From IMG/VR virus record IMGVR_UViG_3300024346_000005: a stretch of 64,000 nt of DNA; one strand, written 5' to 3'. Numbering within the stretch: position 1 is the stretch's first letter; every line of letters begins with the position of its first letter. Source of the DNA: a virus. Lineage: Duplodnaviria; Caudoviricetes. Under the pieces are notes generated by a model. That model was not told the DNA's origin, made no database searches, and worked only from the letters and a program-made list of their open reading frames with translations. The position numbers and the translations under genes are program-made. Positions 1-64,000 of the stretch are shown in pieces.

Positions 1-21
1 GAAAAACTCAAAAGAAGAATT

Positions 22-204
22 GTGAGGGATGTTGATAGTGCAATTGATGAGTATTGGAGAAAAACTGGAGAAAAACCCGTAGAGATTCCTGCTCCAATAT
101 TTTCAGAGAAACCTGTAGATGAATCTGTGTGTTATACTGAAGAATGTAAATCACTCGGTGGAGAAATGCGTTTATGTGCTCCTTGGGTGTCTGGATGTAA
201 CTAA
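22..204 (+). CDS. hypothetical phage protein; the frame is open to the window edge so the true start may lie upstream
   Basis: ORF track, 60 aa; same strand as all neighbours. Confidence 0.45.
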   Translation: MRDVDSAIDEYWRKTGEKPVEIPAPIFSEKPVDESVCYTEECKSLGGEMRLCAPWVSGCN

Positions 205-246
205 AAGTCGTATATATAAACATATCTTATTTTTATAGAGATTATT

Positions 247-435
247 ATGTCTGTATCACAAGAACTACTGACTGCTATTGAAGCGTGGAAAGTAGAAGAC
301 GAAAAGTTCACTGCTGGTAATAGTGCCGCTGGTACTCGTGCCCGTAAGGCACTTCAGGAAGTTGCCAAACTGGTCAAGACCCGTAGAGGCGAGATTACCG
401 AAGAGAAGAACGCCCGTAAGGAAGCAAAGGGTTGA
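247..435 (+). CDS. small basic protein resembling histone H1-like Hc1 family nucleoid proteins
   Basis: Segment EKFTAGNSAAGTRARKALQEVAKLVKTRR is Lys/Arg rich and resembles the AAGTRARKA motif of short bacterial Hc1-like proteins. Confidence 0.55.
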   Translation: MSVSQELLTAIEAWKVEDEKFTAGNSAAGTRARKALQEVAKLVKTRRGEITEEKNARKEAKG

Positions 436-460
436 CTTTAGTGCCCTGATGCCTTATAGT
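432..460 (+). promoter_or_regulatory. sigma70-type early promoter
   Basis: TTGACT (432-437), 17 nt, TATAGT (455-460), directly upstream of the tRNA cluster. Confidence 0.7.
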
Positions 461-461
461 A

Positions 462-541
462 GTTTGACGGGTGGAGGAGGTCCAAACTTCTTATAAATCC
501 CACACCTCCCAAGCCTCTCAACGATGCTCAAACAGGGAGGT
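462..541 (+). ncRNA. candidate structured (possibly pseudoknotted) RNA ahead of tRNA-Arg
   Basis: ACCTCCC/GGGAGGT 7-bp helix enclosing an AGC/GCT stem; GTTTGA (462-467) complements TCAAAC (528-533); AGGAG/CTTCT hairpin; no credible ORF. Confidence 0.45.
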
Positions 542-549
542 CCCTTTAT

Positions 550-622
550 GTCCCGTTAGCTCAGGAGACAGAGCAATTCTCTTCTAAAGAATCGGTCGTG
601 GGTGCGAATCCTACACGGGACG
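550..622 (+). tRNA. tRNA-Arg(TCT)
   Basis: Acceptor GTCCCGT/ACGGGAC, anticodon arm ATTCT-CTTCTAA-AGAAT, T loop TGCGAAT; CCA not encoded. Confidence 0.9.
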
Positions 623-623
623 C

Positions 624-703
624 TTGCTACTTTGCACTGGAAAGATAAACCAGAATGCCGGTAGCAAACGAGGGTAAGTCCCTGTTATATCCTTATGAGA
701 TAT
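624..703 (+). ncRNA. candidate structured RNA in the Arg-Asn spacer
   Basis: TTGCTAC/GTAGCAA helix with nested GCA/TGC and CTGG/CCAG stems, then AGGG/CCCT and ATATC/GATAT hairpins. Confidence 0.4.
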
Positions 704-722
704 ATCACACTTGCCCCATCAT

Positions 723-795
723 TCCCCGATAGCTCAATTGGTAGAGCAAAGTGCTGTTAACACTGAGGTTGTTGGATCGTGCCCAACTCGGGGAG
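723..795 (+). tRNA. tRNA-Asn(GTT)
   Basis: Acceptor TCCCCGA/TCGGGGA, anticodon loop CTGTTAA, atypical T loop ATCGTGC. Confidence 0.85.
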
Positions 796-957
796 TTGGA
801 AGGTCTGGAAATGTCTGGGTCTTCCAAAACAAAAACGCTAAACAAACTTCGGGAGGAAACTCCCAACCGATTTGGAAATTACCTGAAAAACAGGAAGAAT
901 AAGGTTTGGTGTTTTTTGCAGAAAGTGTCTTCTGCGGGTGTCGGACACTCGATACCC
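796..957 (+). ncRNA. candidate multi-helix ncRNA with complementary (kissing) loops, filling the Asn-Thr spacer
   Basis: Helices 796-802/821-827 and 831-843/904-916 (13 bp), GGGAG-GAAA-CTCCC, CCTG/CAGG; adjacent hairpins with loops AGTGTC (924-929) and GACACT (944-949) that are exact reverse complements. Confidence 0.6.
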
Positions 958-961
958 ATCC

Positions 962-1033
962 GCCCTTGTAGCTCAGTGGTAGAGCAACGGTTTTGTAAAC
1001 CGTTGGTCGTCCGTTCAAATCGGATCAGGGGCT
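962..1033 (+). tRNA. tRNA-Thr(TGT)
   Basis: Acceptor GCCCTTG/CAGGGGC, anticodon arm ACGGT-TTTGTAA-ACCGT, T loop TTCAAAT. Confidence 0.92.
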
Positions 1034-1061
1034 TGACATAATATTCGTTATGTCTTATAAT
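1033..1061 (+). promoter_or_regulatory. consensus sigma70 early promoter
   Basis: TTGACA (1033-1038), 17 nt, TATAAT (1056-1061). Confidence 0.8.
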
Positions 1062-1102
1062 TCATGAGTCCGTGTGGAGGAGCATACTTCCCTAAATAGG
1101 AA

Positions 1103-1585
1103 GTGTATGTGCTAAGTAAAATGAGAACTAAAACTGAATTATTAAATGCAGTTGAAGCATCTCAATCAATGGCTGAGGTCGTAAGGAGATTGGGTCTTAA
1201 TAAAAGTAGCACTACTTATGCTACTTTAAAAAAAGATTTTGCACATCACAATATACAACCTCAATTTAAAAAAAGAAGTAGGAACACTATTCCTTATACT
1301 TTTGAGGAAATGTTTTGTGAAAATTCTACTTGCGATAGATCAACTCTTAGGAATAGAATTATTAAAGAAGAAATTTTCAAATATAAATGTTCCGAATGTG
1401 GTATAATTGATTGGAATGGACAAAAACTTTCTCTTCAATTAGACCATATAAACGGAGTTTCTAATGATAATAGGATGGAAAATCTAAGATTTCTTTGTCC
1501 CAATTGTCATTCTCAAACAAAAACTTGGGGGAATAAAAATAATTTCCCCGCCGAGAGTGATGCCAAAAGTAAGGCACCCCGATAA
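1103..1585 (+). CDS. HNH endonuclease, free-standing, inside the tRNA cluster (start may be GTG 1109 or ATG 1121)
   Basis: CSEC...LQLDHINGVSNDNRMENLRFLCPNCHSQT is an HNH/Zn-finger signature; N-terminal HTH-like segment (SMAEVVRRLGL). Confidence 0.9.
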   Translation: MYVLSKMRTKTELLNAVEASQSMAEVVRRLGLNKSSTTYATLKKDFAHHNIQPQFKKRSRNTIPYTFEEMFCENSTCDRSTLRNRIIKEEIFKYKCSECGIIDWNGQKLSLQLDHINGVSNDNRMENLRFLCPNCHSQTKTWGNKNNFPAESDAKSKAPR

Positions 1586-1622
1586 GGGATACGGTAGAAG
1601 GATGCGAAACCTTCCACTCTCA
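1553..1622 (+). ncRNA. tRNA-like element with a truncated anticodon arm
   Basis: Acceptor-like GAGAGTG/CACTCTC+A, D-like GCC/GGC arm, T-like GAAGG-ATGCGAAA-CCTTC, but only a 3-bp CCC/GGG stem with a 5-6 nt loop where the anticodon arm should be. Confidence 0.5.
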
Positions 1623-1627
1623 ACATT

Positions 1628-1698
1628 GCGGATATGGTGTAGTGGCAACACAAGAGTTTTCCAAACTTTTATCCTCGGTTCAAATCCGTGTATCCGCT
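1628..1698 (+). tRNA. tRNA-Gly(TCC)
   Basis: Acceptor GCGGATA/TATCCGC, anticodon loop TTTCCAA, T loop TTCAAAT. Confidence 0.9.
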
Positions 1699-1757
1699 TC
1701 CCCTAAAATATCAGGGGAGCTAAATAAACTTCGTAGTTGTAAATCTTAACGAACTAT

Positions 1758-3239
1758 ATGAAATTTTTCAAACAAATGATGCTTGTGCCTGTTGCACTGA
1801 GTCTTGTTGCTCCTGCTGTGAATGCCGCAGAACTCAATACTGAGGATGTCAACAAGTATGCTTCGGCACAACAAGTCACTAGCATTACACAATTTACTGA
1901 TGTCCAACCTACTGATTGGGCATATCAGGCACTTAGCAATCTTGTAGAGCGTTATGGTTGCGTAGCAGGTTATCCTAACGGCACATACAAAGGTGGTCAG
2001 GCAATGACCCGTTTTGAGGCAGCAGCACTGCTGAATGCCTGCCTTGATCGTGTAACTGAAACCACAGATGAACTCAAAAAACTTCTTGCTGAATTTGATA
2101 CAGAACTAACTGTACTCACTTCTCGTGTAGATGGTCTTGAGAACAAAGTTGGACAACTGCAGGCAACTCAGTTTTCAACCACTACCAAACTCAAAGGTGA
2201 AGTAAACTTTATTCTTGGCGGTGTTCCTGGTCTTGAAACTAACAAACGTGTTGATGTAGGTAATACTGCATTCAACTATGATGTTCGTCTGAACTTTGAT
2301 ACCTCTTTCACTGGTAAGGACTTGCTCCGTACTCGTCTGCGTTCTGGTAACTTCAGTAGCGATCCTTTTGGTTCCAGTTCTTCACTCTTCAAACTTGATA
2401 AGGCAGAATCTTATGCCGACCAAGTTGTGATTGACCGTCTGTACTATCAGTTCCCAGTTGGTAAGAGTGTAACTCTAACTGCTGGTCCTCTGGTTCGTAA
2501 CACTGAGATGGCATGGGTTCCTTCTGCTTATAAGTCGGAAATCCTTGACTTCTTTCAACTTGGTGGTGCCTCTGGTGTCTATAACAAGGCAACTGGTGCT
2601 GGTTTTGGTGCTCAATGGAAGCAACAAGTTCCAAAAGGTCAGGGAGGTTTCCTTGCTGGTCTGAACTATGTCTCTCAAGATGGTGATAACACTGAAACTG
2701 GTGTCTTCAATTCAGATAGTGGATTGAACTTTATGACACAAGTTGGTTATCGTGCTCCTCAGTGGGGTGCTGCCGTTGCTTACCGTTATGGTACTGAAGG
2801 CAGTCGTGTCCGTACCTTCAACGCCCTTGGAGGCGGGTCTGGTGCCCTTGCCGCAGGTCAGGAAAGCAATAGCGTTGCTGTGAATGCTTACTGGCAACCT
2901 TCTCAGAGTGGATTCGTTCCTTCTATCTCAGTTGGTTATGGATATAATGATGTAGATGGTAAAGGTTCTAAAACTGGTGCCACCGATTCTGATTCCTGGT
3001 TCGTTGGACTTCAGTGGTCTGATGTGTTTGCCAAAGGTAATACTGCTGGTGTTGCTATTGGTCAACCCGGTAATTCTGACTTCGTTGGTGAAGATGCCGC
3101 GATGCTTGAAGTCTTCTATAAGTATCAAGTTTCGGACAACATCAGCATCACTCCTGCTATCTTCTATGTGAGCAATAATGCCCGTTATCAAGGAGAATCT
3201 TCTTGGGGTGGTGTGGTTCAGACCAAGTTCACATTCTGA
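1758..3239 (+). CDS. cyanobacterial Som-type outer-membrane porin (SLH domain plus OprB-like barrel)
   Basis: Signal peptide, SLH motif FTDVQPTDWAYQALSNLVERYGCVAGYP...TRFEAAALLNACL, coiled coil, QFSTTTKLKGE, C-terminal Phe (TKFTF). Confidence 0.92.
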   Translation: MKFFKQMMLVPVALSLVAPAVNAAELNTEDVNKYASAQQVTSITQFTDVQPTDWAYQALSNLVERYGCVAGYPNGTYKGGQAMTRFEAAALLNACLDRVTETTDELKKLLAEFDTELTVLTSRVDGLENKVGQLQATQFSTTTKLKGEVNFILGGVPGLETNKRVDVGNTAFNYDVRLNFDTSFTGKDLLRTRLRSGNFSSDPFGSSSSLFKLDKAESYADQVVIDRLYYQFPVGKSVTLTAGPLVRNTEMAWVPSAYKSEILDFFQLGGASGVYNKATGAGFGAQWKQQVPKGQGGFLAGLNYVSQDGDNTETGVFNSDSGLNFMTQVGYRAPQWGAAVAYRYGTEGSRVRTFNALGGGSGALAAGQESNSVAVNAYWQPSQSGFVPSISVGYGYNDVDGKGSKTGATDSDSWFVGLQWSDVFAKGNTAGVAIGQPGNSDFVGEDAAMLEVFYKYQVSDNISITPAIFYVSNNARYQGESSWGGVVQTKFTF

Positions 3240-3262
3240 TAAATCACTTATAACTTGAGTGT

Positions 3263-3289
3263 AAGCACCCATTCTTTGGGTGCTTTTTT
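3263..3289 (+). terminator. intrinsic terminator after the porin gene
   Basis: AAGCACCC-ATTCTTT-GGGTGCTT followed by a T run. Confidence 0.85.
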
Positions 3290-3291
3290 AT

Positions 3292-3321
3292 GTTATGAAC
3301 TTCTTAACCAAATCTTAGTTG
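3292..3321 (+). promoter_or_regulatory. putative cyanobacterial Pho box upstream of pstS
   Basis: CTTAACCA (3303) and CTTAGTTG (3314) at 11-bp spacing, weaker GTTATGAA at 3292; fits the YTTAAYYW-N3 repeat consensus. Confidence 0.6.
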
Positions 3322-3370
3322 ATTTTATCTTCCCTTTACCTTAGAATTACTCTGTAGTTATTCACTTTTT

Positions 3371-4336
3371 ATGAAACTCAAAAATATTATTGTTGCCGGT
3401 CTTGCTTTTGCTCCTACTGTCGCACTTGCCGGAGTTGACCGTCTTGCTGTTGCTGGTGCTACTTTCCCAGCAACTATTTACCAACGATGGTTTTCCACTC
3501 TTGCCAAATCTGGTGGTCCTAAAGTAAACTATCAGGCAGTTGGTTCTGGTGCTGGTCGTAAGGCATTTATTGACCAAACAGTAACCTTCGCAGCAACTGA
3601 TGACCCCATCTCTGATAAGGACAGAGCAAAGGTTTCTCGTGGTGTAGTTCAAATTCCGATTGTTGGTGGAACTATTGCTCTTGCCTATAACAATCCTTCT
3701 TGTAAACTGAAACTGACTCAGAAACAAGTAGTATCAGTCTTTATGGGTTCTATTGATAACTGGAAGGAACTTGGATGTCCTGGTGGTAAGATTTATGTTT
3801 CACACCGTTCCGATGGTTCTGGAACCACTGCTGCCTTTACAGAGTCACTTCAGTCCTTCTCCAAGGAATGGACTCTTGGTGTCGGTAAATCTGTAAATTG
3901 GAAAGTTGGTGTTGGTGGTAAAGGTAATGAAGGTGTTGCTGGTGTTCTCCAAACTACTCCCGGTTCAATTGGTTATCTCAACCAATCCTTTGTGAAAGGT
4001 AATCTGAAAGCAGCAGCAGTTCAGAATAAGTCTGGTGAGTTTGTTCTCCCCAGTTATGTTTCTGGTTCCAAGGCACTGAATGGTATTCAGTTAGATAAAA
4101 ATCTTGCTGGACAAAATCCCAATCCTTCTGCCAGCGGTGCTTATCCTATTGCCACTTTGACTTATGTTCTTGCCTATAAGACTGGTAATGGTCCTAAAGC
4201 AGCATCTATCAGAGAAGCAATTAATTATATGTTGAGTGATAAGGCACAGGCACTTGCTGATGACCTTGGATATGTTCCTCTCAAGGACGCAATCCAATCA
4301 CGAGCACAATCTGCCGTGAAACTTATTGGTGAATGA
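3371..4336 (+). CDS. pstS: phosphate ABC transporter substrate-binding protein
   Basis: AGATFPATIYQRW, VNYQAVGSGAG, HRSDGSGTT, GKGNEGV, YPIATLTYVL motifs. Confidence 0.95.
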   Translation: MKLKNIIVAGLAFAPTVALAGVDRLAVAGATFPATIYQRWFSTLAKSGGPKVNYQAVGSGAGRKAFIDQTVTFAATDDPISDKDRAKVSRGVVQIPIVGGTIALAYNNPSCKLKLTQKQVVSVFMGSIDNWKELGCPGGKIYVSHRSDGSGTTAAFTESLQSFSKEWTLGVGKSVNWKVGVGGKGNEGVAGVLQTTPGSIGYLNQSFVKGNLKAAAVQNKSGEFVLPSYVSGSKALNGIQLDKNLAGQNPNPSASGAYPIATLTYVLAYKTGNGPKAASIREAINYMLSDKAQALADDLGYVPLKDAIQSRAQSAVKLIGE

Positions 4337-4340
4337 TATT

Positions 4341-4377
4341 GAAGGGAGTTGACAACGACTCCCTTCTTTAGTATAAT
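4341..4377 (+). terminator. intrinsic terminator fused with a consensus early promoter
   Basis: Hairpin GAAGGGAGTTG/CGACTCCCTTC contains TTGACA (4349-4354); TATAAT lies 17 nt downstream (4372-4377). Confidence 0.8.
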
Positions 4378-4398
4378 CAAAATAGCATTCGGAGGATT

Positions 4399-4593
4399 AT
4401 GTCTCTTATTTCCCAGCGTGATAGAAAACTTGCTATCGAAGCATTAGAACACTATAAAACTACAATTCCATTAATCATTAACTTTGGAGAACTTCCTTCT
4501 GATATCGCCATTAAACAAGATGAACAAAAGATGATGGAAGTAAATGCTCTTATAAATTGGATTAAGTTAGAACACTATAAGAATGAAAATTAA
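4399..4593 (+). CDS. hypothetical phage protein
   Basis: ORF track; GGAGG RBS upstream. Confidence 0.75.
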   Translation: MSLISQRDRKLAIEALEHYKTTIPLIINFGELPSDIAIKQDEQKMMEVNALINWIKLEHYKNEN

Positions 4594-4747
4594 TCTGTGG
4601 TTCTGCTCCGAAATGAATCAGTGGAGGTGGACTCTCTGTGATAGTTCTCGTCCAATTCGTAAACAAGAATCTGGTCAAAGAGAAAATCTCCGTGATGCTA
4701 TGAATGATATAGCAACTACGGTAGAATATATGATGAATCAGTCTTGA
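4583..4747 (+). CDS. small hypothetical protein (54 aa, MKINLWFCSEMNQWRW...)
   Basis: Manually translated; overlaps the upstream stop and ends just before tRNA-Val. Confidence 0.6.
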   Translation: MKINLWFCSEMNQWRWTLCDSSRPIRKQESGQRENLRDAMNDIATTVEYMMNQS

Positions 4748-4753
4748 CTTTAC

Positions 4754-4825
4754 GGGCGATTAGCGTAGAGGTAGCGCGGATCCTTTACACGGATTAGGTC
4801 ACTGGTTCGATCCCAGTATCGCCCA
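4754..4825 (+). tRNA. tRNA-Val(TAC)
   Basis: Acceptor GGGCGAT/ATCGCCC, anticodon loop TTTACAC, T loop TTCGATC. Confidence 0.9.
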
Positions 4826-4826
4826 T

Positions 4827-4834
4827 TATAAATA
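4827..4834 (+). promoter_or_regulatory. T4-type late promoter before dps
   Basis: Exact TATAAATA. Confidence 0.6.
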
Positions 4835-4853
4835 CCTAAAAAGTATTGGTGTA

Positions 4854-5288
4854 ATGGAAAAACTTTATAAATTATTAAGTGATACTCAGGCATCACTTTT
4901 TTTGCTATTCCAAAAAACTTGGGTATATCACTGGCATATTGTAGGACCTGACTTTAAACAGATTCACGATTTGTTTGGGGACCAATACGCAGAAATTCAA
5001 GAAGAAGTTGATCGTATCTCAGAACATATGAGATTTTTGACTATTAAACCTATCAGCTCTTTATCTAGAGTTCTGGAAGTATCTGGTGTTGAGGAAGCAA
5101 AAACTAATATTTCTGAAATGGAAATGATTAAAGATTTACTTGAGGGACACAAAAAGATTATAGATATGTTAGGTGAAGTTGCTGAAGAAGCAGAAGCACA
5201 AAAGTCAAGAGGAACTGTCAATCTTGTTGATGATTTAAACGAAGCACACGGCAAGTTCGTTTGGATGCTTCGTTCATTTACTGAATAA
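4854..5288 (+). CDS. dps: Dps/ferritin-like DNA-protection protein
   Basis: KTWVYHWHIVGPDFKQIHDLFGDQY...EVDRISEHMR ferroxidase-type motif, 144 aa, ends KFVWMLRS. Confidence 0.88.
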   Translation: MEKLYKLLSDTQASLFLLFQKTWVYHWHIVGPDFKQIHDLFGDQYAEIQEEVDRISEHMRFLTIKPISSLSRVLEVSGVEEAKTNISEMEMIKDLLEGHKKIIDMLGEVAEEAEAQKSRGTVNLVDDLNEAHGKFVWMLRSFTE

Positions 5289-5300
5289 TTAATTATAAAG

Positions 5301-5561
5301 ATGGAAAACTTAAAAATTAGATGTAAGTCTTGCGGAAGTGAGATAGAAGGAAAGTCTGGAAAAACAGTTGCGTGTGGATGCCCTAATATGGCAACCATTC
5401 GCAATAATGAAAATGTTGCTGCACTTGACTTATCAAAGGTTGTTATGATAAACTATATGAGTACCAAAGAAAAGTCTACTGTTCTTACGAATGAAGACCT
5501 TGCCTTCCAAGAAGCAAGGCGTCAGCGTAAAGTAAGACGACTTGATTTTGATGTCCGTTGA
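5301..5561 (+). CDS. hypothetical protein with a CxxC...CxCxN Zn-ribbon
   Basis: CKSC...ACGCPN. Confidence 0.7.
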   Translation: MENLKIRCKSCGSEIEGKSGKTVACGCPNMATIRNNENVAALDLSKVVMINYMSTKEKSTVLTNEDLAFQEARRQRKVRRLDFDVR

Positions 5562-5572
5562 TAGTTTTTATT

Positions 5573-5654
5573 GGAAGATAGCACCGATGGTTGGTAAATC
5601 GCCTTGAAAGCGATGCCAGGTTCACGCCTGATAGTTCGATTCTATTATTTTCCT
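5573..5654 (+). tRNA. tRNA-Ser(TGA), atypical
   Basis: Acceptor GGAAGAT/ATTTTCC, anticodon arm ATCGC-CTTGAAA-GCGAT, long variable arm, T loop TTCGATT; unusual D arm and U discriminator. Confidence 0.75.
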
Positions 5655-5679
5655 TTTAATTGAAGACTATATAAAATAA

Positions 5680-5751
5680 CGGGGTGTAAGTCAGAGGTAG
5701 ACGGTTTGCTTTGGGAGCAAAAAGACACTGGTTCGATCCCAGTCACCCCGA
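5680..5751 (+). tRNA. tRNA-Pro(TGG)
   Basis: Acceptor CGGGGTG/CACCCCG, anticodon arm TTTGC-TTTGGGA-GCAAA. Confidence 0.9.
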
Positions 5752-5752
5752 T

Positions 5753-5804
5753 TGCCAGTTTCATGACTGGCACACTTGACATAAAACTCAAATCACTCTA
5801 TAAT
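5753..5804 (+). promoter_or_regulatory. early promoter with an upstream palindrome
   Basis: TGCCAGT/ACTGGCA inverted repeat (5753-5772), TTGACA (5776-5781), 17 nt, TATAAT (5799-5804). Confidence 0.8.
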
Positions 5805-5827
5805 AACAAGGTAAACAAATCAAAGCG

Positions 5828-6046
5828 ATGTCTCTGACTATCAAATTCAAGAAAGATATTAGTACTCTTCGTGCCGCAGCGAATGGTGATTTTTATCTTG
5901 ATGTAAAGAATCCGAAACTTTACAAGAAAGTCCGTAAGTTCTATCAAAATGAAGGAGTTATTTTTTCTGACGACCCTCTCGATAATTATGATATTCTAAT
6001 CGATTATATTGTCCAAGACCTTGAGACCGTTGAAGTAACAAAATGA
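5828..6046 (+). CDS. hypothetical phage protein
   Basis: ORF track; directly behind the early promoter. Confidence 0.75.
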   Translation: MSLTIKFKKDISTLRAAANGDFYLDVKNPKLYKKVRKFYQNEGVIFSDDPLDNYDILIDYIVQDLETVEVTK

Positions 6047-6174
6047 AAAATCTAATCGAAGTTAAGTACCAATACGCAAAATTTCCAAATGCTCTTTTGC
6101 GTAAGTTTTTTAAGACACAAGAACAAATTGATATTTTTAAGCAACAACACTCAGATTATATTTACATCAACTAA
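6043..6174 (+). CDS. small hypothetical protein (43 aa)
   Basis: Manually translated; ATGA overlap upstream and TAATG overlap downstream. Confidence 0.55.
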   Translation: MKNLIEVKYQYAKFPNALLRKFFKTQEQIDIFKQQHSDYIYIN

Positions 6175-6434
6175 TGATTCAATCTAAAGTTATTCTTGAA
6201 AAGGAAGAATATCGGTTTGTTGAAAGGGGTATTATTGAACTCAACGGCAAACCCGATTATCGCCTTCAGAAAAAAGACTATTATACAAAACGATGGAATG
6301 ATATCTATCTGTTTGATAATCAAATGCAATGTTTGACTGCTATGGAAGACCATCAATATGCCCGTTGGTTGGATCCTGATAGAGTTCCTTGTTATGTAAA
6401 AGATTATGATGATGAAGACACGGAGAGTCTCTAA
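6174..6434 (+). CDS. hypothetical phage protein
   Basis: ORF track; translationally coupled. Confidence 0.75.
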   Translation: MIQSKVILEKEEYRFVERGIIELNGKPDYRLQKKDYYTKRWNDIYLFDNQMQCLTAMEDHQYARWLDPDRVPCYVKDYDDEDTESL

Positions 6435-6606
6435 AAGTACTGGTCGGTGATGAACCCCCCTTTAGTCACGGAGAGACTCTAAAAGCACTGGTGGATCCAA
6501 AATGACCCCTCAATAGGTTTCCAATTTCCTTAAAAAATTGGTGGTGCGGATGGAGAATACTCCCGCCTGGTTTCTTATTTCCAGTCAAAGAATAAGTGGC
6601 GAGCCT
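6417..6606 (+). ncRNA. manA-like structured RNA motif of cyanophages (identified from memory of the motif)
   Basis: 26-nt direct repeat (6419-6444 / 6467-6492), CCAATTT/AAATTGG hairpin, GTGGTGCGGATGG...TCCCGCCTGG, loop CTTATT able to pair with downstream AATAAG (pseudoknot), ends GGCGAGCC. Confidence 0.6.
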
Positions 6607-6615
6607 AAAGACCCC

Positions 6616-6653
6616 AAAGAGGAGTTGCATAAACTCCTCTTTTTTGCTATAAT
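6616..6653 (+). terminator. terminator fused with a promoter for the glycan island
   Basis: AAAGAGGAGTT/AACTCCTCTTT hairpin plus T run; TTGCAT (6625-6630), 17 nt, TATAAT (6648-6653). Confidence 0.75.
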
Positions 6654-6675
6654 TACTCTATTATATAAAAAATAT

Positions 6676-7473
6676 ATGCTTGCTAATGATGATTTGGGGA
6701 ATCTGGGTAGACTTGGAAACCAGATGTTTCAATATACTTCTCTTCGTGGTCTTGCTGCAAAGCACGGATATGAGTATTGTCTTCCTCCAAGAGAAGTAGT
6801 AGCAACACGGGATCCTAATGTCTTTAATTCAGATATCACTATGTTTGAGTGTTTTAAGATTCCAGAAGCACCAAAATATGTAACAAACTTCCCGAAAATA
6901 ACAGAATCATGTTTTGAATTGGATCAAAACTTATGGAATAATTGTCCTGATAATATCAGTCTTTATGGATATTTTCAGACTGAAAAATACTTCAAACACA
7001 TTGAAGAAGATATTCGCACCGCATTTACTTTTGTTGATGAAATAAAAGAACCAACACAAGAATCCTTCAAATCAAATTTTGGTGATACTGAAGTAGTGTC
7101 TCTCCATGTGCGTAGGGGAGATTATTTAAAATATTCTCATCATCCGGTCCAGTCTTTAGAATATTATTCTCAAGGACTCTCTCATATGCCAGAAGATATC
7201 CCAATAATGATTTTCTCTGATGAAATTGAATGGTGTAAAGAACAAGAATTGTTTCAAGAAGATCGTTTTATTTTCTCAGAAGGGAATAGTACTGGAGTAG
7301 ATCTTTGCTTGATGTCTCTATGTTCTTATGCTATAATTGTAAATAGTTCTTTTAGTTGGTGGGGTTCGTGGTTAGCAAACAGTAAAAAAACTGTAGCACC
7401 TAAAAATTGGTTTGGGATGCCGTTATCACATGACACTAAGGATCTGTATCGCCAAGGATGGATTGTAATTTGA
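6676..7473 (+). CDS. GT11 alpha-1,2-fucosyltransferase-like protein
   Basis: GRLGNQMFQY, GYFQTEKYF, SLHVRRGDY, NSSFSWWG motifs; start moved to ATG 6676 because the longer track ORF runs through the ncRNA. Confidence 0.9.
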   Translation: MLANDDLGNLGRLGNQMFQYTSLRGLAAKHGYEYCLPPREVVATRDPNVFNSDITMFECFKIPEAPKYVTNFPKITESCFELDQNLWNNCPDNISLYGYFQTEKYFKHIEEDIRTAFTFVDEIKEPTQESFKSNFGDTEVVSLHVRRGDYLKYSHHPVQSLEYYSQGLSHMPEDIPIMIFSDEIEWCKEQELFQEDRFIFSEGNSTGVDLCLMSLCSYAIIVNSSFSWWGSWLANSKKTVAPKNWFGMPLSHDTKDLYRQGWIVI

Positions 7474-7499
7474 AAAATAAGTATTGAAAAAATTTCACT

Positions 7500-8162
7500 A
7501 TGAAAGTCAACATTCCAAGCGTAATATATTTTCACATAGCTACCATTGGAAAATATCAAGAAATTTTTGATGAAATTTATTCACAAATACTAGAATCTAA
7601 TCTAATTAATGAAGTTAAATTGATAAATCTTTGCATTGTTGGTGATGGTGAATTGATCTTTCCCTCACATAAAAAAATTAAAATTTATAAAGATCCTTAT
7701 ATTGAGTCTGGAGAATTTTTTACTTTAAATTTAATCAAAACATTTTCAGATTCGGTGAATGAAAAGTATGGAATTTTATACCTCCACACAAAAGGAGTAA
7801 CGACTCCAGATAATTTGTGTATTGATGATTGGCGTCAGTATATGACTTATTTCAACGTCAATCAATATCAGAAGTGTTTTGATATGTTGGATGAGTATGA
7901 TTCTTGTGGTGTTGATTTGGTAAGTGAACCAGCGACTCATTATTCTGGAAATTTTTGGTGGGCAAATTCTTCATATATTAAACAACTTCCAACTATAGAT
8001 GAAATTAAGTTTCCAAAGATTCCTCCCATACTATCCATAAGGCACAACTGCGAATTTTGGATTGGTATGGGCAATGGTAAATTAAAAAGTCTTTGGAACT
8101 CATATATAAATGTATATGAAAGACATCTTCATAGATACGATACAATGGAGTATAAAAAATGA
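7500..8162 (+). CDS. putative glycan-modifying protein, uncharacterised
   Basis: LYLHTKGVT...WRQYM...HYSGNFWWANSSYI; located in the glycan island. Confidence 0.6.
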   Translation: MKVNIPSVIYFHIATIGKYQEIFDEIYSQILESNLINEVKLINLCIVGDGELIFPSHKKIKIYKDPYIESGEFFTLNLIKTFSDSVNEKYGILYLHTKGVTTPDNLCIDDWRQYMTYFNVNQYQKCFDMLDEYDSCGVDLVSEPATHYSGNFWWANSSYIKQLPTIDEIKFPKIPPILSIRHNCEFWIGMGNGKLKSLWNSYINVYERHLHRYDTMEYKK

Positions 8163-8764
8163 AATTGGTTGAAATTTTGAATAAATTTAATTTAGATTCT
8201 GACTTCTTAAATGAAGGTTATACTGAAGGAGGAACTGATAAAAATAGTTATCATAGCTACATTGAAAATTTTTATGAAAAGGAATTTGAACCTTATAAAG
8301 AAAGTAAAATTGATTTATTGGAAATTGGAATAGAAACTGGTGGTTCCTTAAAACTGTGGAAAGAGTATTTTTTAAATTCCAAATCTGTTGTTGGAGTTGA
8401 TATATCGGATGAAAAAATAGATCAAAGATATAAAAATATTGATGGCATAATCATGCATTTTGGTGATGCATATGATGAAAAGTTTTCTAAAAAATTCAAA
8501 CAATTTGATATTATTATTGATGATGGTCCTCATACTTTGGAAAGTCAATTAAAATCTATTAAATTTTATTTGCCGAAATTGAAGCAAAATGGACTTTTTA
8601 TAATTGAAGATATTCAAAGTGTAGAGCATTTTGATATTTTAATTGATAAATCTAAAGAAGTTTGCGAATCTATTGATAATCAAGTTGAGTATTGTGTTGA
8701 ATGTATTGATTTACGTGATAAGAAAGGTAGGTGGGACGATCTAATATTTTTAATCAGGAGTTAA
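8159..8764 (+). CDS. class I SAM-dependent methyltransferase
   Basis: LLEIGIETGGSL, VGVDI, FDIIIDDGPH, GLFIIEDI. Confidence 0.85.
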   Translation: MKLVEILNKFNLDSDFLNEGYTEGGTDKNSYHSYIENFYEKEFEPYKESKIDLLEIGIETGGSLKLWKEYFLNSKSVVGVDISDEKIDQRYKNIDGIIMHFGDAYDEKFSKKFKQFDIIIDDGPHTLESQLKSIKFYLPKLKQNGLFIIEDIQSVEHFDILIDKSKEVCESIDNQVEYCVECIDLRDKKGRWDDLIFLIRS

Positions 8765-8782
8765 ATACCCTACAAAAAAATT

Positions 8783-9487
8783 ATGTCATTTCAATTAATT
8801 GTAGAAACTTTAAGAAATAAAAAAGGAATAGAGTTTGGTGGACCAACTGGACTTTTTAGTGTGCCAGAACATAACCTACACTTATATCCTCATGTAAATC
8901 TTGATGGTGGTAATATATTGAATAATAATTATTTTCAATCCAATATAGGGTCAAATTTTACCTATTCCGAAAAAATTGGAAAGCAATTTGACATTGATTG
9001 TACAAATGAAAAACAACTTTCTTTGTCGGAAAGATATGATTTTATAGTTACCTCTCATGCTATAGAGCATTTTGCCAATCCTATCAATACTTTAAATTTG
9101 TGGAAAAAATATGTTTTAAAACCTGATGGGTATGTTTTATCCATCATACCTAATAAAGATTTTTGTTTTGATAGGAAAAGACCATTAACAACCTTAGAGC
9201 ATTTAATTTCAGACTATAAAAAAAATATTGGTGAAAATGATACAACCCATATTGAAGAACAAAAAAAATTACATGATTGGAGTGCTGGTGGACTTGTTAA
9301 TTTTTATGAACTATGTGAAATAAATTATCTTACAAGAGTTGTACATCACCACACTTTTAATATAGAATTGGTAGAGAAAATGTTTTCATACTCCGGATTT
9401 GAAAATATTGTTTCTTATATACATAATTTTTATGGTACACCATTAAATATCGTAAACCTATCAATGGTAAAAAATGATAACTATTAA
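8783..9487 (+). CDS. SAM-dependent methyltransferase-like protein
   Basis: GIEFGGP, YDFIVTSHAIEHFANPI...LKPDG. Confidence 0.8.
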   Translation: MSFQLIVETLRNKKGIEFGGPTGLFSVPEHNLHLYPHVNLDGGNILNNNYFQSNIGSNFTYSEKIGKQFDIDCTNEKQLSLSERYDFIVTSHAIEHFANPINTLNLWKKYVLKPDGYVLSIIPNKDFCFDRKRPLTTLEHLISDYKKNIGENDTTHIEEQKKLHDWSAGGLVNFYELCEINYLTRVVHHHTFNIELVEKMFSYSGFENIVSYIHNFYGTPLNIVNLSMVKNDNY

Positions 9488-10436
9488 TTATCTTGCTCAT
9501 GATCGTTCCAATAATTTTTGGAATATTACAAAACATTTTCTTAATTTAATCAAAGAACAAAATAAATCAAAAATTAGAGTTAATATTCTTACAACTCATA
9601 ATGCTGATTTTGAAATACTTGATGGTATAGAAACAAATATAGTTTCATTTAATTCCGGATATAACTATATGTCAAAAATACAATATGCCGTTTCCCAAAA
9701 TACAGAATATTCTGTAAAATTAGATGAAGATTGCTTTATTGGTAATCATGTATGGGATTATATGATTGAAAATGTTGATATTTTAGAATCTGATGATAAT
9801 TTCATTCTAGCACCATTACTTTCAAACAATATTCCTTTGGTGGATGAATTTATAGAATCTTTTATTACTGATGAATTTATTAAAAATGAAATCTATTCTT
9901 ATTTCTTAAAAAGAGATATGCCAAATGGACTTTGGGGTGTAGACTATTCTCCTCTTAATGAATATACACTTCAAGCATCATCTTGGAATCCTTCTGCTTT
10001 TTATGAAGGTGTTAGTCGAATAGATCATTATTATAAAGGGATTCATCCTATTCGTATTTGTGCAGAATCGCAAGTTATCTTAAATGATTATATTGTAGAT
10101 AACTTTGATAAAATAATTGATAAGCAAGATTACTCTATTGAAGAATTTAATCGTCCTTATTATACAAATAGTGTTTTTCTTGTTAAAACTAAGGATTGGA
10201 AAAGTTTTCTTAATATGTCTGGAGGTGATGCTTTTGATGAAGTTGCATTTAATAGTTTTAAAAATACATTTAATAAAAAGACTTTCTACATCAAGAATGG
10301 ATTTTCAATTCATTTGACTTATAATACTATTCATAATTCCAATCATAATGTGTGGGGTATTGGTATGATTGATGGTCTTGATTATGAAACTAATTTGCTT
10401 AAAAAAATTCATTATAAATTAGGTTATCAACAATAA
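9474..10436 (+). CDS. hypothetical, probable GT-A fold glycosyltransferase
   Basis: YSVKLDEDCF DxD-like motif; glycan island. Confidence 0.55.
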   Translation: MITINYLAHDRSNNFWNITKHFLNLIKEQNKSKIRVNILTTHNADFEILDGIETNIVSFNSGYNYMSKIQYAVSQNTEYSVKLDEDCFIGNHVWDYMIENVDILESDDNFILAPLLSNNIPLVDEFIESFITDEFIKNEIYSYFLKRDMPNGLWGVDYSPLNEYTLQASSWNPSAFYEGVSRIDHYYKGIHPIRICAESQVILNDYIVDNFDKIIDKQDYSIEEFNRPYYTNSVFLVKTKDWKSFLNMSGGDAFDEVAFNSFKNTFNKKTFYIKNGFSIHLTYNTIHNSNHNVWGIGMIDGLDYETNLLKKIHYKLGYQQ

Positions 10437-11311
10437 TGAAATTAAAATCAAACAAAGTTGCCTTTGTTATTCCGGTTTATCCTCCTCATTATGGGTATTT
10501 AAATTTTCTTGATAGTCTCCCAAATGACTTGGATTTTGATATCTACTTTATTCTTTCTTATAATGAAGATTTAGATATTTTAAAGTCATGTAATTTGAAT
10601 CAAATATATAATACTATAGTATTAGAAGAAAAATTTAATCGTAATTTTATTTCTAATATTGTCAATTCTAATACAATAATTACTTTTAAAAAATATTATG
10701 CTATAAACATGCTGAAGAATAGATATGAATACATTGCAGCAGTTGATTCTGAAATTGAATTTGTATCTATAGATAATGTATATGAAAAATTTAAACAGTA
10801 TTGTGATAAAAAGAAAATTTTTGGAGCATCCTTAAATGAAAATAGGTTAGAAATAGCAAAGGATATAATGGGGCATCCTTCAAAATTTTTTGATCAAAAT
10901 AATGAAGAATTAAAAAATAAAACGTGTGGTTTGACTCATTATTTTTGGTTTTCTGATATTCCAATTTATGATACTAAAATTGCTTCAGAATTCTTTGAAT
11001 TTATAAATTTTGAAAATTATGAAACATTTGTAAATAAGTTAACTTGGTGGGTATTTGATTACATACCGTACATTTATTATTGTGTTCTTTATAAAGGTTA
11101 TGACTTAATTAATTTAAAAGAGTATGGTATTATGAGGAATTGGAGTATGGAATCAATGCCTATTGAAACTTATTTTGAAATAAATGAAAAATTTTCATAT
11201 AAACCATTGTGGTTGATACATGACGTATATAATGAAAATAAGCATCAAATAAAAAAAGATGATATAATTATGACATACCATAGAAATGACGGTCGAGCTG
11301 TCTACTTATAA
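10436..11311 (+). CDS. hypothetical, probable glycosyltransferase
   Basis: YIAAVDSEIEF; glycan island. Confidence 0.5.
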   Translation: MKLKSNKVAFVIPVYPPHYGYLNFLDSLPNDLDFDIYFILSYNEDLDILKSCNLNQIYNTIVLEEKFNRNFISNIVNSNTIITFKKYYAINMLKNRYEYIAAVDSEIEFVSIDNVYEKFKQYCDKKKIFGASLNENRLEIAKDIMGHPSKFFDQNNEELKNKTCGLTHYFWFSDIPIYDTKIASEFFEFINFENYETFVNKLTWWVFDYIPYIYYCVLYKGYDLINLKEYGIMRNWSMESMPIETYFEINEKFSYKPLWLIHDVYNENKHQIKKDDIIMTYHRNDGRAVYL

Positions 11312-11327
11312 ATGATTGGTAATTTGT

Positions 11328-12698
11328 ATGAATAAGTTAGTAATTTTTGACCTCGATGGGGTTTTAATAGATAGTAGAGAAATGCACTATGAGGCACTCA
11401 ATTGTGCTCTTGAAAATGTAGATAAGAAGTATATTGTCAATCGTGATGAGCATCTAAGTCTCTATGATGGTCTCCCTACTTCTCGTAAGTTGGCAATGCT
11501 GACCGAGAAGAAGAGTCTTCCTGTAGATACTCATCAACAGATTTGGGAAGATAAGCAGAGAGCAACCTTTGAGATCTTTTCAAAGTTAAAGAATGACTTT
11601 GAACTGATGCTCTACTTTAGAAGACTCAAAGATGAAGGGTTTCAAATTTGCGTAGCTAGTAATAGTATTCGTAATACGGTTAAATTGGTTCTACTAAAAT
11701 TGGGAGTATTGGAGTTTGTTGATTACTATGTCAGCAATGAAGATGTAGTCCGTAACAAACCATTTCCTGAGATGTACTGGAAGTGTATGACTGCTTGTAA
11801 TGCTCTTCCTAAGGACACTGTAATTTTTGAAGATAGTCATATTGGAAGGCAGGGTGCTCTGGATAGTAAGGCACATCTAATTCCTATTGAGAACCGTCAG
11901 CATATGACCGAGAAAAAGATTGAAGAAGCAATTGATATTTTGACGCAAACAACGGTAAGTCATATTCCTTGGAAGTCTGATAAGATGAATGTTCTTATTC
12001 CTATGGCAGGTGCTGGTAGTCGCTTTGCGAATGCTGGATATACCTTCCCCAAACCACTGATTGAAGTGGATGGTAAACCAATGATTCAGGTTGTTGTTGA
12101 GAACCTTAACATCGAAGCAAACTATACTTTTATTGTTCAGAAGGATCACTATGAAAAGTATAGTCTTCAATATCTCCTAAACCTGATTGCCCCTAACTGC
12201 AATATCGTTCAGGTGGATGGTCTTACCGAAGGTGCTGCCTGCACTACTCTGCTTGCCAAAGAGTTCATCGATAATGATGCTCCATTGGTAATGGCAAACT
12301 CTGACCAGTTTGTAGAGTGGAATAGTAACGAGTGCCTGTATGCCTTTAATGCAGATGGTATTGATGGTGGTATCGTTAGCTTCAAGGCAACTCATCCTAA
12401 GTGGTCTTATGCCAAGGTTGGTGATGATGGTTTTGTATCAGAGGTTGCGGAGAAGAAACCAATCAGTGATAATGCAACAGTCGGTATCTATTTCTGGAAG
12501 AAAGGTTCTGACTATGTAAAATATGCTGAACAGATGATTGAGAAGAATGTCAGAACCAATGGTGAGTTCTATGTCTGCCCAGTCTTCAATGAAGCAATTG
12601 GTGATGGTAAGAAAGTTCGTATCAAAGATATTGAAAGAATGTGGGGCATTGGAACTCCTGAAGATCTAAATTATTTCTTGGAGCACTATAAAGGATGA
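11328..12698 (+). CDS. HAD-family phosphatase fused to a sugar-nucleotidyltransferase-like domain
   Basis: N-terminal IFDLDGVLIDS, KPFPEMY, FEDSHIG; C-terminal LIPMAGAGSRF...PKPLIEVDGKPMI, WSYAK, GIGTPEDL. Confidence 0.88.
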   Translation: MNKLVIFDLDGVLIDSREMHYEALNCALENVDKKYIVNRDEHLSLYDGLPTSRKLAMLTEKKSLPVDTHQQIWEDKQRATFEIFSKLKNDFELMLYFRRLKDEGFQICVASNSIRNTVKLVLLKLGVLEFVDYYVSNEDVVRNKPFPEMYWKCMTACNALPKDTVIFEDSHIGRQGALDSKAHLIPIENRQHMTEKKIEEAIDILTQTTVSHIPWKSDKMNVLIPMAGAGSRFANAGYTFPKPLIEVDGKPMIQVVVENLNIEANYTFIVQKDHYEKYSLQYLLNLIAPNCNIVQVDGLTEGAACTTLLAKEFIDNDAPLVMANSDQFVEWNSNECLYAFNADGIDGGIVSFKATHPKWSYAKVGDDGFVSEVAEKKPISDNATVGIYFWKKGSDYVKYAEQMIEKNVRTNGEFYVCPVFNEAIGDGKKVRIKDIERMWGIGTPEDLNYFLEHYKG

Positions 12699-13168
12699 AA
12701 CTGATTGCTCATCGTGGAAATACTGATGGTCCAAATCCAATTAGAGAAAACAGTGTTGATTATATTGAAAAAGCAATTTCTGAAGGATTTGATGTTGAAA
12801 TTGATTTGAGAGTTGAAGATAATGAATATTATCTTGGTCATGATGATCCTCAATATTTTGTAACTATTGAATGGTTGAGAAAATATAAGGATGTTCTTTG
12901 GATTCACTGTAAAAACCCAGAAGCACTTGAAAAAATGTTAAGTTCTACAATAGAATTTAATTACTTTTGGCATGAAAATGATTGCTATACAATCACCAGT
13001 AAAAGTATTGGATGGATTTATCCCGGAAAAGAATATGTATTTAAATCAGTTATTGTTATGCCAGAATGGAATATCTCAGTAGATGATATTTTTAAAATTG
13101 CTCAGCAGAAGTGTTTTGGAATATGTTCAGATTATGTAAAAAAAATAAATTATCATGAGTATTGCTAA
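12695..13168 (+). CDS. glycerophosphodiester phosphodiesterase-like protein
   Basis: IAHRGN...ENS...GFDVEIDL...LGHD; ATGA-coupled to the HAD/NTase gene. Confidence 0.8.
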   Translation: MKLIAHRGNTDGPNPIRENSVDYIEKAISEGFDVEIDLRVEDNEYYLGHDDPQYFVTIEWLRKYKDVLWIHCKNPEALEKMLSSTIEFNYFWHENDCYTITSKSIGWIYPGKEYVFKSVIVMPEWNISVDDIFKIAQQKCFGICSDYVKKINYHEYC

Positions 13169-13881
13169 TGAAATTCACTTTTGGAATAATTACTTCCGGT
13201 ATTGATGATCGAATTGGTAGGATTATTGATAGTATTGAATCTTTAAATATTCCCAAGTATGAGATTATTATCGTTGGAAATTGTAATTTAAAAAGAACTA
13301 ATACTAGGATAATTCCTTTTGACGAAGATATAAAATCGAAATGGATTACCAAAAAGAAAAATATAATAACACAACTTGCTACATATGAAAATATAGTGTA
13401 TTTGCATGATTATTTTTATTTTAATCCGGACTGGTATGATGGGTGGTTAAAGTATGGTGACGATTATAAAGTTTGTATGAATCGTATTTTAAACCTCGAT
13501 GGAACTAGATATCGTGATTGGGTTTTGTGGGTTTGTAATGGTAATGATACTGATATACCTGTTCCGGGGCATCATCCAATTGATGATTTAGTTGCAGAAT
13601 ATAGAGGTGCTTTAATACCATATGATATGATCCACCTTTCAAAATATATGTATTTTTCTGGTGCTTATTGGGTTGGAAAAAGGGATGTTATGTTAGAATT
13701 TCCATTAGATGAAACTCTTATCTGGGGTCAGGGGGAGGATGTAAAATGGTCTAAAGAAATACGAAAAAAATATAATTTTTCTATGAATCCATATTCTACA
13801 GTGCAACTAATGGTTCAAAAAGATAGAGCATTTGAAGAAAGTAAAAGTGAAATGATTAAAAAACTAAAAATTATTATTTAA
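13168..13881 (+). CDS. GT-A fold glycosyltransferase
   Basis: FGIITSG...YEIIIVG, IVYLHDY, WGQGEDVKW. Confidence 0.7.
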   Translation: MKFTFGIITSGIDDRIGRIIDSIESLNIPKYEIIIVGNCNLKRTNTRIIPFDEDIKSKWITKKKNIITQLATYENIVYLHDYFYFNPDWYDGWLKYGDDYKVCMNRILNLDGTRYRDWVLWVCNGNDTDIPVPGHHPIDDLVAEYRGALIPYDMIHLSKYMYFSGAYWVGKRDVMLEFPLDETLIWGQGEDVKWSKEIRKKYNFSMNPYSTVQLMVQKDRAFEESKSEMIKKLKIII

Positions 13882-13885
13882 AAAA

Positions 13886-14695
13886 ATGAAAAATAAATTT
13901 AATCTTATTGGAGATACATTTAGTCATACGACAGGTGGGCATACTGGTTATTCTGTGCATGGAAAGATATCCAATTACATAGAGTGGGTACATGACTTGT
14001 CCGCTGATGATACAATGTATGTTGATCGATATATTTTTAATGCAATGCATGATAATATTCTTGGCAACAAATATGGGTGGCTGATGGAATCTAAATCATT
14101 AGATTATCAAAGAGGAATTGTAGGTGAAATAAAAAGGAATAAAGATGAGTATTTTAAAGTATTTAAATATATTTTTACACATGATAAGGAACTCCTATCA
14201 TTAGATAGTAGATTCAAGTGGTGTCCTGCTCAAGGATTTTGGATTGAAGATTATAAATTACATCAAAAATCTAAAATGATTTCTTTCATTACATCAAATA
14301 AAAATTTTACCGAAGGGCACAAAAAAAGATTGGAATGGGTTGAAATGCTAGGAGATCAAGTTGATATTTATGGTAGGGGATTTAATGAGATAGATAATAA
14401 GGAGCAAGGATTGTGTGATTATATGTTTTCAGTTGTTGTGGAGAACGGTTTTTATGAATCGTATTTCACAGAAAAAATTCTTGATTGTTTTGCGACAGGT
14501 ACAATACCTGTTTATATGGGATCTCCAGATATTTGCAATTATTTTAACTGTGATGGTATAATAAAATTATCTGAAGAATTTGACATATCAGAGGAAATAT
14601 ATTATAATAAAATTGATGCAATAACAGAAAATTTCAAAAAAGTCAAACAATATGAAATTCTTGAAGACTTCATTTATTTAAATTATTTAAGGTAA
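13886..14695 (+). CDS. GT10-like fucosyltransferase
   Basis: YMFSVVVENGFYESYFTEKILDCFATGTIPVYMG matches the GT10 donor-binding motif. Confidence 0.75.
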   Translation: MKNKFNLIGDTFSHTTGGHTGYSVHGKISNYIEWVHDLSADDTMYVDRYIFNAMHDNILGNKYGWLMESKSLDYQRGIVGEIKRNKDEYFKVFKYIFTHDKELLSLDSRFKWCPAQGFWIEDYKLHQKSKMISFITSNKNFTEGHKKRLEWVEMLGDQVDIYGRGFNEIDNKEQGLCDYMFSVVVENGFYESYFTEKILDCFATGTIPVYMGSPDICNYFNCDGIIKLSEEFDISEEIYYNKIDAITENFKKVKQYEILEDFIYLNYLR

Positions 14696-14701
14696 AAATT
14701 T

Positions 14702-15487
14702 ATGGATACTAATTATGGGTGGGATATTGATTCCAAAGATAGTGGAGAATATATTAATACTTGTAAAAAAATTATTGAAGATTCTAATATATTTGATAAT
14801 TTTAAATCGTCCAAAGAATATAATGTTATTCTGGAGCATGTTCATTATGAATTGGGATTACAATATTATGATCATATTCAAAAAGTTGGCAAAGAAATCT
14901 ATGACAAATATTTGAATAAATTTTTAGAAAATGATCAAATAGGAAATCCAAATCAATTTTTCTATGGGGACGGTAAAATATCACCGACCACTCTTAGATA
15001 TATTAAAAATTGTTTAGATTTATCTTTTCTTTGTGATGATCAAAGTGTATCTAAAATTGTTGAAGTTGGTGGTGGGTATGGTGGTTTGTGTAAAACTTTG
15101 AGCGTTCTATGTAACTTTAATGAGTATTTAAATATTGATCTTCCCGAAACAGTATTGCTTCAAGAAAAATACTTAAAAAATTTCTCTGAAATATACCCAA
15201 AAATTAAATTCGTTCCCTGTAATGAATTGGAGGATATTTCTAATATTGATCTTTTTATTAGTAATTATTCTCTCTCCGAACTTACGATTGAAACTCAACT
15301 AAATTATTACAATAAAATTATTAAAAATAGTAAAATAATTTATATTACATACAATTTGATTACCAATGATTCCATGAATAATTATAATATTCTCATATCA
15401 AAATTGAAAGATGATGGGTTTAAACTTGAAGATAATTATTTTGATTATGGCAGTCATAAAAATACAATAATAGTTGGAAAAAAATGA
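14702..15487 (+). CDS. putative sugar O-methyltransferase
   Basis: SPTTLRYIK, IVEVGGGYGGLC, DLFISNYSLSEL. Confidence 0.8.
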   Translation: MDTNYGWDIDSKDSGEYINTCKKIIEDSNIFDNFKSSKEYNVILEHVHYELGLQYYDHIQKVGKEIYDKYLNKFLENDQIGNPNQFFYGDGKISPTTLRYIKNCLDLSFLCDDQSVSKIVEVGGGYGGLCKTLSVLCNFNEYLNIDLPETVLLQEKYLKNFSEIYPKIKFVPCNELEDISNIDLFISNYSLSELTIETQLNYYNKIIKNSKIIYITYNLITNDSMNNYNILISKLKDDGFKLEDNYFDYGSHKNTIIVGKK

Positions 15488-16200
15488 AAATCTGTATTCT
15501 TACTATTGCAACAAACAAATACATTCAGTTTGTTGAAAGACTTCTTGATGATATTGAGAAAAACTTTCTTGATGGTCATGATATTCAATGCCTTCTTTTT
15601 ACTGATCATGAAGTAGAAACTTCTGATAATGTAAAGGTTTCTCAAATAGGGCATAAACCTTGGCCAGAACCTGCTCTTAAAAAATATAACTATATTAATT
15701 CAGAATCAGAATATCTGAAAGATTTTGACTATCTTTATTTGTTTGATGCCGATGTTGGTATTGTTAACACTGTTGGTGAAGAGGTATTGCAAGATCTTGT
15801 TGGGGTTCTTCACCCATATAAGATTTTGGAATCAAAGAAAATATATCCATACGAAAAACGAAAAGAATCTACGGCATATGTTTCTGACCAAAATTATGAT
15901 AAGTATTATGCTGCCGCATTTGTTGGTGGAAAGTCTTCCATATTTTTAAAGATGGCAAAGACTATTGCTGAAAGAGTTGAAGAAGATGATAGAAATGGTA
16001 TTATAGCAAAGTGGCATGATGAGAGTCATTTGAACAAATACTTTAATGAGAATCCTCCAACTGCATTGTCTCCAAGTTATATGTTTCCAGAAGAACTCAT
16101 CAATCATCCCCAATATCCATTTGAACCAAAAATAGTTGCTTTGAAAAAAGAAAGTTCTTTTAATCAAGAAAAAATTCAAATGGGACAGTATCCAGTATGA
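15484..16200 (+). CDS. GT6 (ABO/histo-blood-group transferase-like) glycosyltransferase
   Basis: IATNKYIQF, LLFTD, FDAD, YYAAAFVGG, KWHDESHLNKYF. Confidence 0.9.
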   Translation: MKICILTIATNKYIQFVERLLDDIEKNFLDGHDIQCLLFTDHEVETSDNVKVSQIGHKPWPEPALKKYNYINSESEYLKDFDYLYLFDADVGIVNTVGEEVLQDLVGVLHPYKILESKKIYPYEKRKESTAYVSDQNYDKYYAAAFVGGKSSIFLKMAKTIAERVEEDDRNGIIAKWHDESHLNKYFNENPPTALSPSYMFPEELINHPQYPFEPKIVALKKESSFNQEKIQMGQYPV

Positions 16201-16907
16201 AAATTGATTTGAGAAAAATTCCTGCTGTTTATATGAATCTCAAACAGCACGAAGAAAAAAATGAGAAGATGCAAACACTTCTTGATAAATGTGGTTTTGA
16301 GACTAGAATTAAAGTTGAGGGTAATTATAGACCAGACAATCCTCCGGCAGGATGTGCTGGTGCTCACTATATTGGGTTATGTGAAATTGATCCTCCATTT
16401 GTTTTGTTTGAGGATGATTGCCTTTTATATAACTTTGAACCTATCATAGAAGTTCCTGATGATGCAGATGCTGTTTATCTTGGAACATCACAGTGGGCAA
16501 GATACTTCTCTTTTTCTGGACCTTTCGTTCATTATGATATTGTTGATGACAATATCGTTAGGGTCTACAATATGCTTAGTGGACATGCTATATTGTATTT
16601 GACTCAAGAATATGTTAGAATGTGTCAAAGAATATCACACCATGCTTCTGAAGTCATTGGATATAATCAAGATACTGGGTTTGCTGAAGTTCAAAAATAT
16701 TTTAATATCTATTCTGTAAACAATCCTTTCTTTAAACAGAGTGGATATAATAATGCAGTTACTAGTTGTAAAGTAACAGATATTGGAATTCATGTGAGTG
16801 ATGCTCAAAGATTTTTTGATAGTGTTAAATGTGACCTTTCTAGATTGCAAGGTGTACCCGATTTAAGTGGGGCTCCAAGTACATATCATCCATTAAAAAT
16901 TGTATAA
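16197..16907 (+). CDS. GT25-like glycosyltransferase
   Basis: YMNL..., GCAGAH, VLFEDDC. Confidence 0.65.
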   Translation: MKIDLRKIPAVYMNLKQHEEKNEKMQTLLDKCGFETRIKVEGNYRPDNPPAGCAGAHYIGLCEIDPPFVLFEDDCLLYNFEPIIEVPDDADAVYLGTSQWARYFSFSGPFVHYDIVDDNIVRVYNMLSGHAILYLTQEYVRMCQRISHHASEVIGYNQDTGFAEVQKYFNIYSVNNPFFKQSGYNNAVTSCKVTDIGIHVSDAQRFFDSVKCDLSRLQGVPDLSGAPSTYHPLKIV

Positions 16908-16911
16908 TATT

Positions 16912-17673
16912 ATGGTAGTTCAAATTTTTACTTCAGTAGTAAATCGTCCTGATTTTGTGAGTCTACAAAATAAACTATTCCAAAAGTTTCTTAAAAAAGA
17001 TTATCAGTTTCATATTGTAGACGATTCAATTGATTCTGAGATTTCTGATCAATTTCAGTCAATTTGTTTGGAAAATCAGTTTTCTTATTATAAAAAACCA
17101 GAAAGAAAAAATCCAATGAATCCTGCTCAAGCATGTGCGGATACGGTTCAGTGGACTTATGATAATATCATTAGAAAAAATCATTTAGATGATATTGTTT
17201 TCTTCTGTGATTCTGATTTGTTTTTGATTGATGAATTTAATATTGAGGATTATATGAGTGATGCTATTATTGCAGGACTTCCACAAAAGAGGGGAGAAGT
17301 TACTTATATGTGGAATGGGATAATGTTTTTTAATATGCCTAAGATAACTGATTTGGATATTAATTTTTCTGATGGTGTTGTTGAAGGTGAGATGACCGAT
17401 GTTGGTGGGCATACGTATTATTATTTTAAGAAAAATAATATTGAGATGAAAAAAACTGATGAAGAGTTCCCACTATACCCAACTCATTTTGGGGATATTG
17501 AAATTCAAAATGATGAAGTAACCAAAGGTTATAACTTTGAATTGCATTTAGGTGGTAAGTTCCTTCACTACCGTGCCGCAACTAACTGGCATTCCAACTG
17601 GAGAGATTCTAATGATCCTTTATTTAAAAAAACTGAGATCTTTAATACAATTATAGGGGAACTTTTAAAATGA
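16912..17673 (+). CDS. hypothetical, probable GT-A protein
   Basis: VFFCDSDLFL; glycan island. Confidence 0.55.
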   Translation: MVVQIFTSVVNRPDFVSLQNKLFQKFLKKDYQFHIVDDSIDSEISDQFQSICLENQFSYYKKPERKNPMNPAQACADTVQWTYDNIIRKNHLDDIVFFCDSDLFLIDEFNIEDYMSDAIIAGLPQKRGEVTYMWNGIMFFNMPKITDLDINFSDGVVEGEMTDVGGHTYYYFKKNNIEMKKTDEEFPLYPTHFGDIEIQNDEVTKGYNFELHLGGKFLHYRAATNWHSNWRDSNDPLFKKTEIFNTIIGELLK

Positions 17674-18308
17674 AACATTTTCTAGATCTTGGTGCTCATA
17701 AATTAGAAGGTTTAAAGGAATTTACCGAAAAGTTGAATATTAATAAAGAATGGAATGTTTATTCCTATGAGCCCAATATTTTAGTTCATGAAGAATCTGA
17801 AAAAATTATTGAAACTATAAAAAATAATTATGCATATTTTGAATTTAATAAAAAGGCAGTTATGGATGAAAGTGGAACAATAACCTTTAATGGGCATAAA
17901 GGTGCTTGGAAAGATCAAACTAAATCTGATTTTATGGAGGGATACACTACTGGATCAAATGCTTTAGATACTAATCCATTGATTGATATTGGTAATGGTG
18001 TGATTTTTGATGTTTTTCAATATGATGTTGAATGTGTTGATATTGATGATATCTTAGAGAGTATTTGTAATAAAGATTCTGAGGCAGAGATTTACATTAA
18101 ATGTGATATTGAAGGATCTGAATTTGTAGTTCTTCCTAAAATTATTGAATCTGAATATGTACATTATATCAAAGAGATGTATATTGAATGGCATGAGCGT
18201 ATGTGGTTTCATGAAGGAAATGTGGGAATTATCAATAAACAAAAAGAAAGACAAGTTTATACTTCTAATCTTAAAAAATTAGGAATTAAGTGTTTCGTTC
18301 ATCATTAA
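17670..18308 (+). CDS. FkbM-family methyltransferase
   Basis: FLDLGAH, YSYEPN, IKCDIEGSEF, MYIEWH. Confidence 0.85.
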   Translation: MKHFLDLGAHKLEGLKEFTEKLNINKEWNVYSYEPNILVHEESEKIIETIKNNYAYFEFNKKAVMDESGTITFNGHKGAWKDQTKSDFMEGYTTGSNALDTNPLIDIGNGVIFDVFQYDVECVDIDDILESICNKDSEAEIYIKCDIEGSEFVVLPKIIESEYVHYIKEMYIEWHERMWFHEGNVGIINKQKERQVYTSNLKKLGIKCFVHH

Positions 18309-18309
18309 T

Positions 18310-19101
18310 ATGGATAAAAATAAAGCGGCATATAAATTAAAAAATCTTTCTCCGGTATATTATCTTAATCTTGATGGGCAACCAGAAAGAAAGGAATATA
18401 TGGAAGAGCAGTTTAAGTATTGGGAGATTGAAGATTATACTCGTATCTCTGCGTATGATGGAAGAGAAGATGACCTGAGTGATATTATAAAAGGTCGCTA
18501 TCCTGAGAATATGACCTCTGGTGAGATTGGGTGTACAACTTCTCATCTCAAGGCACTCCAGCACTGGATAGAGACCTCTGACAGTCCTTATGCAGTTATT
18601 ATGGAAGATGATGTGGATTTACAACTTGCCAGATGCTGGAACTTTACCTGGAATGATATTATTGCCAAGGTTCCTTATGATTATGATGTAATTCAACTTG
18701 CCATTATCTGTACTGGTGATTTGCATGTAAAACTTCATAAGAGATTTGTGAATGATTTTTCAACTGCTGCTTATATGATTACTCGTCACCATGCCGAAAA
18801 GATTCTAAGGCATCATGTTCGTGGAGATAAGTATAAGTTAGATAATGGTGTAAAACCCAGAGCAGTTGCGGACGACTTGATTTACAATTCTGGCAATACC
18901 TTTTCTATTCCTCTGTTCCTTTATAAGATTTCTTTAGGTTCTTCTATTCATCCTGAGCACATTGATGTCTTTCATCGTCAGAGTCACGATGGTCTCCTCA
19001 ACTTTTGGGAGAACCAGGGTGCTGATATGACAATTGATGACCTGATGAACTATGACCCTTATCTGGGAAGAATCACAAATCCCTCCCCGCCACCAAGTTA
19101 G
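18310..19101 (+). CDS. GT25 LPS-biosynthesis-type glycosyltransferase
   Basis: YYLNLDGQPERKEYM, GEIGCTTSHL, VIMEDDVD, STAAYMITR. Confidence 0.88.
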   Translation: MDKNKAAYKLKNLSPVYYLNLDGQPERKEYMEEQFKYWEIEDYTRISAYDGREDDLSDIIKGRYPENMTSGEIGCTTSHLKALQHWIETSDSPYAVIMEDDVDLQLARCWNFTWNDIIAKVPYDYDVIQLAIICTGDLHVKLHKRFVNDFSTAAYMITRHHAEKILRHHVRGDKYKLDNGVKPRAVADDLIYNSGNTFSIPLFLYKISLGSSIHPEHIDVFHRQSHDGLLNFWENQGADMTIDDLMNYDPYLGRITNPSPPPS

Positions 19102-19121
19102 GGTCTTCTGACTCGGGGCAC

Positions 19122-19150
19122 TTGACATTGCCCTCCTTTGCCTATATAAT
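19122..19150 (+). promoter_or_regulatory. consensus early promoter for the hli genes
   Basis: TTGACA, 17 nt, TATAAT. Confidence 0.8.
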
Positions 19151-19174
19151 GACATAGTTCTTAATGAAACTACG

Positions 19175-19384
19175 ATGACCGTTACGACCAATGAGCACGG
19201 GCAACAAAACCTGTTCGCAAAGGAACCTGAAATGTATGTGTCTCCAACTGATGCAGAGCGTTATGCACTTGAGACTTATGCAGAGAAGGCAGAAAAAGCA
19301 AATTCAAGATGGGCGATGCTAGGATTTGTTGCCGCAGTTGTTTCTTATGCACTCACAGGACACCTATTCTTTGGTGTAATCTGA
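19175..19384 (+). CDS. hli: high-light-inducible protein
   Basis: AEKANSRWAMLGF chlorophyll-binding helix motif. Confidence 0.9.
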   Translation: MTVTTNEHGQQNLFAKEPEMYVSPTDAERYALETYAEKAEKANSRWAMLGFVAAVVSYALTGHLFFGVI

Positions 19385-19470
19385 TGAACGAACTCATTTT
19401 TACCGTAACGATTATTTCTTTTCTTGTGCTTCTGGCACACTCTATCAATCAACTTTCCGACACTTACTAA
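19384..19470 (+). CDS. 28-aa hydrophobic micro-protein
   Basis: MNELIFTVTIISFLVLLAHSINQLSDTY; TGATG-coupled to hli. Confidence 0.5.
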   Translation: MNELIFTVTIISFLVLLAHSINQLSDTY

Positions 19471-19481
19471 GGAGAAACAAA

Positions 19482-19601
19482 ATGAAATTTGGATTTACTG
19501 AAACTGCCGAACTTTGGAATGGAAGACTTGCTATGCTTGGATTCGTAATTGCTGTAGGTACTTATCTTACCACCGGGCAAATTCTTCCGGGAGTATGGTG
19601 A
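19482..19601 (+). CDS. hli: high-light-inducible protein (39 aa, below the ORF track cutoff)
   Basis: MKFGFTETAELWNGRLAMLGFVIAVGTYLTTGQILPGVW; AGGAG RBS. Confidence 0.92.
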   Translation: MKFGFTETAELWNGRLAMLGFVIAVGTYLTTGQILPGVW

Positions 19602-19691
19602 CTTCTGATATTATCGCAATATTCTGTGGAATACTTATATCGGCAATACTACTAAATGTATTGAAACTCTCAAATAAAAAATAGCAATATC

Positions 19692-19727
19692 AATCCTTCT
19701 TTCTAAATACGGAGAGAAGGATTTTTT
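19692..19727 (+). terminator. terminator hairpin with TAAATA in its loop
   Basis: AATCCTTCTTTC/GAGAGAAGGATT stem plus T run; loop contains TAAATA (19704-19709). Confidence 0.7.
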
Positions 19728-19729
19728 GT

Positions 19730-19891
19730 ATGCCCAGAGGACAATTGACTAAAGAAGAAATGAAGTATCAGGTCCTAAAGTTGAAGCAGAAACTTCAGAA
19801 CGAACAGATTACTTATACCTCAGACCCCAAAGCACTTGCGGACCAATACTTGAATATGGTTCTGGATAAAATTAACGAATATTCCTGCTGA
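19730..19891 (+). CDS. small hypothetical protein (53 aa)
   Basis: Manually translated MPRGQLTKEEMKYQVLKLKQ... Confidence 0.6.
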   Translation: MPRGQLTKEEMKYQVLKLKQKLQNEQITYTSDPKALADQYLNMVLDKINEYSC

Positions 19892-19915
19892 CAAAGGGTT
19901 CTTATTTATACTGTG

Positions 19916-19965
19916 CCAGTTAGGTAATTGGACCTATTGACAGGATTTGCTGACAGTGTTATTAT
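19916..19965 (+). promoter_or_regulatory. psbA promoter with an upstream palindrome
   Basis: CCAGTT-N4-AATTGG, 5 nt, TTGACA (19937-19942), 17 nt, TATTAT (19960-19965). Confidence 0.7.
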
Positions 19966-20019
19966 ATATACATACACGGGGTTAAGAACCGTGTCTTCTC
20001 CAACCGGGATCACGAGAAG

Positions 20020-20100
20020 TAAAGCATCCCTCATATCCACGATAGAGGGTGTCGTGGAGTATACTGTACCCAGTTCGTCCCCCGAACTCATATTTACCCT
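20020..20100 (+). ncRNA. PhotoRC-II-like structured 5' leader of psbA
   Basis: TCCACGAT/GTCGTGGA hairpin with loop AGAGGGT complementary to upstream CCCTC; second hairpin AGTTCG/CGAACT; immediately 5' of psbA. Confidence 0.5.
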
Positions 20101-20109
20101 TTTAATTAA

Positions 20110-22565
<2,456 letters not shown>

Positions 22566-22576
22566 TATAATTGAGA

Positions 22577-22610
22577 GATCCTTTACGGGTCTCTTTTTTT
22601 ATGCTATAAT
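22577..22610 (+). terminator. psbA terminator fused with a promoter
   Basis: GAGATCC/GGGTCTC hairpin plus T7; TTTACG (22582-22587), 17 nt, TATAAT (22605-22610). Confidence 0.7.
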
Positions 22611-22653
22611 GGACTTTAAGATTTTATAAATAGTTAAAAGATTAAACACCATA

Positions 22654-23175
22654 ATGAGAACCACGAAGATTTGTAGAACCTGCACCAAAGAACTTCCCAC
22701 TTCTGATTTTAGAGAAGGTCGTAGAAGGTGCATTAGATGTGAAGAAAAAACCTATGCCGAAAACTGGTCTAATAAAACTCACATTACTTGTAATAAATGT
22801 GGTGTAGAAAAACTAATTTCCGAATACTACAAAGGTCATAAGAGATGTAAGGAATGTTATAGTAAAGATTATAAGGATAAAAAACCTTCTTATGATGATA
22901 AGAAGAATTATATGTTAAAATATACTTATGGTGAAGATTTTGGATTGGAGCAATACAAAAACATCTTACAAGAACAGAATGAAGTATGTGCTATTTGCTT
23001 TAATCCAAATACTAATGGTAGAAAAGATAGTAACAACCTTTATGTAGACCACGACCATAAGACAGGTAAAGTCCGGGGATTACTTTGTAGTAACTGCAAC
23101 AGAATGTTAGGATTGGTTGGAGACAACTTAAATACATTAAGTAGTGCAGTTAAATACCTACAAAAGCACCAATAA
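22654..23175 (+). CDS. endonuclease VII-family free-standing homing endonuclease (F-CphI-like)
   Basis: QNEVCAIC...LYVDHDHKTGKVRGLLCSNCNRMLG Endo VII signature; four N-terminal CxxC; directly downstream of psbA behind TATAAATA (22625). Confidence 0.85.
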   Translation: MRTTKICRTCTKELPTSDFREGRRRCIRCEEKTYAENWSNKTHITCNKCGVEKLISEYYKGHKRCKECYSKDYKDKKPSYDDKKNYMLKYTYGEDFGLEQYKNILQEQNEVCAICFNPNTNGRKDSNNLYVDHDHKTGKVRGLLCSNCNRMLGLVGDNLNTLSSAVKYLQKHQ

Positions 23176-23176
23176 G

Positions 23177-23242
23177 ATGCTAACAATCCTCACAGCCTTC
23201 ATAGCATTCGGAGTGCTCCTCTTTCTAATGTCTCTGATATAA
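23177..23242 (+). CDS. 21-aa hydrophobic micro-protein, copy 1
   Basis: MLTILTAFIAFGVLLFLMSLI; paralog at 24242. Confidence 0.5.
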   Translation: MLTILTAFIAFGVLLFLMSLI

Positions 23243-23272
23243 TAGAATATAAATATCTAAGAAATATAATTT

Positions 23273-24229
23273 TTGATGGAAGAACTTTCAGAATTATTTA
23301 AAATAGTTGCAGAAGAAAATAAAAAGAAAAAACTAGAGATAGAATCTTTAGTTGGTGATTCTTTTGAGACACTTTTTATTGAGCAACTGAAACCCAAAAA
23401 GAAAAAAATTATTCAAAAGAAAATACAAGAACCTCAAATTGTTGAAGTAGTAGAAGTAAAAAAAGATACTTTAATAGAAAAATCATTAGGTTTATTATCT
23501 GAACCATCAGATACTAAACATAAGAATGATCCAATTACACCATTAGATCAAAAGTTTGCCACTTTTGATGATCTTCAGAAACATTACAGCACTTTCCTTT
23601 CTCGTATTCAGCAACAACTCTCTACATTAGGTGGAGGTGGTGAAACTCAAATAAGATACTTGGATGATGTTGTTGGTGTTGCAACCAATTCAAGTAATTA
23701 TAATTCAAAATTTTTACAATGGGATTCTTCATCAAATACAGCAGAATTTGTTAATATCAATTCAGGAAATATTGTTGGTATTGTTACGGGATATTATGGA
23801 AGTTTTTATGATACCACAACACAAAATGCAGTAGGAGTTAATACATATCAACCAGTTACAATCAATACAACTGATATATCAAATCAAGTATCTATCGCAA
23901 ATAGTTCTCATATTGTCGTTGCAAACTCTGGAATATATAATATTCAATTTTCTTTACAAATTGATAAATCACAAGGTTCTCTAGCACATGTTTATATTTG
24001 GTTGAAAAAAAATGGAGTAGATGTTCCAAATAGTGCAACAGAATTAGCAGTTCAAGGAACCAATTCCGAAGTTGTTGCTGCTTGGAACTTTGTAGTATCT
24101 GCTTCTGCAAATGATTATTATGAACTTATGTGGAGTTCTACTGACGATCATATTCAAATCAAAGCAAGGACCGCAAGTGGAGTTGTTCCTGCTATTCCAT
24201 CAATCATTCTCACAGTAGTCTCTGTATAA
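23273..24229 (+). CDS. hypothetical protein: charged coiled-coil N-terminus, GGGG linker, beta-rich (C1q/BclA-C-like) C-terminus
   Basis: LSTLGGGGETQIRYLDDV; SGIYNIQFSLQ...WLKKNG. Confidence 0.6.
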   Translation: MMEELSELFKIVAEENKKKKLEIESLVGDSFETLFIEQLKPKKKKIIQKKIQEPQIVEVVEVKKDTLIEKSLGLLSEPSDTKHKNDPITPLDQKFATFDDLQKHYSTFLSRIQQQLSTLGGGGETQIRYLDDVVGVATNSSNYNSKFLQWDSSSNTAEFVNINSGNIVGIVTGYYGSFYDTTTQNAVGVNTYQPVTINTTDISNQVSIANSSHIVVANSGIYNIQFSLQIDKSQGSLAHVYIWLKKNGVDVPNSATELAVQGTNSEVVAAWNFVVSASANDYYELMWSSTDDHIQIKARTASGVVPAIPSIILTVVSV

Positions 24230-24241
24230 TACACAAGATAA

Positions 24242-24307
24242 ATGCTCACAATCCTCACATCCTTCATAGCATTCGGTATGTTCCTTTTCATAATATCTCT
24301 GCTATGA
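24242..24307 (+). CDS. 21-aa hydrophobic micro-protein, copy 2
   Basis: MLTILTSFIAFGMFLFIISLL; same length and frame as copy 1. Confidence 0.5.
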   Translation: MLTILTSFIAFGMFLFIISLL

Positions 24308-24333
24308 TACATAAGATAAAACCATAACTCTTT

Positions 24334-25035
24334 ATGTACGACGCAACTTTTATCAGTGATATTCACCTAGGAACTCCAAGATGTAATACTGAAAAGTTTC
24401 TAAAATTTCTAAAAGAACTTAAGACTAAGAAATTAGTTTTAGTTGGTGATGTTATTGATATTCATTGTATGGAAAGATATAATACTCGTTGGACCAAAGA
24501 ACATACTGAATGCGTTCATCAAATACTCAATCTCGCAAAGAAAGGAACCGAGATTGTTTATATTCTTGGTAATCACGAAGGTATGCTACGAAGGTATTGT
24601 GACTTTGAGCACAAGAACTTTAAGATGGTTGATGCGTATGTTCATAAGGACTCAAAGGGAAATAAGTTTCTTTGTATTCACGGAGATAAGTATTCGGAGT
24701 ATTCTTCTGGGTCTTGGAAGCAACTGATGTTCAATAAAGGTTATGAATTGATTACACCATTAAGTTTATTTCTGGAAAGATTCTTTCGGTTTTCTTTGGT
24801 TTATGCTCTGAAGAATAGTGTGCGTGGAAAGAATTATATCAATCAATATGAGACCGATATTGCTTCTTATTGTGCCCAAAGAGATAAGAAATATTCTGGT
24901 GTAATCTGTGGGCACATACATTCTGGAAATATTCGTAACTTTGGTAAGGTGATGTATATGTGTTGTGGAGATTGGTGTGATAGCACCTCTGCGATTGTGG
25001 AGAAAAATGGTGTATATTGTTTGGAAAAGTATTGA
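24334..25035 (+). CDS. calcineurin-like metallophosphoesterase, LpxH-like
   Basis: FISDIHLG, LVGDVID, ILGNHE, IHGD, ICGHIH, CCGDW. Confidence 0.85.
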   Translation: MYDATFISDIHLGTPRCNTEKFLKFLKELKTKKLVLVGDVIDIHCMERYNTRWTKEHTECVHQILNLAKKGTEIVYILGNHEGMLRRYCDFEHKNFKMVDAYVHKDSKGNKFLCIHGDKYSEYSSGSWKQLMFNKGYELITPLSLFLERFFRFSLVYALKNSVRGKNYINQYETDIASYCAQRDKKYSGVICGHIHSGNIRNFGKVMYMCCGDWCDSTSAIVEKNGVYCLEKY

Positions 25036-25043
25036 TTATTTCC

Positions 25044-25072
25044 TTTACAAAAACTCATAAATGACCTATAAT
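25044..25072 (+). promoter_or_regulatory. early promoter
   Basis: TTTACA, 17 nt, TATAAT. Confidence 0.65.
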
Positions 25073-25091
25073 AATCAAAAGACTTCAAAAA

Positions 25092-25406
25092 ATGAAAAAG
25101 TATAATACCGAAGATTATTTTTCTGTAATTGATAGAAGAACTGGAAGAAAGATTGTAGATTGTGCCGAGTGGTCAGATGCAATGTTGATGTTTGACCTTG
25201 ATGCACATAATCGCCAAATCACAAGTAATAAGTTTCTGATGGGTCAGGTGATTGATATTGAAATACCCAAAGCACTTCCTACGAATGAAATTGCTATCAA
25301 TACCAAACCTTATCAGGACCATCAATATGAGTGGATGGTTGATAAAATCAATCAACTGCCTCAAATCAAACTTCCAGAAGGTCAACAAAAACCTGTAGTG
25401 GTATGA
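25092..25406 (+). CDS. hypothetical phage protein
   Basis: ORF track; behind the promoter. Confidence 0.7.
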   Translation: MKKYNTEDYFSVIDRRTGRKIVDCAEWSDAMLMFDLDAHNRQITSNKFLMGQVIDIEIPKALPTNEIAINTKPYQDHQYEWMVDKINQLPQIKLPEGQQKPVVV

Positions 25407-25590
25407 TGCAAAATATCAATTGGTTTAATGTTTTCTTTGATTTGTATATCATTTATTGGGGATTCAATTATGGGAGAAATAAGGAAGAATGAATCATAAG
25501 ACAACATTATCAGAACAGTTTAGTTATATTTGGATTTGTTTAAAAGAAACCATCTTAATAACTCTAAATAATCATAAGTCGCAGTAACTT

Positions 25591-25962
25591 ATGGGACCTC
25601 TCCATTCGCCTAAAGAGTATCTGTTTAATCTTTGTACAGCAAGTTCTGGGGATGCTAAACGAATATGGAGAAAAGATATCAAAGAGAGTTGGAATCATAA
25701 GTGTGCCTATTGTGAGTCCGAAGATAATCTTACAATAGATCACATAGTTCCTCAATCAAAAGGTGGATTAGATACTACTACGAATGTAGTGTGCTCTTGT
25801 CATTCTTGTAATCAATCTAAGGGGCACGAGCACTGGAAACTATGGTATGTACAGCAAGATTTTTATAGTGAAGAACGATTTGATAAAATAGAAAATTGGA
25901 TGAAACCTCCATTGCCAACTAATCTTTATTCTTATCGTCCAAGAAAAAATAATGCCTCATAA
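25591..25962 (+). CDS. HNH endonuclease
   Basis: CAYC...LTIDHIVPQSKGG...NVVCSCHSCNQSK. Confidence 0.88.
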   Translation: MGPLHSPKEYLFNLCTASSGDAKRIWRKDIKESWNHKCAYCESEDNLTIDHIVPQSKGGLDTTTNVVCSCHSCNQSKGHEHWKLWYVQQDFYSEERFDKIENWMKPPLPTNLYSYRPRKNNAS

Positions 25963-25967
25963 GGTTT

Positions 25968-26013
25968 TATAAATAACTCCAAGACAGTATATACTGTCTA
26001 ATTTTGATAAATA
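25968..26013 (+). promoter_or_regulatory. tandem late promoters flanking a perfect 18-bp palindrome
   Basis: TATAAATA (25968), AGACAGTATATACTGTCT (25982-25999), GATAAATA (26006). Confidence 0.6.
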
Positions 26014-26026
26014 CCGATTGCGATAA

Positions 26027-28921
26027 ATGTCAACTCCCATAAGGATTAAAAGATCTGCTGTGCCTGGCAAAAGGCCAACAGCAGGTCAACTCTTAAGTGC
26101 TGAATTAGCATACAATACTTATGATGGCGAACTGACTGCCAAGAGAGAGCGTCCTGGAATAGGTACGGATATTATCCGCATTGGTGCCGGAACAACAGTT
26201 ACAAATATCATTTATGTCACAAAAGACGGAAACGACACAAACACAGGACTCAAACTTGGAGATGCCAAAAAAACAATCGGAGCAGCACTCACACAGGCAA
26301 CAACAGGATCAGTTATTAAAGTTAGTGCCGGAACTTATATAGAAAATAATCCCCTAACCATTCCAGAACAAGTCTCAGTTGTCGGTGATAGTTTAAGAGA
26401 AGTATCGGTATCACCACAAAACCCAGATAAAGATTTGTTCTATGTAGAAAATGGGGTTTATGTTGCAGAGATGTCTTATACAGGAACGATGGATCCTGGT
26501 GGGGCAATATTTTCTTTTAATCCAGATCAAATAGGATATTTCGACCAATCACCTTATGTTCAGAACGGAACCAATTTTATTCCCGGAAGTATTGGAATGA
26601 GAATTGATGGTTCTAAGGCAATTGGACCAACTAAGAGTATGGTTCTTGACTCTTATACTCAATACAATCAAGGTGGTATTGGAATCTCAATTACGAATGA
26701 GGGATATGCACAGTTAGTTTCTCTCTTTACAATTTGTAGTGATATTGCAGTGTTCTGTGGAACAGGTGCTGCTTGTGATCTTACAAACTCTAACTCATCA
26801 TTCGGCACTTACGGATTAGTTGCCGATGGTGTAGGTCCTCTTAAATATACCGGAATCATTACAGGTTCTCCATCATCAATAAATGATGATACTTTTACGG
26901 TAGATTTAAGTGTTCCGACTCTCAATATTACAAATGCACTTTATGATAATACAACTGGTCTTTTAACCGCATACACAAGTACCCCTCATCAATTCTCAGT
27001 TGGAATGGGAATCACTCTTGCCGGACTTGGATTTACTTGTCCTTATGAACCAGGAATTAGATACTATCCAAGTGGTCAAAATGGATATGTATTTGATACA
27101 AAGACTGTTGCACCTGGAAGATATTATGATGCTTATAATTTGATACAGGCAAACAAGCAGGAGATTCAGGATAAGTCTCTGGCAGCAATTGCAATCAATC
27201 ATCCCGATTTTTATTTTCCTGGTGATTCGCAAACAAATTCTAGATCTAGGTATTATGATTCTTATCGCCTGATTCAAAATAATAGGAGTGTAATTGTTGG
27301 AACTGCCTGGACGAATACTTATAATGTTTATCCGGGCATTTCAACCACAATGGATAAGTGCAAAAGGGATATTGGATATTTTGTTGATGCAGTTTCCACA
27401 GATGTTTTCACTGGCGGCAATCATTATGTTAGGGAATTTGTAAGACAATATTTTAATGCAAATGGAAATCCTATTAGTAATGGATTGGTTGGTGAAGTAA
27501 ATGAATCCATTTATGCTTTTAATCAGTCAAGAAATTTAATGAAACAGGCAATTACAAATTCTCTTGTAGGTGCTGCTTATTCTGATTTAACAATTTCGAC
27601 AGGAACTTCTACTTATAATGGTGGAGGTACTACTTATGCAAATACTGATCCTTTGGCATGTTCTGATGTTCAATCTAATATTGATAATCTAGTCGGTATT
27701 GTTACGACAGTTATTGGTGCCGGAAGTTTGATAAGTATTTCTAGTTCTGATAATTACGGAACATTTACAACAGGTGGAAACAAGTGCTATAGAGATATTG
27801 GATACTTGGTCGATGCAGTTTCTCTAGATGTAAGAGACTATACGAATAAAAATACTCGTAATTTTATTAAAGGATACTTTAATATAAATGGTGATCCTTT
27901 AATAAATGGACTTGTAGGGGAAGTTGCAGAATCCATTTCAGCATTTAATGGAGTTAGAGATTATTCCAAAAAAGCAATTACGAACCAGTTGAATGCTCAG
28001 GACCTAACTATTGTCGGAGATCCTACAAATACTGATCCTGCATCTTGTGCAAATGTTCAGACATTTATTGATAATCTTATTGGTGCAGTTACTTCTAGTT
28101 CTGTTGGAGTTGCCACAAGTAAATTGAATCTAACGGCAGTTTCGATGGCAAGCACCGTATTTACTTGCAATATTGGTATTGCTACTCAAGCACATTATTA
28201 TAATTCTGGCGGAACCGCAAAGATTAGTGTCATTCGTCCTTTTGATGGCCAGATAATTTATTTTGGTGATTTATATTATACAGTCTCTAAGATTATAGTT
28301 GGATCTGGAGGAACCGGATATACCTCTCAACCAACAGTTACGATTGCAGACCCTGATACAAGTTGGGGAGTCACGGCACAAGCAGTATCAAATATTTCTA
28401 ATGGTTCAGTAACCAGTTTTGATCTTATCTCAAGTGGTAGGGGATATACGTCAGTTCCTAAGGTTACAATTAGTTCGCCTGATGTTGGGATAAATACAGC
28501 AACGGCAACGACAATTTTATTACAATCTTATTATCCAATTCTTAGTTCGTCTCCAATCTCTGCCGGAATCTGCACAGTTACTATCAGTGAAAACATTCCT
28601 TATGTAGTAAGCCCCGGAACAGAAGTTCCATTTTATAAGCAAAGTAGAGTTCTTGCATCTGGTCATTCATTTGAGTATATTGGTTCTGGAAATGAAATTG
28701 CAAAAGCACTACCGGCAACCGGTGGAGTTGCAATTCAAGATAATGAAGTTGATATTAGAAATGGTGGATTGGTTGTTTATACCAGCACTGATCAGTCTGG
28801 TAACTTTAGGATTGGTGAAGGTGTTGTGGTGAATCAACAATCGGGAACTATTTCTGGATCATTCTATTCTAAGAGTTTATTTTCAACCGTAACACCATTC
28901 ATTCTAGCACTAGGAGGATAA
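26027..28921 (+). CDS. large virion structural / tail-associated protein with internal duplications
   Basis: MSTPIRIKRSAVPGKRPT start, YVTKDGNDTNTG parallel beta-helix-type segment, duplicated RYYD...LIQ and KCxRDIGYxVDAVS blocks. Confidence 0.7.
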   Translation: MSTPIRIKRSAVPGKRPTAGQLLSAELAYNTYDGELTAKRERPGIGTDIIRIGAGTTVTNIIYVTKDGNDTNTGLKLGDAKKTIGAALTQATTGSVIKVSAGTYIENNPLTIPEQVSVVGDSLREVSVSPQNPDKDLFYVENGVYVAEMSYTGTMDPGGAIFSFNPDQIGYFDQSPYVQNGTNFIPGSIGMRIDGSKAIGPTKSMVLDSYTQYNQGGIGISITNEGYAQLVSLFTICSDIAVFCGTGAACDLTNSNSSFGTYGLVADGVGPLKYTGIITGSPSSINDDTFTVDLSVPTLNITNALYDNTTGLLTAYTSTPHQFSVGMGITLAGLGFTCPYEPGIRYYPSGQNGYVFDTKTVAPGRYYDAYNLIQANKQEIQDKSLAAIAINHPDFYFPGDSQTNSRSRYYDSYRLIQNNRSVIVGTAWTNTYNVYPGISTTMDKCKRDIGYFVDAVSTDVFTGGNHYVREFVRQYFNANGNPISNGLVGEVNESIYAFNQSRNLMKQAITNSLVGAAYSDLTISTGTSTYNGGGTTYANTDPLACSDVQSNIDNLVGIVTTVIGAGSLISISSSDNYGTFTTGGNKCYRDIGYLVDAVSLDVRDYTNKNTRNFIKGYFNINGDPLINGLVGEVAESISAFNGVRDYSKKAITNQLNAQDLTIVGDPTNTDPASCANVQTFIDNLIGAVTSSSVGVATSKLNLTAVSMASTVFTCNIGIATQAHYYNSGGTAKISVIRPFDGQIIYFGDLYYTVSKIIVGSGGTGYTSQPTVTIADPDTSWGVTAQAVSNISNGSVTSFDLISSGRGYTSVPKVTISSPDVGINTATATTILLQSYYPILSSSPISAGICTVTISENIPYVVSPGTEVPFYKQSRVLASGHSFEYIGSGNEIAKALPATGGVAIQDNEVDIRNGGLVVYTSTDQSGNFRIGEGVVVNQQSGTISGSFYSKSLFSTVTPFILALGG

Positions 28922-28927
28922 TTAAAA

Positions 28928-29269
28928 ATGGCATTACCATTAAATGTATTCAAGACAGTTACAAAAGTAGCAACAACAAATCCAGTCGGTATTTATACGG
29001 CACCTGTTGGATATACTGGTGTTGTGCTTTTGGCACAAATTGCAAATGTTGATTCTAATACTCATACAATTTCATTTTCTCATCGAAGAACGACTGTCGG
29101 TATTGCAGTTACCACTGAAATCGTAAAACAATTTCCTGTTCAAGGAAATGATTCTGTTTCTTTAATTCAAGGAAAACTGACTTTAGAATCTGGTGATGTT
29201 CTTGTTTTATCTGCAAGTAACAGTTCTAATATTAAATTTATTGGAAGCATTCTAGAGACACTCAACTAA
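28928..29269 (+). CDS. small virion-associated protein
   Basis: beta-rich 113 aa, GKLTLESGDVL; GGAGG RBS. Confidence 0.65.
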   Translation: MALPLNVFKTVTKVATTNPVGIYTAPVGYTGVVLLAQIANVDSNTHTISFSHRRTTVGIAVTTEIVKQFPVQGNDSVSLIQGKLTLESGDVLVLSASNSSNIKFIGSILETLN

Positions 29270-29270
29270 A

Positions 29271-31262
29271 ATGGCAAAATATATTAGCGACCGCCAAAGA
29301 AATCTTAAGATTGGTATTACTTCTTATACTGAAAATTTAACAGTATTGGAAGTTACTGGTGGTGCTTATATTTCCAGTTATGTTGGAATAGGAACTACAA
29401 ATCCAACACAATCTCTACACATTCAGGGTAGTGCAAGACTTACTGGTGCCCTTTATGATAGTACTAATGTAGCAGGAAATTCGGGTCAGGTACTTCAAAC
29501 AACTGGTAGCGGTATTATATGGTCTAATGCTTCTGATGTTGGTATATTAACTTATGTCGATAGATCTGGTATAGCAACCTTTGCAACCAATGCCGGTATA
29601 GCAACCTTTGCTACTAGTGCCGGTATAGCAACTTATGCTGATAGAGCTGGTATAGCAACCTATGCTGATAGAGCTGGTATAGCAACCTTTGCAACTAGTG
29701 CCGGTATATCAACCTTTGCAACCAATGCTGGTATATCAACCTTTGCTACTATTGCCGGTATAGCAACCTTTGCAACCAATGCTGGTATATCAACCTTTGC
29801 TGATAGAGCTGGTATAGCAACCTTTGCAACCAATGCTGGTATAGCAACCTTTGCTACTAATGCCGGTATAGCAACCTTTGCAACCAATGCTGGTATATCA
29901 ACCTTTGCTACTAATGCCGGTATAGCAACCTTTGCAACCAATGCTGGTATATCAACCTTTGCAACCAATGCTGGTATATCAACCTTTGCAACCAATGCTG
30001 GTATATCAACCTTTGCAACTATTGCCGGTATATCAACCTTTGCAACTATTGCCGGTATATCAACCTTTACATCAGAATGGATTTTAGGTGCTGTTGGAAG
30101 TTCAGATTACACCTTCACTGGACCTGGATTTACTGGTGCAGAATCTGATCCAGTATTATATTTGGTAAGGGGACAACAATATAAGTTTACGAATACAATG
30201 GGTGCTCATCCATTTAGGATTCAAAGCACTCCAAATGGTTCTGTTGGAACTCAATACGATGATGGTATTCCAAGCAATAATATCTCTAACGGAACACTAA
30301 CTTGGAATGTTCAATTTGATGCACCGGGTATTCTGTATTATCAATGCACTGCTCACGGATCTATGGGTGGTAAGATTTATATTATTGATGCTGGTATAGG
30401 ACCTGATGTAAGCGTTAATACTACTGGAATTATTACGGCATCAAGTTTTGTTGGTAACGCTTCGAGTGCTACCTTTGCAACCAATGCCGGTATAGCAACT
30501 TATGCTGATAGAGCTGGTATAGCAACCTTTGCTACTAATGCTGGTATAGCAACTTATGCTGATAGAGCTGGTATAGCAACCTTTGCTACTAATGCCGGTA
30601 TATCAACCTTTGCAACCAATGCCGGAGTTTCTACATCGGTCATAGGCGGTATTGGTTCCATTACGGGACTTTATGTATCTGGAATTAGTACATTAGGAAC
30701 AGTACTAATTTCTTCTGGTATTGTAACTGCCACCATAGGTATCGTAACTTATTATGGTGATGGTTCTAAATTAATTAATATTAATGCATCATCTATTACC
30801 GGAACACTTGATTATGCCAATAATTCTGGAGTTTCTACATCGGTCATAGGCGGTATTGGTTCCATTACGGGACTTTATGTATCTGGAATTAGTACATTAG
30901 GAACAGTACTAATTTCTTCTGGTATTGTAACTGCCACCATAGGTATCGTAACTTATTATGGTGATGGTTCTAAACTAACTGGAATACAGACTTCTGGTGT
31001 GGTGTCAGTAATCAATCAAGATCCAAATACTCCTATAGTATATCCAACACTAGTAAATAGTGTTGGAGTATCAAGTCTTGGTATTTCTACAACTAAATTG
31101 TCGTTTATTCCTTCTAGCGGAAAACTTGGATTGGGGACAGTAACACCAAGAGAAAATCTTGATGTAATTGGAACTATTGGTATTCAATCTGCCGGTACTT
31201 CTAATCGTTTTTATCTTCAACATAATTCATCCGAAAATTCACTTGATTTTATATTTGTATGA
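29271..31262 (+). CDS. tail fibre-like protein with 9-aa tandem repeats and a small Cys/His beta-domain
   Basis: (ATFATNAGI)n; LYLVRGQQYKF...HPF...LYYQCTAHGSMGG. Confidence 0.75.
   Translation: MAKYISDRQRNLKIGITSYTENLTVLEVTGGAYISSYVGIGTTNPTQSLHIQGSARLTGALYDSTNVAGNSGQVLQTTGSGIIWSNASDVGILTYVDRSGIATFATNAGIATFATSAGIATYADRAGIATYADRAGIATFATSAGISTFATNAGISTFATIAGIATFATNAGISTFADRAGIATFATNAGIATFATNAGIATFATNAGISTFATNAGIATFATNAGISTFATNAGISTFATNAGISTFATIAGISTFATIAGISTFTSEWILGAVGSSDYTFTGPGFTGAESDPVLYLVRGQQYKFTNTMGAHPFRIQSTPNGSVGTQYDDGIPSNNISNGTLTWNVQFDAPGILYYQCTAHGSMGGKIYIIDAGIGPDVSVNTTGIITASSFVGNASSATFATNAGIATYADRAGIATFATNAGIATYADRAGIATFATNAGISTFATNAGVSTSVIGGIGSITGLYVSGISTLGTVLISSGIVTATIGIVTYYGDGSKLININASSITGTLDYANNSGVSTSVIGGIGSITGLYVSGISTLGTVLISSGIVTATIGIVTYYGDGSKLTGIQTSGVVSVINQDPNTPIVYPTLVNSVGVSSLGISTTKLSFIPSSGKLGLGTVTPRENLDVIGTIGIQSAGTSNRFYLQHNSSENSLDFIFV
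29565..30070 (+). repeat. 27-nt tandem repeat array (about 18 units), second array at about 30465-30625
   Basis: Unit GC(T/C)GGTATA(G/T)CAACCTTTGC(A/T)AC(C/T)AAT encoding AGIATFATN. Confidence 0.9.
30624..30974 (+). repeat. 147-bp direct duplication (30624-30770 and 30828-30974)
   Basis: GGAGTTTCTACATCGGTC...GATGGTTCTAAA occurs twice, apparently identical. Confidence 0.85.
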
Positions 31263-32311
31263 TTAATACCGTAGGAAGACTAAAATCTAATGGGGTAATG
31301 CAAGTTTATGATATAATTGATGAACTTTCTTATCCAGATAAAAATGTTGGAATCACCACAAATGGAATATTGTACGCATCCTTATTTGATGAAAACGTAT
31401 CTTCCAACATGCAATCTAATACTCCATTAAGAATCACGGGTGATAGAAAAGTATTAGTATATAATTATTTTGATGAAAGAACATTATCTCTTAACAATGA
31501 TATATTTGCTAGTTTGATATCCTTATCGTATTCTTTAAATGCAATTACTTCAGTTACTAATACTGATTTTAAAAACGTTCAAAGTACAATTCAATCATCT
31601 AATCCAGCATTTAATGTTTTTGCCGTAGCAACAAAAAATAATAATTCCGAAGAACTTCAAGGTAATAGTAGTTCAACTGGAAAATATAGTTTTACCGGTA
31701 CTGGATTTGTATATAATAGTTCTAATTCTAATTTTCTTTCTACTGGAAATGAAATTATAGATATGAATACTGGAATAAATTATGGATTGCCTGAAATTGA
31801 CGGAAAAAAGTGGATGGCAGCAGCAATATATGATGGAACAACAAATGGATTTCGTGGTATTTTATTGTGGGTATTTACAAATGATACGATTGATATTTTA
31901 AACAATATAGAAATTGATGGAAAAAAAGTAACTTCTACCAGAACTATTTTTTATCCAACATTAAATCCATTGGAATATATGAGTGTATATCAAGTTGTAA
32001 TTGGTCGGGAAGGAAATATTATAGAATTTGATACGACCGGAAATGCCGGATGGGGATATAGTAATAATCAAAATCCTACTGTTACGGGATATCATCTTTC
32101 AACAAATTTTTCTTTTGATGATGGATTATGGGCCTTTATTCTTGGCGAAAAAACTGACGGTAATGATGGACCTACGTATAAAACAACAAATGGATATGGA
32201 TTTGGTAATTATAATCAAACTGATTCAAGTTCTTCCTTGTATTGGGAAGGATCAAATGTTGCAACTTCTAATTATGTTGGGTTTATATTTACCGGTGATT
32301 CTCAAATTTAA
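31259..32311 (+). CDS. hypothetical tail-associated protein
   Basis: ORF track, 350 aa; ATGA overlap. Confidence 0.65.
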   Translation: MINTVGRLKSNGVMQVYDIIDELSYPDKNVGITTNGILYASLFDENVSSNMQSNTPLRITGDRKVLVYNYFDERTLSLNNDIFASLISLSYSLNAITSVTNTDFKNVQSTIQSSNPAFNVFAVATKNNNSEELQGNSSSTGKYSFTGTGFVYNSSNSNFLSTGNEIIDMNTGINYGLPEIDGKKWMAAAIYDGTTNGFRGILLWVFTNDTIDILNNIEIDGKKVTSTRTIFYPTLNPLEYMSVYQVVIGREGNIIEFDTTGNAGWGYSNNQNPTVTGYHLSTNFSFDDGLWAFILGEKTDGNDGPTYKTTNGYGFGNYNQTDSSSSLYWEGSNVATSNYVGFIFTGDSQI

Positions 32312-32342
32312 ATCAATAAATAGACTTATATAGGCATAAAGG

Positions 32343-35300
32343 ATGGCACTTTTAAAAGCTAATACTGGCATAGGAATTACTAATCCAAGCGAGGCTCTGC
32401 ACGTTATTGGTAATGGATTGTTTGTTGGTATAGTTAGTGCCACATCATTTATTGGAAATTTATCTGGAACTGCAACAAGTGCTATAAATCTTGTTGGGGG
32501 AGAACAAGGATCGGTTCCATACCAATCTTCAACTAATTTAACAACATTTTTATCTCCAGGATCTGCCGGTAATGTTTTAGTTACGAATGGTGTAGGTCAA
32601 AATCCCACCTGGTTGTCTCCAAGTGCATTATCTGGTGCCTTCAATGGTGTTACAATTAAAGATGAGGGTTCCATTATTGGGTCTCCAGATACTATTAGAT
32701 CCATAAACTTTGTTGGTCCTAATGTTGTAGCAACCGCATCAGGCGTCGGTGCCACGATTACACTTTCTAATGATGCACAATATCTAACAGGAACTGCTCC
32801 CGGAAGTGTTATTTCACAGTCCTCTGGATTTAATGTTACTGGTAATGTTACTATTTCTGGAAATCTAAGTGTTGGTGGAACTTCCGTAATCTTAAATGCT
32901 GCCACACTTCAAATTAAAGATAAAGATATTGTTGCTGGCATTACGACTAATGCATTAGGGCAGGATGTTTCTACTGATTTTACGGCAAATCACGGTGGTA
33001 TTGCAATTGCATCCACTGAAGGAAGTCCATTATTTGATATTAATGCTGGAGTTGGTACTGATAATATTCCAAGCACATATAAGCAAATTATGTGGTTGAA
33101 GTCTGGTTCTTTTACTGGACTGAATACTGATGCTTGGTTATTTAATTATGCTGTTGGTGTTGGTACTAATCAAATCCCAAATGGAGTCAGATTTGCTGCT
33201 GGTAATGTCCAATTCACACAAAATGATTTAGTATCTGTAAGAAATATTAATGCCTCTGGTGTTATAACTGCAACTCAATTTGTCGGTTCTCTTTCTGGTA
33301 ATGTTACAAGTGCAGATTATGCCACAAGATCAGGTATAGCAACTTATGCAACTAATGCCGGTATTGCTACTAATGCAGGAATTTCTACGAATGTAATCGG
33401 TGGCATTGCTTCCGTAACTTCATTGTCAGTATCTGGCATTAGCACACTTGGAACAGTTAGGATTTCTTCTGGTATTGTAAGTGCAACTACTGGCATTGTT
33501 ACTTATTATGGTGATGGTTCGGGTCTTACTAATATCAACATAGGATCCATTTCTGGTGCAATTGCCGGTATTACTATTCGTGATGAGGGGGTAATAGTAG
33601 GAACATCAAGTAGTGTTACGAGTGTAAACTTTGTTGGTGGTAATGTTGTTGCAACCGCATCGGGTGCTAATGCCACAATTACGATTGCTGATAATCTTGT
33701 AGGAACTGCATTAAGTATTTCTGGTATCTCTACATTCACCAACGGACCAGTATTGATTGGTTCTGGAACTTCAACCGGAACTTTATCACAACCACTACAA
33801 GTTACTGGTGGTGCTTATGTTTCTGGTAATCTTGGAGTTGGAACCACAAATCCAACCTCAAAATTTCACATTATTGGAAATGGATTAGTCAGTGGTGTTA
33901 TAACCGCAACAACATTCTTTGGTAACTTAACTGGTTATGCTTCAACGGCAGGTATAGCAACTTATGCTGATAGAGCTGGTATATCAACCTTTGCAACTAA
34001 TGCAGGTATAGCGACTTATGCCACTAATGCCGGTATAGCAACTTATGCTGATAGATCTGGTATATCAACCTTTGCAACCAATGCTGGTATAGCAACCTAT
34101 GCGACCAATGCTGGTATTGCCACAAATGTTATAGGTGGTATTGGTTCTATTACACAACTTCAAGTCACCGGTATCTCAACTTTTACCAACGGACCCATTT
34201 TAGTTGGTTCTGCAACCTCCACAGGAACCTCAGCACAAAGACTTCAGGTTACTGGTGGTGGTTATGTTTCTGGTTCTGTCGGAATAGGAACCACAAATCC
34301 AACCTCAAAACTTCAGGTTCAGGGTGATGTATCTATTGCAAGTACGGTTGGAATTGGTACTGTAATTGATATTGTTCCTTATGATACTCTCAATTCTGGT
34401 ACTTTATCTTTTGAGGGTTCTGCTGGTCAGTTATTCTCCATTACAAATAACCTGACTTCTGGAAGTATCTTCTCTGTGAATGATGTTTCTGGTATTCCAA
34501 GCATTGATGTTGATGCTAATGGAACCGTAAGTTTAGTTGCCTATGGTGGTAATGTTGCAATTGGTTCCACTGGTCTTACAGGAACCGCATCACAAAAACT
34601 TCAAGTAACTGGTGGTGGTTATGTAAGTGGTTCATTGGGTATTGGAACCACAAATCCATCACAATCCTTACACGTTCAGGGTAATGTAAGAGTTACCGGA
34701 GCACTTTATGATGGTACTAATCTAACAGGAAGTTCAGGGCAAATCTTATCATCAACTGGATCTGCTATTTCTTGGATCAATGCAAGTTCGGCAAATGTAG
34801 GATCCGCAAACTCCATAGCAATTGCTGTAGACTCTACAAATGCTTCAAGATACTTAACTTTTGTTAGTACCACTTCTGGTAATAATTTAGTTTATGTGAA
34901 TAGTAGTCTACTTTTTAATCCTTCAACTGGCGATGCTTCTGTTAATGGTCTCACAATTGGTAAAGGAACTGGAAGTGTAAGTAGCAACACTGCACTTGGT
35001 TATCAGGCACTTTTAAGTAATACTACTGGAATCCAAAACACTGCTACTGGATTTAGAGCACTCTACTTAAACACCATTGGAAACAATAATACTGCTAATG
35101 GGTATGCAGCACTTTATTATAATACCACTGGGCAATACAACACTGCTACTGGATTCCAAGCACTACATGCCAACACCACTGCATCATTCAACACTGCTAC
35201 TGGTTGGCAGGCACTCCGTTTTAACACCACTGGAGTTAGGAACACTGCTAATGGATATGCAGCACTTTATTATAATACCACTGGGCAATACAACACTGCT

Positions 35301-38300
35301 ACTGGATTTTATGCACTATTCTCCAACACCACTGGACAAAATAATACTGCTACCGGAGTTCAAGCACTCTATATAAACACCACTGGAATCCATAATGTTG
35401 CTAATGGTCTATATGCTCTATATGCAAATACCACTGGCAACTACAACACTGCTAATGGTTCAAGTGCCCTTGAAGCCAACACCACTGGAACCAATAATAC
35501 TGCTACTGGGTTTGGAGCACTCTACTCCAACACCACTGGAACCAACAACACTGCTACTGGATATGCAGCACTCTACTCCAACACCACTGGATTCTATAAC
35601 ACTGCTAATGGAGTAAGTGCACTTTATGCTAATACCACTGGAACCCAAAATACTGCTACTGGTTACCAAGCACTCCAAAACAACACCATTGGAGTCCAAA
35701 ATACTGCTAATGGATATAGGGCACTCCGTGCCAACACCACTGGAATCAACAATACTGCTACTGGACAACAAGCACTCTTCTCCAACACCACTGGTGGCGG
35801 CAACACTGCTAATGGATACAGAGCACTCTTCTACAACACCACTGGCGCCAGCAACACTGCTACTGGAGTAAATGCACTCCGAGACAACACCACGTCCAGC
35901 GGCCACACTGCTACTGGAGTAAATGCACTCTATGCTAACACCACTGGAACCAGTAACACTGCTAATGGATATGCAGCACTTCGTTTCAACACCACTGGAA
36001 CCAACAATACTGCTAACGGATATCAAGCACTCCGTGCCAACACCACTGGAATCTTTAACACTGCTACTGGATTCCAAGCACTCTATGCCAACACCACTGG
36101 AGTCAACAATACTGCTACTGGATCTAATGCACTCTTCTCCAACACTACTGGAACCCAAAACACTGCTAATGGATATAGAGCACTTCTTTCTAACACCACC
36201 GGTAACTTCAACAGTGCTTATGGACATCAAGCACTCACAAACAACACCACTGGAGTCAACAATACTGCTACTGGAACAGGTGCTCTTCAATCCAACACCA
36301 TTGGAGGCAGTAACACTGCTAATGGAGTAAGTGCTCTTCAATCAAACACCACTGGAAGCTACAACACTGCTAATGGAGTAAATGCACTCTATAGCAACAC
36401 CACTGGAACCAACAACACTGCTACTGGATTCCAAGCACTATACTCCAACACCACTGGAATCCAAAACACTGCTACTGGATTTGATTCTCTCAGAGCCAAC
36501 ACCACTGGATCCAATAATACTGCTAATGGATATAGAGCACTCTACTCCAACACCACTGGAACCAACAACACTGCTACTGGATTCCAATCCCTCGCCTCCA
36601 ACACCACTGGAATCAACAATACTGCTACTGGATACAGGGCACTTTTTTCCAACACCACTGGAATCTACAACACTGCTAATGGATATGCAGCACTCAATGC
36701 CAACACCACTGGAATCAACAATACTGCTACTGGATATAATGCCCTCGTCTCCAACACCACTGGGTCCAACAACACTGCTAATGGATATCGAGCACTCACA
36801 AACAACACCACTGGAACCAACAACACTGCTACTGGATATCAAGCACTCTCCTCTAACACCACTGGATCCAACAACACTGCTAATGGATATAGAACACTCT
36901 TCTCCAACACCACTGGAACCAACAATACTGCTACTGGATATGCAGCACTCTATGGCAACACTATTGGAAGTGCCAACAATGCTAATGGATATAAAGCACT
37001 TCAAGCAAATACCACTGGAGCAAACAACACTGCTACTGGAACAGTGGCACTCTACTCCAATACCACTGGATCCAACAACACTGCTACTGGTTATTATGCA
37101 CTCTTCTCTAATACCACTGGAACTGTAAACACTGCTAATGGCATCCAATCCCTCCAAAACAACACCACTGGAATCCAAAACACTGCTACTGGTGCAGTAG
37201 CACTCTTCTCCAACACCACTGGATCCAACAACACTGCTAATGGATATTATGCACTTGCCGGTAACACCACTGGATCCAACAACACTGCTACTGGGTGGAA
37301 AGCACTTACTGCCAACACCATTGGAATCCAAAACACTGCTAATGGAGTAAATGCACTTGCTGCCAACACCACTGGAACCCAAAACACTGCTAATGGATAT
37401 AGAGCACTTCTTTCTAACACCACCGGTAACTTCAACAGTGCTTATGGACATCAAGCACTCACAAACAACACCACTGGAACCAACAATACTGCTACTGGAA
37501 CAGGTGCTCTTCAATCCAACACCACTGGAATCCAAAACACTGCTAATGGAGTTCAAGCACTCCTCTCCAACACCACTGGAATCTATAATACTGCTAATGG
37601 TTATAGAGCACTCGTCTCCAACACCACTGGCGGCAACAACACTGCTACTGGAACTGCAGCACTATATTCCAACACCACTGGCGGCAACAACACTGCTAAT
37701 GGATATAGAGCACTTCTTTCTAACACCACCGGTAACGTCAACAGTGCTTATGGACATCAAGCACTCACAAACAACACCACTGGAACCAACAATACTGCTA
37801 CTGGATCAGGTGCTCTTCAATCCAACACCACTGGAATCTATAATACTGCTAATGGTTATAGAGCACTCGTCTCCAACACCACTGGCGGCAACAACACTGC
37901 TACTGGAACTGCAGCACTATATTCCAACACCACTGGAATCCAAAACACTGCTACTGGAGTAAGATCACTTGAATCCAACACCACTGGAAACTACAACACT
38001 GCTACTGGATTCCAAGCACTCTATGCCAACACCACTGGAACCAGCAACACTGCTACTGGATTAGAAGCACTCACCTCTAACACTACTGGGCAACAAAACA
38101 CTGCTACTGGATATTTTGCACTTCGTTTCAATACCACTGGAATTAGAAACACTGCTATTGGATTAAGTGCTGGTTCAAGTATCACAACAGGAAGCAATAA
38201 TACCTTCCTTGGTTATGATGCTCAACCTTCTTCTGCAACAGTATCTAATGAGATTACACTTGGTGATACTGATGTAACTACCTTAAGAGTTCCCGGTCTT

Positions 38301-38618
38301 GGTTTCTATGGTGTAAGAACCAATACAACAGTCGCAACCACTTCTATAACTACCATAGATAGTATTGTAGTTGCGACTTATCGTTCTGCAAGAATACAGA
38401 TACAGATTACTCAAGGAAGTAACTATCAAGTCTCTGATGTTCTTCTCATTCACGATGGAACTACTGCTTCCATTATTGAATACGGAACACTCGCAACAGG
38501 TTCCACATTAGGCACTTATAGTGCTACAATAAATAGTGGAAATGCACTTCTTCAAGTTACTATGGGTAGTGCAACATCATCTGCGGTGAAAGTATTAAGT
38601 TACCGAACTGTAGTGTGA
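32343..38618 (+). CDS. long tail fibre / adhesin-like protein (2091 aa)
   Basis: GIGTTNP motifs, AGIAT repeats, about 60 copies of a 17-aa NTAxGxxALxxNTTGxx repeat, C-terminal RSARIQIQITQG domain. Confidence 0.85.
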   Translation: MALLKANTGIGITNPSEALHVIGNGLFVGIVSATSFIGNLSGTATSAINLVGGEQGSVPYQSSTNLTTFLSPGSAGNVLVTNGVGQNPTWLSPSALSGAFNGVTIKDEGSIIGSPDTIRSINFVGPNVVATASGVGATITLSNDAQYLTGTAPGSVISQSSGFNVTGNVTISGNLSVGGTSVILNAATLQIKDKDIVAGITTNALGQDVSTDFTANHGGIAIASTEGSPLFDINAGVGTDNIPSTYKQIMWLKSGSFTGLNTDAWLFNYAVGVGTNQIPNGVRFAAGNVQFTQNDLVSVRNINASGVITATQFVGSLSGNVTSADYATRSGIATYATNAGIATNAGISTNVIGGIASVTSLSVSGISTLGTVRISSGIVSATTGIVTYYGDGSGLTNINIGSISGAIAGITIRDEGVIVGTSSSVTSVNFVGGNVVATASGANATITIADNLVGTALSISGISTFTNGPVLIGSGTSTGTLSQPLQVTGGAYVSGNLGVGTTNPTSKFHIIGNGLVSGVITATTFFGNLTGYASTAGIATYADRAGISTFATNAGIATYATNAGIATYADRSGISTFATNAGIATYATNAGIATNVIGGIGSITQLQVTGISTFTNGPILVGSATSTGTSAQRLQVTGGGYVSGSVGIGTTNPTSKLQVQGDVSIASTVGIGTVIDIVPYDTLNSGTLSFEGSAGQLFSITNNLTSGSIFSVNDVSGIPSIDVDANGTVSLVAYGGNVAIGSTGLTGTASQKLQVTGGGYVSGSLGIGTTNPSQSLHVQGNVRVTGALYDGTNLTGSSGQILSSTGSAISWINASSANVGSANSIAIAVDSTNASRYLTFVSTTSGNNLVYVNSSLLFNPSTGDASVNGLTIGKGTGSVSSNTALGYQALLSNTTGIQNTATGFRALYLNTIGNNNTANGYAALYYNTTGQYNTATGFQALHANTTASFNTATGWQALRFNTTGVRNTANGYAALYYNTTGQYNTATGFYALFSNTTGQNNTATGVQALYINTTGIHNVANGLYALYANTTGNYNTANGSSALEANTTGTNNTATGFGALYSNTTGTNNTATGYAALYSNTTGFYNTANGVSALYANTTGTQNTATGYQALQNNTIGVQNTANGYRALRANTTGINNTATGQQALFSNTTGGGNTANGYRALFYNTTGASNTATGVNALRDNTTSSGHTATGVNALYANTTGTSNTANGYAALRFNTTGTNNTANGYQALRANTTGIFNTATGFQALYANTTGVNNTATGSNALFSNTTGTQNTANGYRALLSNTTGNFNSAYGHQALTNNTTGVNNTATGTGALQSNTIGGSNTANGVSALQSNTTGSYNTANGVNALYSNTTGTNNTATGFQALYSNTTGIQNTATGFDSLRANTTGSNNTANGYRALYSNTTGTNNTATGFQSLASNTTGINNTATGYRALFSNTTGIYNTANGYAALNANTTGINNTATGYNALVSNTTGSNNTANGYRALTNNTTGTNNTATGYQALSSNTTGSNNTANGYRTLFSNTTGTNNTATGYAALYGNTIGSANNANGYKALQANTTGANNTATGTVALYSNTTGSNNTATGYYALFSNTTGTVNTANGIQSLQNNTTGIQNTATGAVALFSNTTGSNNTANGYYALAGNTTGSNNTATGWKALTANTIGIQNTANGVNALAANTTGTQNTANGYRALLSNTTGNFNSAYGHQALTNNTTGTNNTATGTGALQSNTTGIQNTANGVQALLSNTTGIYNTANGYRALVSNTTGGNNTATGTAALYSNTTGGNNTANGYRALLSNTTGNVNSAYGHQALTNNTTGTNNTATGSGALQSNTTGIYNTANGYRALVSNTTGGNNTATGTAALYSNTTGIQNTATGVRSLESNTTGNYNTATGFQALYANTTGTSNTATGLEALTSNTTGQQNTATGYFALRFNTTGIRNTAIGLSAGSSITTGSNNTFLGYDAQPSSATVSNEITLGDTDVTTLRVPGLGFYGVRTNTTVATTSITTIDSIVVATYRSARIQIQITQGSNYQVSDVLLIHDGTTASIIEYGTLATGSTLGTYSATINSGNALLQVTMGSATSSAVKVLSYRTVV
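34985..38200 (+). repeat. 51-nt (17-aa) tandem repeat array, roughly 60-63 units
   Basis: AA(C/T)ACTGCTA(C/A)TGGA...GCACTC...AACACCACTGGA periodicity. Confidence 0.9.
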
Positions 38619-38652
38619 TAAATAAGTAAACAAATCATTTCACAAAACAAAA

Positions 38653-38991
38653 ATGGCAAAGTACTCTGAAAATTGCGACAAGACCTTATCAAAGGCAGTT
38701 CCTACCGTAACTACAAATGGTATTGTAAAGTCTTGGGAACTTGAAGTAGTATATTCTTATCCTGCTGCTGGTATCAACACGACTGATACTCAACTTCGTA
38801 GAAAGTATAACGAAACCGAACAGGTTGAGTATCTTGACAAGACTCCACAAGAGTTTACCAAGGCTGAGTTGTTCTCATTCCTCAATATCTCACAATACGA
38901 TATGGTATTTGACTCTACTTATGAGTCGGTGGTTCTTCCTCCTACAGAAAATAGAGATACCTCATTCGACCTCAATACACTTTCTGATTGA
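38653..38991 (+). CDS. hypothetical protein (possible fibre assembly factor)
   Basis: Acidic 112 aa directly after the long fibre, behind ATAAATA. Confidence 0.6.
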   Translation: MAKYSENCDKTLSKAVPTVTTNGIVKSWELEVVYSYPAAGINTTDTQLRRKYNETEQVEYLDKTPQEFTKAELFSFLNISQYDMVFDSTYESVVLPPTENRDTSFDLNTLSD

Positions 38992-39007
38992 TTTTTAATC
39001 TAATATT

Positions 39008-39742
39008 ATGACTAAAGAATATAAAGGTTTTGCGACCGTTGAGCAACAAGAAGAAGTAAAAGTAAGAAGAGTTCTTATCGGCACACCTGCTCTGGACGGT
39101 AAAGTTCAGGCTTGGTATGCCGATTCTCTTTCCAATTCAATCAAAGTATGTGCCGGAAATGGAATTGATTTGCAACCAGTCATTTTAATTGATGAGAGCA
39201 TTCTGCCAATGGCACGAAATGAACTTCTAAACATTGCATATCAAGATAACTATGAGTCTATTGTTTTTATTGATGCAGATCAAGTATGGGATGCAAGAGC
39301 ACTTTTAGATGTTATCAACTCCCAGCACGATGTAATTGGTCTTCCTGTGGTATCAAAGACTGATGAACCGGGAAACTTTAATGTAAAACTTAAAGGTATC
39401 GACCAAATTGAAAAAGACGAACAAGGAAACATTAAGGTTGATGCAGTAGGAACTGGATTTCTAAAACTTTCCAGAAAAGCACTCGAAGCACTGTGGAACT
39501 CAAATCCAACTACATTGTTTAGAGGAAAAGAACTTAAGTTAATTTGTGAGTATGCAACAAATTATAATGAGTTTGTTGGAGAGGATATTTACCTCTGCAC
39601 TAAACTCAAAGAACTTGAGTTTGATATTTGGATCAATCCAAATGCAACCTGTGCTCATATTGGAAGTAAAGTATGGATGGGAAACTTTGCACACTTTCTT
39701 GAGTTTCTAACAACACAACAACCTGAAGAAATTCAAGAATGA
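39008..39742 (+). CDS. GT-A fold glycosyltransferase-like protein
   Basis: VLIGTP, ARNELL, IVFIDAD, VGTGFL, GEDIYLC. Confidence 0.75.
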   Translation: MTKEYKGFATVEQQEEVKVRRVLIGTPALDGKVQAWYADSLSNSIKVCAGNGIDLQPVILIDESILPMARNELLNIAYQDNYESIVFIDADQVWDARALLDVINSQHDVIGLPVVSKTDEPGNFNVKLKGIDQIEKDEQGNIKVDAVGTGFLKLSRKALEALWNSNPTTLFRGKELKLICEYATNYNEFVGEDIYLCTKLKELEFDIWINPNATCAHIGSKVWMGNFAHFLEFLTTQQPEEIQE

Positions 39743-40536
39743 AACAGTTTTATTTCTTGAGTGGTGTTCCTCGTAGTGGGAGCACCGTTTTTGCTACTTT
39801 GATTTCACAAAATCCAAATATACATACCACTCCAACAAGTCCGTTGTTAGATTTACTTCTAACAACCAAACCAACTTGGAAACAGGTATCTACATTTCAA
39901 ACAAATACACACCCAGAACAATACTCAAATATTGAAAGAGGTATTATTTCTGGGTGCTATCAGCACATCAAAGAACCGATTGTATTAGAAAAGCATCGGT
40001 CTTGGGCAAAGTATGGTTCTTATATTCAATCTACATTTCAAACAACTCCAAAGATTATCTGCACCACCAGAAGAATCAGTGAAGTTTTAGCATCTTTTGT
40101 TTCTATCATCAATAAGTCAAAGAAGATTACTTATATTGATAGAGAACTGATGAATACAAATAAACCAGTCAATAATCAAACAAGATGTAGATTATTATGG
40201 GAGAATTATATCAGTGTTCCTTGGAAGAGTTTAAAGATTGGATATGAAACTCAAAGAGAACACCTGTGCTTTATTGATTATGAAGAGATTGTAAACTCAC
40301 CAGAAGAAACACTGAAGAAGGTTTATGAGTTCTGTGAGTTAGAGTATTATTCTGGGCACTACTTTGAGAACTTAAGTAATCCATCACCAGAGAATGATGA
40401 TGCTTATGGTATTCAAGGACTGCACGATGTAAGAAAGAAACTTGGCAGAACCAGTCCAAAACCAGAAGATGTACTTGGTGAGGAATTGGTTGAGTATTAT
40501 GATTCTTTGAAACTAGAATTTTGGAAGAATAAATAG
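39739..40536 (+). CDS. sulfotransferase-family protein
   Basis: FLSGVPRSGSTV PAPS-binding loop, ICTTRRISEVLAS, IDYEEIV. Confidence 0.85.
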   Translation: MKQFYFLSGVPRSGSTVFATLISQNPNIHTTPTSPLLDLLLTTKPTWKQVSTFQTNTHPEQYSNIERGIISGCYQHIKEPIVLEKHRSWAKYGSYIQSTFQTTPKIICTTRRISEVLASFVSIINKSKKITYIDRELMNTNKPVNNQTRCRLLWENYISVPWKSLKIGYETQREHLCFIDYEEIVNSPEETLKKVYEFCELEYYSGHYFENLSNPSPENDDAYGIQGLHDVRKKLGRTSPKPEDVLGEELVEYYDSLKLEFWKNK

Positions 40537-40561
40537 AAATAAGAAAAGATATTAGAAATAA

Positions 40562-40996
40562 ATGCCTGCGAATCGTATTGGTTTTAGTACAGACTTTGTT
40601 CTAGTTGATAGTAGAATTGGTATTGGGACGGCAAATCCAACATATAAACTACAGGTTGTTGGTGATTTTGGTGCTACTACCAAGTCATTCTCCATTCCTC
40701 ACCCAACAAAACCGGGACTGACTTTAAGACACGGTTCACTTGAAGGACCTGAAAATGGGGTTTATGTTCGTGGCAAAACAACAGAGTCTATTATACCTCT
40801 ACCAGATTATTGGACTGGTCTGGTTGATGAGGAAAGTATTAGCGTGAACCTGACTCCAAAGAATGGTAAGTTGCACAGTGTTGTTGGGATATCAAGTAAC
40901 ATAGTAGAGATTGAGTGTGTTGGTGGTGAAATTGATTGTTACTTTATGATACTTGGAGAAAGAAAAGATGTTGCGAAACTAGTTGTGGAATACTGA
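40562..40996 (+). CDS. tail-fibre-associated protein
   Basis: IGIGTANP, KSFSIPHPTKPG...LRHGSLEGPENGVYVRG. Confidence 0.65.
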   Translation: MPANRIGFSTDFVLVDSRIGIGTANPTYKLQVVGDFGATTKSFSIPHPTKPGLTLRHGSLEGPENGVYVRGKTTESIIPLPDYWTGLVDEESISVNLTPKNGKLHSVVGISSNIVEIECVGGEIDCYFMILGERKDVAKLVVEY

Positions 40997-41010
40997 GGGG
41001 ATAAAATAAA

Positions 41011-42222
41011 ATGTCTGCCATACACGGAGTAAACTATGGGGCACCCACACTAGATCTTAACTTTGCCAAGAACAAGAGTCTTATTGATACTGTAACTGGT
41101 AGAAATCTTATAACTTTTACTAGATCCCAAACAGCAAGAGAAGCAACTTATGTGGGTGCTGATGGTCTTATTAAGACTGCTGCTGCTAATGAACCAAGAT
41201 TCGATCACAACCCGACAACGGGGGAAAGCCTTGGGTTGTTAGTGGAGGAGGCAAGGACGAACATCATCGTTAGTTCATCGGTCTTCAATACGGGCTCATG
41301 GACCGAAGACGGTGTTGTACTAACTGCCAATGCTGGTGTGGCCCCTGATGGCACAACAACGGCAACGTCTGTTTCACAAGGAACAGGAAGCAACCGTTGT
41401 TATCACTTTGATAACAATGGAGCTGGCTCCAAAACTTTGACTGTTTTTGCTAAATCAAATGCAGGAAGTTCCATTACACTTTCTGGTAATTTATCTTATG
41501 GCACAAATTCTATTGGATCTGCTGTTTTAAACACTGCTAATGGCGCTATTTCCACTGCCTTGGGATGCTCTTCTGTTGCATTTCCCAATGGATGGTATAG
41601 ATTTATTATTCCTATTTTTGTAGGCGCTGGATCAGGCAATTCAAACTATTTAAGTATAACTGGACCCGCGTCATCAGTCTTTCTCTGGGGCGTACAAATT
41701 GAAGCAGGCTCCTTCCCCACCTCCTACATCCCCACCACTTCCGCCACCGTAACCCGCGCTGCTGATGTGGCGAGCATTACGGGGACTAACTTTTCAAGTT
41801 GGTATCGGCAGGATGAGGGGACTGTTTTTTGCCAAGGCATTAGCAATTCCGTGTCTAATAGTGCCTACTGGACCCTGCAAGGTACTTCGTCAAACGGAGC
41901 ATCGGTTCTTGTTTATCCTGCAAATAACTTGACCTATCAAGTGGTAAATAGTTCATTCCAGGTTAACTCATCTTTTGCTTCATATCCTGCTGTCGCTAGC
42001 GTTAAAACAGCAGCGGCAATCAAGTTAAATAATTTTGCAGTTGTTGCCAATGGGGGAACAATAACGTCGGACACGTCTGGGACAGTTCCTGCTGCAACCA
42101 GTTTCGTGATCGGCAATTATCTAGGCGGTGGCACGTCTTATGACTATTCCGGCACCATCGCCCGCCTCACCTTCTACCCAACAAGACTTCAAGATTCTCA
42201 GTTACAACAACTCACTAAATAG
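41011..42222 (+). CDS. head/tail spike fibre-like protein, paralog A (carbohydrate-binding-type beta domains)
   Basis: LDLNFAKN...TFTRS...PRFDH...GLLVEEARTN; WGVQIEAGSFPTSYIPT...TRAAD. Confidence 0.7.
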   Translation: MSAIHGVNYGAPTLDLNFAKNKSLIDTVTGRNLITFTRSQTAREATYVGADGLIKTAAANEPRFDHNPTTGESLGLLVEEARTNIIVSSSVFNTGSWTEDGVVLTANAGVAPDGTTTATSVSQGTGSNRCYHFDNNGAGSKTLTVFAKSNAGSSITLSGNLSYGTNSIGSAVLNTANGAISTALGCSSVAFPNGWYRFIIPIFVGAGSGNSNYLSITGPASSVFLWGVQIEAGSFPTSYIPTTSATVTRAADVASITGTNFSSWYRQDEGTVFCQGISNSVSNSAYWTLQGTSSNGASVLVYPANNLTYQVVNSSFQVNSSFASYPAVASVKTAAAIKLNNFAVVANGGTITSDTSGTVPAATSFVIGNYLGGGTSYDYSGTIARLTFYPTRLQDSQLQQLTK

Positions 42223-42236
42223 AATCAAAAAGATAT

Positions 42237-43589
42237 ATGGCAATTGTATACGGTGCAAACTACGGAAGACCCACACTAGATCTTAACTTTGCCAAGAACA
42301 AGAGTCTTATTGACACCATAAGTGGTAGAAATCTTGTTACTTTTACTAGATCCCAAACAGCAAGAGAAGCAACTTATGTGGGTGCTGATGGTCTTATTAA
42401 GACTGCTGCTGCTAATGAACCAAGATTCGACCACAACCCAACAACGGGGGAAAGTCTTGGGTTGTTGGTGGAGGAGGCGAGGACGAACCTGATCAAAAGC
42501 TCCAACAATTTTATATTTAATGATTGGCATTTTACTCAATGCCAGATGACGCCAAATGCTGTGGCAGCACCGGATGGAACGCAAACCGCTGCGTTGATCC
42601 AACAAACCAATGGTACTTCTACTCGGCAATTTATCTGCACTTCTTACTCTGTACCAAGTACCGGATCATCTTGGACTGCTTCTGTATTTGTTAAAAAGTT
42701 TAACTACGACTATGTTATCTTTGGGGCAGGAGATGAGGATTCTGGTTCAAGAGGAAGCAGGTTTGGATACCTTCAAGCTCAACTGCTTTTTCAGTTTTCT
42801 ACCAAAACGTTAACTGTTAACCCGTCTACCAATTGGGGCGGAGTCGTAACAGGCTCTGGATATGAAGAGCTTTCCAACGGTTGGTTCAGGCTTTGGGTGT
42901 CTAAAGCATCCTTTCCTAGAGCGAACTACTGGGGGATTTCTGTGCAGCAAACCCTTACCGGGAGTTTAGAGACCGGCGGGGATCTTAACCTTGTAACCGG
43001 CGACGGCAGTTCGGGGGTGTACTTCTGGGGAATGCAATGGGAATCTGGGGGGTTTAAGACATCTCACATTCCAACTCCGACCAGCGCCACCGTCACCCGC
43101 GCTGCTGATGTGGCAAGCATTACGGGGACTAACTTTTCGAGTTGGTATAACAACAGTGAAGGGACTTTTTTAGCTACTATTCCCGCTGTTTCATTAACAT
43201 ACAACCTTCGTTATCTTATTGATTGTGGCAGCTCTGCAACCAGTGGCGCTGGTGCATCGGGACATGTACTTTTCGGAAACCTAAACAATACTAATGTGGC
43301 TGGTGGCGTTACAGATGTGTCTAACGATTCAGTGGCTGGCCCGTCTGCCGCTTATACCGGCAACATTGTGCGAGTTAGCTACGCTTACAAAGTAAATAAT
43401 TTTAATGCAGCCGTAAACGGTACACTTGGAACGCTAGACACAAGCGGAGCAATTCCAACACTGGGCGCTCAGCAATTAGTTATTGGTTCAAGATTTAATG
43501 GAACTTTTTACATTAACAGAACCATCGCCCGCCTCACCTACTACCCCGTCCGCTTACCCGACGCCACCCTCCAAACCCTCACAAAATAA
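42237..43589 (+). CDS. head/tail spike fibre-like protein, paralog B
   Basis: Same constant blocks as 41011 with divergent internal domains. Confidence 0.7.
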   Translation: MAIVYGANYGRPTLDLNFAKNKSLIDTISGRNLVTFTRSQTAREATYVGADGLIKTAAANEPRFDHNPTTGESLGLLVEEARTNLIKSSNNFIFNDWHFTQCQMTPNAVAAPDGTQTAALIQQTNGTSTRQFICTSYSVPSTGSSWTASVFVKKFNYDYVIFGAGDEDSGSRGSRFGYLQAQLLFQFSTKTLTVNPSTNWGGVVTGSGYEELSNGWFRLWVSKASFPRANYWGISVQQTLTGSLETGGDLNLVTGDGSSGVYFWGMQWESGGFKTSHIPTPTSATVTRAADVASITGTNFSSWYNNSEGTFLATIPAVSLTYNLRYLIDCGSSATSGAGASGHVLFGNLNNTNVAGGVTDVSNDSVAGPSAAYTGNIVRVSYAYKVNNFNAAVNGTLGTLDTSGAIPTLGAQQLVIGSRFNGTFYINRTIARLTYYPVRLPDATLQTLTK

Positions 43590-43645
43590 AAATGTTAGAG
43601 TCTTTGCCTGATGATAAATACTAATATGCATATTGTAGAGTAGAG

Positions 43646-45586
43646 ATGTCTCAGTTTAATAATATTAAAATTACTCCAAATGTAGGTGCTACTGGTGTAG
43701 GAACTAATCCAAAGATTGAGTTTACCGGTGCAGGTAATTCCACGATTACTCTACAAGTATCCAGTGCTTCTACTGGTGGTTTATTATTTTATGGTGCAAA
43801 TGGTGAGATGCTATCCATTGTGGATGCACCAGAAACATTTCCTTCATTTTCGGTAAATGATCGTTTTAGTATTCCAATTATTGAAGCATATCCAAGTGGT
43901 AACGTATTTTTATCATCATATCCGGGATATCAAGTAGGTATTGGAACTACAGGATTCTCTCAGTCAAATTATAAGTTTGAGGTTTATGGTGGATTAAAGG
44001 TTGATGATATTAGTAGTGGATCCGGTAAGTTTAATGCAAATATTTCAAGAAGTATTGTTGCATCACCGACTGGTGTTCTAAATCCTATTCTTACATTACC
44101 ATCAACAGCAAATAAAGACTATATTATACACTCAATTAGTGTGGCAAATAAGGCACGATATCAACCAGCAGGAGCAGGAGCAACTGTTGGTATTAATACT
44201 TTGGCAGGTGCCGTGACTAGAATTGTAACGGGTGGTGTTGGAACTGGATATACGGCAGGAGATGTATTTGTCAGTATGGGAACCACTGATTTATTAAATC
44301 GTATTTGTGGTCTTGTTGGAATTGCGACAACTTCTTTCGTTGGTGTAGGAACAACCGGAGATCCTGCCTATGCCGGTATCACAAGTGCGATTGGTATTGT
44401 AACGGCAGTCTCTGGTGGTGCAATTACTGGTGTTGCACTGACTTATAATGGATTTGGATATACTACACCACCCGTTGTAACATTCCAAAGTCCGGTTGCG
44501 GGAGGAACAACAGAAACTGGAACCGCAGTATTAACACTTGGAGAAGTCACTGCAGCATATCTTAATGTGCCGGGAGAAGGTTATACAATTCCACCAAATG
44601 TTTCAATTGCTTCAACCACTGGAATTGGCGTACAAATTACTAGTGATGTGGATAGTGATGGAAAAGTTATAAGGTTGAATTTACTCAATAGAGGTTATGG
44701 ATATTCTAAATTAAATCAATTTGGAAACAGTGAGGAGAATGAGGTTTATATTTCACAACCGGGACTTGCAAAAACAGAAGTCGGTGTGGATATAATGTAT
44801 CGTAGAGCACCAGTTGGAACGGCAAATACAATTGATGCTTATATTGCCTTTGATGTTCCTATTCCTGTTGGTGGTGTGCTTGAAGTTCTTAAGCAACCGG
44901 CAGTTATGAATCCAAATGATTCAATTCATATTCGTGGTGTAGATGTGTATGGATCTGGACTTTCTGATGCAATAGATGTTCATATTGCCTATGAAGAAGA
45001 GAATAGCACTGCATTTGTTGGGTTGAGTACCGCACTTGGTTCTACAATTGGTCTGGGAGTAAGTGTATCGGGTACACTTCTCAGTGCAACAACCAATCCA
45101 ATTCTTCTACAGTCCCTAAGACTTACAAATACCGAATTTGTGGGAGATTATGATACTTCTGTAAAAATCGTCAGTGACCGCACAATTGCTTCACTTGCAT
45201 CAACTGCGGCATCTAGTGCAACAACATTCTTTGTTGCCGGTGGCATTAACAGCACCGTAGTTACTACTAACAGTATTGTAAGTATTGGAACGTTTATAGA
45301 TAAAGCACCAATTACTGGAATTGGATCTACTTCATTTACTATTTCAAGAACAAGTCCACTTTCAATTGCAGCAGGAACTGGCGTTACATTCTTTGTATTA
45401 GGTTATGATTCGGTTTATTTTGCAAGAAATCTAATGATTCCTGCATATGCATCCGTAGAACTTTTTGATATGCCGAAGAGATTAGAAAGATATTCTTCTC
45501 TTGTGATTGAAACTGATGTGGTTGGAATTGATCCAAATATTGCAAGTACGATTGACGTAGATTTATCTGGAAAAATTATCTATTAA
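43646..45586 (+). CDS. virion structural / tail-associated protein
   Basis: Gly/Thr-rich, GxGYT..P.V motifs like those in 26027. Confidence 0.6.
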   Translation: MSQFNNIKITPNVGATGVGTNPKIEFTGAGNSTITLQVSSASTGGLLFYGANGEMLSIVDAPETFPSFSVNDRFSIPIIEAYPSGNVFLSSYPGYQVGIGTTGFSQSNYKFEVYGGLKVDDISSGSGKFNANISRSIVASPTGVLNPILTLPSTANKDYIIHSISVANKARYQPAGAGATVGINTLAGAVTRIVTGGVGTGYTAGDVFVSMGTTDLLNRICGLVGIATTSFVGVGTTGDPAYAGITSAIGIVTAVSGGAITGVALTYNGFGYTTPPVVTFQSPVAGGTTETGTAVLTLGEVTAAYLNVPGEGYTIPPNVSIASTTGIGVQITSDVDSDGKVIRLNLLNRGYGYSKLNQFGNSEENEVYISQPGLAKTEVGVDIMYRRAPVGTANTIDAYIAFDVPIPVGGVLEVLKQPAVMNPNDSIHIRGVDVYGSGLSDAIDVHIAYEEENSTAFVGLSTALGSTIGLGVSVSGTLLSATTNPILLQSLRLTNTEFVGDYDTSVKIVSDRTIASLASTAASSATTFFVAGGINSTVVTTNSIVSIGTFIDKAPITGIGSTSFTISRTSPLSIAAGTGVTFFVLGYDSVYFARNLMIPAYASVELFDMPKRLERYSSLVIETDVVGIDPNIASTIDVDLSGKIIY

Positions 45587-45590
45587 AATA

Positions 45591-46247
45591 ATGAGTATCT
45601 TTATAGCATTACCTTGTTATGGTGGTTTGGTTTGTGAAAAGACCACGATGAGTTTGTTTAATCTTGGTAAACTCTTTGTTAGAGAAGGAGTTCCTCACGG
45701 ATTATTTACAGTTGCAAACTCTTCTTTGATTAGTCAAGGAAGAAGTAAGATTGCCAACTTCTTTCTAAATAACACAGATCACGAATATCTATTTTTTCTT
45801 GATAGTGATATTGGATTTGACCCTGCTTCAGTATTAAAACTTTTGAGTTCTGGTAAGGATATTACTGCTGCTCCATATCCGATGAAATCTATTCCTTTAA
45901 GGTATAACTATAAAACCGCAGTTCCAGAGGAACGTCAAGGAGATTTGATAAAGATAGAACATAATGGAATGGGGTTTGTAATGATTCATCGTAAAGTATT
46001 TTATGATATTGCTGCTGCTTATCCTGAACTAAAATATTATCCTTCACTTGATGATAGTAATGTAAAACCAAGTGAGGCAGAATATCATAACTCATATCAT
46101 TACTTTTTGGAACATAAAAATGGACCTACCTTTATGCCAGAAGACATTAGTTTCTTTTGGAGAGCACGAAGTTTAGGTTATGAGTGTTGGTTAGATACAA
46201 GTATTCATTTATCTCATACAGGATCACATCTTTTTGAGGAGAAGTAA
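45591..46247 (+). CDS. GT-A fold glycosyltransferase-like protein (paralog of 39008)
   Basis: IFIALPCYGG, GRSKIA, FFLDSDIGF, GMGFVMIHR, PEDISFFWR. Confidence 0.75.
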   Translation: MSIFIALPCYGGLVCEKTTMSLFNLGKLFVREGVPHGLFTVANSSLISQGRSKIANFFLNNTDHEYLFFLDSDIGFDPASVLKLLSSGKDITAAPYPMKSIPLRYNYKTAVPEERQGDLIKIEHNGMGFVMIHRKVFYDIAAAYPELKYYPSLDDSNVKPSEAEYHNSYHYFLEHKNGPTFMPEDISFFWRARSLGYECWLDTSIHLSHTGSHLFEEK

Positions 46248-49165
46248 TGGCAGACATTAGAACTAATATCTTTGGTATTGGTGAGGTTTACGAACTCCAA
46301 AAGGAAGGGCAGTGGGTAGAAAGAAATAGAGAGTCTTATAGAGAGTTTGGGTATTTTGCAGGAGGTAATGATGGTGTAGTGGGATCTAGTTATAGTGGTG
46401 TTAATCGAATTGATTTTTCAAATGATACCGCAACATCAAATTCAAGAGCAATACTTGCAATCGAAGGTCGTTATCTTTCTGGGGTAAATAATAAAAATTA
46501 TGGTTATATGAGTGGGGAATCTAATCTGGGACTTTTCAATAAATTTAATTTTGCAAATGAAACTTCAACTAGTATTGGATATTTAGTACCTGGTACAAAT
46601 ATTGGATATACTGGTAATTTATCTAATCCTAATTTTGGTTATTTTTGTGGAGGAGATTACACTGTTCCTGGAGCAACAAGCACTGTAAGAAGAATTAATT
46701 TTTCAAATGATACTGCACTATTATCCAATAGAGGTAATCAAACACAAAATAGAAACTTATGTGCCGGAGCAGGAAATTCTAATTTTGGTTATTTAAATGG
46801 TTCAAGAAATAATCCACAGTCTTCTGTTGATCGTATTGATTATTCAAATGATAGTGTGCTGTGTCGTGTTCGTGGTCCAATGTCTTTTGGAACCGAACAT
46901 AGGGGTAATAAAGCAGGAAATTCAAATTTTGGGTGGTTTACTAATAGTTATTCTGCAACATATGTCCAAAGAATATCTTATGCAAATGATTTAGTTTCTG
47001 CTAGTGTTCGTGGAAATACAAATTCAACATATAGTGCTAATGATATAGGAAATGGTAATTTTTCTATTTGTTATAGAAGTGGTTCAAGTCCACTCGAAAA
47101 AGTTGATTATTCTAATGATACAGTTTTAGCATCCACAAGAGGTAATTTGCATCCACAAAGATTCGGAGAAGCATCTATGTGTGCATCATCATTCGGTGGT
47201 TCTCCTGTTTCGTATCTTGGAGCACCTTGGACTGCTACTGCTCCTTTTGGTTATTTTGGTGGTGGGAGAAATACTCAACTTTCTATTGTAGATCGCATAG
47301 ATTATACTAATGATACAACAACAGCATCAGTAAGAGGTCCATTAACTTTAGCAAGATATGGATTAGCAGCAACAGGAAATTCTAACTTTGGGTATTTTGG
47401 TGGAGGATTTAATAGTCCCCCTTTAGAATCTACAGTAGACCGCATAGATTATTCAAATGATTTATCATCTGCGTTATTAAAAGGTCCATTAACTATTGCA
47501 AGACATAGAATATCAGCAACTGGAAACTCCAACTTTGGATATTTTATTGGGGGAGGCACTGTAAATGGAAGTCAAAGATCAACTGTAGATCGTGTTAATT
47601 ATGTAAACGACAGTGTTGTTACATCATCTAGAGGTCCATTAAGTGCAATAAAAACTGCTGGATCTGCAACTGGAAACTCTAACTTTGGATATTATACTGG
47701 AGGAGTTGGAGCACCTGGAAATATTGCATTAACTATAACCGATAGGATGGACTATTCAAATGATACCTCAACATCTTCTTCCAGAGGACCATTAAATGCA
47801 GCAAGAACTTATATGTCTGCATCTGGAGCTCAAAATTTTGGTTATGTGTTTGGTGGGAGAGATGGTGCTAATAATAAATTATCTTCGATAGAAAGAATAA
47901 ATTATACAAATGATACTTCTACTGCAGCATTTAGAGGTAATCTTGCAACTGCTGACATGTTTAGAACTGGAGCAACAAGTAGTTCTAATTTTGGATATAT
48001 TGGTGGTTATGGGGATCCAGGACAATTCTCTACAGTAAATCGTTTGGATTATACAAATGATACTCAAACTGCATCTGTTAGAGGTCCATTAAGTTCAGCA
48101 AGATATGAGACTGCAGCATCATCCTCACAAGCATACGGAGGTGCTCCAAATACCACGGTGGATCCACTTCCTTCTTATATTCGTGCGGCAACAAAATGGA
48201 TTGATTCTAATACTTTAGACTTGCCATTTAAGAGAGTACTGGGGTCTTATGGGTATTTTTATGGAGGAATTACTTATTCTAATATTCATAGAATAGATTT
48301 TTCAAATGACACAACACTAGTAACTAGACCAATTCTAACTGCGAATCTTTCTACACAAGAATTTATGTGTGGATTTGGAAATAATAATTATGGATATGCT
48401 GCCGGTGGTGGAGCATTTTCCTATCCATCCACATCATTAATTCAAAGAATAGATTATAGTAATGATTCTTCATCATCTTCTATTCGTGGAAGCTTGAGTG
48501 TATCTAGAGGAGCAATATCAGGTTCTTTTTCAAATAATAACTATGGATATGTGGGGGGAGGATTCCAAACTGGTGTGGGTTTTAAAAGCACAGTTGATAG
48601 GTTAGATTTTTCAAATGATTTGAATACTGCTATAACCAAAGGAAGTTTATCTCTGGCAAGAAGTTCTATGTCTGGTATGGTTTTTGGAAATACATTTGGA
48701 TATTTTGGTAGTGGTGGATCTGGTGCAACTGCTAGTGGATATTTTGAAGGTGATACAACAATTATTAATAGAGTTTCATTTAGTAATGATATAATTACCA
48801 CACCATTAAGAGGAAAAATGACTGTCCAAAGGGGAAGATATGCAACATCATATAATAGTAACTATGGTTGGTTTGCTGGTGGTAGAGTTCCTGGTGCTCC
48901 AAATGGAGTTATAGTTACTTCAGTGGAAAGAATAGATTTTTCAAATGATTTGATAACAAATTCTACAAGAGGTTCATTAAATGAAGTTAAGAATTATTTT
49001 GCAGGAACAGGAAATGAAACATATGGTTGGTTTTCTATGGGAGAAGGAAGTTCCAAAATTGAAAGAATAAATTATTCTAACGATTTGGTTGCTGCAAGTA
49101 TAAGGCAGACAAATGCTCCATATGTTTCACTGTCAATAGGAACAACCAACGCAAGATCCTCATAA
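46247..49165 (+). CDS. Kelch-like repeat protein 1 (3 x 6 repeats)
   Basis: About 47-aa unit GNSNFGYFGGG...VDRIDYSNDT...RGPL..AR; ends TNARSS. Confidence 0.8.
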   Translation: MADIRTNIFGIGEVYELQKEGQWVERNRESYREFGYFAGGNDGVVGSSYSGVNRIDFSNDTATSNSRAILAIEGRYLSGVNNKNYGYMSGESNLGLFNKFNFANETSTSIGYLVPGTNIGYTGNLSNPNFGYFCGGDYTVPGATSTVRRINFSNDTALLSNRGNQTQNRNLCAGAGNSNFGYLNGSRNNPQSSVDRIDYSNDSVLCRVRGPMSFGTEHRGNKAGNSNFGWFTNSYSATYVQRISYANDLVSASVRGNTNSTYSANDIGNGNFSICYRSGSSPLEKVDYSNDTVLASTRGNLHPQRFGEASMCASSFGGSPVSYLGAPWTATAPFGYFGGGRNTQLSIVDRIDYTNDTTTASVRGPLTLARYGLAATGNSNFGYFGGGFNSPPLESTVDRIDYSNDLSSALLKGPLTIARHRISATGNSNFGYFIGGGTVNGSQRSTVDRVNYVNDSVVTSSRGPLSAIKTAGSATGNSNFGYYTGGVGAPGNIALTITDRMDYSNDTSTSSSRGPLNAARTYMSASGAQNFGYVFGGRDGANNKLSSIERINYTNDTSTAAFRGNLATADMFRTGATSSSNFGYIGGYGDPGQFSTVNRLDYTNDTQTASVRGPLSSARYETAASSSQAYGGAPNTTVDPLPSYIRAATKWIDSNTLDLPFKRVLGSYGYFYGGITYSNIHRIDFSNDTTLVTRPILTANLSTQEFMCGFGNNNYGYAAGGGAFSYPSTSLIQRIDYSNDSSSSSIRGSLSVSRGAISGSFSNNNYGYVGGGFQTGVGFKSTVDRLDFSNDLNTAITKGSLSLARSSMSGMVFGNTFGYFGSGGSGATASGYFEGDTTIINRVSFSNDIITTPLRGKMTVQRGRYATSYNSNYGWFAGGRVPGAPNGVIVTSVERIDFSNDLITNSTRGSLNEVKNYFAGTGNETYGWFSMGEGSSKIERINYSNDLVAASIRQTNAPYVSLSIGTTNARSS

Positions 49166-49192
49166 ATATCAAAAACTACATTATCACTCATT

Positions 49193-50239
49193 ATGACTAT
49201 ATCAGGTGCAACTGAAACTGCATATCAATATCTTAATCAATATTACACATTCCCAGAGAACATTATAGTTTCTCATCTTCCACAAGAACTTAAAGATTCA
49301 CAGAAACCAATCAAAATCTTGTGGGCCCATCATGCATACGATCAACAGGTATATCAAAACTTCTCTCACGAACAAGTTACTCATATCGTAGGACCCTCAA
49401 ACTTTGCGAAACAAACTCTACAACAGTTTCACAAAGTCCCACAAGAAAAAATTACAGTCATTCCAAATGGTGTAGATTCACAATACACCTATTCTAATCA
49501 AAAGAAAAAGCAACTGATCTATACTTCAATTCCTTATAAGGCACTTCCAGTTCTTGCATCAGTCATTCCATTAGTTCATTCAATTCATCCTGATGCAAAG
49601 TTTAAGATCTTTTCATCAATGTCTCTTTATGGACCACAGAATGATCCATACTTTGAACTCTACGATCATCTTAAGACTCTACCAAATGTAGAATACTCAA
49701 GAGCAATTGATAGAGAACAACTGATAACTCATTATCAACAATCAGCATTTTTCATATCCCCTTGTATCTGGGAAGAAACATTTGGTGTCTCAATGTGTGA
49801 AGCAATGAGATGTGGTGCTTATCCTATTGTCACGGACATTGGAGCATTAGAAGAAGTTGCTGGACCAAATTTAGCAACTGTGGTTCCTATTGAAGGACAA
49901 AGAACTGTAAAAGGATTTGAGGTCACCGAGAACTTTGTAAAACAGTTTGCAGAGGCAACCTGTGTTGCATTAGATTACTTTGATAAAGATAGAAAGACTT
50001 ATGATGAGGTCTCAAAGTCTTGTAGTGAGTGGGTTGTGAAGTCTTATGATTGGAAGACTATTGCAGGTATGTGGAAGGACCTTGTGAGGGTTCTGGAGAG
50101 ACATACAGTCACTTCTGGTAAGGGATTTGCAAATAAGATTGTAGAAAGAAAAGGTGAGACTTATGTAGAAGATAAGGTTGTGGATGTGGTTCCTACTACC
50201 ACAGGAAGTTATTTCAACTTCGCTAAATACAACAGATGA
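49193..50239 (+). CDS. GT4-like (GT-B) glycosyltransferase
   Basis: VIPNGVD, LIYTSIPYKAL, WEETFGVSMCEAMRCGAYPIVTDIGALEE. Confidence 0.85.
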   Translation: MTISGATETAYQYLNQYYTFPENIIVSHLPQELKDSQKPIKILWAHHAYDQQVYQNFSHEQVTHIVGPSNFAKQTLQQFHKVPQEKITVIPNGVDSQYTYSNQKKKQLIYTSIPYKALPVLASVIPLVHSIHPDAKFKIFSSMSLYGPQNDPYFELYDHLKTLPNVEYSRAIDREQLITHYQQSAFFISPCIWEETFGVSMCEAMRCGAYPIVTDIGALEEVAGPNLATVVPIEGQRTVKGFEVTENFVKQFAEATCVALDYFDKDRKTYDEVSKSCSEWVVKSYDWKTIAGMWKDLVRVLERHTVTSGKGFANKIVERKGETYVEDKVVDVVPTTTGSYFNFAKYNR

Positions 50240-50265
50240 ATAACATTTAGAGGATTTTGAGTTTT

Positions 50266-51195
50266 ATGTCTATTTTACCTGAAAACAGTCTTGGTTTTAT
50301 ATCTGTAGAAGAAGCAGTTGGTGATAAGGCAAGTGAATACTTGGGAAAAGCATTTGAGAATGTTTACAAGTTTCACGAAATTGATAAGGAACTAGCACAA
50401 GGAAGAACAAATTTTCAGTTAGAAAAGTTTGCTCTGTTAGAGACTTATACACTTGAGAGTGCTTATGAAAGTGTTCTCAAGTCTCGTCGTCAAATGGCAG
50501 AAGGTCTTATGAGTAAGCTGCTTGAGATGCAGGAGAAAGTAAGAGAATTTGAATACAAGTGGAACGAAGAAGATAAGACCAAACCAATTAAATGGGAATG
50601 CACTGGTGGTGGTCCTGGTGGTGGTGGTAAGAAACTTTGTTGGTTTGATTTAGACCAGATGCAACTAGAGCATTTCTTAAGGTCTAGTGAGCTTGAAGTT
50701 CGTGACCGTCTTTATCAAATGGAGCACCTTGATAAGATGCTTGCAGAACTTACCGAGCGTAATGGTGGTAAACCAGTAAGTAGAGAGCAATTCCTTGCGA
50801 ACGAAGAAAACTATTGGAAGGCAAGGTTCTCCGAGCAGATGTTAGATGAAGTTTTAGGTTCTCAAATCGGTTGTAGCATTGGTAACATTCACAGTGTTCG
50901 TAGGTCTACTGCTCCTGCATTGATAGATCAACGAAATCAATTCAACGAAGGTTTCCCATCACTTGGAGAAGCACTATCTTCTCCAGAAGGTCGTATGAAG
51001 TTTGTGAGTGAACTAGAGCAGAATGTGATTCGTGGTTATGAGGATGTAATGGGTGTTGATCTGGGTGCTGGTAATTACTTAAAACCAGAAGAACGCAGAA
51101 AACTTGTGGAACAGAAGATGGAAGCATTCCGTCAGTTTAATCTCAAAGGTTCCCCAGAAACTCAATCACAAATCAAAGGAATTGTAGAAGAATAA
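50266..51195 (+). CDS. hypothetical alpha-helical / coiled-coil protein
   Basis: Glu/Lys-rich 309 aa from ATG 50266. Confidence 0.7.
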   Translation: MSILPENSLGFISVEEAVGDKASEYLGKAFENVYKFHEIDKELAQGRTNFQLEKFALLETYTLESAYESVLKSRRQMAEGLMSKLLEMQEKVREFEYKWNEEDKTKPIKWECTGGGPGGGGKKLCWFDLDQMQLEHFLRSSELEVRDRLYQMEHLDKMLAELTERNGGKPVSREQFLANEENYWKARFSEQMLDEVLGSQIGCSIGNIHSVRRSTAPALIDQRNQFNEGFPSLGEALSSPEGRMKFVSELEQNVIRGYEDVMGVDLGAGNYLKPEERRKLVEQKMEAFRQFNLKGSPETQSQIKGIVEE

Positions 51196-51204
51196 GATTT
51201 TGAG

Positions 51205-51708
51205 ATGAGACAAAAAATTATAATCGTCGATAATTTTCTTGACGAACCTTTGACTTATAAAAACTCCAATCAATTAGGGCCAACGGAAGAGATCTCAAAT
51301 AAGATCTCTCATATTCTTCAATTCAATACTTCGATCATTCCGGCAGCAATCAATATTCCCGAAACAGAAATCACGGCAAATTATAACTTTGATTATATTG
51401 GTATTTTGTATCTTGACTTTCCAACAGAATGTGTGAATAAGACTGGTGTTTCCTTTTGGATACACAAAGAAACACAAGATGAAGAACTTCCAAATCAAAC
51501 TAAAATGAAATGGATGGGATTACAGAGTATGGAAGAGGTTGAGAAGTCTTATGATGTAAGTAAGAAAGAAAACTGGGAAAGTTATATGAATTACTTTGTA
51601 AAATATAATCGATTGATTTTATTTGATGCTCGATTGTTTCATTCTTATGGGAATGAGAGTGATTGTAGAAAGTTCTTGATAGAGATCCAGAAACTAAATA
51701 ATCAATAA
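51205..51708 (+). CDS. DUF6445-like 2OG-Fe(II) oxygenase-fold protein, apparently lacking HxD
   Basis: IIVDNFL, IGILYL, GVSFW, YNRLILFDARLFHS. Confidence 0.6.
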   Translation: MRQKIIIVDNFLDEPLTYKNSNQLGPTEEISNKISHILQFNTSIIPAAINIPETEITANYNFDYIGILYLDFPTECVNKTGVSFWIHKETQDEELPNQTKMKWMGLQSMEEVEKSYDVSKKENWESYMNYFVKYNRLILFDARLFHSYGNESDCRKFLIEIQKLNNQ

Positions 51709-51728
51709 TAGAGTTTTTGTGGATTATA

Positions 51729-54557
51729 ATGCCTAATAATTCTGGAGTATTTTCATTAAGTAGTTACTATGATAAAGATTTAAGTGGAAATATTCCCGAT
51801 AGAAGTAGGGAGGCATTTAGGGAGTATGGGTATTTTGGTGGTGGCGGAACACCTACAGTATCAACAGTAAATAGAGTTGATTACTCTAATGATACCACAA
51901 CCACATCTGTTCGTGGTCCATTAAGTGGAGCAAGAAGATATTTTGCAGGAACTGGCAATTCTAATTTTGGATATTTTTCTAGTAGTAATTCATCTATAGA
52001 TAGAATTAATTATTCCAATGATAATGCAATAACATCGGTGAGAGGTCCATTAAGTTTATATAGAAGTGATTTTGCGGCAACTGGGAATAATAATTTCGGA
52101 TATTTTGGTGCTGGATACACACCATCAGTTCCAAATGTGAGATCAATAGTAGATAGAATTGATTACTCAAATGATAATACAACTGCATTAGTTCGTGGTT
52201 CATTAAGTAAATCAAGATATGGGTTATTAGCAACAGGAAATTCTAACTTTGGTTATTATACTGATGGATATCCTGATGGATCTGCATTATGTGATAGAAT
52301 AAATTATTCAAACGATAGTGTTGTTGCATTAGTTAGAGGATCATTAATTCAATCTAAACAATATGGTGGTGCAACGGGAAATTCTAATTTTGGATATTTT
52401 GGGGGTGGACTAGGTGGAGGAACTTCTACTGAAAGATCTTCTATTTCACGGGTTACTTATTCAAATGATACAGTAACATCATCACCAAGAGGTCCATTAA
52501 GTTTATCAAGAAGAGCAGTAGCAGCAACTGGTAATTCTAATTTTGGTTATTTTGGTGGAGGAAATCCACAACCAGCAACACCAAGATATTCTACAATAGA
52601 TCGTATAGATTACTCTAATGATACAGTAACAGCATCATTAAGAGGTCCATTAAGTGTTGGTGTTGGTGATTTAGCAGCAACCTCCTCCTCCTCATTCGGT
52701 GGTTCTCCAATCTCACAATACGGAGTGTTTGCAAAACCTTTTGGGTATTTTGGAGGTGGTAATCTTCCTGGAAATGCATCAACAATAGATCGTATAGATT
52801 ATTCTAGTGATACTTCATCCGCATCAGTAAGAGGACGACTAACGCTAGCAAGATATGGTATGGGAGCAACGGGAAACTCTAACTTTGGTTATTTTGGTGG
52901 TGGTAATCCCACCACATCAATAATAGACCGCATAAATTATACTAACGATTTAGCAACAACACTGGTTAGAGGTGTATTGAGTTTATCAAAATCACAACAT
53001 TCTGCAGTAGGAAATCTTAATTTTGGTTATTTTTGTGGAGGGTTTCCTGCTAATTTATCATCAGTAGATAGAATATCCTATTCAAATGATACATCTATAG
53101 GATTACCTAGAGGTCCATTAAGTTTAGCAAGATTTGGACTAGCAGCAACAGGAACTTCTAATTTTGGATATAATGCTGGTGGATGGGCACCTAATGCAGT
53201 ATCAACAATAGATCGTATAAATTATTCAAATGATAATTCATCTGCATTAAATCGTAATTCTTTATTAAACAATGCATATTCATTAGCAGCAACAGGAAAT
53301 TCTAATTTTGGATATTTTTCTACTGGATATGTTGGACCAGCAGAAACTTCAATAATATATCGTCTTGATTATTCTAATGATACCACTGCAGTTTCTACAA
53401 GAGGACCATTATCACAAGGAAGAAGAGATTTAACTGCAACAGGAAATTCTAACTTTGGTTATTTTGGCGGAGGAATTCCTCAAGCAGGAAGTCCATTATA
53501 TTCAATAGTAGATCGTATAGATTATTCAAATGATACTGCAACAGCATCTGTAAGAGGACCATTGAGTTCCGCAAGAAGCTATGTAGCAGCAACCTCACCA
53601 ACCTCATTCGGTGGCGCAACAGACTTCCAACCAACTTCAACATTCTTTGATATTCAGTCAATGAGAAGAATTGAAGATACTACAAATGCCAGTGTGAAGA
53701 AGAGAGCACTGGGGTCTTATGGGTATTTTGGTGGTGGGGCAGGTCCAACAAATTACTCAACAATAGACCGTATAGATTATTCAAATGACTTAGCAACAGC
53801 AAGTGCAAGAGGTCCATTAAGTGCTGCAAGATATAGATTAGCCGCAACAGGAAATTCTAATTTTGGTTATTTTGGTGGTGGTGTTGGTAGTGCTTTAATA
53901 ACAAGAATTGATTATTCAAATGATATCTCTACTGCTACAAATAGAAACTCATTATCATCGGAAAAAGCAGCAACTGCAGCATCTGGAAATTCTAATTTTG
54001 GTTATTTTGGTGGAGGTGGAGGTATATCAAGAGTAGACCGCATAGATTACTCAAACGATACACCAATAGCATCGGTGCGAGGACCATTGAGTTCCGCAAG
54101 ATCTTATTTTTCAGCAACAGGAAACTCTAATTTTGGATATTTTGGTGGTGGTTTTCCTGGACCAGTATCAACAGTAGATCGTATAAATTATTCCAATGAT
54201 ACTCAAACAGCAAATGTTAGAGGACCATTAAGTTTAGCAAGAGCATTAGTAGCAGCAACAGGAAATTCTAATTTTGGATACTTTGGCGGTGGAACACCAG
54301 ATGGCACAACATTAGTAGACCGTATAGATTACTCTAATGATACTGCAACAGCATCTGTTCGTGGAGGAATTGGATCGAGAAGATACCATTCGGCAACAGG
54401 AAATTCTAATTTTGGTTATTTTGGTGGTGGTGGGGGACCAATAGCAACAGTGAACCGTATAGATTATGCTAATGATACAGCACAAGCAAGCACCAGAGGA
54501 CCTTTAAGTTTAGCAAGAGGAGATTTAGCAGCAACAACCAACGCCAGAAATTCCTAA
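51729..54557 (+). CDS. Kelch-like repeat protein 2 (3 x 6 repeats)
   Basis: Same repeat as 46247; ends TTNARNS. Confidence 0.8.
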   Translation: MPNNSGVFSLSSYYDKDLSGNIPDRSREAFREYGYFGGGGTPTVSTVNRVDYSNDTTTTSVRGPLSGARRYFAGTGNSNFGYFSSSNSSIDRINYSNDNAITSVRGPLSLYRSDFAATGNNNFGYFGAGYTPSVPNVRSIVDRIDYSNDNTTALVRGSLSKSRYGLLATGNSNFGYYTDGYPDGSALCDRINYSNDSVVALVRGSLIQSKQYGGATGNSNFGYFGGGLGGGTSTERSSISRVTYSNDTVTSSPRGPLSLSRRAVAATGNSNFGYFGGGNPQPATPRYSTIDRIDYSNDTVTASLRGPLSVGVGDLAATSSSSFGGSPISQYGVFAKPFGYFGGGNLPGNASTIDRIDYSSDTSSASVRGRLTLARYGMGATGNSNFGYFGGGNPTTSIIDRINYTNDLATTLVRGVLSLSKSQHSAVGNLNFGYFCGGFPANLSSVDRISYSNDTSIGLPRGPLSLARFGLAATGTSNFGYNAGGWAPNAVSTIDRINYSNDNSSALNRNSLLNNAYSLAATGNSNFGYFSTGYVGPAETSIIYRLDYSNDTTAVSTRGPLSQGRRDLTATGNSNFGYFGGGIPQAGSPLYSIVDRIDYSNDTATASVRGPLSSARSYVAATSPTSFGGATDFQPTSTFFDIQSMRRIEDTTNASVKKRALGSYGYFGGGAGPTNYSTIDRIDYSNDLATASARGPLSAARYRLAATGNSNFGYFGGGVGSALITRIDYSNDISTATNRNSLSSEKAATAASGNSNFGYFGGGGGISRVDRIDYSNDTPIASVRGPLSSARSYFSATGNSNFGYFGGGFPGPVSTVDRINYSNDTQTANVRGPLSLARALVAATGNSNFGYFGGGTPDGTTLVDRIDYSNDTATASVRGGIGSRRYHSATGNSNFGYFGGGGGPIATVNRIDYANDTAQASTRGPLSLARGDLAATTNARNS

Positions 54558-54586
54558 TAAATACCAACATAACATAATGAACCCCA

Positions 54587-55210
54587 ATGAGACGATCAAT
54601 CATCATACTTGACGATTTCCACGAGAACCCAGAAGAAGTAAGAAACTACGCAATATCTGCAACTTACTCTAAAGAAGAATCCTCAACATATCCAGGTCTC
54701 AATTCCACAACTGGTTTTCAAGAGGATACATTAAAGTTAAAGATCGAAACACTTCTACAAAAACCAATCAAACCATCAAATCCTTTTGGATACTTTAGAT
54801 ACTCTTGGAATACGGCAGATCAAGAGAACGAAAAACTACAAAAGTATCACGTAGATAATGGTTGGGAATGGGGTGGAGTTTGTTATCTATCCACACCAGA
54901 ACAACTCAAAGACAATCCAGATTCGGGAACACTCTTCGCAAGACACAAGGCACTCAAGATAGATTCAACACCTAGAACCAAAGAAGAAGCAGAAATCTTT
55001 GGTTATACTCATTATGATGAACTAAGACAATCAATCATTTATGGAGATGGATTGGATTTGAATAAATGGGAAACCTATGCTAGGATACCACCAAAGTTTA
55101 ATCGTTTAGTTTTATTCAGGTCTTGGATGTATCATAGTCATCATATCAACTTCGGTGAAATGAACCCAGCACAAAGTCGTTTAGTTCAATTATTCTTTTT
55201 TAATCTATGA
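54587..55210 (+). CDS. DUF6445-like 2OG-Fe(II) oxygenase
   Basis: IILDDFHENP, YHVD, WGGVCYL, KFNRLVLFRSWMYHS. Confidence 0.7.
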   Translation: MRRSIIILDDFHENPEEVRNYAISATYSKEESSTYPGLNSTTGFQEDTLKLKIETLLQKPIKPSNPFGYFRYSWNTADQENEKLQKYHVDNGWEWGGVCYLSTPEQLKDNPDSGTLFARHKALKIDSTPRTKEEAEIFGYTHYDELRQSIIYGDGLDLNKWETYARIPPKFNRLVLFRSWMYHSHHINFGEMNPAQSRLVQLFFFNL

Positions 55211-56052
55211 AATATGATATATCGTTCTTGGCAGGATTACCCAGAAGTGGTTCTACATTACTTCGTTCAATCCTCAATCAAAATCCTTCATTACACTCAG
55301 GACCAATTTCACCATCAGTAGAACTTCTATATTACACCGATAAGTACTTTCAGTCCAGTGAGATGTTACTGGCATCACCAAATCCACAAGGTTGCTATGA
55401 TGTTCTATCGAATATGATGGATCAATTCTATCACAATATAATGGAGCGAGAAGGCAAATCAAAAATCATAGAATTCAACAGAGCAATTCCAAATAACATT
55501 GAACGCTTTAGAACTTACATTAAAGAAGATATAAAAATTGTATGTCCCGTAAGAAGTATTCCAGAAATCCTTACAAGTTTTATTAGTTTGATTCATAGGA
55601 ATAGTGATAAGGTTTCTTTTGTAGACCAGTATTTGATTGATAATAAGATTAAAGTGAATGATGATACTCGTTGTGATTATTTGATGAGTGATTATGGAAT
55701 CGTAGGGCAGGCATTGTTTGCAATGAGTCGTCCTTATTTGAGAGGTGAAGAGAACTTATTGAAGATTGTGGAGTATGATGATTTGGTTGAGAGAACTGAT
55801 GAGGTAATGAGGGAAGTATATGACTTCTGGGAACTTGAAAAATATCAGCATACTTATGAGAACTTGGAGAATAAGTATCCAGAGAATGATGTCTTTCAGT
55901 ATAACTTGGAGGGTATGCATACTGTTGGTAGAACCATTAAGAAGACTTGTAAGAAACCAGAAGAAGTTTTAAGTGCTGAAATTATAGAAAAATATTCTGG
56001 TATGGAATACTGGAGATCTGATTGTTCCAATAATTATTACCTGACAATCTAA
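55207..56052 (+). CDS. sulfotransferase-family protein (paralog of 39739)
   Basis: FLAGLPRSGSTLL, VCPVRSIPEILTS, VEYDDLV. Confidence 0.85.
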   Translation: MKYDISFLAGLPRSGSTLLRSILNQNPSLHSGPISPSVELLYYTDKYFQSSEMLLASPNPQGCYDVLSNMMDQFYHNIMEREGKSKIIEFNRAIPNNIERFRTYIKEDIKIVCPVRSIPEILTSFISLIHRNSDKVSFVDQYLIDNKIKVNDDTRCDYLMSDYGIVGQALFAMSRPYLRGEENLLKIVEYDDLVERTDEVMREVYDFWELEKYQHTYENLENKYPENDVFQYNLEGMHTVGRTIKKTCKKPEEVLSAEIIEKYSGMEYWRSDCSNNYYLTI

Positions 56053-56080
56053 TAAATAATAAAAAGGTGTCTAGTATCTG

Positions 56081-58927
56081 ATGGCGGACAATAAAACTAT
56101 ACAGAAAATATTTTCTTTGAGTGATTTTCGCAAGAAGCAGTTACTGGGCGAAGTTCCTGAGAGAACCAGAGAGACTTATAGGGAATATGGGTATTTTCTA
56201 GGAATTGGTGGACCATTAAATAGACTTGATTACTCAAACGATACAACAACTACAAATAGAAGAACATCAGTAAATCAATATTTTAGTGGTGGGGCAGGCA
56301 ATTCTAATTTTGGATATATTATGGGAGGTAATAAATCTGGATTTAATTATATAACGGATATTAAACGTATTGATTATTCTAATGATACTAATATTTTATC
56401 TAGGGGGGGTTTAACAATTGGAAGATCCTATACAGGAGCAACAGGAAACTCTAACTTTGGATATATTGCGGGGGGAATTACTAGTGCTACACCTGCATAT
56501 ATTTCTACCACAGAAAGAATAAATTATTCCAATGATAATACCACAGCATCAATTAGAGGTCCTTTAACAATATCAAGAGGTATACTTGCAACAGGAAACT
56601 CCAACTTTGGTTATTTTGGTGGGAGCGGACAAGCCCCATCTGGAGGATCTACAGTAGACCGTATAGATTATTCTAATGATAGTGCAACAGCATTATCTAG
56701 AGGTAATATACAAAATTCTAGTTTTAGTTTTAGTGCGACTGGAAATAATAATTTTGGATATTTTTTAACAGGTTGGGGAACATCTTCATCACATCGTTTA
56801 AATTATGCTAATGATACTGCATTATTATCAATTAGAGGATCTTTAAGTTTTCCAAAATTTTGGTGGCCTGGTTCTACAGGAAATTCTAATTTTGGTTACT
56901 CTGTTGGGGGATCTACTACAAGTTCTCAAGGTCAAGCAGTTTCTACTGTTGATAGAATAGATTATAGCAATGATTTAGTAACCGCTTCTGTTCGTGGACC
57001 ATTATCAAATGTTGATCTTACAATTGCAGCAACCTCCTCTGCATCTTTCGGTGGTGCTAAAAACTCTGCCTTCGCATCAAACCTCACATTCCCAACCGTC
57101 CCAAATGCTGGGTATTTTGGTGGTGGAACCGATGGAACGAATAGTCTTGCAACAATTGATAAGGTAGATTATGCGAATGATACAGCAACTGCAAGTGTTC
57201 GAAGTTCTTTGAGTAGCGCAAAGATTTATGTAAAAAGTGTTAGTAATAATAATTTTGGATATTATAATGGGGCAACTGCATATCCAGCAACTTCAAGCAC
57301 TATCGATAGAATTGAATTTTCATCGGACACTCAAAATACAGTTGTTAGAGGACCATTAAGTATAGCAAGAAATAGAGGTGCTGCAACTGGTAATTCTAAC
57401 TTTGGGTATTTTGGGGGTGGTTATGCTCCAGGAAATAGTTCTACAATAGATCGTATTGACTATTCAAATGATAGTGCAAATGCATCCAATAGATGTTTAT
57501 TGACACTAGCAAGAAGAGATTTTTCAGCAACAGGAAATCAAAACTTTGGTTACTTTGGTGGTGGGTTTTCAAGTGTCGTAGTTCCTGTTGTTGATAGACT
57601 TGACTATTCAAATGATACATTAAATACTTTGAGTAGAGGGGGTATAAATGCAAGATATGATAATATAGCAGTTGGAAATCAAAACTTTGGTTACTTTGGT
57701 GGAGGAACTCCTGGAGTATCTTCAGTAGATCGTTTAGATTATTCAAATGATACACAAACATCATCGGTACGAGGTCCATTGAGTTCTGGTAGAGGATCCT
57801 CTGCTGTAACTGGGAATAATAATTTTGGATATATTGGTGGAGGATTTACCCCTTCTGGATCACCAATTTATTACTCAACAACAGACCGCATCAACTACTC
57901 AAACGATACTGCAATCGCATCGGTGAGAGGACCACTACCAGTTGCTAAATCTTCTGGTGCAGCAACCTCTCCATTAGGATACGGAGGTGCTCCAATTTAC
58001 TTCACCAATCCACTTCCAGAGGTCTTCCAGAAGCAGATAGTATTTAATGATTCTAATACTTTAAGTTCCAATATGCCATTTAAGAGAGTATTAGGGTCTT
58101 ATGGGTATTTTAATGCTTGTGGTTCTAATGGACCTGTAACCACAATTATAAATCGCATAGATTACTCTAATGATACATCAATAGCATCGACAAGAGGCCC
58201 TCTAAGTATTGCAAGAAGATGGACAGTTGGTCTATCAAATCAAAATTTTGGGTATATTTCTGGAGGACAAGGTAGTACAAATATGGACCGCATAGATTAT
58301 TCAAATGATACTTCAAATGCAAGATTTTTAATAACCATTACTGGAGAACAAGGAGGAGGATTTTCAAATAATTTTTATGGATATGTTTTTGCAAATACTA
58401 GTTTATTTACTCGTCTAGATTTTTCAAATGATAGTGGATTAACTTTACAAAGAGGAAGAATGATAACCACTAGAAATACCAGTGGTTGTACTTCTACAGA
58501 CTTTTTTGCTTATATTTCTGGAGATATTTCTAGAGTCGATAGAGTAAATTATTCTAACGATACTGCAACTGCTCTTGTAAGAGGAACACTTAATTTAGCT
58601 AGATATAATATATCTGCAACCGGAAACTCTAACTTTGGATATTTTGGTGGTGGATATAGTAATATATCTTCTGTAGAAAGAGTAGATTATTCAAATGATA
58701 CTGCATTAGCATCATTGCGAGGTAATTTTAATTTTGGTAGAAATGCCAATGCTGCTACTGGTAATCAATCTTATGGTTGGTTTAGTTCAGGACAACAAGG
58801 AGGAAATTATCCGTCTAGAGTGGAAAGAATAGATTTTTCTAACGATTTATCTTTGGCTTCTATTAGAGGTCCATTAACAAATTCTAGTTTTTTTGGGACA
58901 GCAACCACCAACGCAAGATCCTCATAA
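56081..58927 (+). CDS. Kelch-like repeat protein 3 (3 x 6 repeats)
   Basis: Same repeat; ends TTNARSS. Confidence 0.8.
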   Translation: MADNKTIQKIFSLSDFRKKQLLGEVPERTRETYREYGYFLGIGGPLNRLDYSNDTTTTNRRTSVNQYFSGGAGNSNFGYIMGGNKSGFNYITDIKRIDYSNDTNILSRGGLTIGRSYTGATGNSNFGYIAGGITSATPAYISTTERINYSNDNTTASIRGPLTISRGILATGNSNFGYFGGSGQAPSGGSTVDRIDYSNDSATALSRGNIQNSSFSFSATGNNNFGYFLTGWGTSSSHRLNYANDTALLSIRGSLSFPKFWWPGSTGNSNFGYSVGGSTTSSQGQAVSTVDRIDYSNDLVTASVRGPLSNVDLTIAATSSASFGGAKNSAFASNLTFPTVPNAGYFGGGTDGTNSLATIDKVDYANDTATASVRSSLSSAKIYVKSVSNNNFGYYNGATAYPATSSTIDRIEFSSDTQNTVVRGPLSIARNRGAATGNSNFGYFGGGYAPGNSSTIDRIDYSNDSANASNRCLLTLARRDFSATGNQNFGYFGGGFSSVVVPVVDRLDYSNDTLNTLSRGGINARYDNIAVGNQNFGYFGGGTPGVSSVDRLDYSNDTQTSSVRGPLSSGRGSSAVTGNNNFGYIGGGFTPSGSPIYYSTTDRINYSNDTAIASVRGPLPVAKSSGAATSPLGYGGAPIYFTNPLPEVFQKQIVFNDSNTLSSNMPFKRVLGSYGYFNACGSNGPVTTIINRIDYSNDTSIASTRGPLSIARRWTVGLSNQNFGYISGGQGSTNMDRIDYSNDTSNARFLITITGEQGGGFSNNFYGYVFANTSLFTRLDFSNDSGLTLQRGRMITTRNTSGCTSTDFFAYISGDISRVDRVNYSNDTATALVRGTLNLARYNISATGNSNFGYFGGGYSNISSVERVDYSNDTALASLRGNFNFGRNANAATGNQSYGWFSSGQQGGNYPSRVERIDFSNDLSLASIRGPLTNSSFFGTATTNARSS

Positions 58928-58951
58928 ATACTACGAACAACTCATATCATT

Positions 58952-59626
58952 ATGAATTTATTATCAAACATCTTGATTGAACCACAAGTCCTCACACAAG
59001 AAGCACTACAAGAACTTCAAGAACACGCAAGAAACTCAAGCACAACTGATCTATCAGTCTTTGACCCAGACAAAACCAATGAAACAGGTGAGACTTCTTG
59101 GATTGTTGATAAAAATATAAGAGACACACAAATCATTGAGTTTGGTCCTTTGTTTCCAAAGATTGAAGATCTTTTTAAGAACCTTGTAAGAAACATTATT
59201 AATCCTTTTTATGGTATTGAAGTGTGGGATAGTGAAGTTCCACAATTTTTGAGGTATGGTGTAGGAGGTCATTATGCACCTCATATTGATGGTAGGTCTA
59301 TATGGGTTGCTCCAAATGGTGATAAGATTTGGAGAAAATCAACAGACAGATCATTATCCATAGTACTTTTTTGTAATGATGGAAACGGTAAAGATTTTGA
59401 TGGTGGAAACTTTATGTTCCCTGAACTTGGTATAGAAGTTCCACCAAAAGCAGGGACACTTGTGTGTTTTCCATCAGATCAAAACTATTTGCACGGCGTT
59501 CGGGAAGTTACTAAAATTCATAATGAAGTTGGAAGATTGGCAATTGTATCGTGGGCTAGAGTTAAAGGAGAAAGAACAAAAGAAGAAGAAGATCAAGAAC
59601 TTTTAGAAACTTATGGAGTTAACTAA
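58952..59626 (+). CDS. prolyl-4-hydroxylase-like 2OG-Fe(II) oxygenase
   Basis: GHYAPHID (HxD), LSIVLF, FDGGNF, GTLVCFPS...LHGV...R. Confidence 0.88.
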   Translation: MNLLSNILIEPQVLTQEALQELQEHARNSSTTDLSVFDPDKTNETGETSWIVDKNIRDTQIIEFGPLFPKIEDLFKNLVRNIINPFYGIEVWDSEVPQFLRYGVGGHYAPHIDGRSIWVAPNGDKIWRKSTDRSLSIVLFCNDGNGKDFDGGNFMFPELGIEVPPKAGTLVCFPSDQNYLHGVREVTKIHNEVGRLAIVSWARVKGERTKEEEDQELLETYGVN

Positions 59627-59656
59627 ATAATACAAAGATCTTATAAGTTTAGAGAA

Positions 59657-60202
59657 ATGCAATACTTAAAGCATTATTGGGTTCGTAATGGAGAATATCT
59701 AACTGAACCAGGTCAAAATGGTCCTCTACAAAGTCATTCAAATATTTCAGGATTGGATGTTCGTTATTGGTTGACTGATGATCGTGGAGTTGATTATTGC
59801 CTTTCAACGGTTCCAGATAATACTCTAATCACCGAAGTTGATCCTGGTCTTGAGATTCTTACCAGAGAAGAATGGGATGCAATCGTTGCAACCATTCCTG
59901 CACCAGAACCTCAACCACAACCACCCGGTAGTCCTGATTGGAATACATTTAAGCAATCTGCTGTTGCTTCTGTTCTACTCAATACCTTTGTTGGACAATT
60001 AATTAGTATTGCACCTGTTGCCGCAACGGCACTTCCTGCAACTCTACTTCTTATTGAATCTGGAAACTATCAAGATTTTGAGAATACTTGGACCGCAATT
60101 GAAAACGCAACCACAGTTCCAACCGAACTAATTGCCGAATTCACAACTCTTGCAGAGTCTTGTAATCTGCCAGAAGACTTTGTAAATATTTTTGCTACTT
60201 GA
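59657..60202 (+). CDS. hypothetical protein with a Pro-rich linker
   Basis: ORF track; PAPEPQPQPPGSP. Confidence 0.65.
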   Translation: MQYLKHYWVRNGEYLTEPGQNGPLQSHSNISGLDVRYWLTDDRGVDYCLSTVPDNTLITEVDPGLEILTREEWDAIVATIPAPEPQPQPPGSPDWNTFKQSAVASVLLNTFVGQLISIAPVAATALPATLLLIESGNYQDFENTWTAIENATTVPTELIAEFTTLAESCNLPEDFVNIFAT

Positions 60203-60227
60203 CACCTGACTCAAAATCCCTTATAAT
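60199..60227 (+). promoter_or_regulatory. consensus early promoter
   Basis: TTGACA, 17 nt, TATAAT. Confidence 0.8.
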
Positions 60228-60230
60228 ATA

Positions 60231-60330
60231 AAGGTCTTCAGCATTCCTTGTATCTTTGGGAATGAAGACCCTTTCTGTGGTGAGAAAGGTAAGGTGGTAT
60301 CATAGGAGGAGAGAAATCTCCTCTTTTTTC
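60231..60330 (+). ncRNA. candidate small RNA bounded by a promoter and a terminator
   Basis: GGTCTT/AAGACC plus CATTCC/GGAATG hairpin, CTTTC/GAAAG hairpin, terminator AGGAGGAG/CTCCTCTT plus T run. Confidence 0.45.
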
Positions 60331-60361
60331 TTATATAAATTATTACAGATATTAAACAATT

Positions 60362-60598
60362 ATGAACTTTACCATATATTCTAAGGATGATTGTCCTTTC
60401 TGCTATAAAGTTAAACAAGTTTTAGAGTTGACAGGAAATAACTTTGTGGTGTATAATCTTAATAAGGATTTCACCAGAGAAGAGTTCTATGCCGAGTTTG
60501 GAGAAGATTCCACATTTCCACAGGTTATTTGTGACGACAAGAGATTGGGCGGTTGCACTGACACCGTTAAGTTTCTGAAGGAACAGCAAATGGTATAA
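60362..60598 (+). CDS. glutaredoxin
   Basis: YSKDDCPFC, TFPQV, LGGCTD. Confidence 0.92.
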   Translation: MNFTIYSKDDCPFCYKVKQVLELTGNNFVVYNLNKDFTREEFYAEFGEDSTFPQVICDDKRLGGCTDTVKFLKEQQMV

Positions 60599-60774
60599 TG
60601 TCAGACATAAATAATGATATAACACCGAACCGTGGTGTAGAACTTATACTTACTGGAGGAAAAAGAAAACAACCTAAACTTTTTCATCTTATATTTGAGA
60701 AGATGATTTCATTCTTCAAACGAGAAGTAACCATCTATCTTGAATTTTCGATAAAGTCAAGGAAAGTCGAGTAG
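60598..60774 (+). CDS. small hypothetical protein (58 aa)
   Basis: Manually translated; TAATG-coupled to glutaredoxin. Confidence 0.55.
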   Translation: MSDINNDITPNRGVELILTGGKRKQPKLFHLIFEKMISFFKREVTIYLEFSIKSRKVE

Positions 60775-60791
60775 TTTCCCAGGAGAAAAAA

Positions 60792-61037
60792 ATGTTGGCA
60801 ACTAGTTTAGTTATAGGTTCATTCTTAACCGTACTATTTTTTATAATGGGTCTCATGTTGGGTTGGGTCGGCAGAGAATATATGATGACTCATCAGGAAG
60901 GACCAAAGCAAATTGCCTATCATCCAGAGTTTTATAATAAGGATGGCGATCTTATTGACGAAGAAATCGTTTCCGTAAGATTTGAACCAGGATACTTTGA
61001 TGGTATTGATGATGAAGATGATGATGAAGAAGAATAA
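60792..61037 (+). CDS. small membrane protein with an acidic tail
   Basis: N-terminal TM helix, HPEFYNKDGDL; AGGAG RBS. Confidence 0.75.
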   Translation: MLATSLVIGSFLTVLFFIMGLMLGWVGREYMMTHQEGPKQIAYHPEFYNKDGDLIDEEIVSVRFEPGYFDGIDDEDDDEEE

Positions 61038-61079
61038 ACTCTAAATATCATTAAGATTATAATTACATATTAAACAATT

Positions 61080-61655
61080 ATGACAGCGACAAAAACAAAA
61101 GCAAAAACAACTCCAGCGGTAAGTATTGATTTGCCAGCAAATCCTTTTACCTTTGAGGTTCTGAATTTAGTATCTAAGCAAAGAACCAATATTAAAAAAG
61201 TTGAAGTTCTACAAAAATATAATGACCCATCACTCAGGGCAATTTTTATCTGGAACTTTGATGAAAGTTTGACATCTGCTCTTCCAGTAGGTATTGTTCC
61301 TTATTCAAGTGTGGGAGAGCAAGGTTCATTTAGTGGAACCCTGAGTGAGAAGATTGATGATGCCGTAGGGAAAATGAGTGAACTTGGTTCCAATTCACTT
61401 GGATCACAAGATCAGGGTTTTTCATCAATTCGCAAAGAATATTCAAAGTTTTATAATTTTATTAAGGGTGGTAATGATAGTCTGAGTTCTCTTCGTAGAG
61501 AAACTATGTTTATTAATGTTCTACAAGGTCTTCATCCTTTAGAAGCAGAGATTCTGTGTTTGGTAAAAGATAAAAAACTTGAGACGAAATATAAAATTAC
61601 AAAAGAACTTGTTTCTCAGGCATACCCAGAAATTGTATGGGGAGGTCGTTCGTGA
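61080..61655 (+). CDS. conserved T4-like hypothetical protein
   Basis: RRETMFINVLQGLHPLEAEIL. Confidence 0.75.
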   Translation: MTATKTKAKTTPAVSIDLPANPFTFEVLNLVSKQRTNIKKVEVLQKYNDPSLRAIFIWNFDESLTSALPVGIVPYSSVGEQGSFSGTLSEKIDDAVGKMSELGSNSLGSQDQGFSSIRKEYSKFYNFIKGGNDSLSSLRRETMFINVLQGLHPLEAEILCLVKDKKLETKYKITKELVSQAYPEIVWGGRS

Positions 61656-61987
61656 GTAAAACTGTAGTAGTAGAGGAAGAAATTATGCAGTGGACTCCAG
61701 AAGAAAAAAAAGAAACTTCTTCTCGTTACGGTTGTGAAATTCTTTTTGAACGTACTAATCTTGCTCAAGTAAAAGATCCTTCTTTACCAAATGATGCTTA
61801 TCTAATTCTTTATCGTGTGGATGGTGAGACTCATGTAGACTTATGTCGTGGAACTAGAGTTAAAATCTTTGATATGTACTATGATAAGTTTGGACCCGGA
61901 TCGGTTCAAAAAATTGACTTTGGATACGGAAGAGTATCTCCTAGACTATGGGGATACAGGGCACCCGAAAAGAAAAGGCGAAAGTGA
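61637..61987 (+). CDS. hypothetical phage protein (start may be GTG 61652)
   Basis: IFDMYYDKFG...IDFGYG. Confidence 0.7.
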   Translation: MGRSFVSKTVVVEEEIMQWTPEEKKETSSRYGCEILFERTNLAQVKDPSLPNDAYLILYRVDGETHVDLCRGTRVKIFDMYYDKFGPGSVQKIDFGYGRVSPRLWGYRAPEKKRRK

Positions 61988-62042
61988 TTTCCTAGAAAGG
62001 CGGAAAAAAATCCCCCAAAAAATTCACCCAAAAAGGGTTTTC

Positions 62043-62080
62043 AAGAGAGGATTGACAAGTCCTCTCTTTTTTTGTATAAT
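62043..62080 (+). terminator. terminator fused with a consensus promoter
   Basis: AAGAGAGGA/TCCTCTCTT hairpin with TTGACA (62052-62057) in the loop, T tract, TATAAT (62075-62080) at 17 nt. Confidence 0.8.
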
Positions 62081-62101
62081 GAATTCAAAATATCAATCTA
62101 A

Positions 62102-62245
62102 ATGGATACTGAAAGATTAAAACTCATTATTCGGAATATGGAATTGCTTTTAGATTCTCTCAAGGCAGAGATATATTCTGATATACCACAATACAAGTAT
62201 GATGACATTAAACCAGAGGAAATTGACTATGATGAGGTTTTTTAA
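62102..62245 (+). CDS. small hypothetical protein (47 aa)
   Basis: Manually translated MDTERLKLIIRNMELLLDSLKAEIYSD... Confidence 0.6.
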   Translation: MDTERLKLIIRNMELLLDSLKAEIYSDIPQYKYDDIKPEEIDYDEVF

Positions 62246-62248
62246 CTG

Positions 62249-62413
62249 ATGTCCGTAAGAGCAAAAAAACTTGTAAAACTACTAGAAAGATTGATTAGGC
62301 AAGATCACTTATATTCTAATGAAGAACTTAAGAAAATGAAATCACAACTGCGAGTTGTCAAAGAAGAACTTGCAGAATTAGAAGCAAAAACATCAAAAGG
62401 ATTTGGAAAATGA
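62249..62413 (+). CDS. small coiled-coil protein (54 aa)
   Basis: Manually translated; ends SKGFGK; ATGA overlap with thyX. Confidence 0.6.
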   Translation: MSVRAKKLVKLLERLIRQDHLYSNEELKKMKSQLRVVKEELAELEAKTSKGFGK

Positions 62414-63165
62414 AACCAATTAAAGCAAAAGACCTTCTTGAACTTGACCGTTATATGAAAGTTGTGATGATTCGTCAGACACAACTTCCACAGACTCTTG
62501 TTTATCAGGCAGGTAAGAATGATTATAGTGAAGACCCTATTCACACTAAGTTTCCTCCTGCGGAAAAGGAATGTGGCAAATGGGTAATTGAGCAACTTCT
62601 GGCAAATGAGAGAGGGCACTGGGGACCTCTAGAGCATCCTGCCATTTCTTTGGATTGCGTTGGGTTTGTTCATAATGTAATGGTTCAGGCACGAACTCAC
62701 CGTGTTGGAGTTTCTTTTGATGTTCAGTCTCAGCGTTATACCGGTCGTCGTGTATTGAAGGTTGCGACTGGTGACCTGAAACCCGAAGAGGTTTTCTATG
62801 TGCGTCCAGAAGGTCTCTATTTGGACCGTAAAGGGCACAAGTATGAATGGACGAAGGATGACTACGAAAGGCAACTAAAGTTCTGTCTGGCGGCATCTGA
62901 GAGGTATGCTGAGGGTTATAATACTCGTGGTATGGCAGAGGAACATCTTCGTGATTACCTTCCTCAGAATATCCGCCAGAACTTTGTGGTTTCGTTCTCT
63001 CTCCGTGCCGCACTTCACTTCCTTGACCTTCGTGCTAAACTTGATGCTCAGGTAGAAATTCAGGCATTATGTGAAGGTATGGTTCCAGTAATGAGAGAAT
63101 GGGTTCCAGAAATCTTTAGTTATTATGAGGAAAAGCGTCTACACAAAGCACGACTTTCTCCCTAA
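62410..63165 (+). CDS. thyX: FAD-dependent thymidylate synthase
   Basis: GHWGPLEH, QARTHRVGVSFDVQSQRY, HFLDLR...AQVEI. Confidence 0.93.
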   Translation: MKPIKAKDLLELDRYMKVVMIRQTQLPQTLVYQAGKNDYSEDPIHTKFPPAEKECGKWVIEQLLANERGHWGPLEHPAISLDCVGFVHNVMVQARTHRVGVSFDVQSQRYTGRRVLKVATGDLKPEEVFYVRPEGLYLDRKGHKYEWTKDDYERQLKFCLAASERYAEGYNTRGMAEEHLRDYLPQNIRQNFVVSFSLRAALHFLDLRAKLDAQVEIQALCEGMVPVMREWVPEIFSYYEEKRLHKARLSP

Positions 63166-63189
63166 ATATTTTGTAAATTATTATACCTA

Positions 63190-63429
63190 ATGCCTACTTA
63201 CAGATTTGAGAATACAGAAACAGGTGAAATCTTTGAGAAATGGATGCTTATGGCAGACAAAGACCCATATCTCAAAGAAAATACTCATATCAAACCTCTT
63301 ATACCAACACAAATGAATGTTGGTGAAGTGGGGGATTGGAGAAATAAACTAACCTCCAAACATCCTTCGTGGAATGATGTACTCGGACAAGCTCAGAAAA
63401 TGCCCGGTTCAACTGTAAAAAAACTTTAA
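63190..63429 (+). CDS. FmdB-like small hypothetical protein
   Basis: MPTYRFENTETGE. Confidence 0.7.
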   Translation: MPTYRFENTETGEIFEKWMLMADKDPYLKENTHIKPLIPTQMNVGEVGDWRNKLTSKHPSWNDVLGQAQKMPGSTVKKL

Positions 63430-63435
63430 ACACTT

Positions 63436-64000
63436 ATGGCAAGAAGAAAAAGAGCAGAGCAACAAAATGATGTTGGTCTTACCACTCGTCAAGCAAAGCG
63501 TAAAAAACCGTTAAGCGGTGAATATCTAGTAGATATTGACCCACTCACTGATAATCAGAAAAAACTTTTTGATTCTTATGCGGAACAAAAACATTTAGTT
63601 GCCTATGGGTGTGCCGGTACTGGTAAAACTTTTATTACTCTTTATAATGCTCTTCGTGAGGTTTTGGATGAAAAAACACCTTACGAAAAAATCTATCTTG
63701 TCCGTTCTTTAGTTGCCACAAGAGAAATTGGATTTCTTCCTGGTTCTTATGATGATAAGTCGGATATTTACCAAATTCCTTATAAGAATATGGTAAAGTA
63801 TATGTTCCAGATGCCTTCTGATGCTGAATTTGAGATGCTTTATGGCAATCTCAAGGCACAGGAAACCATTAAGTTCTGGAGTACTTCATTCCTCAGAGGA
63901 ACCACGCTTGATAATTCTATTATTATTGTGGATGAGTTCCAGAACGCAAATTTCCACGAATTATGTTCTATTATTACTCGTGTGGGTGAAAACTCCAAGA
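63436..64000 (+). CDS. phoH: PhoH-family ATPase (3'-truncated by the window end; absent from the ORF track)
   Basis: GCAGTGKT Walker A, REIGFLPG, LRGTTLDNSIIIVDEFQN. Confidence 0.93.
   Translation, partial: MARRKRAEQQNDVGLTTRQAKRKKPLSGEYLVDIDPLTDNQKKLFDSYAEQKHLVAYGCAGTGKTFITLYNALREVLDEKTPYEKIYLVRSLVATREIGFLPGSYDDKSDIYQIPYKNMVKYMFQMPSDAEFEMLYGNLKAQETIKFWSTSFLRGTTLDNSIIIVDEFQNANFHELCSIITRVGENSK

What the first reader, a model, noticed from the sequence alone, without database searches (positions are those of the whole stretch)
796..957. Compact multi-helix RNA with perfectly complementary adjacent loops between tRNA-Asn and tRNA-Thr
Seen: the 162-nt spacer is almost fully paired, with a 7-bp hairpin, a 13-bp helix (831-843/904-916) closing a junction that holds a GAAA-tetraloop hairpin and a CCTG/CAGG hairpin, then two abutting hairpins (918-935, 936-957) whose 6-nt loops AGTGTC and GACACT are exact reverse complements. 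Established: T4 co-transcribes stable RNAs of unknown function (RNA C and D) with its tRNAs, and tRNA processing would free both ends of this spacer. Inference: a discrete ncRNA with a loop-loop contact, either intramolecular or driving dimerisation.
Basis: partly seen in the sequence, partly recalled or inferred. Interest (0 to 1): 0.8.

Follow-up and report, generated by a model that had tools for sequence, protein, structure and literature searches.

The report
Modular structured RNA after phage tRNA-Asn
The gap between two transfer-RNA genes of this cyanobacterial virus encodes a real, conserved, folded RNA made of interchangeable hairpin modules and absent from RNA catalogues, but its striking pair of complementary loops is kept only by invariance and is not shown to pair.

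Summary
The + strand folds far better than shuffles (z = -6.2); the - strand does not. The stems are backed by compensatory changes in more than 100 uncultivated cyanomyovirus contigs and in Synechococcus phage S-SRM01.

The spacer is not one compact unit. It is one architecture (A-B2-C) out of at least 13 collinear combinations of hairpin modules. These fill the slot behind tRNA-Asn:
- hairpin A starts 0-2 nt after tRNA-Asn, or right after a promoter in some relatives;
- the middle domain is exchangeable;
- the twin hairpin C ends 3-5 nt before whichever tRNA follows.

No Rfam family matches, including manA, ROOL and GOLLD. No cellular genome carries the twin hairpin.

The two C loops are almost invariant, so their complementarity cannot be tested by covariation. 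Most relatives have a G·U where the window has A-U. The rare loop variants break the pairing without compensation. A contact within one molecule is sterically unlikely.

Best reading: a hairpin-capped RNA excised from the tRNA operon, whose loops are recognition surfaces. Partner and function are unknown.

First-stage readers of this scan flagged look-alike RNAs after tRNA-Asn in three other genomes.

The parts
432..460 (+). sigma-70-like promoter at the head of the tRNA operon (TTGACT-17-TATAGT)
   Evidence: No + strand terminator, and no other + strand promoter-like site before 1014, between it and the spacer.
722..796 (+). tRNA-Asn(GUU), no encoded CCA. It is the upstream neighbour of the spacer family in 114 of 125 loci.
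796..827 (+). Module A: 13-14-bp hairpin with four G·U pairs and a conserved apex UGGAAAUGUC (loop 810-813). It begins 0-2 nt after the tRNA-Asn discriminator.
   Evidence: Fold. 43 unique homologues have 6 covarying pairs. In L004 it starts 8-9 nt after a -10 box.
831..916 (+). Module B2: junction domain closed by the 13-bp helix 831-843/904-916 and the 3-bp extension 848-850/897-899.
   Evidence: 12 unique homologues; the outer helix is never broken; G-C/A-U and C-G/U-A double changes occur.
851..864 (+). GNRA-tetraloop hairpin GGGAG-GAAA-CUCCC inside B2. Two relatives have GCAA. Most relatives have a longer arm with a palindromic tip.
867..875 (+). Weak 2-bp remnant of the third B2 arm (CACCC/GGGUG in relatives).
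882..894 (+). Hairpin CCUG-AAAAA-CAGG inside B2 (6 bp, UUCCUG/CAGGAA, in relatives).
918..935 (+). Module C, hairpin C1: 6-bp stem with invariant loop AGUGUC (924-929).
   Evidence: No G2 or G4 variant exists in IMG/VR.
936..957 (+). Module C, hairpin C2: 8-9-bp stem, loop G-N-CACU (944-949). N is A945 here and G in most relatives.
   Evidence: A945G is seen in an RNA-library contig.
958..961 (+). 4-nt linker AUCC before the RNase P site of the next tRNA (3-5 nt in relatives).
962..1033 (+). tRNA-Thr(UGU). In relatives this position holds Val, Thr, Leu, His, Met or Ala tRNAs.

Best explanation
The 162-nt spacer is one member (architecture A-B2-C) of a virus-only family of modular, + strand structured RNAs. 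The family occupies the slot behind tRNA-Asn in the tRNA operon of freshwater and estuarine T4-like cyanophages.

Shown here:
- the helices are real and under selection;
- the modules are collinear but individually exchangeable;
- the loops of A, C1 and C2 are nearly invariant while their stems drift with compensation.

Inferred mechanism:
- The segment is transcribed as part of the tRNA precursor.
- It is cut free by RNase Z-type cleavage after the tRNA-Asn discriminator. In some relatives it instead begins at a transcription start at the same place.
- RNase P cleavage at the next tRNA frees the 3' end.
- The released RNA begins with hairpin A at its first nucleotide and ends with the strong hairpin C2 4 nt before its 3' end. 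Both ends are therefore shielded from 5'-end-dependent RNase E/J and from 3' exonucleases, and the RNA persists as a small stable species.
- Its invariant loops act as sequence-specific recognition surfaces for an unidentified partner. That partner could be a protein, another RNA, or copies of itself.
For: Structure and strand:
- z = -6.2 on the + strand against -1.9 on the - strand.
- Covariation supports A, C1, C2 and B2.

Conservation:
- 19, 27 and more than 117 IMG/VR contigs were found with anchors in A, B2 and C.
- Phage S-SRM01 carries a homologue.
- The spacer is better conserved than tRNA-Asn.

Fixed boundaries:
- A starts 0-2 nt after tRNA-Asn.
- In L004 it starts 8-9 nt after a TTGACA-17-TAATAT promoter, with no tRNA-Asn nearby.
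- C ends 3-5 nt before the next tRNA, whatever its identity.

Architecture: 77 unique spacers fall into 13 collinear architectures.

Loops against stems:
- Loops are invariant while stems covary.
- No G2 or G4 variant of loop 1 exists in 2.9 million viral contigs.

Not coding: spacer lengths differ by non-multiples of 3.

Transcription: no + strand terminator, and no promoter-like site before 1014, lies inside the operon segment. Reads identical to 658-946 occur in an estuarine RNA library. That evidence is weak.
Against: - No experiment or raw-read data shows a discrete stable species. The RNA-library evidence is depth 2, from contigs, and DNA carry-over is not excluded.
- A and C are each dispensable in some phages: L145 and L149 lack A, and 7 of 19 A-anchored loci lack C.
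- Modular shuffling fits equally well with a string of independent cis elements.
- No partner has been identified.
Confidence: 0.55

Rival explanations
1. Purely cis-acting spacer. The hairpins insulate neighbouring tRNAs from misfolding, position RNase Z/E/P cuts and protect the precursor. Once excised the RNA has no role of its own.
For: - The position is strictly tied to tRNA ends.
- Individual modules come and go without loss of the operon.
- The segment is almost fully paired, so it resists RNase E, which cuts single-stranded RNA (plus established knowledge).
Against: - An insulator needs structure, not sequence. Yet the loops of A, C1 and C2 are invariant across lineages whose stems have changed on both sides.
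- The other tRNA junctions of the same clusters are only 1-5 nt long and have no such element.
- A-B1-C persists in L004 behind its own promoter, without tRNA-Asn.
Confidence: 0.25
2. Self-assembling RNA. The complementary C1 and C2 loops cannot meet within one molecule, so they pair between molecules ('hand in hand') and give dimers, rings or filaments. Other self-complementary loops in sister modules may help. This is the surviving form of the first reader's dimerisation idea and a special case of the best explanation.
For: - The 6-nt complementarity is present in the large majority of copies (49 of 56 unique, counting G·U).
- Loop-loop duplex energy is -6.4 kcal/mol in the window and -5.8 in the majority form.
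- Chance expectation is about 3e-4 to 3e-3 (my arithmetic).
- Sister modules carry palindromic loops that stay palindromic while changing: the B2 arm tip reads CUCUAGAG, CCUUAAGG or CCUUGCAAGG, and the B1b loop reads UGAUCA or GGCC.
- Precedents exist. The manA RNAs of cyanophages (<200 nt) build pentamers and 60-mer cages through intermolecular kissing loops (bioRxiv 10.64898/2026.07.01.735769). ROOL and GOLLD, often near phage tRNA islands, do likewise (bioRxiv 10.1101/2024.12.08.627333).
Against: - No covariation between the loops.
- Position N of loop 2 is U or C in 7 of 56 unique copies. The predicted duplex energy then falls to about -2.5 kcal/mol.
- The AGCGUC variant in 3 contigs is uncompensated, at -0.3 to -2.4 kcal/mol.
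- The window's own B2 arm has a GAAA loop, not a palindrome.
- The palindromes would also fit DNA-level sites.
Confidence: 0.2
3. Intramolecular kissing of the two abutting hairpins, giving a compact tertiary fold.
For: The loop complementarity is the same as above.
Against: - The linker between the stems is 0 nt in every copy.
- A 6-bp loop-loop helix stacks between its two stems, as in TAR-TAR* or the HIV DIS (established knowledge). That puts the stem bases about 20 bp apart, too far for a 0-nt linker to bridge (inference).
- No covariation is seen.
- The alternative nested helix is 12 kcal/mol worse than the two hairpins.
Confidence: 0.05
4. Cassette of decoy or antitoxin-like RNAs against host defences, carried in the tRNA operon together with the abiF-motif RNA at its head.
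For: - Presence and absence of modules shuffle between close relatives, as in arms-race loci.
- An Rfam abiF RNA sits at the start of the same operon, here and in relatives.
- The element is found only in viruses.
Against: - No similarity to any known antitoxin or decoy RNA.
- No cognate host system has been identified.
- The function of the abiF motif itself is untested.
Confidence: 0.07
5. DNA-level element. The inverted repeat AGTGTC-N14-GRCACT and the palindromes would be protein binding, recombination or homing sites, and the RNA folds would be incidental.
For: - Inverted repeats and perfect palindromes are what dimeric DNA-binding proteins recognise.
- Homing-endonuclease genes insert at module boundaries.
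Against: - The stems covary through G·U intermediates and are rich in G·U. This only makes sense in + strand RNA (z-scores).
- The majority loop 2 makes the DNA repeat imperfect, while the RNA pair is kept as G·U.
Confidence: 0.04

Closest known systems
Phage T4 RNAC and RNAD (species 1 and 2 stable RNAs of the tRNA region)
   Same: - Non-tRNA small RNAs encoded with the phage tRNA genes of a T4-like virus.
- Their function is still unknown (PMC9697503).
- Their ends are made by tRNA-type processing (my recall of the 1970s T4 literature).
   Different: - No sequence similarity: blastn of the spacer against 50,697 phage records, T4 included, finds only S-SRM01.
- The T4 RNAs are not known to be modular or tied to tRNA-Asn.
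manA RNA motif (RF01745) of cyanophages and Photobacterium
   Same: - A small (<200 nt) multi-hairpin RNA of cyanomyoviruses. In S-CREM1 it lies just upstream of the abiF RNA (PMC9964418); in this window and its relatives the abiF RNA heads the tRNA operon.
- It carries loop pairs that are complementary within one molecule but pair between molecules (bioRxiv 10.64898/2026.07.01.735769).
   Different: - No match to the Rfam model here or in nine relatives.
- The fold is different.
- The position is different: between tRNAs rather than in a 5' UTR.
- Oligomerisation is untested here.
ROOL and GOLLD large ornate RNAs
   Same: - Phage or prophage RNAs often found next to tRNA islands.
- Function unknown.
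- Quaternary structure held together by kissing loops (bioRxiv 10.1101/2024.12.08.627333).
   Different: - They are 500-800+ nt, against 40-260 nt here.
- No Rfam match.
- No modular presence/absence pattern is reported for them.
Functional tRNA-operon spacers of E. coli (3'ETS-leuZ, ITS-metZW sRNA sponges)
   Same: By-products of tRNA precursor processing that act in trans by base pairing (my recall of Lalaouna et al. 2015).
   Different: - Those are short, weakly structured and bacterial.
- Here no target is known, and the element is highly structured and viral.
phi29 pRNA right and left loops
   Same: Two loops of one RNA that are mutually complementary but pair only between molecules, giving rings (my recall).
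   Different: - pRNA is a packaging-motor component of a podovirus.
- No homology or context link; it is only a mechanistic analogy.

Membership tests
manA RNA motif (RF01745) | Match to the Rfam covariance model | tested here: not met
   No manA hit in window 400-1800 at E <= 10, in the whole window at gathering score, or in nine related loci at E <= 0.1.
ROOL / GOLLD | Match to the Rfam covariance models; size above 500 nt | tested here: not met
   No hit. The element is 162 nt.
tRNA or tRNA-like element | Cloverleaf recognised by ARAGORN or RF00005 | tested here: not met
   Neither tool calls anything in 797-961.
T4 RNAC/RNAD-type stable RNA of a phage tRNA cluster | Encoded between or next to phage tRNA genes on the same strand, with no promoter or terminator of its own | tested here: met
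   It lies between tRNA-Asn and tRNA-Thr. No + strand terminator, and no promoter-like site before 1014, lies between 460 and 1033.
T4 RNAC/RNAD-type stable RNA of a phage tRNA cluster | Accumulates as a discrete stable RNA during infection | not testable with these tools
   Only contigs of metatranscriptomes are available. Identical 151-nt pieces cover 658-946 at depth 2. Ends and abundance cannot be read.
T4 RNAC/RNAD-type stable RNA of a phage tRNA cluster | Sequence homology to T4 rnaC/rnaD | tested here: not met
   blastn of the spacer against all phage records returns only S-SRM01 and a chance hit.
Kissing-loop pair | Loops complementary over 4 nt or more | tested here: met
   AGUGUC/GACACU pairs 6 of 6 in the window. 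In 49 of 56 unique copies it pairs 6 of 6 with at most one G·U.
Kissing-loop pair | Compensatory change between the two loops | tested here: not met
   - No loop-loop pair has changes on both sides.
- The variants N=U/C and U3->C break pairs without compensation.
- No CGCU partner loop exists in IMG/VR.
Kissing-loop pair | Geometry that allows the contact within one molecule | not testable with these tools
   The 0-nt linker in all copies argues against it, by inference from known kissing complexes. No 3D modelling was available.
Protein-coding gene | Open frame kept among homologues | tested here: not met
   Overlapping ORFs run through the tRNAs. Homologous spacers differ by 1, 2, 17, 28 ... 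nt.

The most novel reading that the evidence does not exclude
The spacer RNA is a small self-assembling RNA. The mutually complementary C1 and C2 loops cannot meet within one molecule, so they pair between molecules. In relatives the palindromic tips of other modules would pair in the same way. Copies excised from the tRNA operon would then build dimers, rings or filaments. This would be a new, modular member of the recently discovered world of phage RNA-only assemblies (manA, ROOL, GOLLD) that cluster around tRNA genes.
Probability: 0.2. Interest if true: 0.8.

Novelty: new member of a known kind. Interest (0 to 1): 0.55.

Why it matters
Phage tRNA clusters have long been known to carry extra stable RNAs that nobody can explain; T4 RNAC and RNAD are still of unknown function. 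Recent cryo-EM work shows that several phage RNAs found near tRNA genes are self-assembling cages.

This family adds several things:
- It is uncatalogued and virus-only, with over 100 natural variants.
- It has a cassette-like architecture, which gives a natural deletion series.
- Its boundaries are fixed by tRNA processing sites, so its ends can be predicted to the nucleotide.
- Its invariant loops are obvious mutagenesis targets.
- A culturable phage, S-SRM01, carries it, so the questions of whether it is stable, what it binds and whether it oligomerises are directly testable.

It could also be submitted to Rfam as one or several new families: hairpin A, the twin hairpin C and domain B2.

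Tried and rejected
- **Rfam** at gathering score on the whole window, at E <= 10 on 400-1800 and at E <= 0.1 on nine relatives gave nothing for any spacer module.
- **blastn of the 51-nt twin hairpin** against phage records was too short to find even S-SRM01.
- **The window's own assembly** is not held. The nearest record, G001, lacks the region.
- **A scan of 185,579 cellular genomes** for C1 plus the start of C2 gave 0 matches. A host origin is therefore not supported.
- **The hunt for loop covariation** gave little.
  - The AGCGUC scan found 3 true copies, all uncompensated. The rest were chance hits in coding DNA.
  - The CGCU partner-loop scan gave only chance hits.
  - The G2 and G4 variant scans gave only chance hits.
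- **A second copy in the window** does not exist. The covariance model R1 with filters off gives 70.5 bits for 916-961 and 11.7 bits for the next best site.
- **An alternative nested helix** made from the two loops scores -8.0 against -20.4 kcal/mol for the two hairpins, so a switch is rejected.
- **An intrinsic terminator role for C2** is rejected: no T-run follows it, and no + strand terminator was called.
- **The resemblance of the loops to the tRNA-Asn anticodon stem** of this phage (AAGUG/CACUG) is not conserved in relatives, so it is treated as coincidence.
- **RNA-library contigs** cannot show ends, strand or level. Gaps in cover are not evidence.
- **Literature searches** found no description of this element. 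The S-CREM1 and S-SRM01 papers list only Rfam hits and tRNAs.

Full report
**Context.** The window comes from a T4-like cyanophage. Rfam finds wcaG, PhotoRC-II, two group I introns, an abiF-motif RNA and six tRNAs; ARAGORN finds seven tRNAs. A sigma-70-like promoter lies at 432-460. It is followed by the abiF motif (505-541), tRNA-Arg (550-623), tRNA-Asn (722-796), the spacer in question, and tRNA-Thr (962-1033). A perfect consensus promoter follows at 1033-1061. No + strand terminator, and no + strand promoter-like site before 1014, lies in between. The spacer is therefore transcribed as part of a tRNA precursor. The nearest named relative is the freshwater Synechococcus phage S-SRM01. The window's own assembly is not held.

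- The minimum-energy fold of 796-961 is -63.5 kcal/mol against -39.5 +/- 3.9 for 200 dinucleotide shuffles (z = -6.2).
- The reverse strand reaches only z = -1.9. This is expected, because many pairs are G·U.
- One detail differs: the first hairpin is 14 bp long (796-827), not 7.

**The spacer is a composite, not a unit.** Three independent sequence anchors were scanned over IMG/VR. Reading these loci shows a modular layout.
- Hairpin A follows tRNA-Asn within 0-2 nt.
- The twin hairpin C ends 3-5 nt before the next tRNA.
- Between them lie optional, self-contained modules, always in the same order: B0, B1, one of B2/B3/B4, D, E.
- Among 77 unique Asn-to-C spacers there are 13 architectures. 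The commonest are A-D-C (19), A-B0-B1-C (17) and A-B1-C (13).
- The window's A-B2-C occurs in three unique sequences.
- Two spacers lack A (L145, L149). Seven of the 19 A-anchored loci lack C.
- The upstream gene is tRNA-Asn in 114 of 125 loci. The downstream tRNA is Val, Thr, Leu, His, Met or Ala.
- In L002, L004, L005, L012 and L013 a promoter, not tRNA-Asn, precedes hairpin A. In L004 an HNH-type ORF ends there, and a TTGACA-17-TAATAT promoter with an extended TG places the start 8-9 nt upstream of the first base of A.

The same 5' boundary is thus produced either by tRNA 3' processing or by transcription initiation. This is the strongest hint that an RNA beginning with hairpin A is the relevant entity.

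**Each module is a real RNA structure.**
- Hairpin A (43 unique sequences): 95% of cells are paired, against 36-60% when partners are slid. Six of 13 pairs change on both sides. The apex UGGAAAUGUC is conserved.
- Twin hairpin C (56 unique sequences): 98% paired, against 32-52% when slid. Two covarying pairs lie in C1 and four in C2. An unbiased sample taken from the A- and B2-anchored loci adds further compensated stems, such as GCGUCA/UGGCGC.
- Domain B2 (12 unique sequences): the 13-bp outer helix is never broken. It shows G-C/A-U and C-G/U-A double changes plus several G·U/A-U/G-C single changes. The window's copy has a simple GAAA hairpin where most relatives carry a longer arm, and its third arm is degenerate.

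**It is not a known family.** No Rfam model matches any module in the window at E <= 10, or in nine relatives at E <= 0.1. This covers manA, which earlier first-stage notes on other genomes had suggested from memory, and also ROOL and GOLLD. Further evidence:
- The twin hairpin occurs once in the window.
- It occurs in no genome of 185,579 prokaryotic species.
- Among 50,697 phage records it occurs only in S-SRM01.
- The papers describing S-SRM01 and the related estuarine phage S-CREM1 list only tRNAs and Rfam hits.

**The complementary loops.** Loop 1 is AGUGUC in every copy but three. Loop 2 is G-N-CACU, with one exception (GGUACU in L149), where N faces U5 of loop 1.
- N is G in 44, A in 5 (the window among them) and U or C in 7 of 56 unique copies.
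- The window's perfect Watson-Crick match is therefore a minority form. The usual state has one G·U, and about one copy in eight has a mismatch.
- Targeted scans of all IMG/VR found no copy with G2 or G4 of loop 1 changed.
- They found three contigs with U3 changed to C. All three keep A opposite it, and two of them also have N = U. The predicted loop-loop duplex then drops from about -6 to -0.3 kcal/mol.
- No copy has the compensating CGCU loop.

By my arithmetic, two 6-nt loops match by chance with probability 3e-4 to 3e-3, so the match is unlikely to be an accident. But invariance of both loops could equally reflect binding of other partners.

A contact within one molecule is improbable. 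The stems abut with a 0-nt linker in all copies. A six-pair loop-loop helix stacks between its stems, which places the stem bases some 20 bp apart. This is an inference from known kissing complexes. The nested alternative helix is 12 kcal/mol worse than the two hairpins.

**A hint towards contacts in trans.** Sister modules carry self-complementary loops that stay palindromic while changing. The tip of the long B2 arm reads CUCUAGAG, CCUUAAGG or CCUUGCAAGG, and the B1b loop reads UGAUCA or, in another lineage, GGCC. The inner pairs of such palindromes cannot form in a hairpin. They fit intermolecular duplexes, or DNA-level sites.

There is precedent. manA RNAs of cyanophages, under 200 nt, assemble into pentamers and 60-mer cages through kissing loops between molecules (bioRxiv 10.64898/2026.07.01.735769). 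ROOL and GOLLD, often near phage tRNA islands, form cages in the same way (bioRxiv 10.1101/2024.12.08.627333). I rate this reading at about 0.2. It is the most novel one that the data leave open.

**Expression.** Four metatranscriptome runs were laid on 400-1800.
- One estuarine library holds two 151-nt pieces identical to 658-808 and 796-946, at depth 2.
- Another holds a contig joining tRNA-Asn through a D hairpin directly to module C, which is a relative with the D-C architecture.
- A third covers 900-1021 with A945G.

These are contigs. DNA carry-over is not excluded, and ends and strand cannot be read. This shows presence in RNA libraries and nothing more.

**Most likely mechanism.**
- Shown: a conserved, strand-specific, modular structured RNA with fixed boundaries at tRNA processing sites and invariant loops.
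- Inferred: excision by RNase Z-type cleavage (or a transcription start) at its 5' side and by RNase P at its 3' side.
- Inferred: protection of both ends by hairpins A and C2, leading to accumulation as a small RNA.
- Inferred: sequence-specific recognition of the loops by an unknown partner.

The main rival is a purely cis-acting processing and insulation element. It is weakened by the sequence invariance of the loops, by the absence of such elements at the other, 1-5-nt tRNA junctions of the same clusters, and by the persistence of A-B1-C behind its own promoter.

**Verdict.** This is a real and uncatalogued RNA family of a known general kind: non-tRNA structured RNAs embedded in phage tRNA clusters, like T4 RNAC and RNAD, whose function is still unknown (PMC9697503). 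Its picture of a single compact RNA and of a proven loop-loop contact is not.

Noticed in passing
window 505-541: An Rfam abiF-motif RNA (57 bits, gathering score 37) sits between the operon promoter (432-460) and tRNA-Arg. The same motif heads the tRNA cluster in L147, L040 and L061. It was reported once before in a cyanophage, S-CREM1 (PMC9964418).
   Followed up: partly
window 1033-1698: A perfect consensus promoter (1033-1061) is followed by an HNH-type ORF (1103-1585) and then tRNA-Gly. Relatives lack the ORF and have only a ~45-nt leader with a GGGAGA-GAAA-UCUCCC hairpin. An RNA-library contig joins 1059 to 1549, which is the ORF-less form in a relative.
   Followed up: partly
window 1553-1622; L051, L059, L071, L087 and others, downstream of module C: A further family of ~95-nt elements is closed by a 7-bp stem followed by CACA/CAUA (GUAGGUG...CACCUAC-CACA). 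They lie between module C and the next tRNA in about 20 loci. They resemble the tRNA-shaped element that another first-stage note describes at 1553-1622.
   Followed up: no
L070:3596-3625: The apex of hairpin A (GGUUGGAAAUGUCCGA) is grafted onto a different stem inside the element that follows module C. The apex therefore behaves as a transferable sub-motif.
   Followed up: no
L001:1650-1675, L030, L065 (B2 arm); B1b hairpins in many loci: Loops and arm tips are perfect palindromes and stay palindromic while changing (CUCUAGAG, CCUUAAGG, CCUUGCAAGG; UGAUCA or GGCC). The window's own copy lacks this tip.
   Followed up: partly
window 624-721: The 3' half of the tRNA-Arg to tRNA-Asn spacer is nearly identical to that of S-SRM01 (GAGGGUAAGUC..GUUAUAUCCUUAUGAGAUAUAU.ACACUU) and contains a UAUAUC/GAUAUA hairpin. 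It may be another conserved spacer element.
   Followed up: no
window 810-819 and 921-931: The apex of hairpin A (GGAAAUGUCU) and hairpin C1 (AGAAAGUGUCU) share the string GAAA-(G)UGUCU. This may mean common recognition or common origin.
   Followed up: no
window 21883-22109 and 22226-22456: Two group I introns lie 117 nt apart (88 and 63 bits).
   Followed up: no
L075, L080, L144, downstream of module C: The tRNA that follows module C appears cut after its D arm (CCUCUGGUAUUCUAUUGCUAAGGA) by an AT-rich insertion. This could be an interrupted tRNA gene.
   Followed up: no
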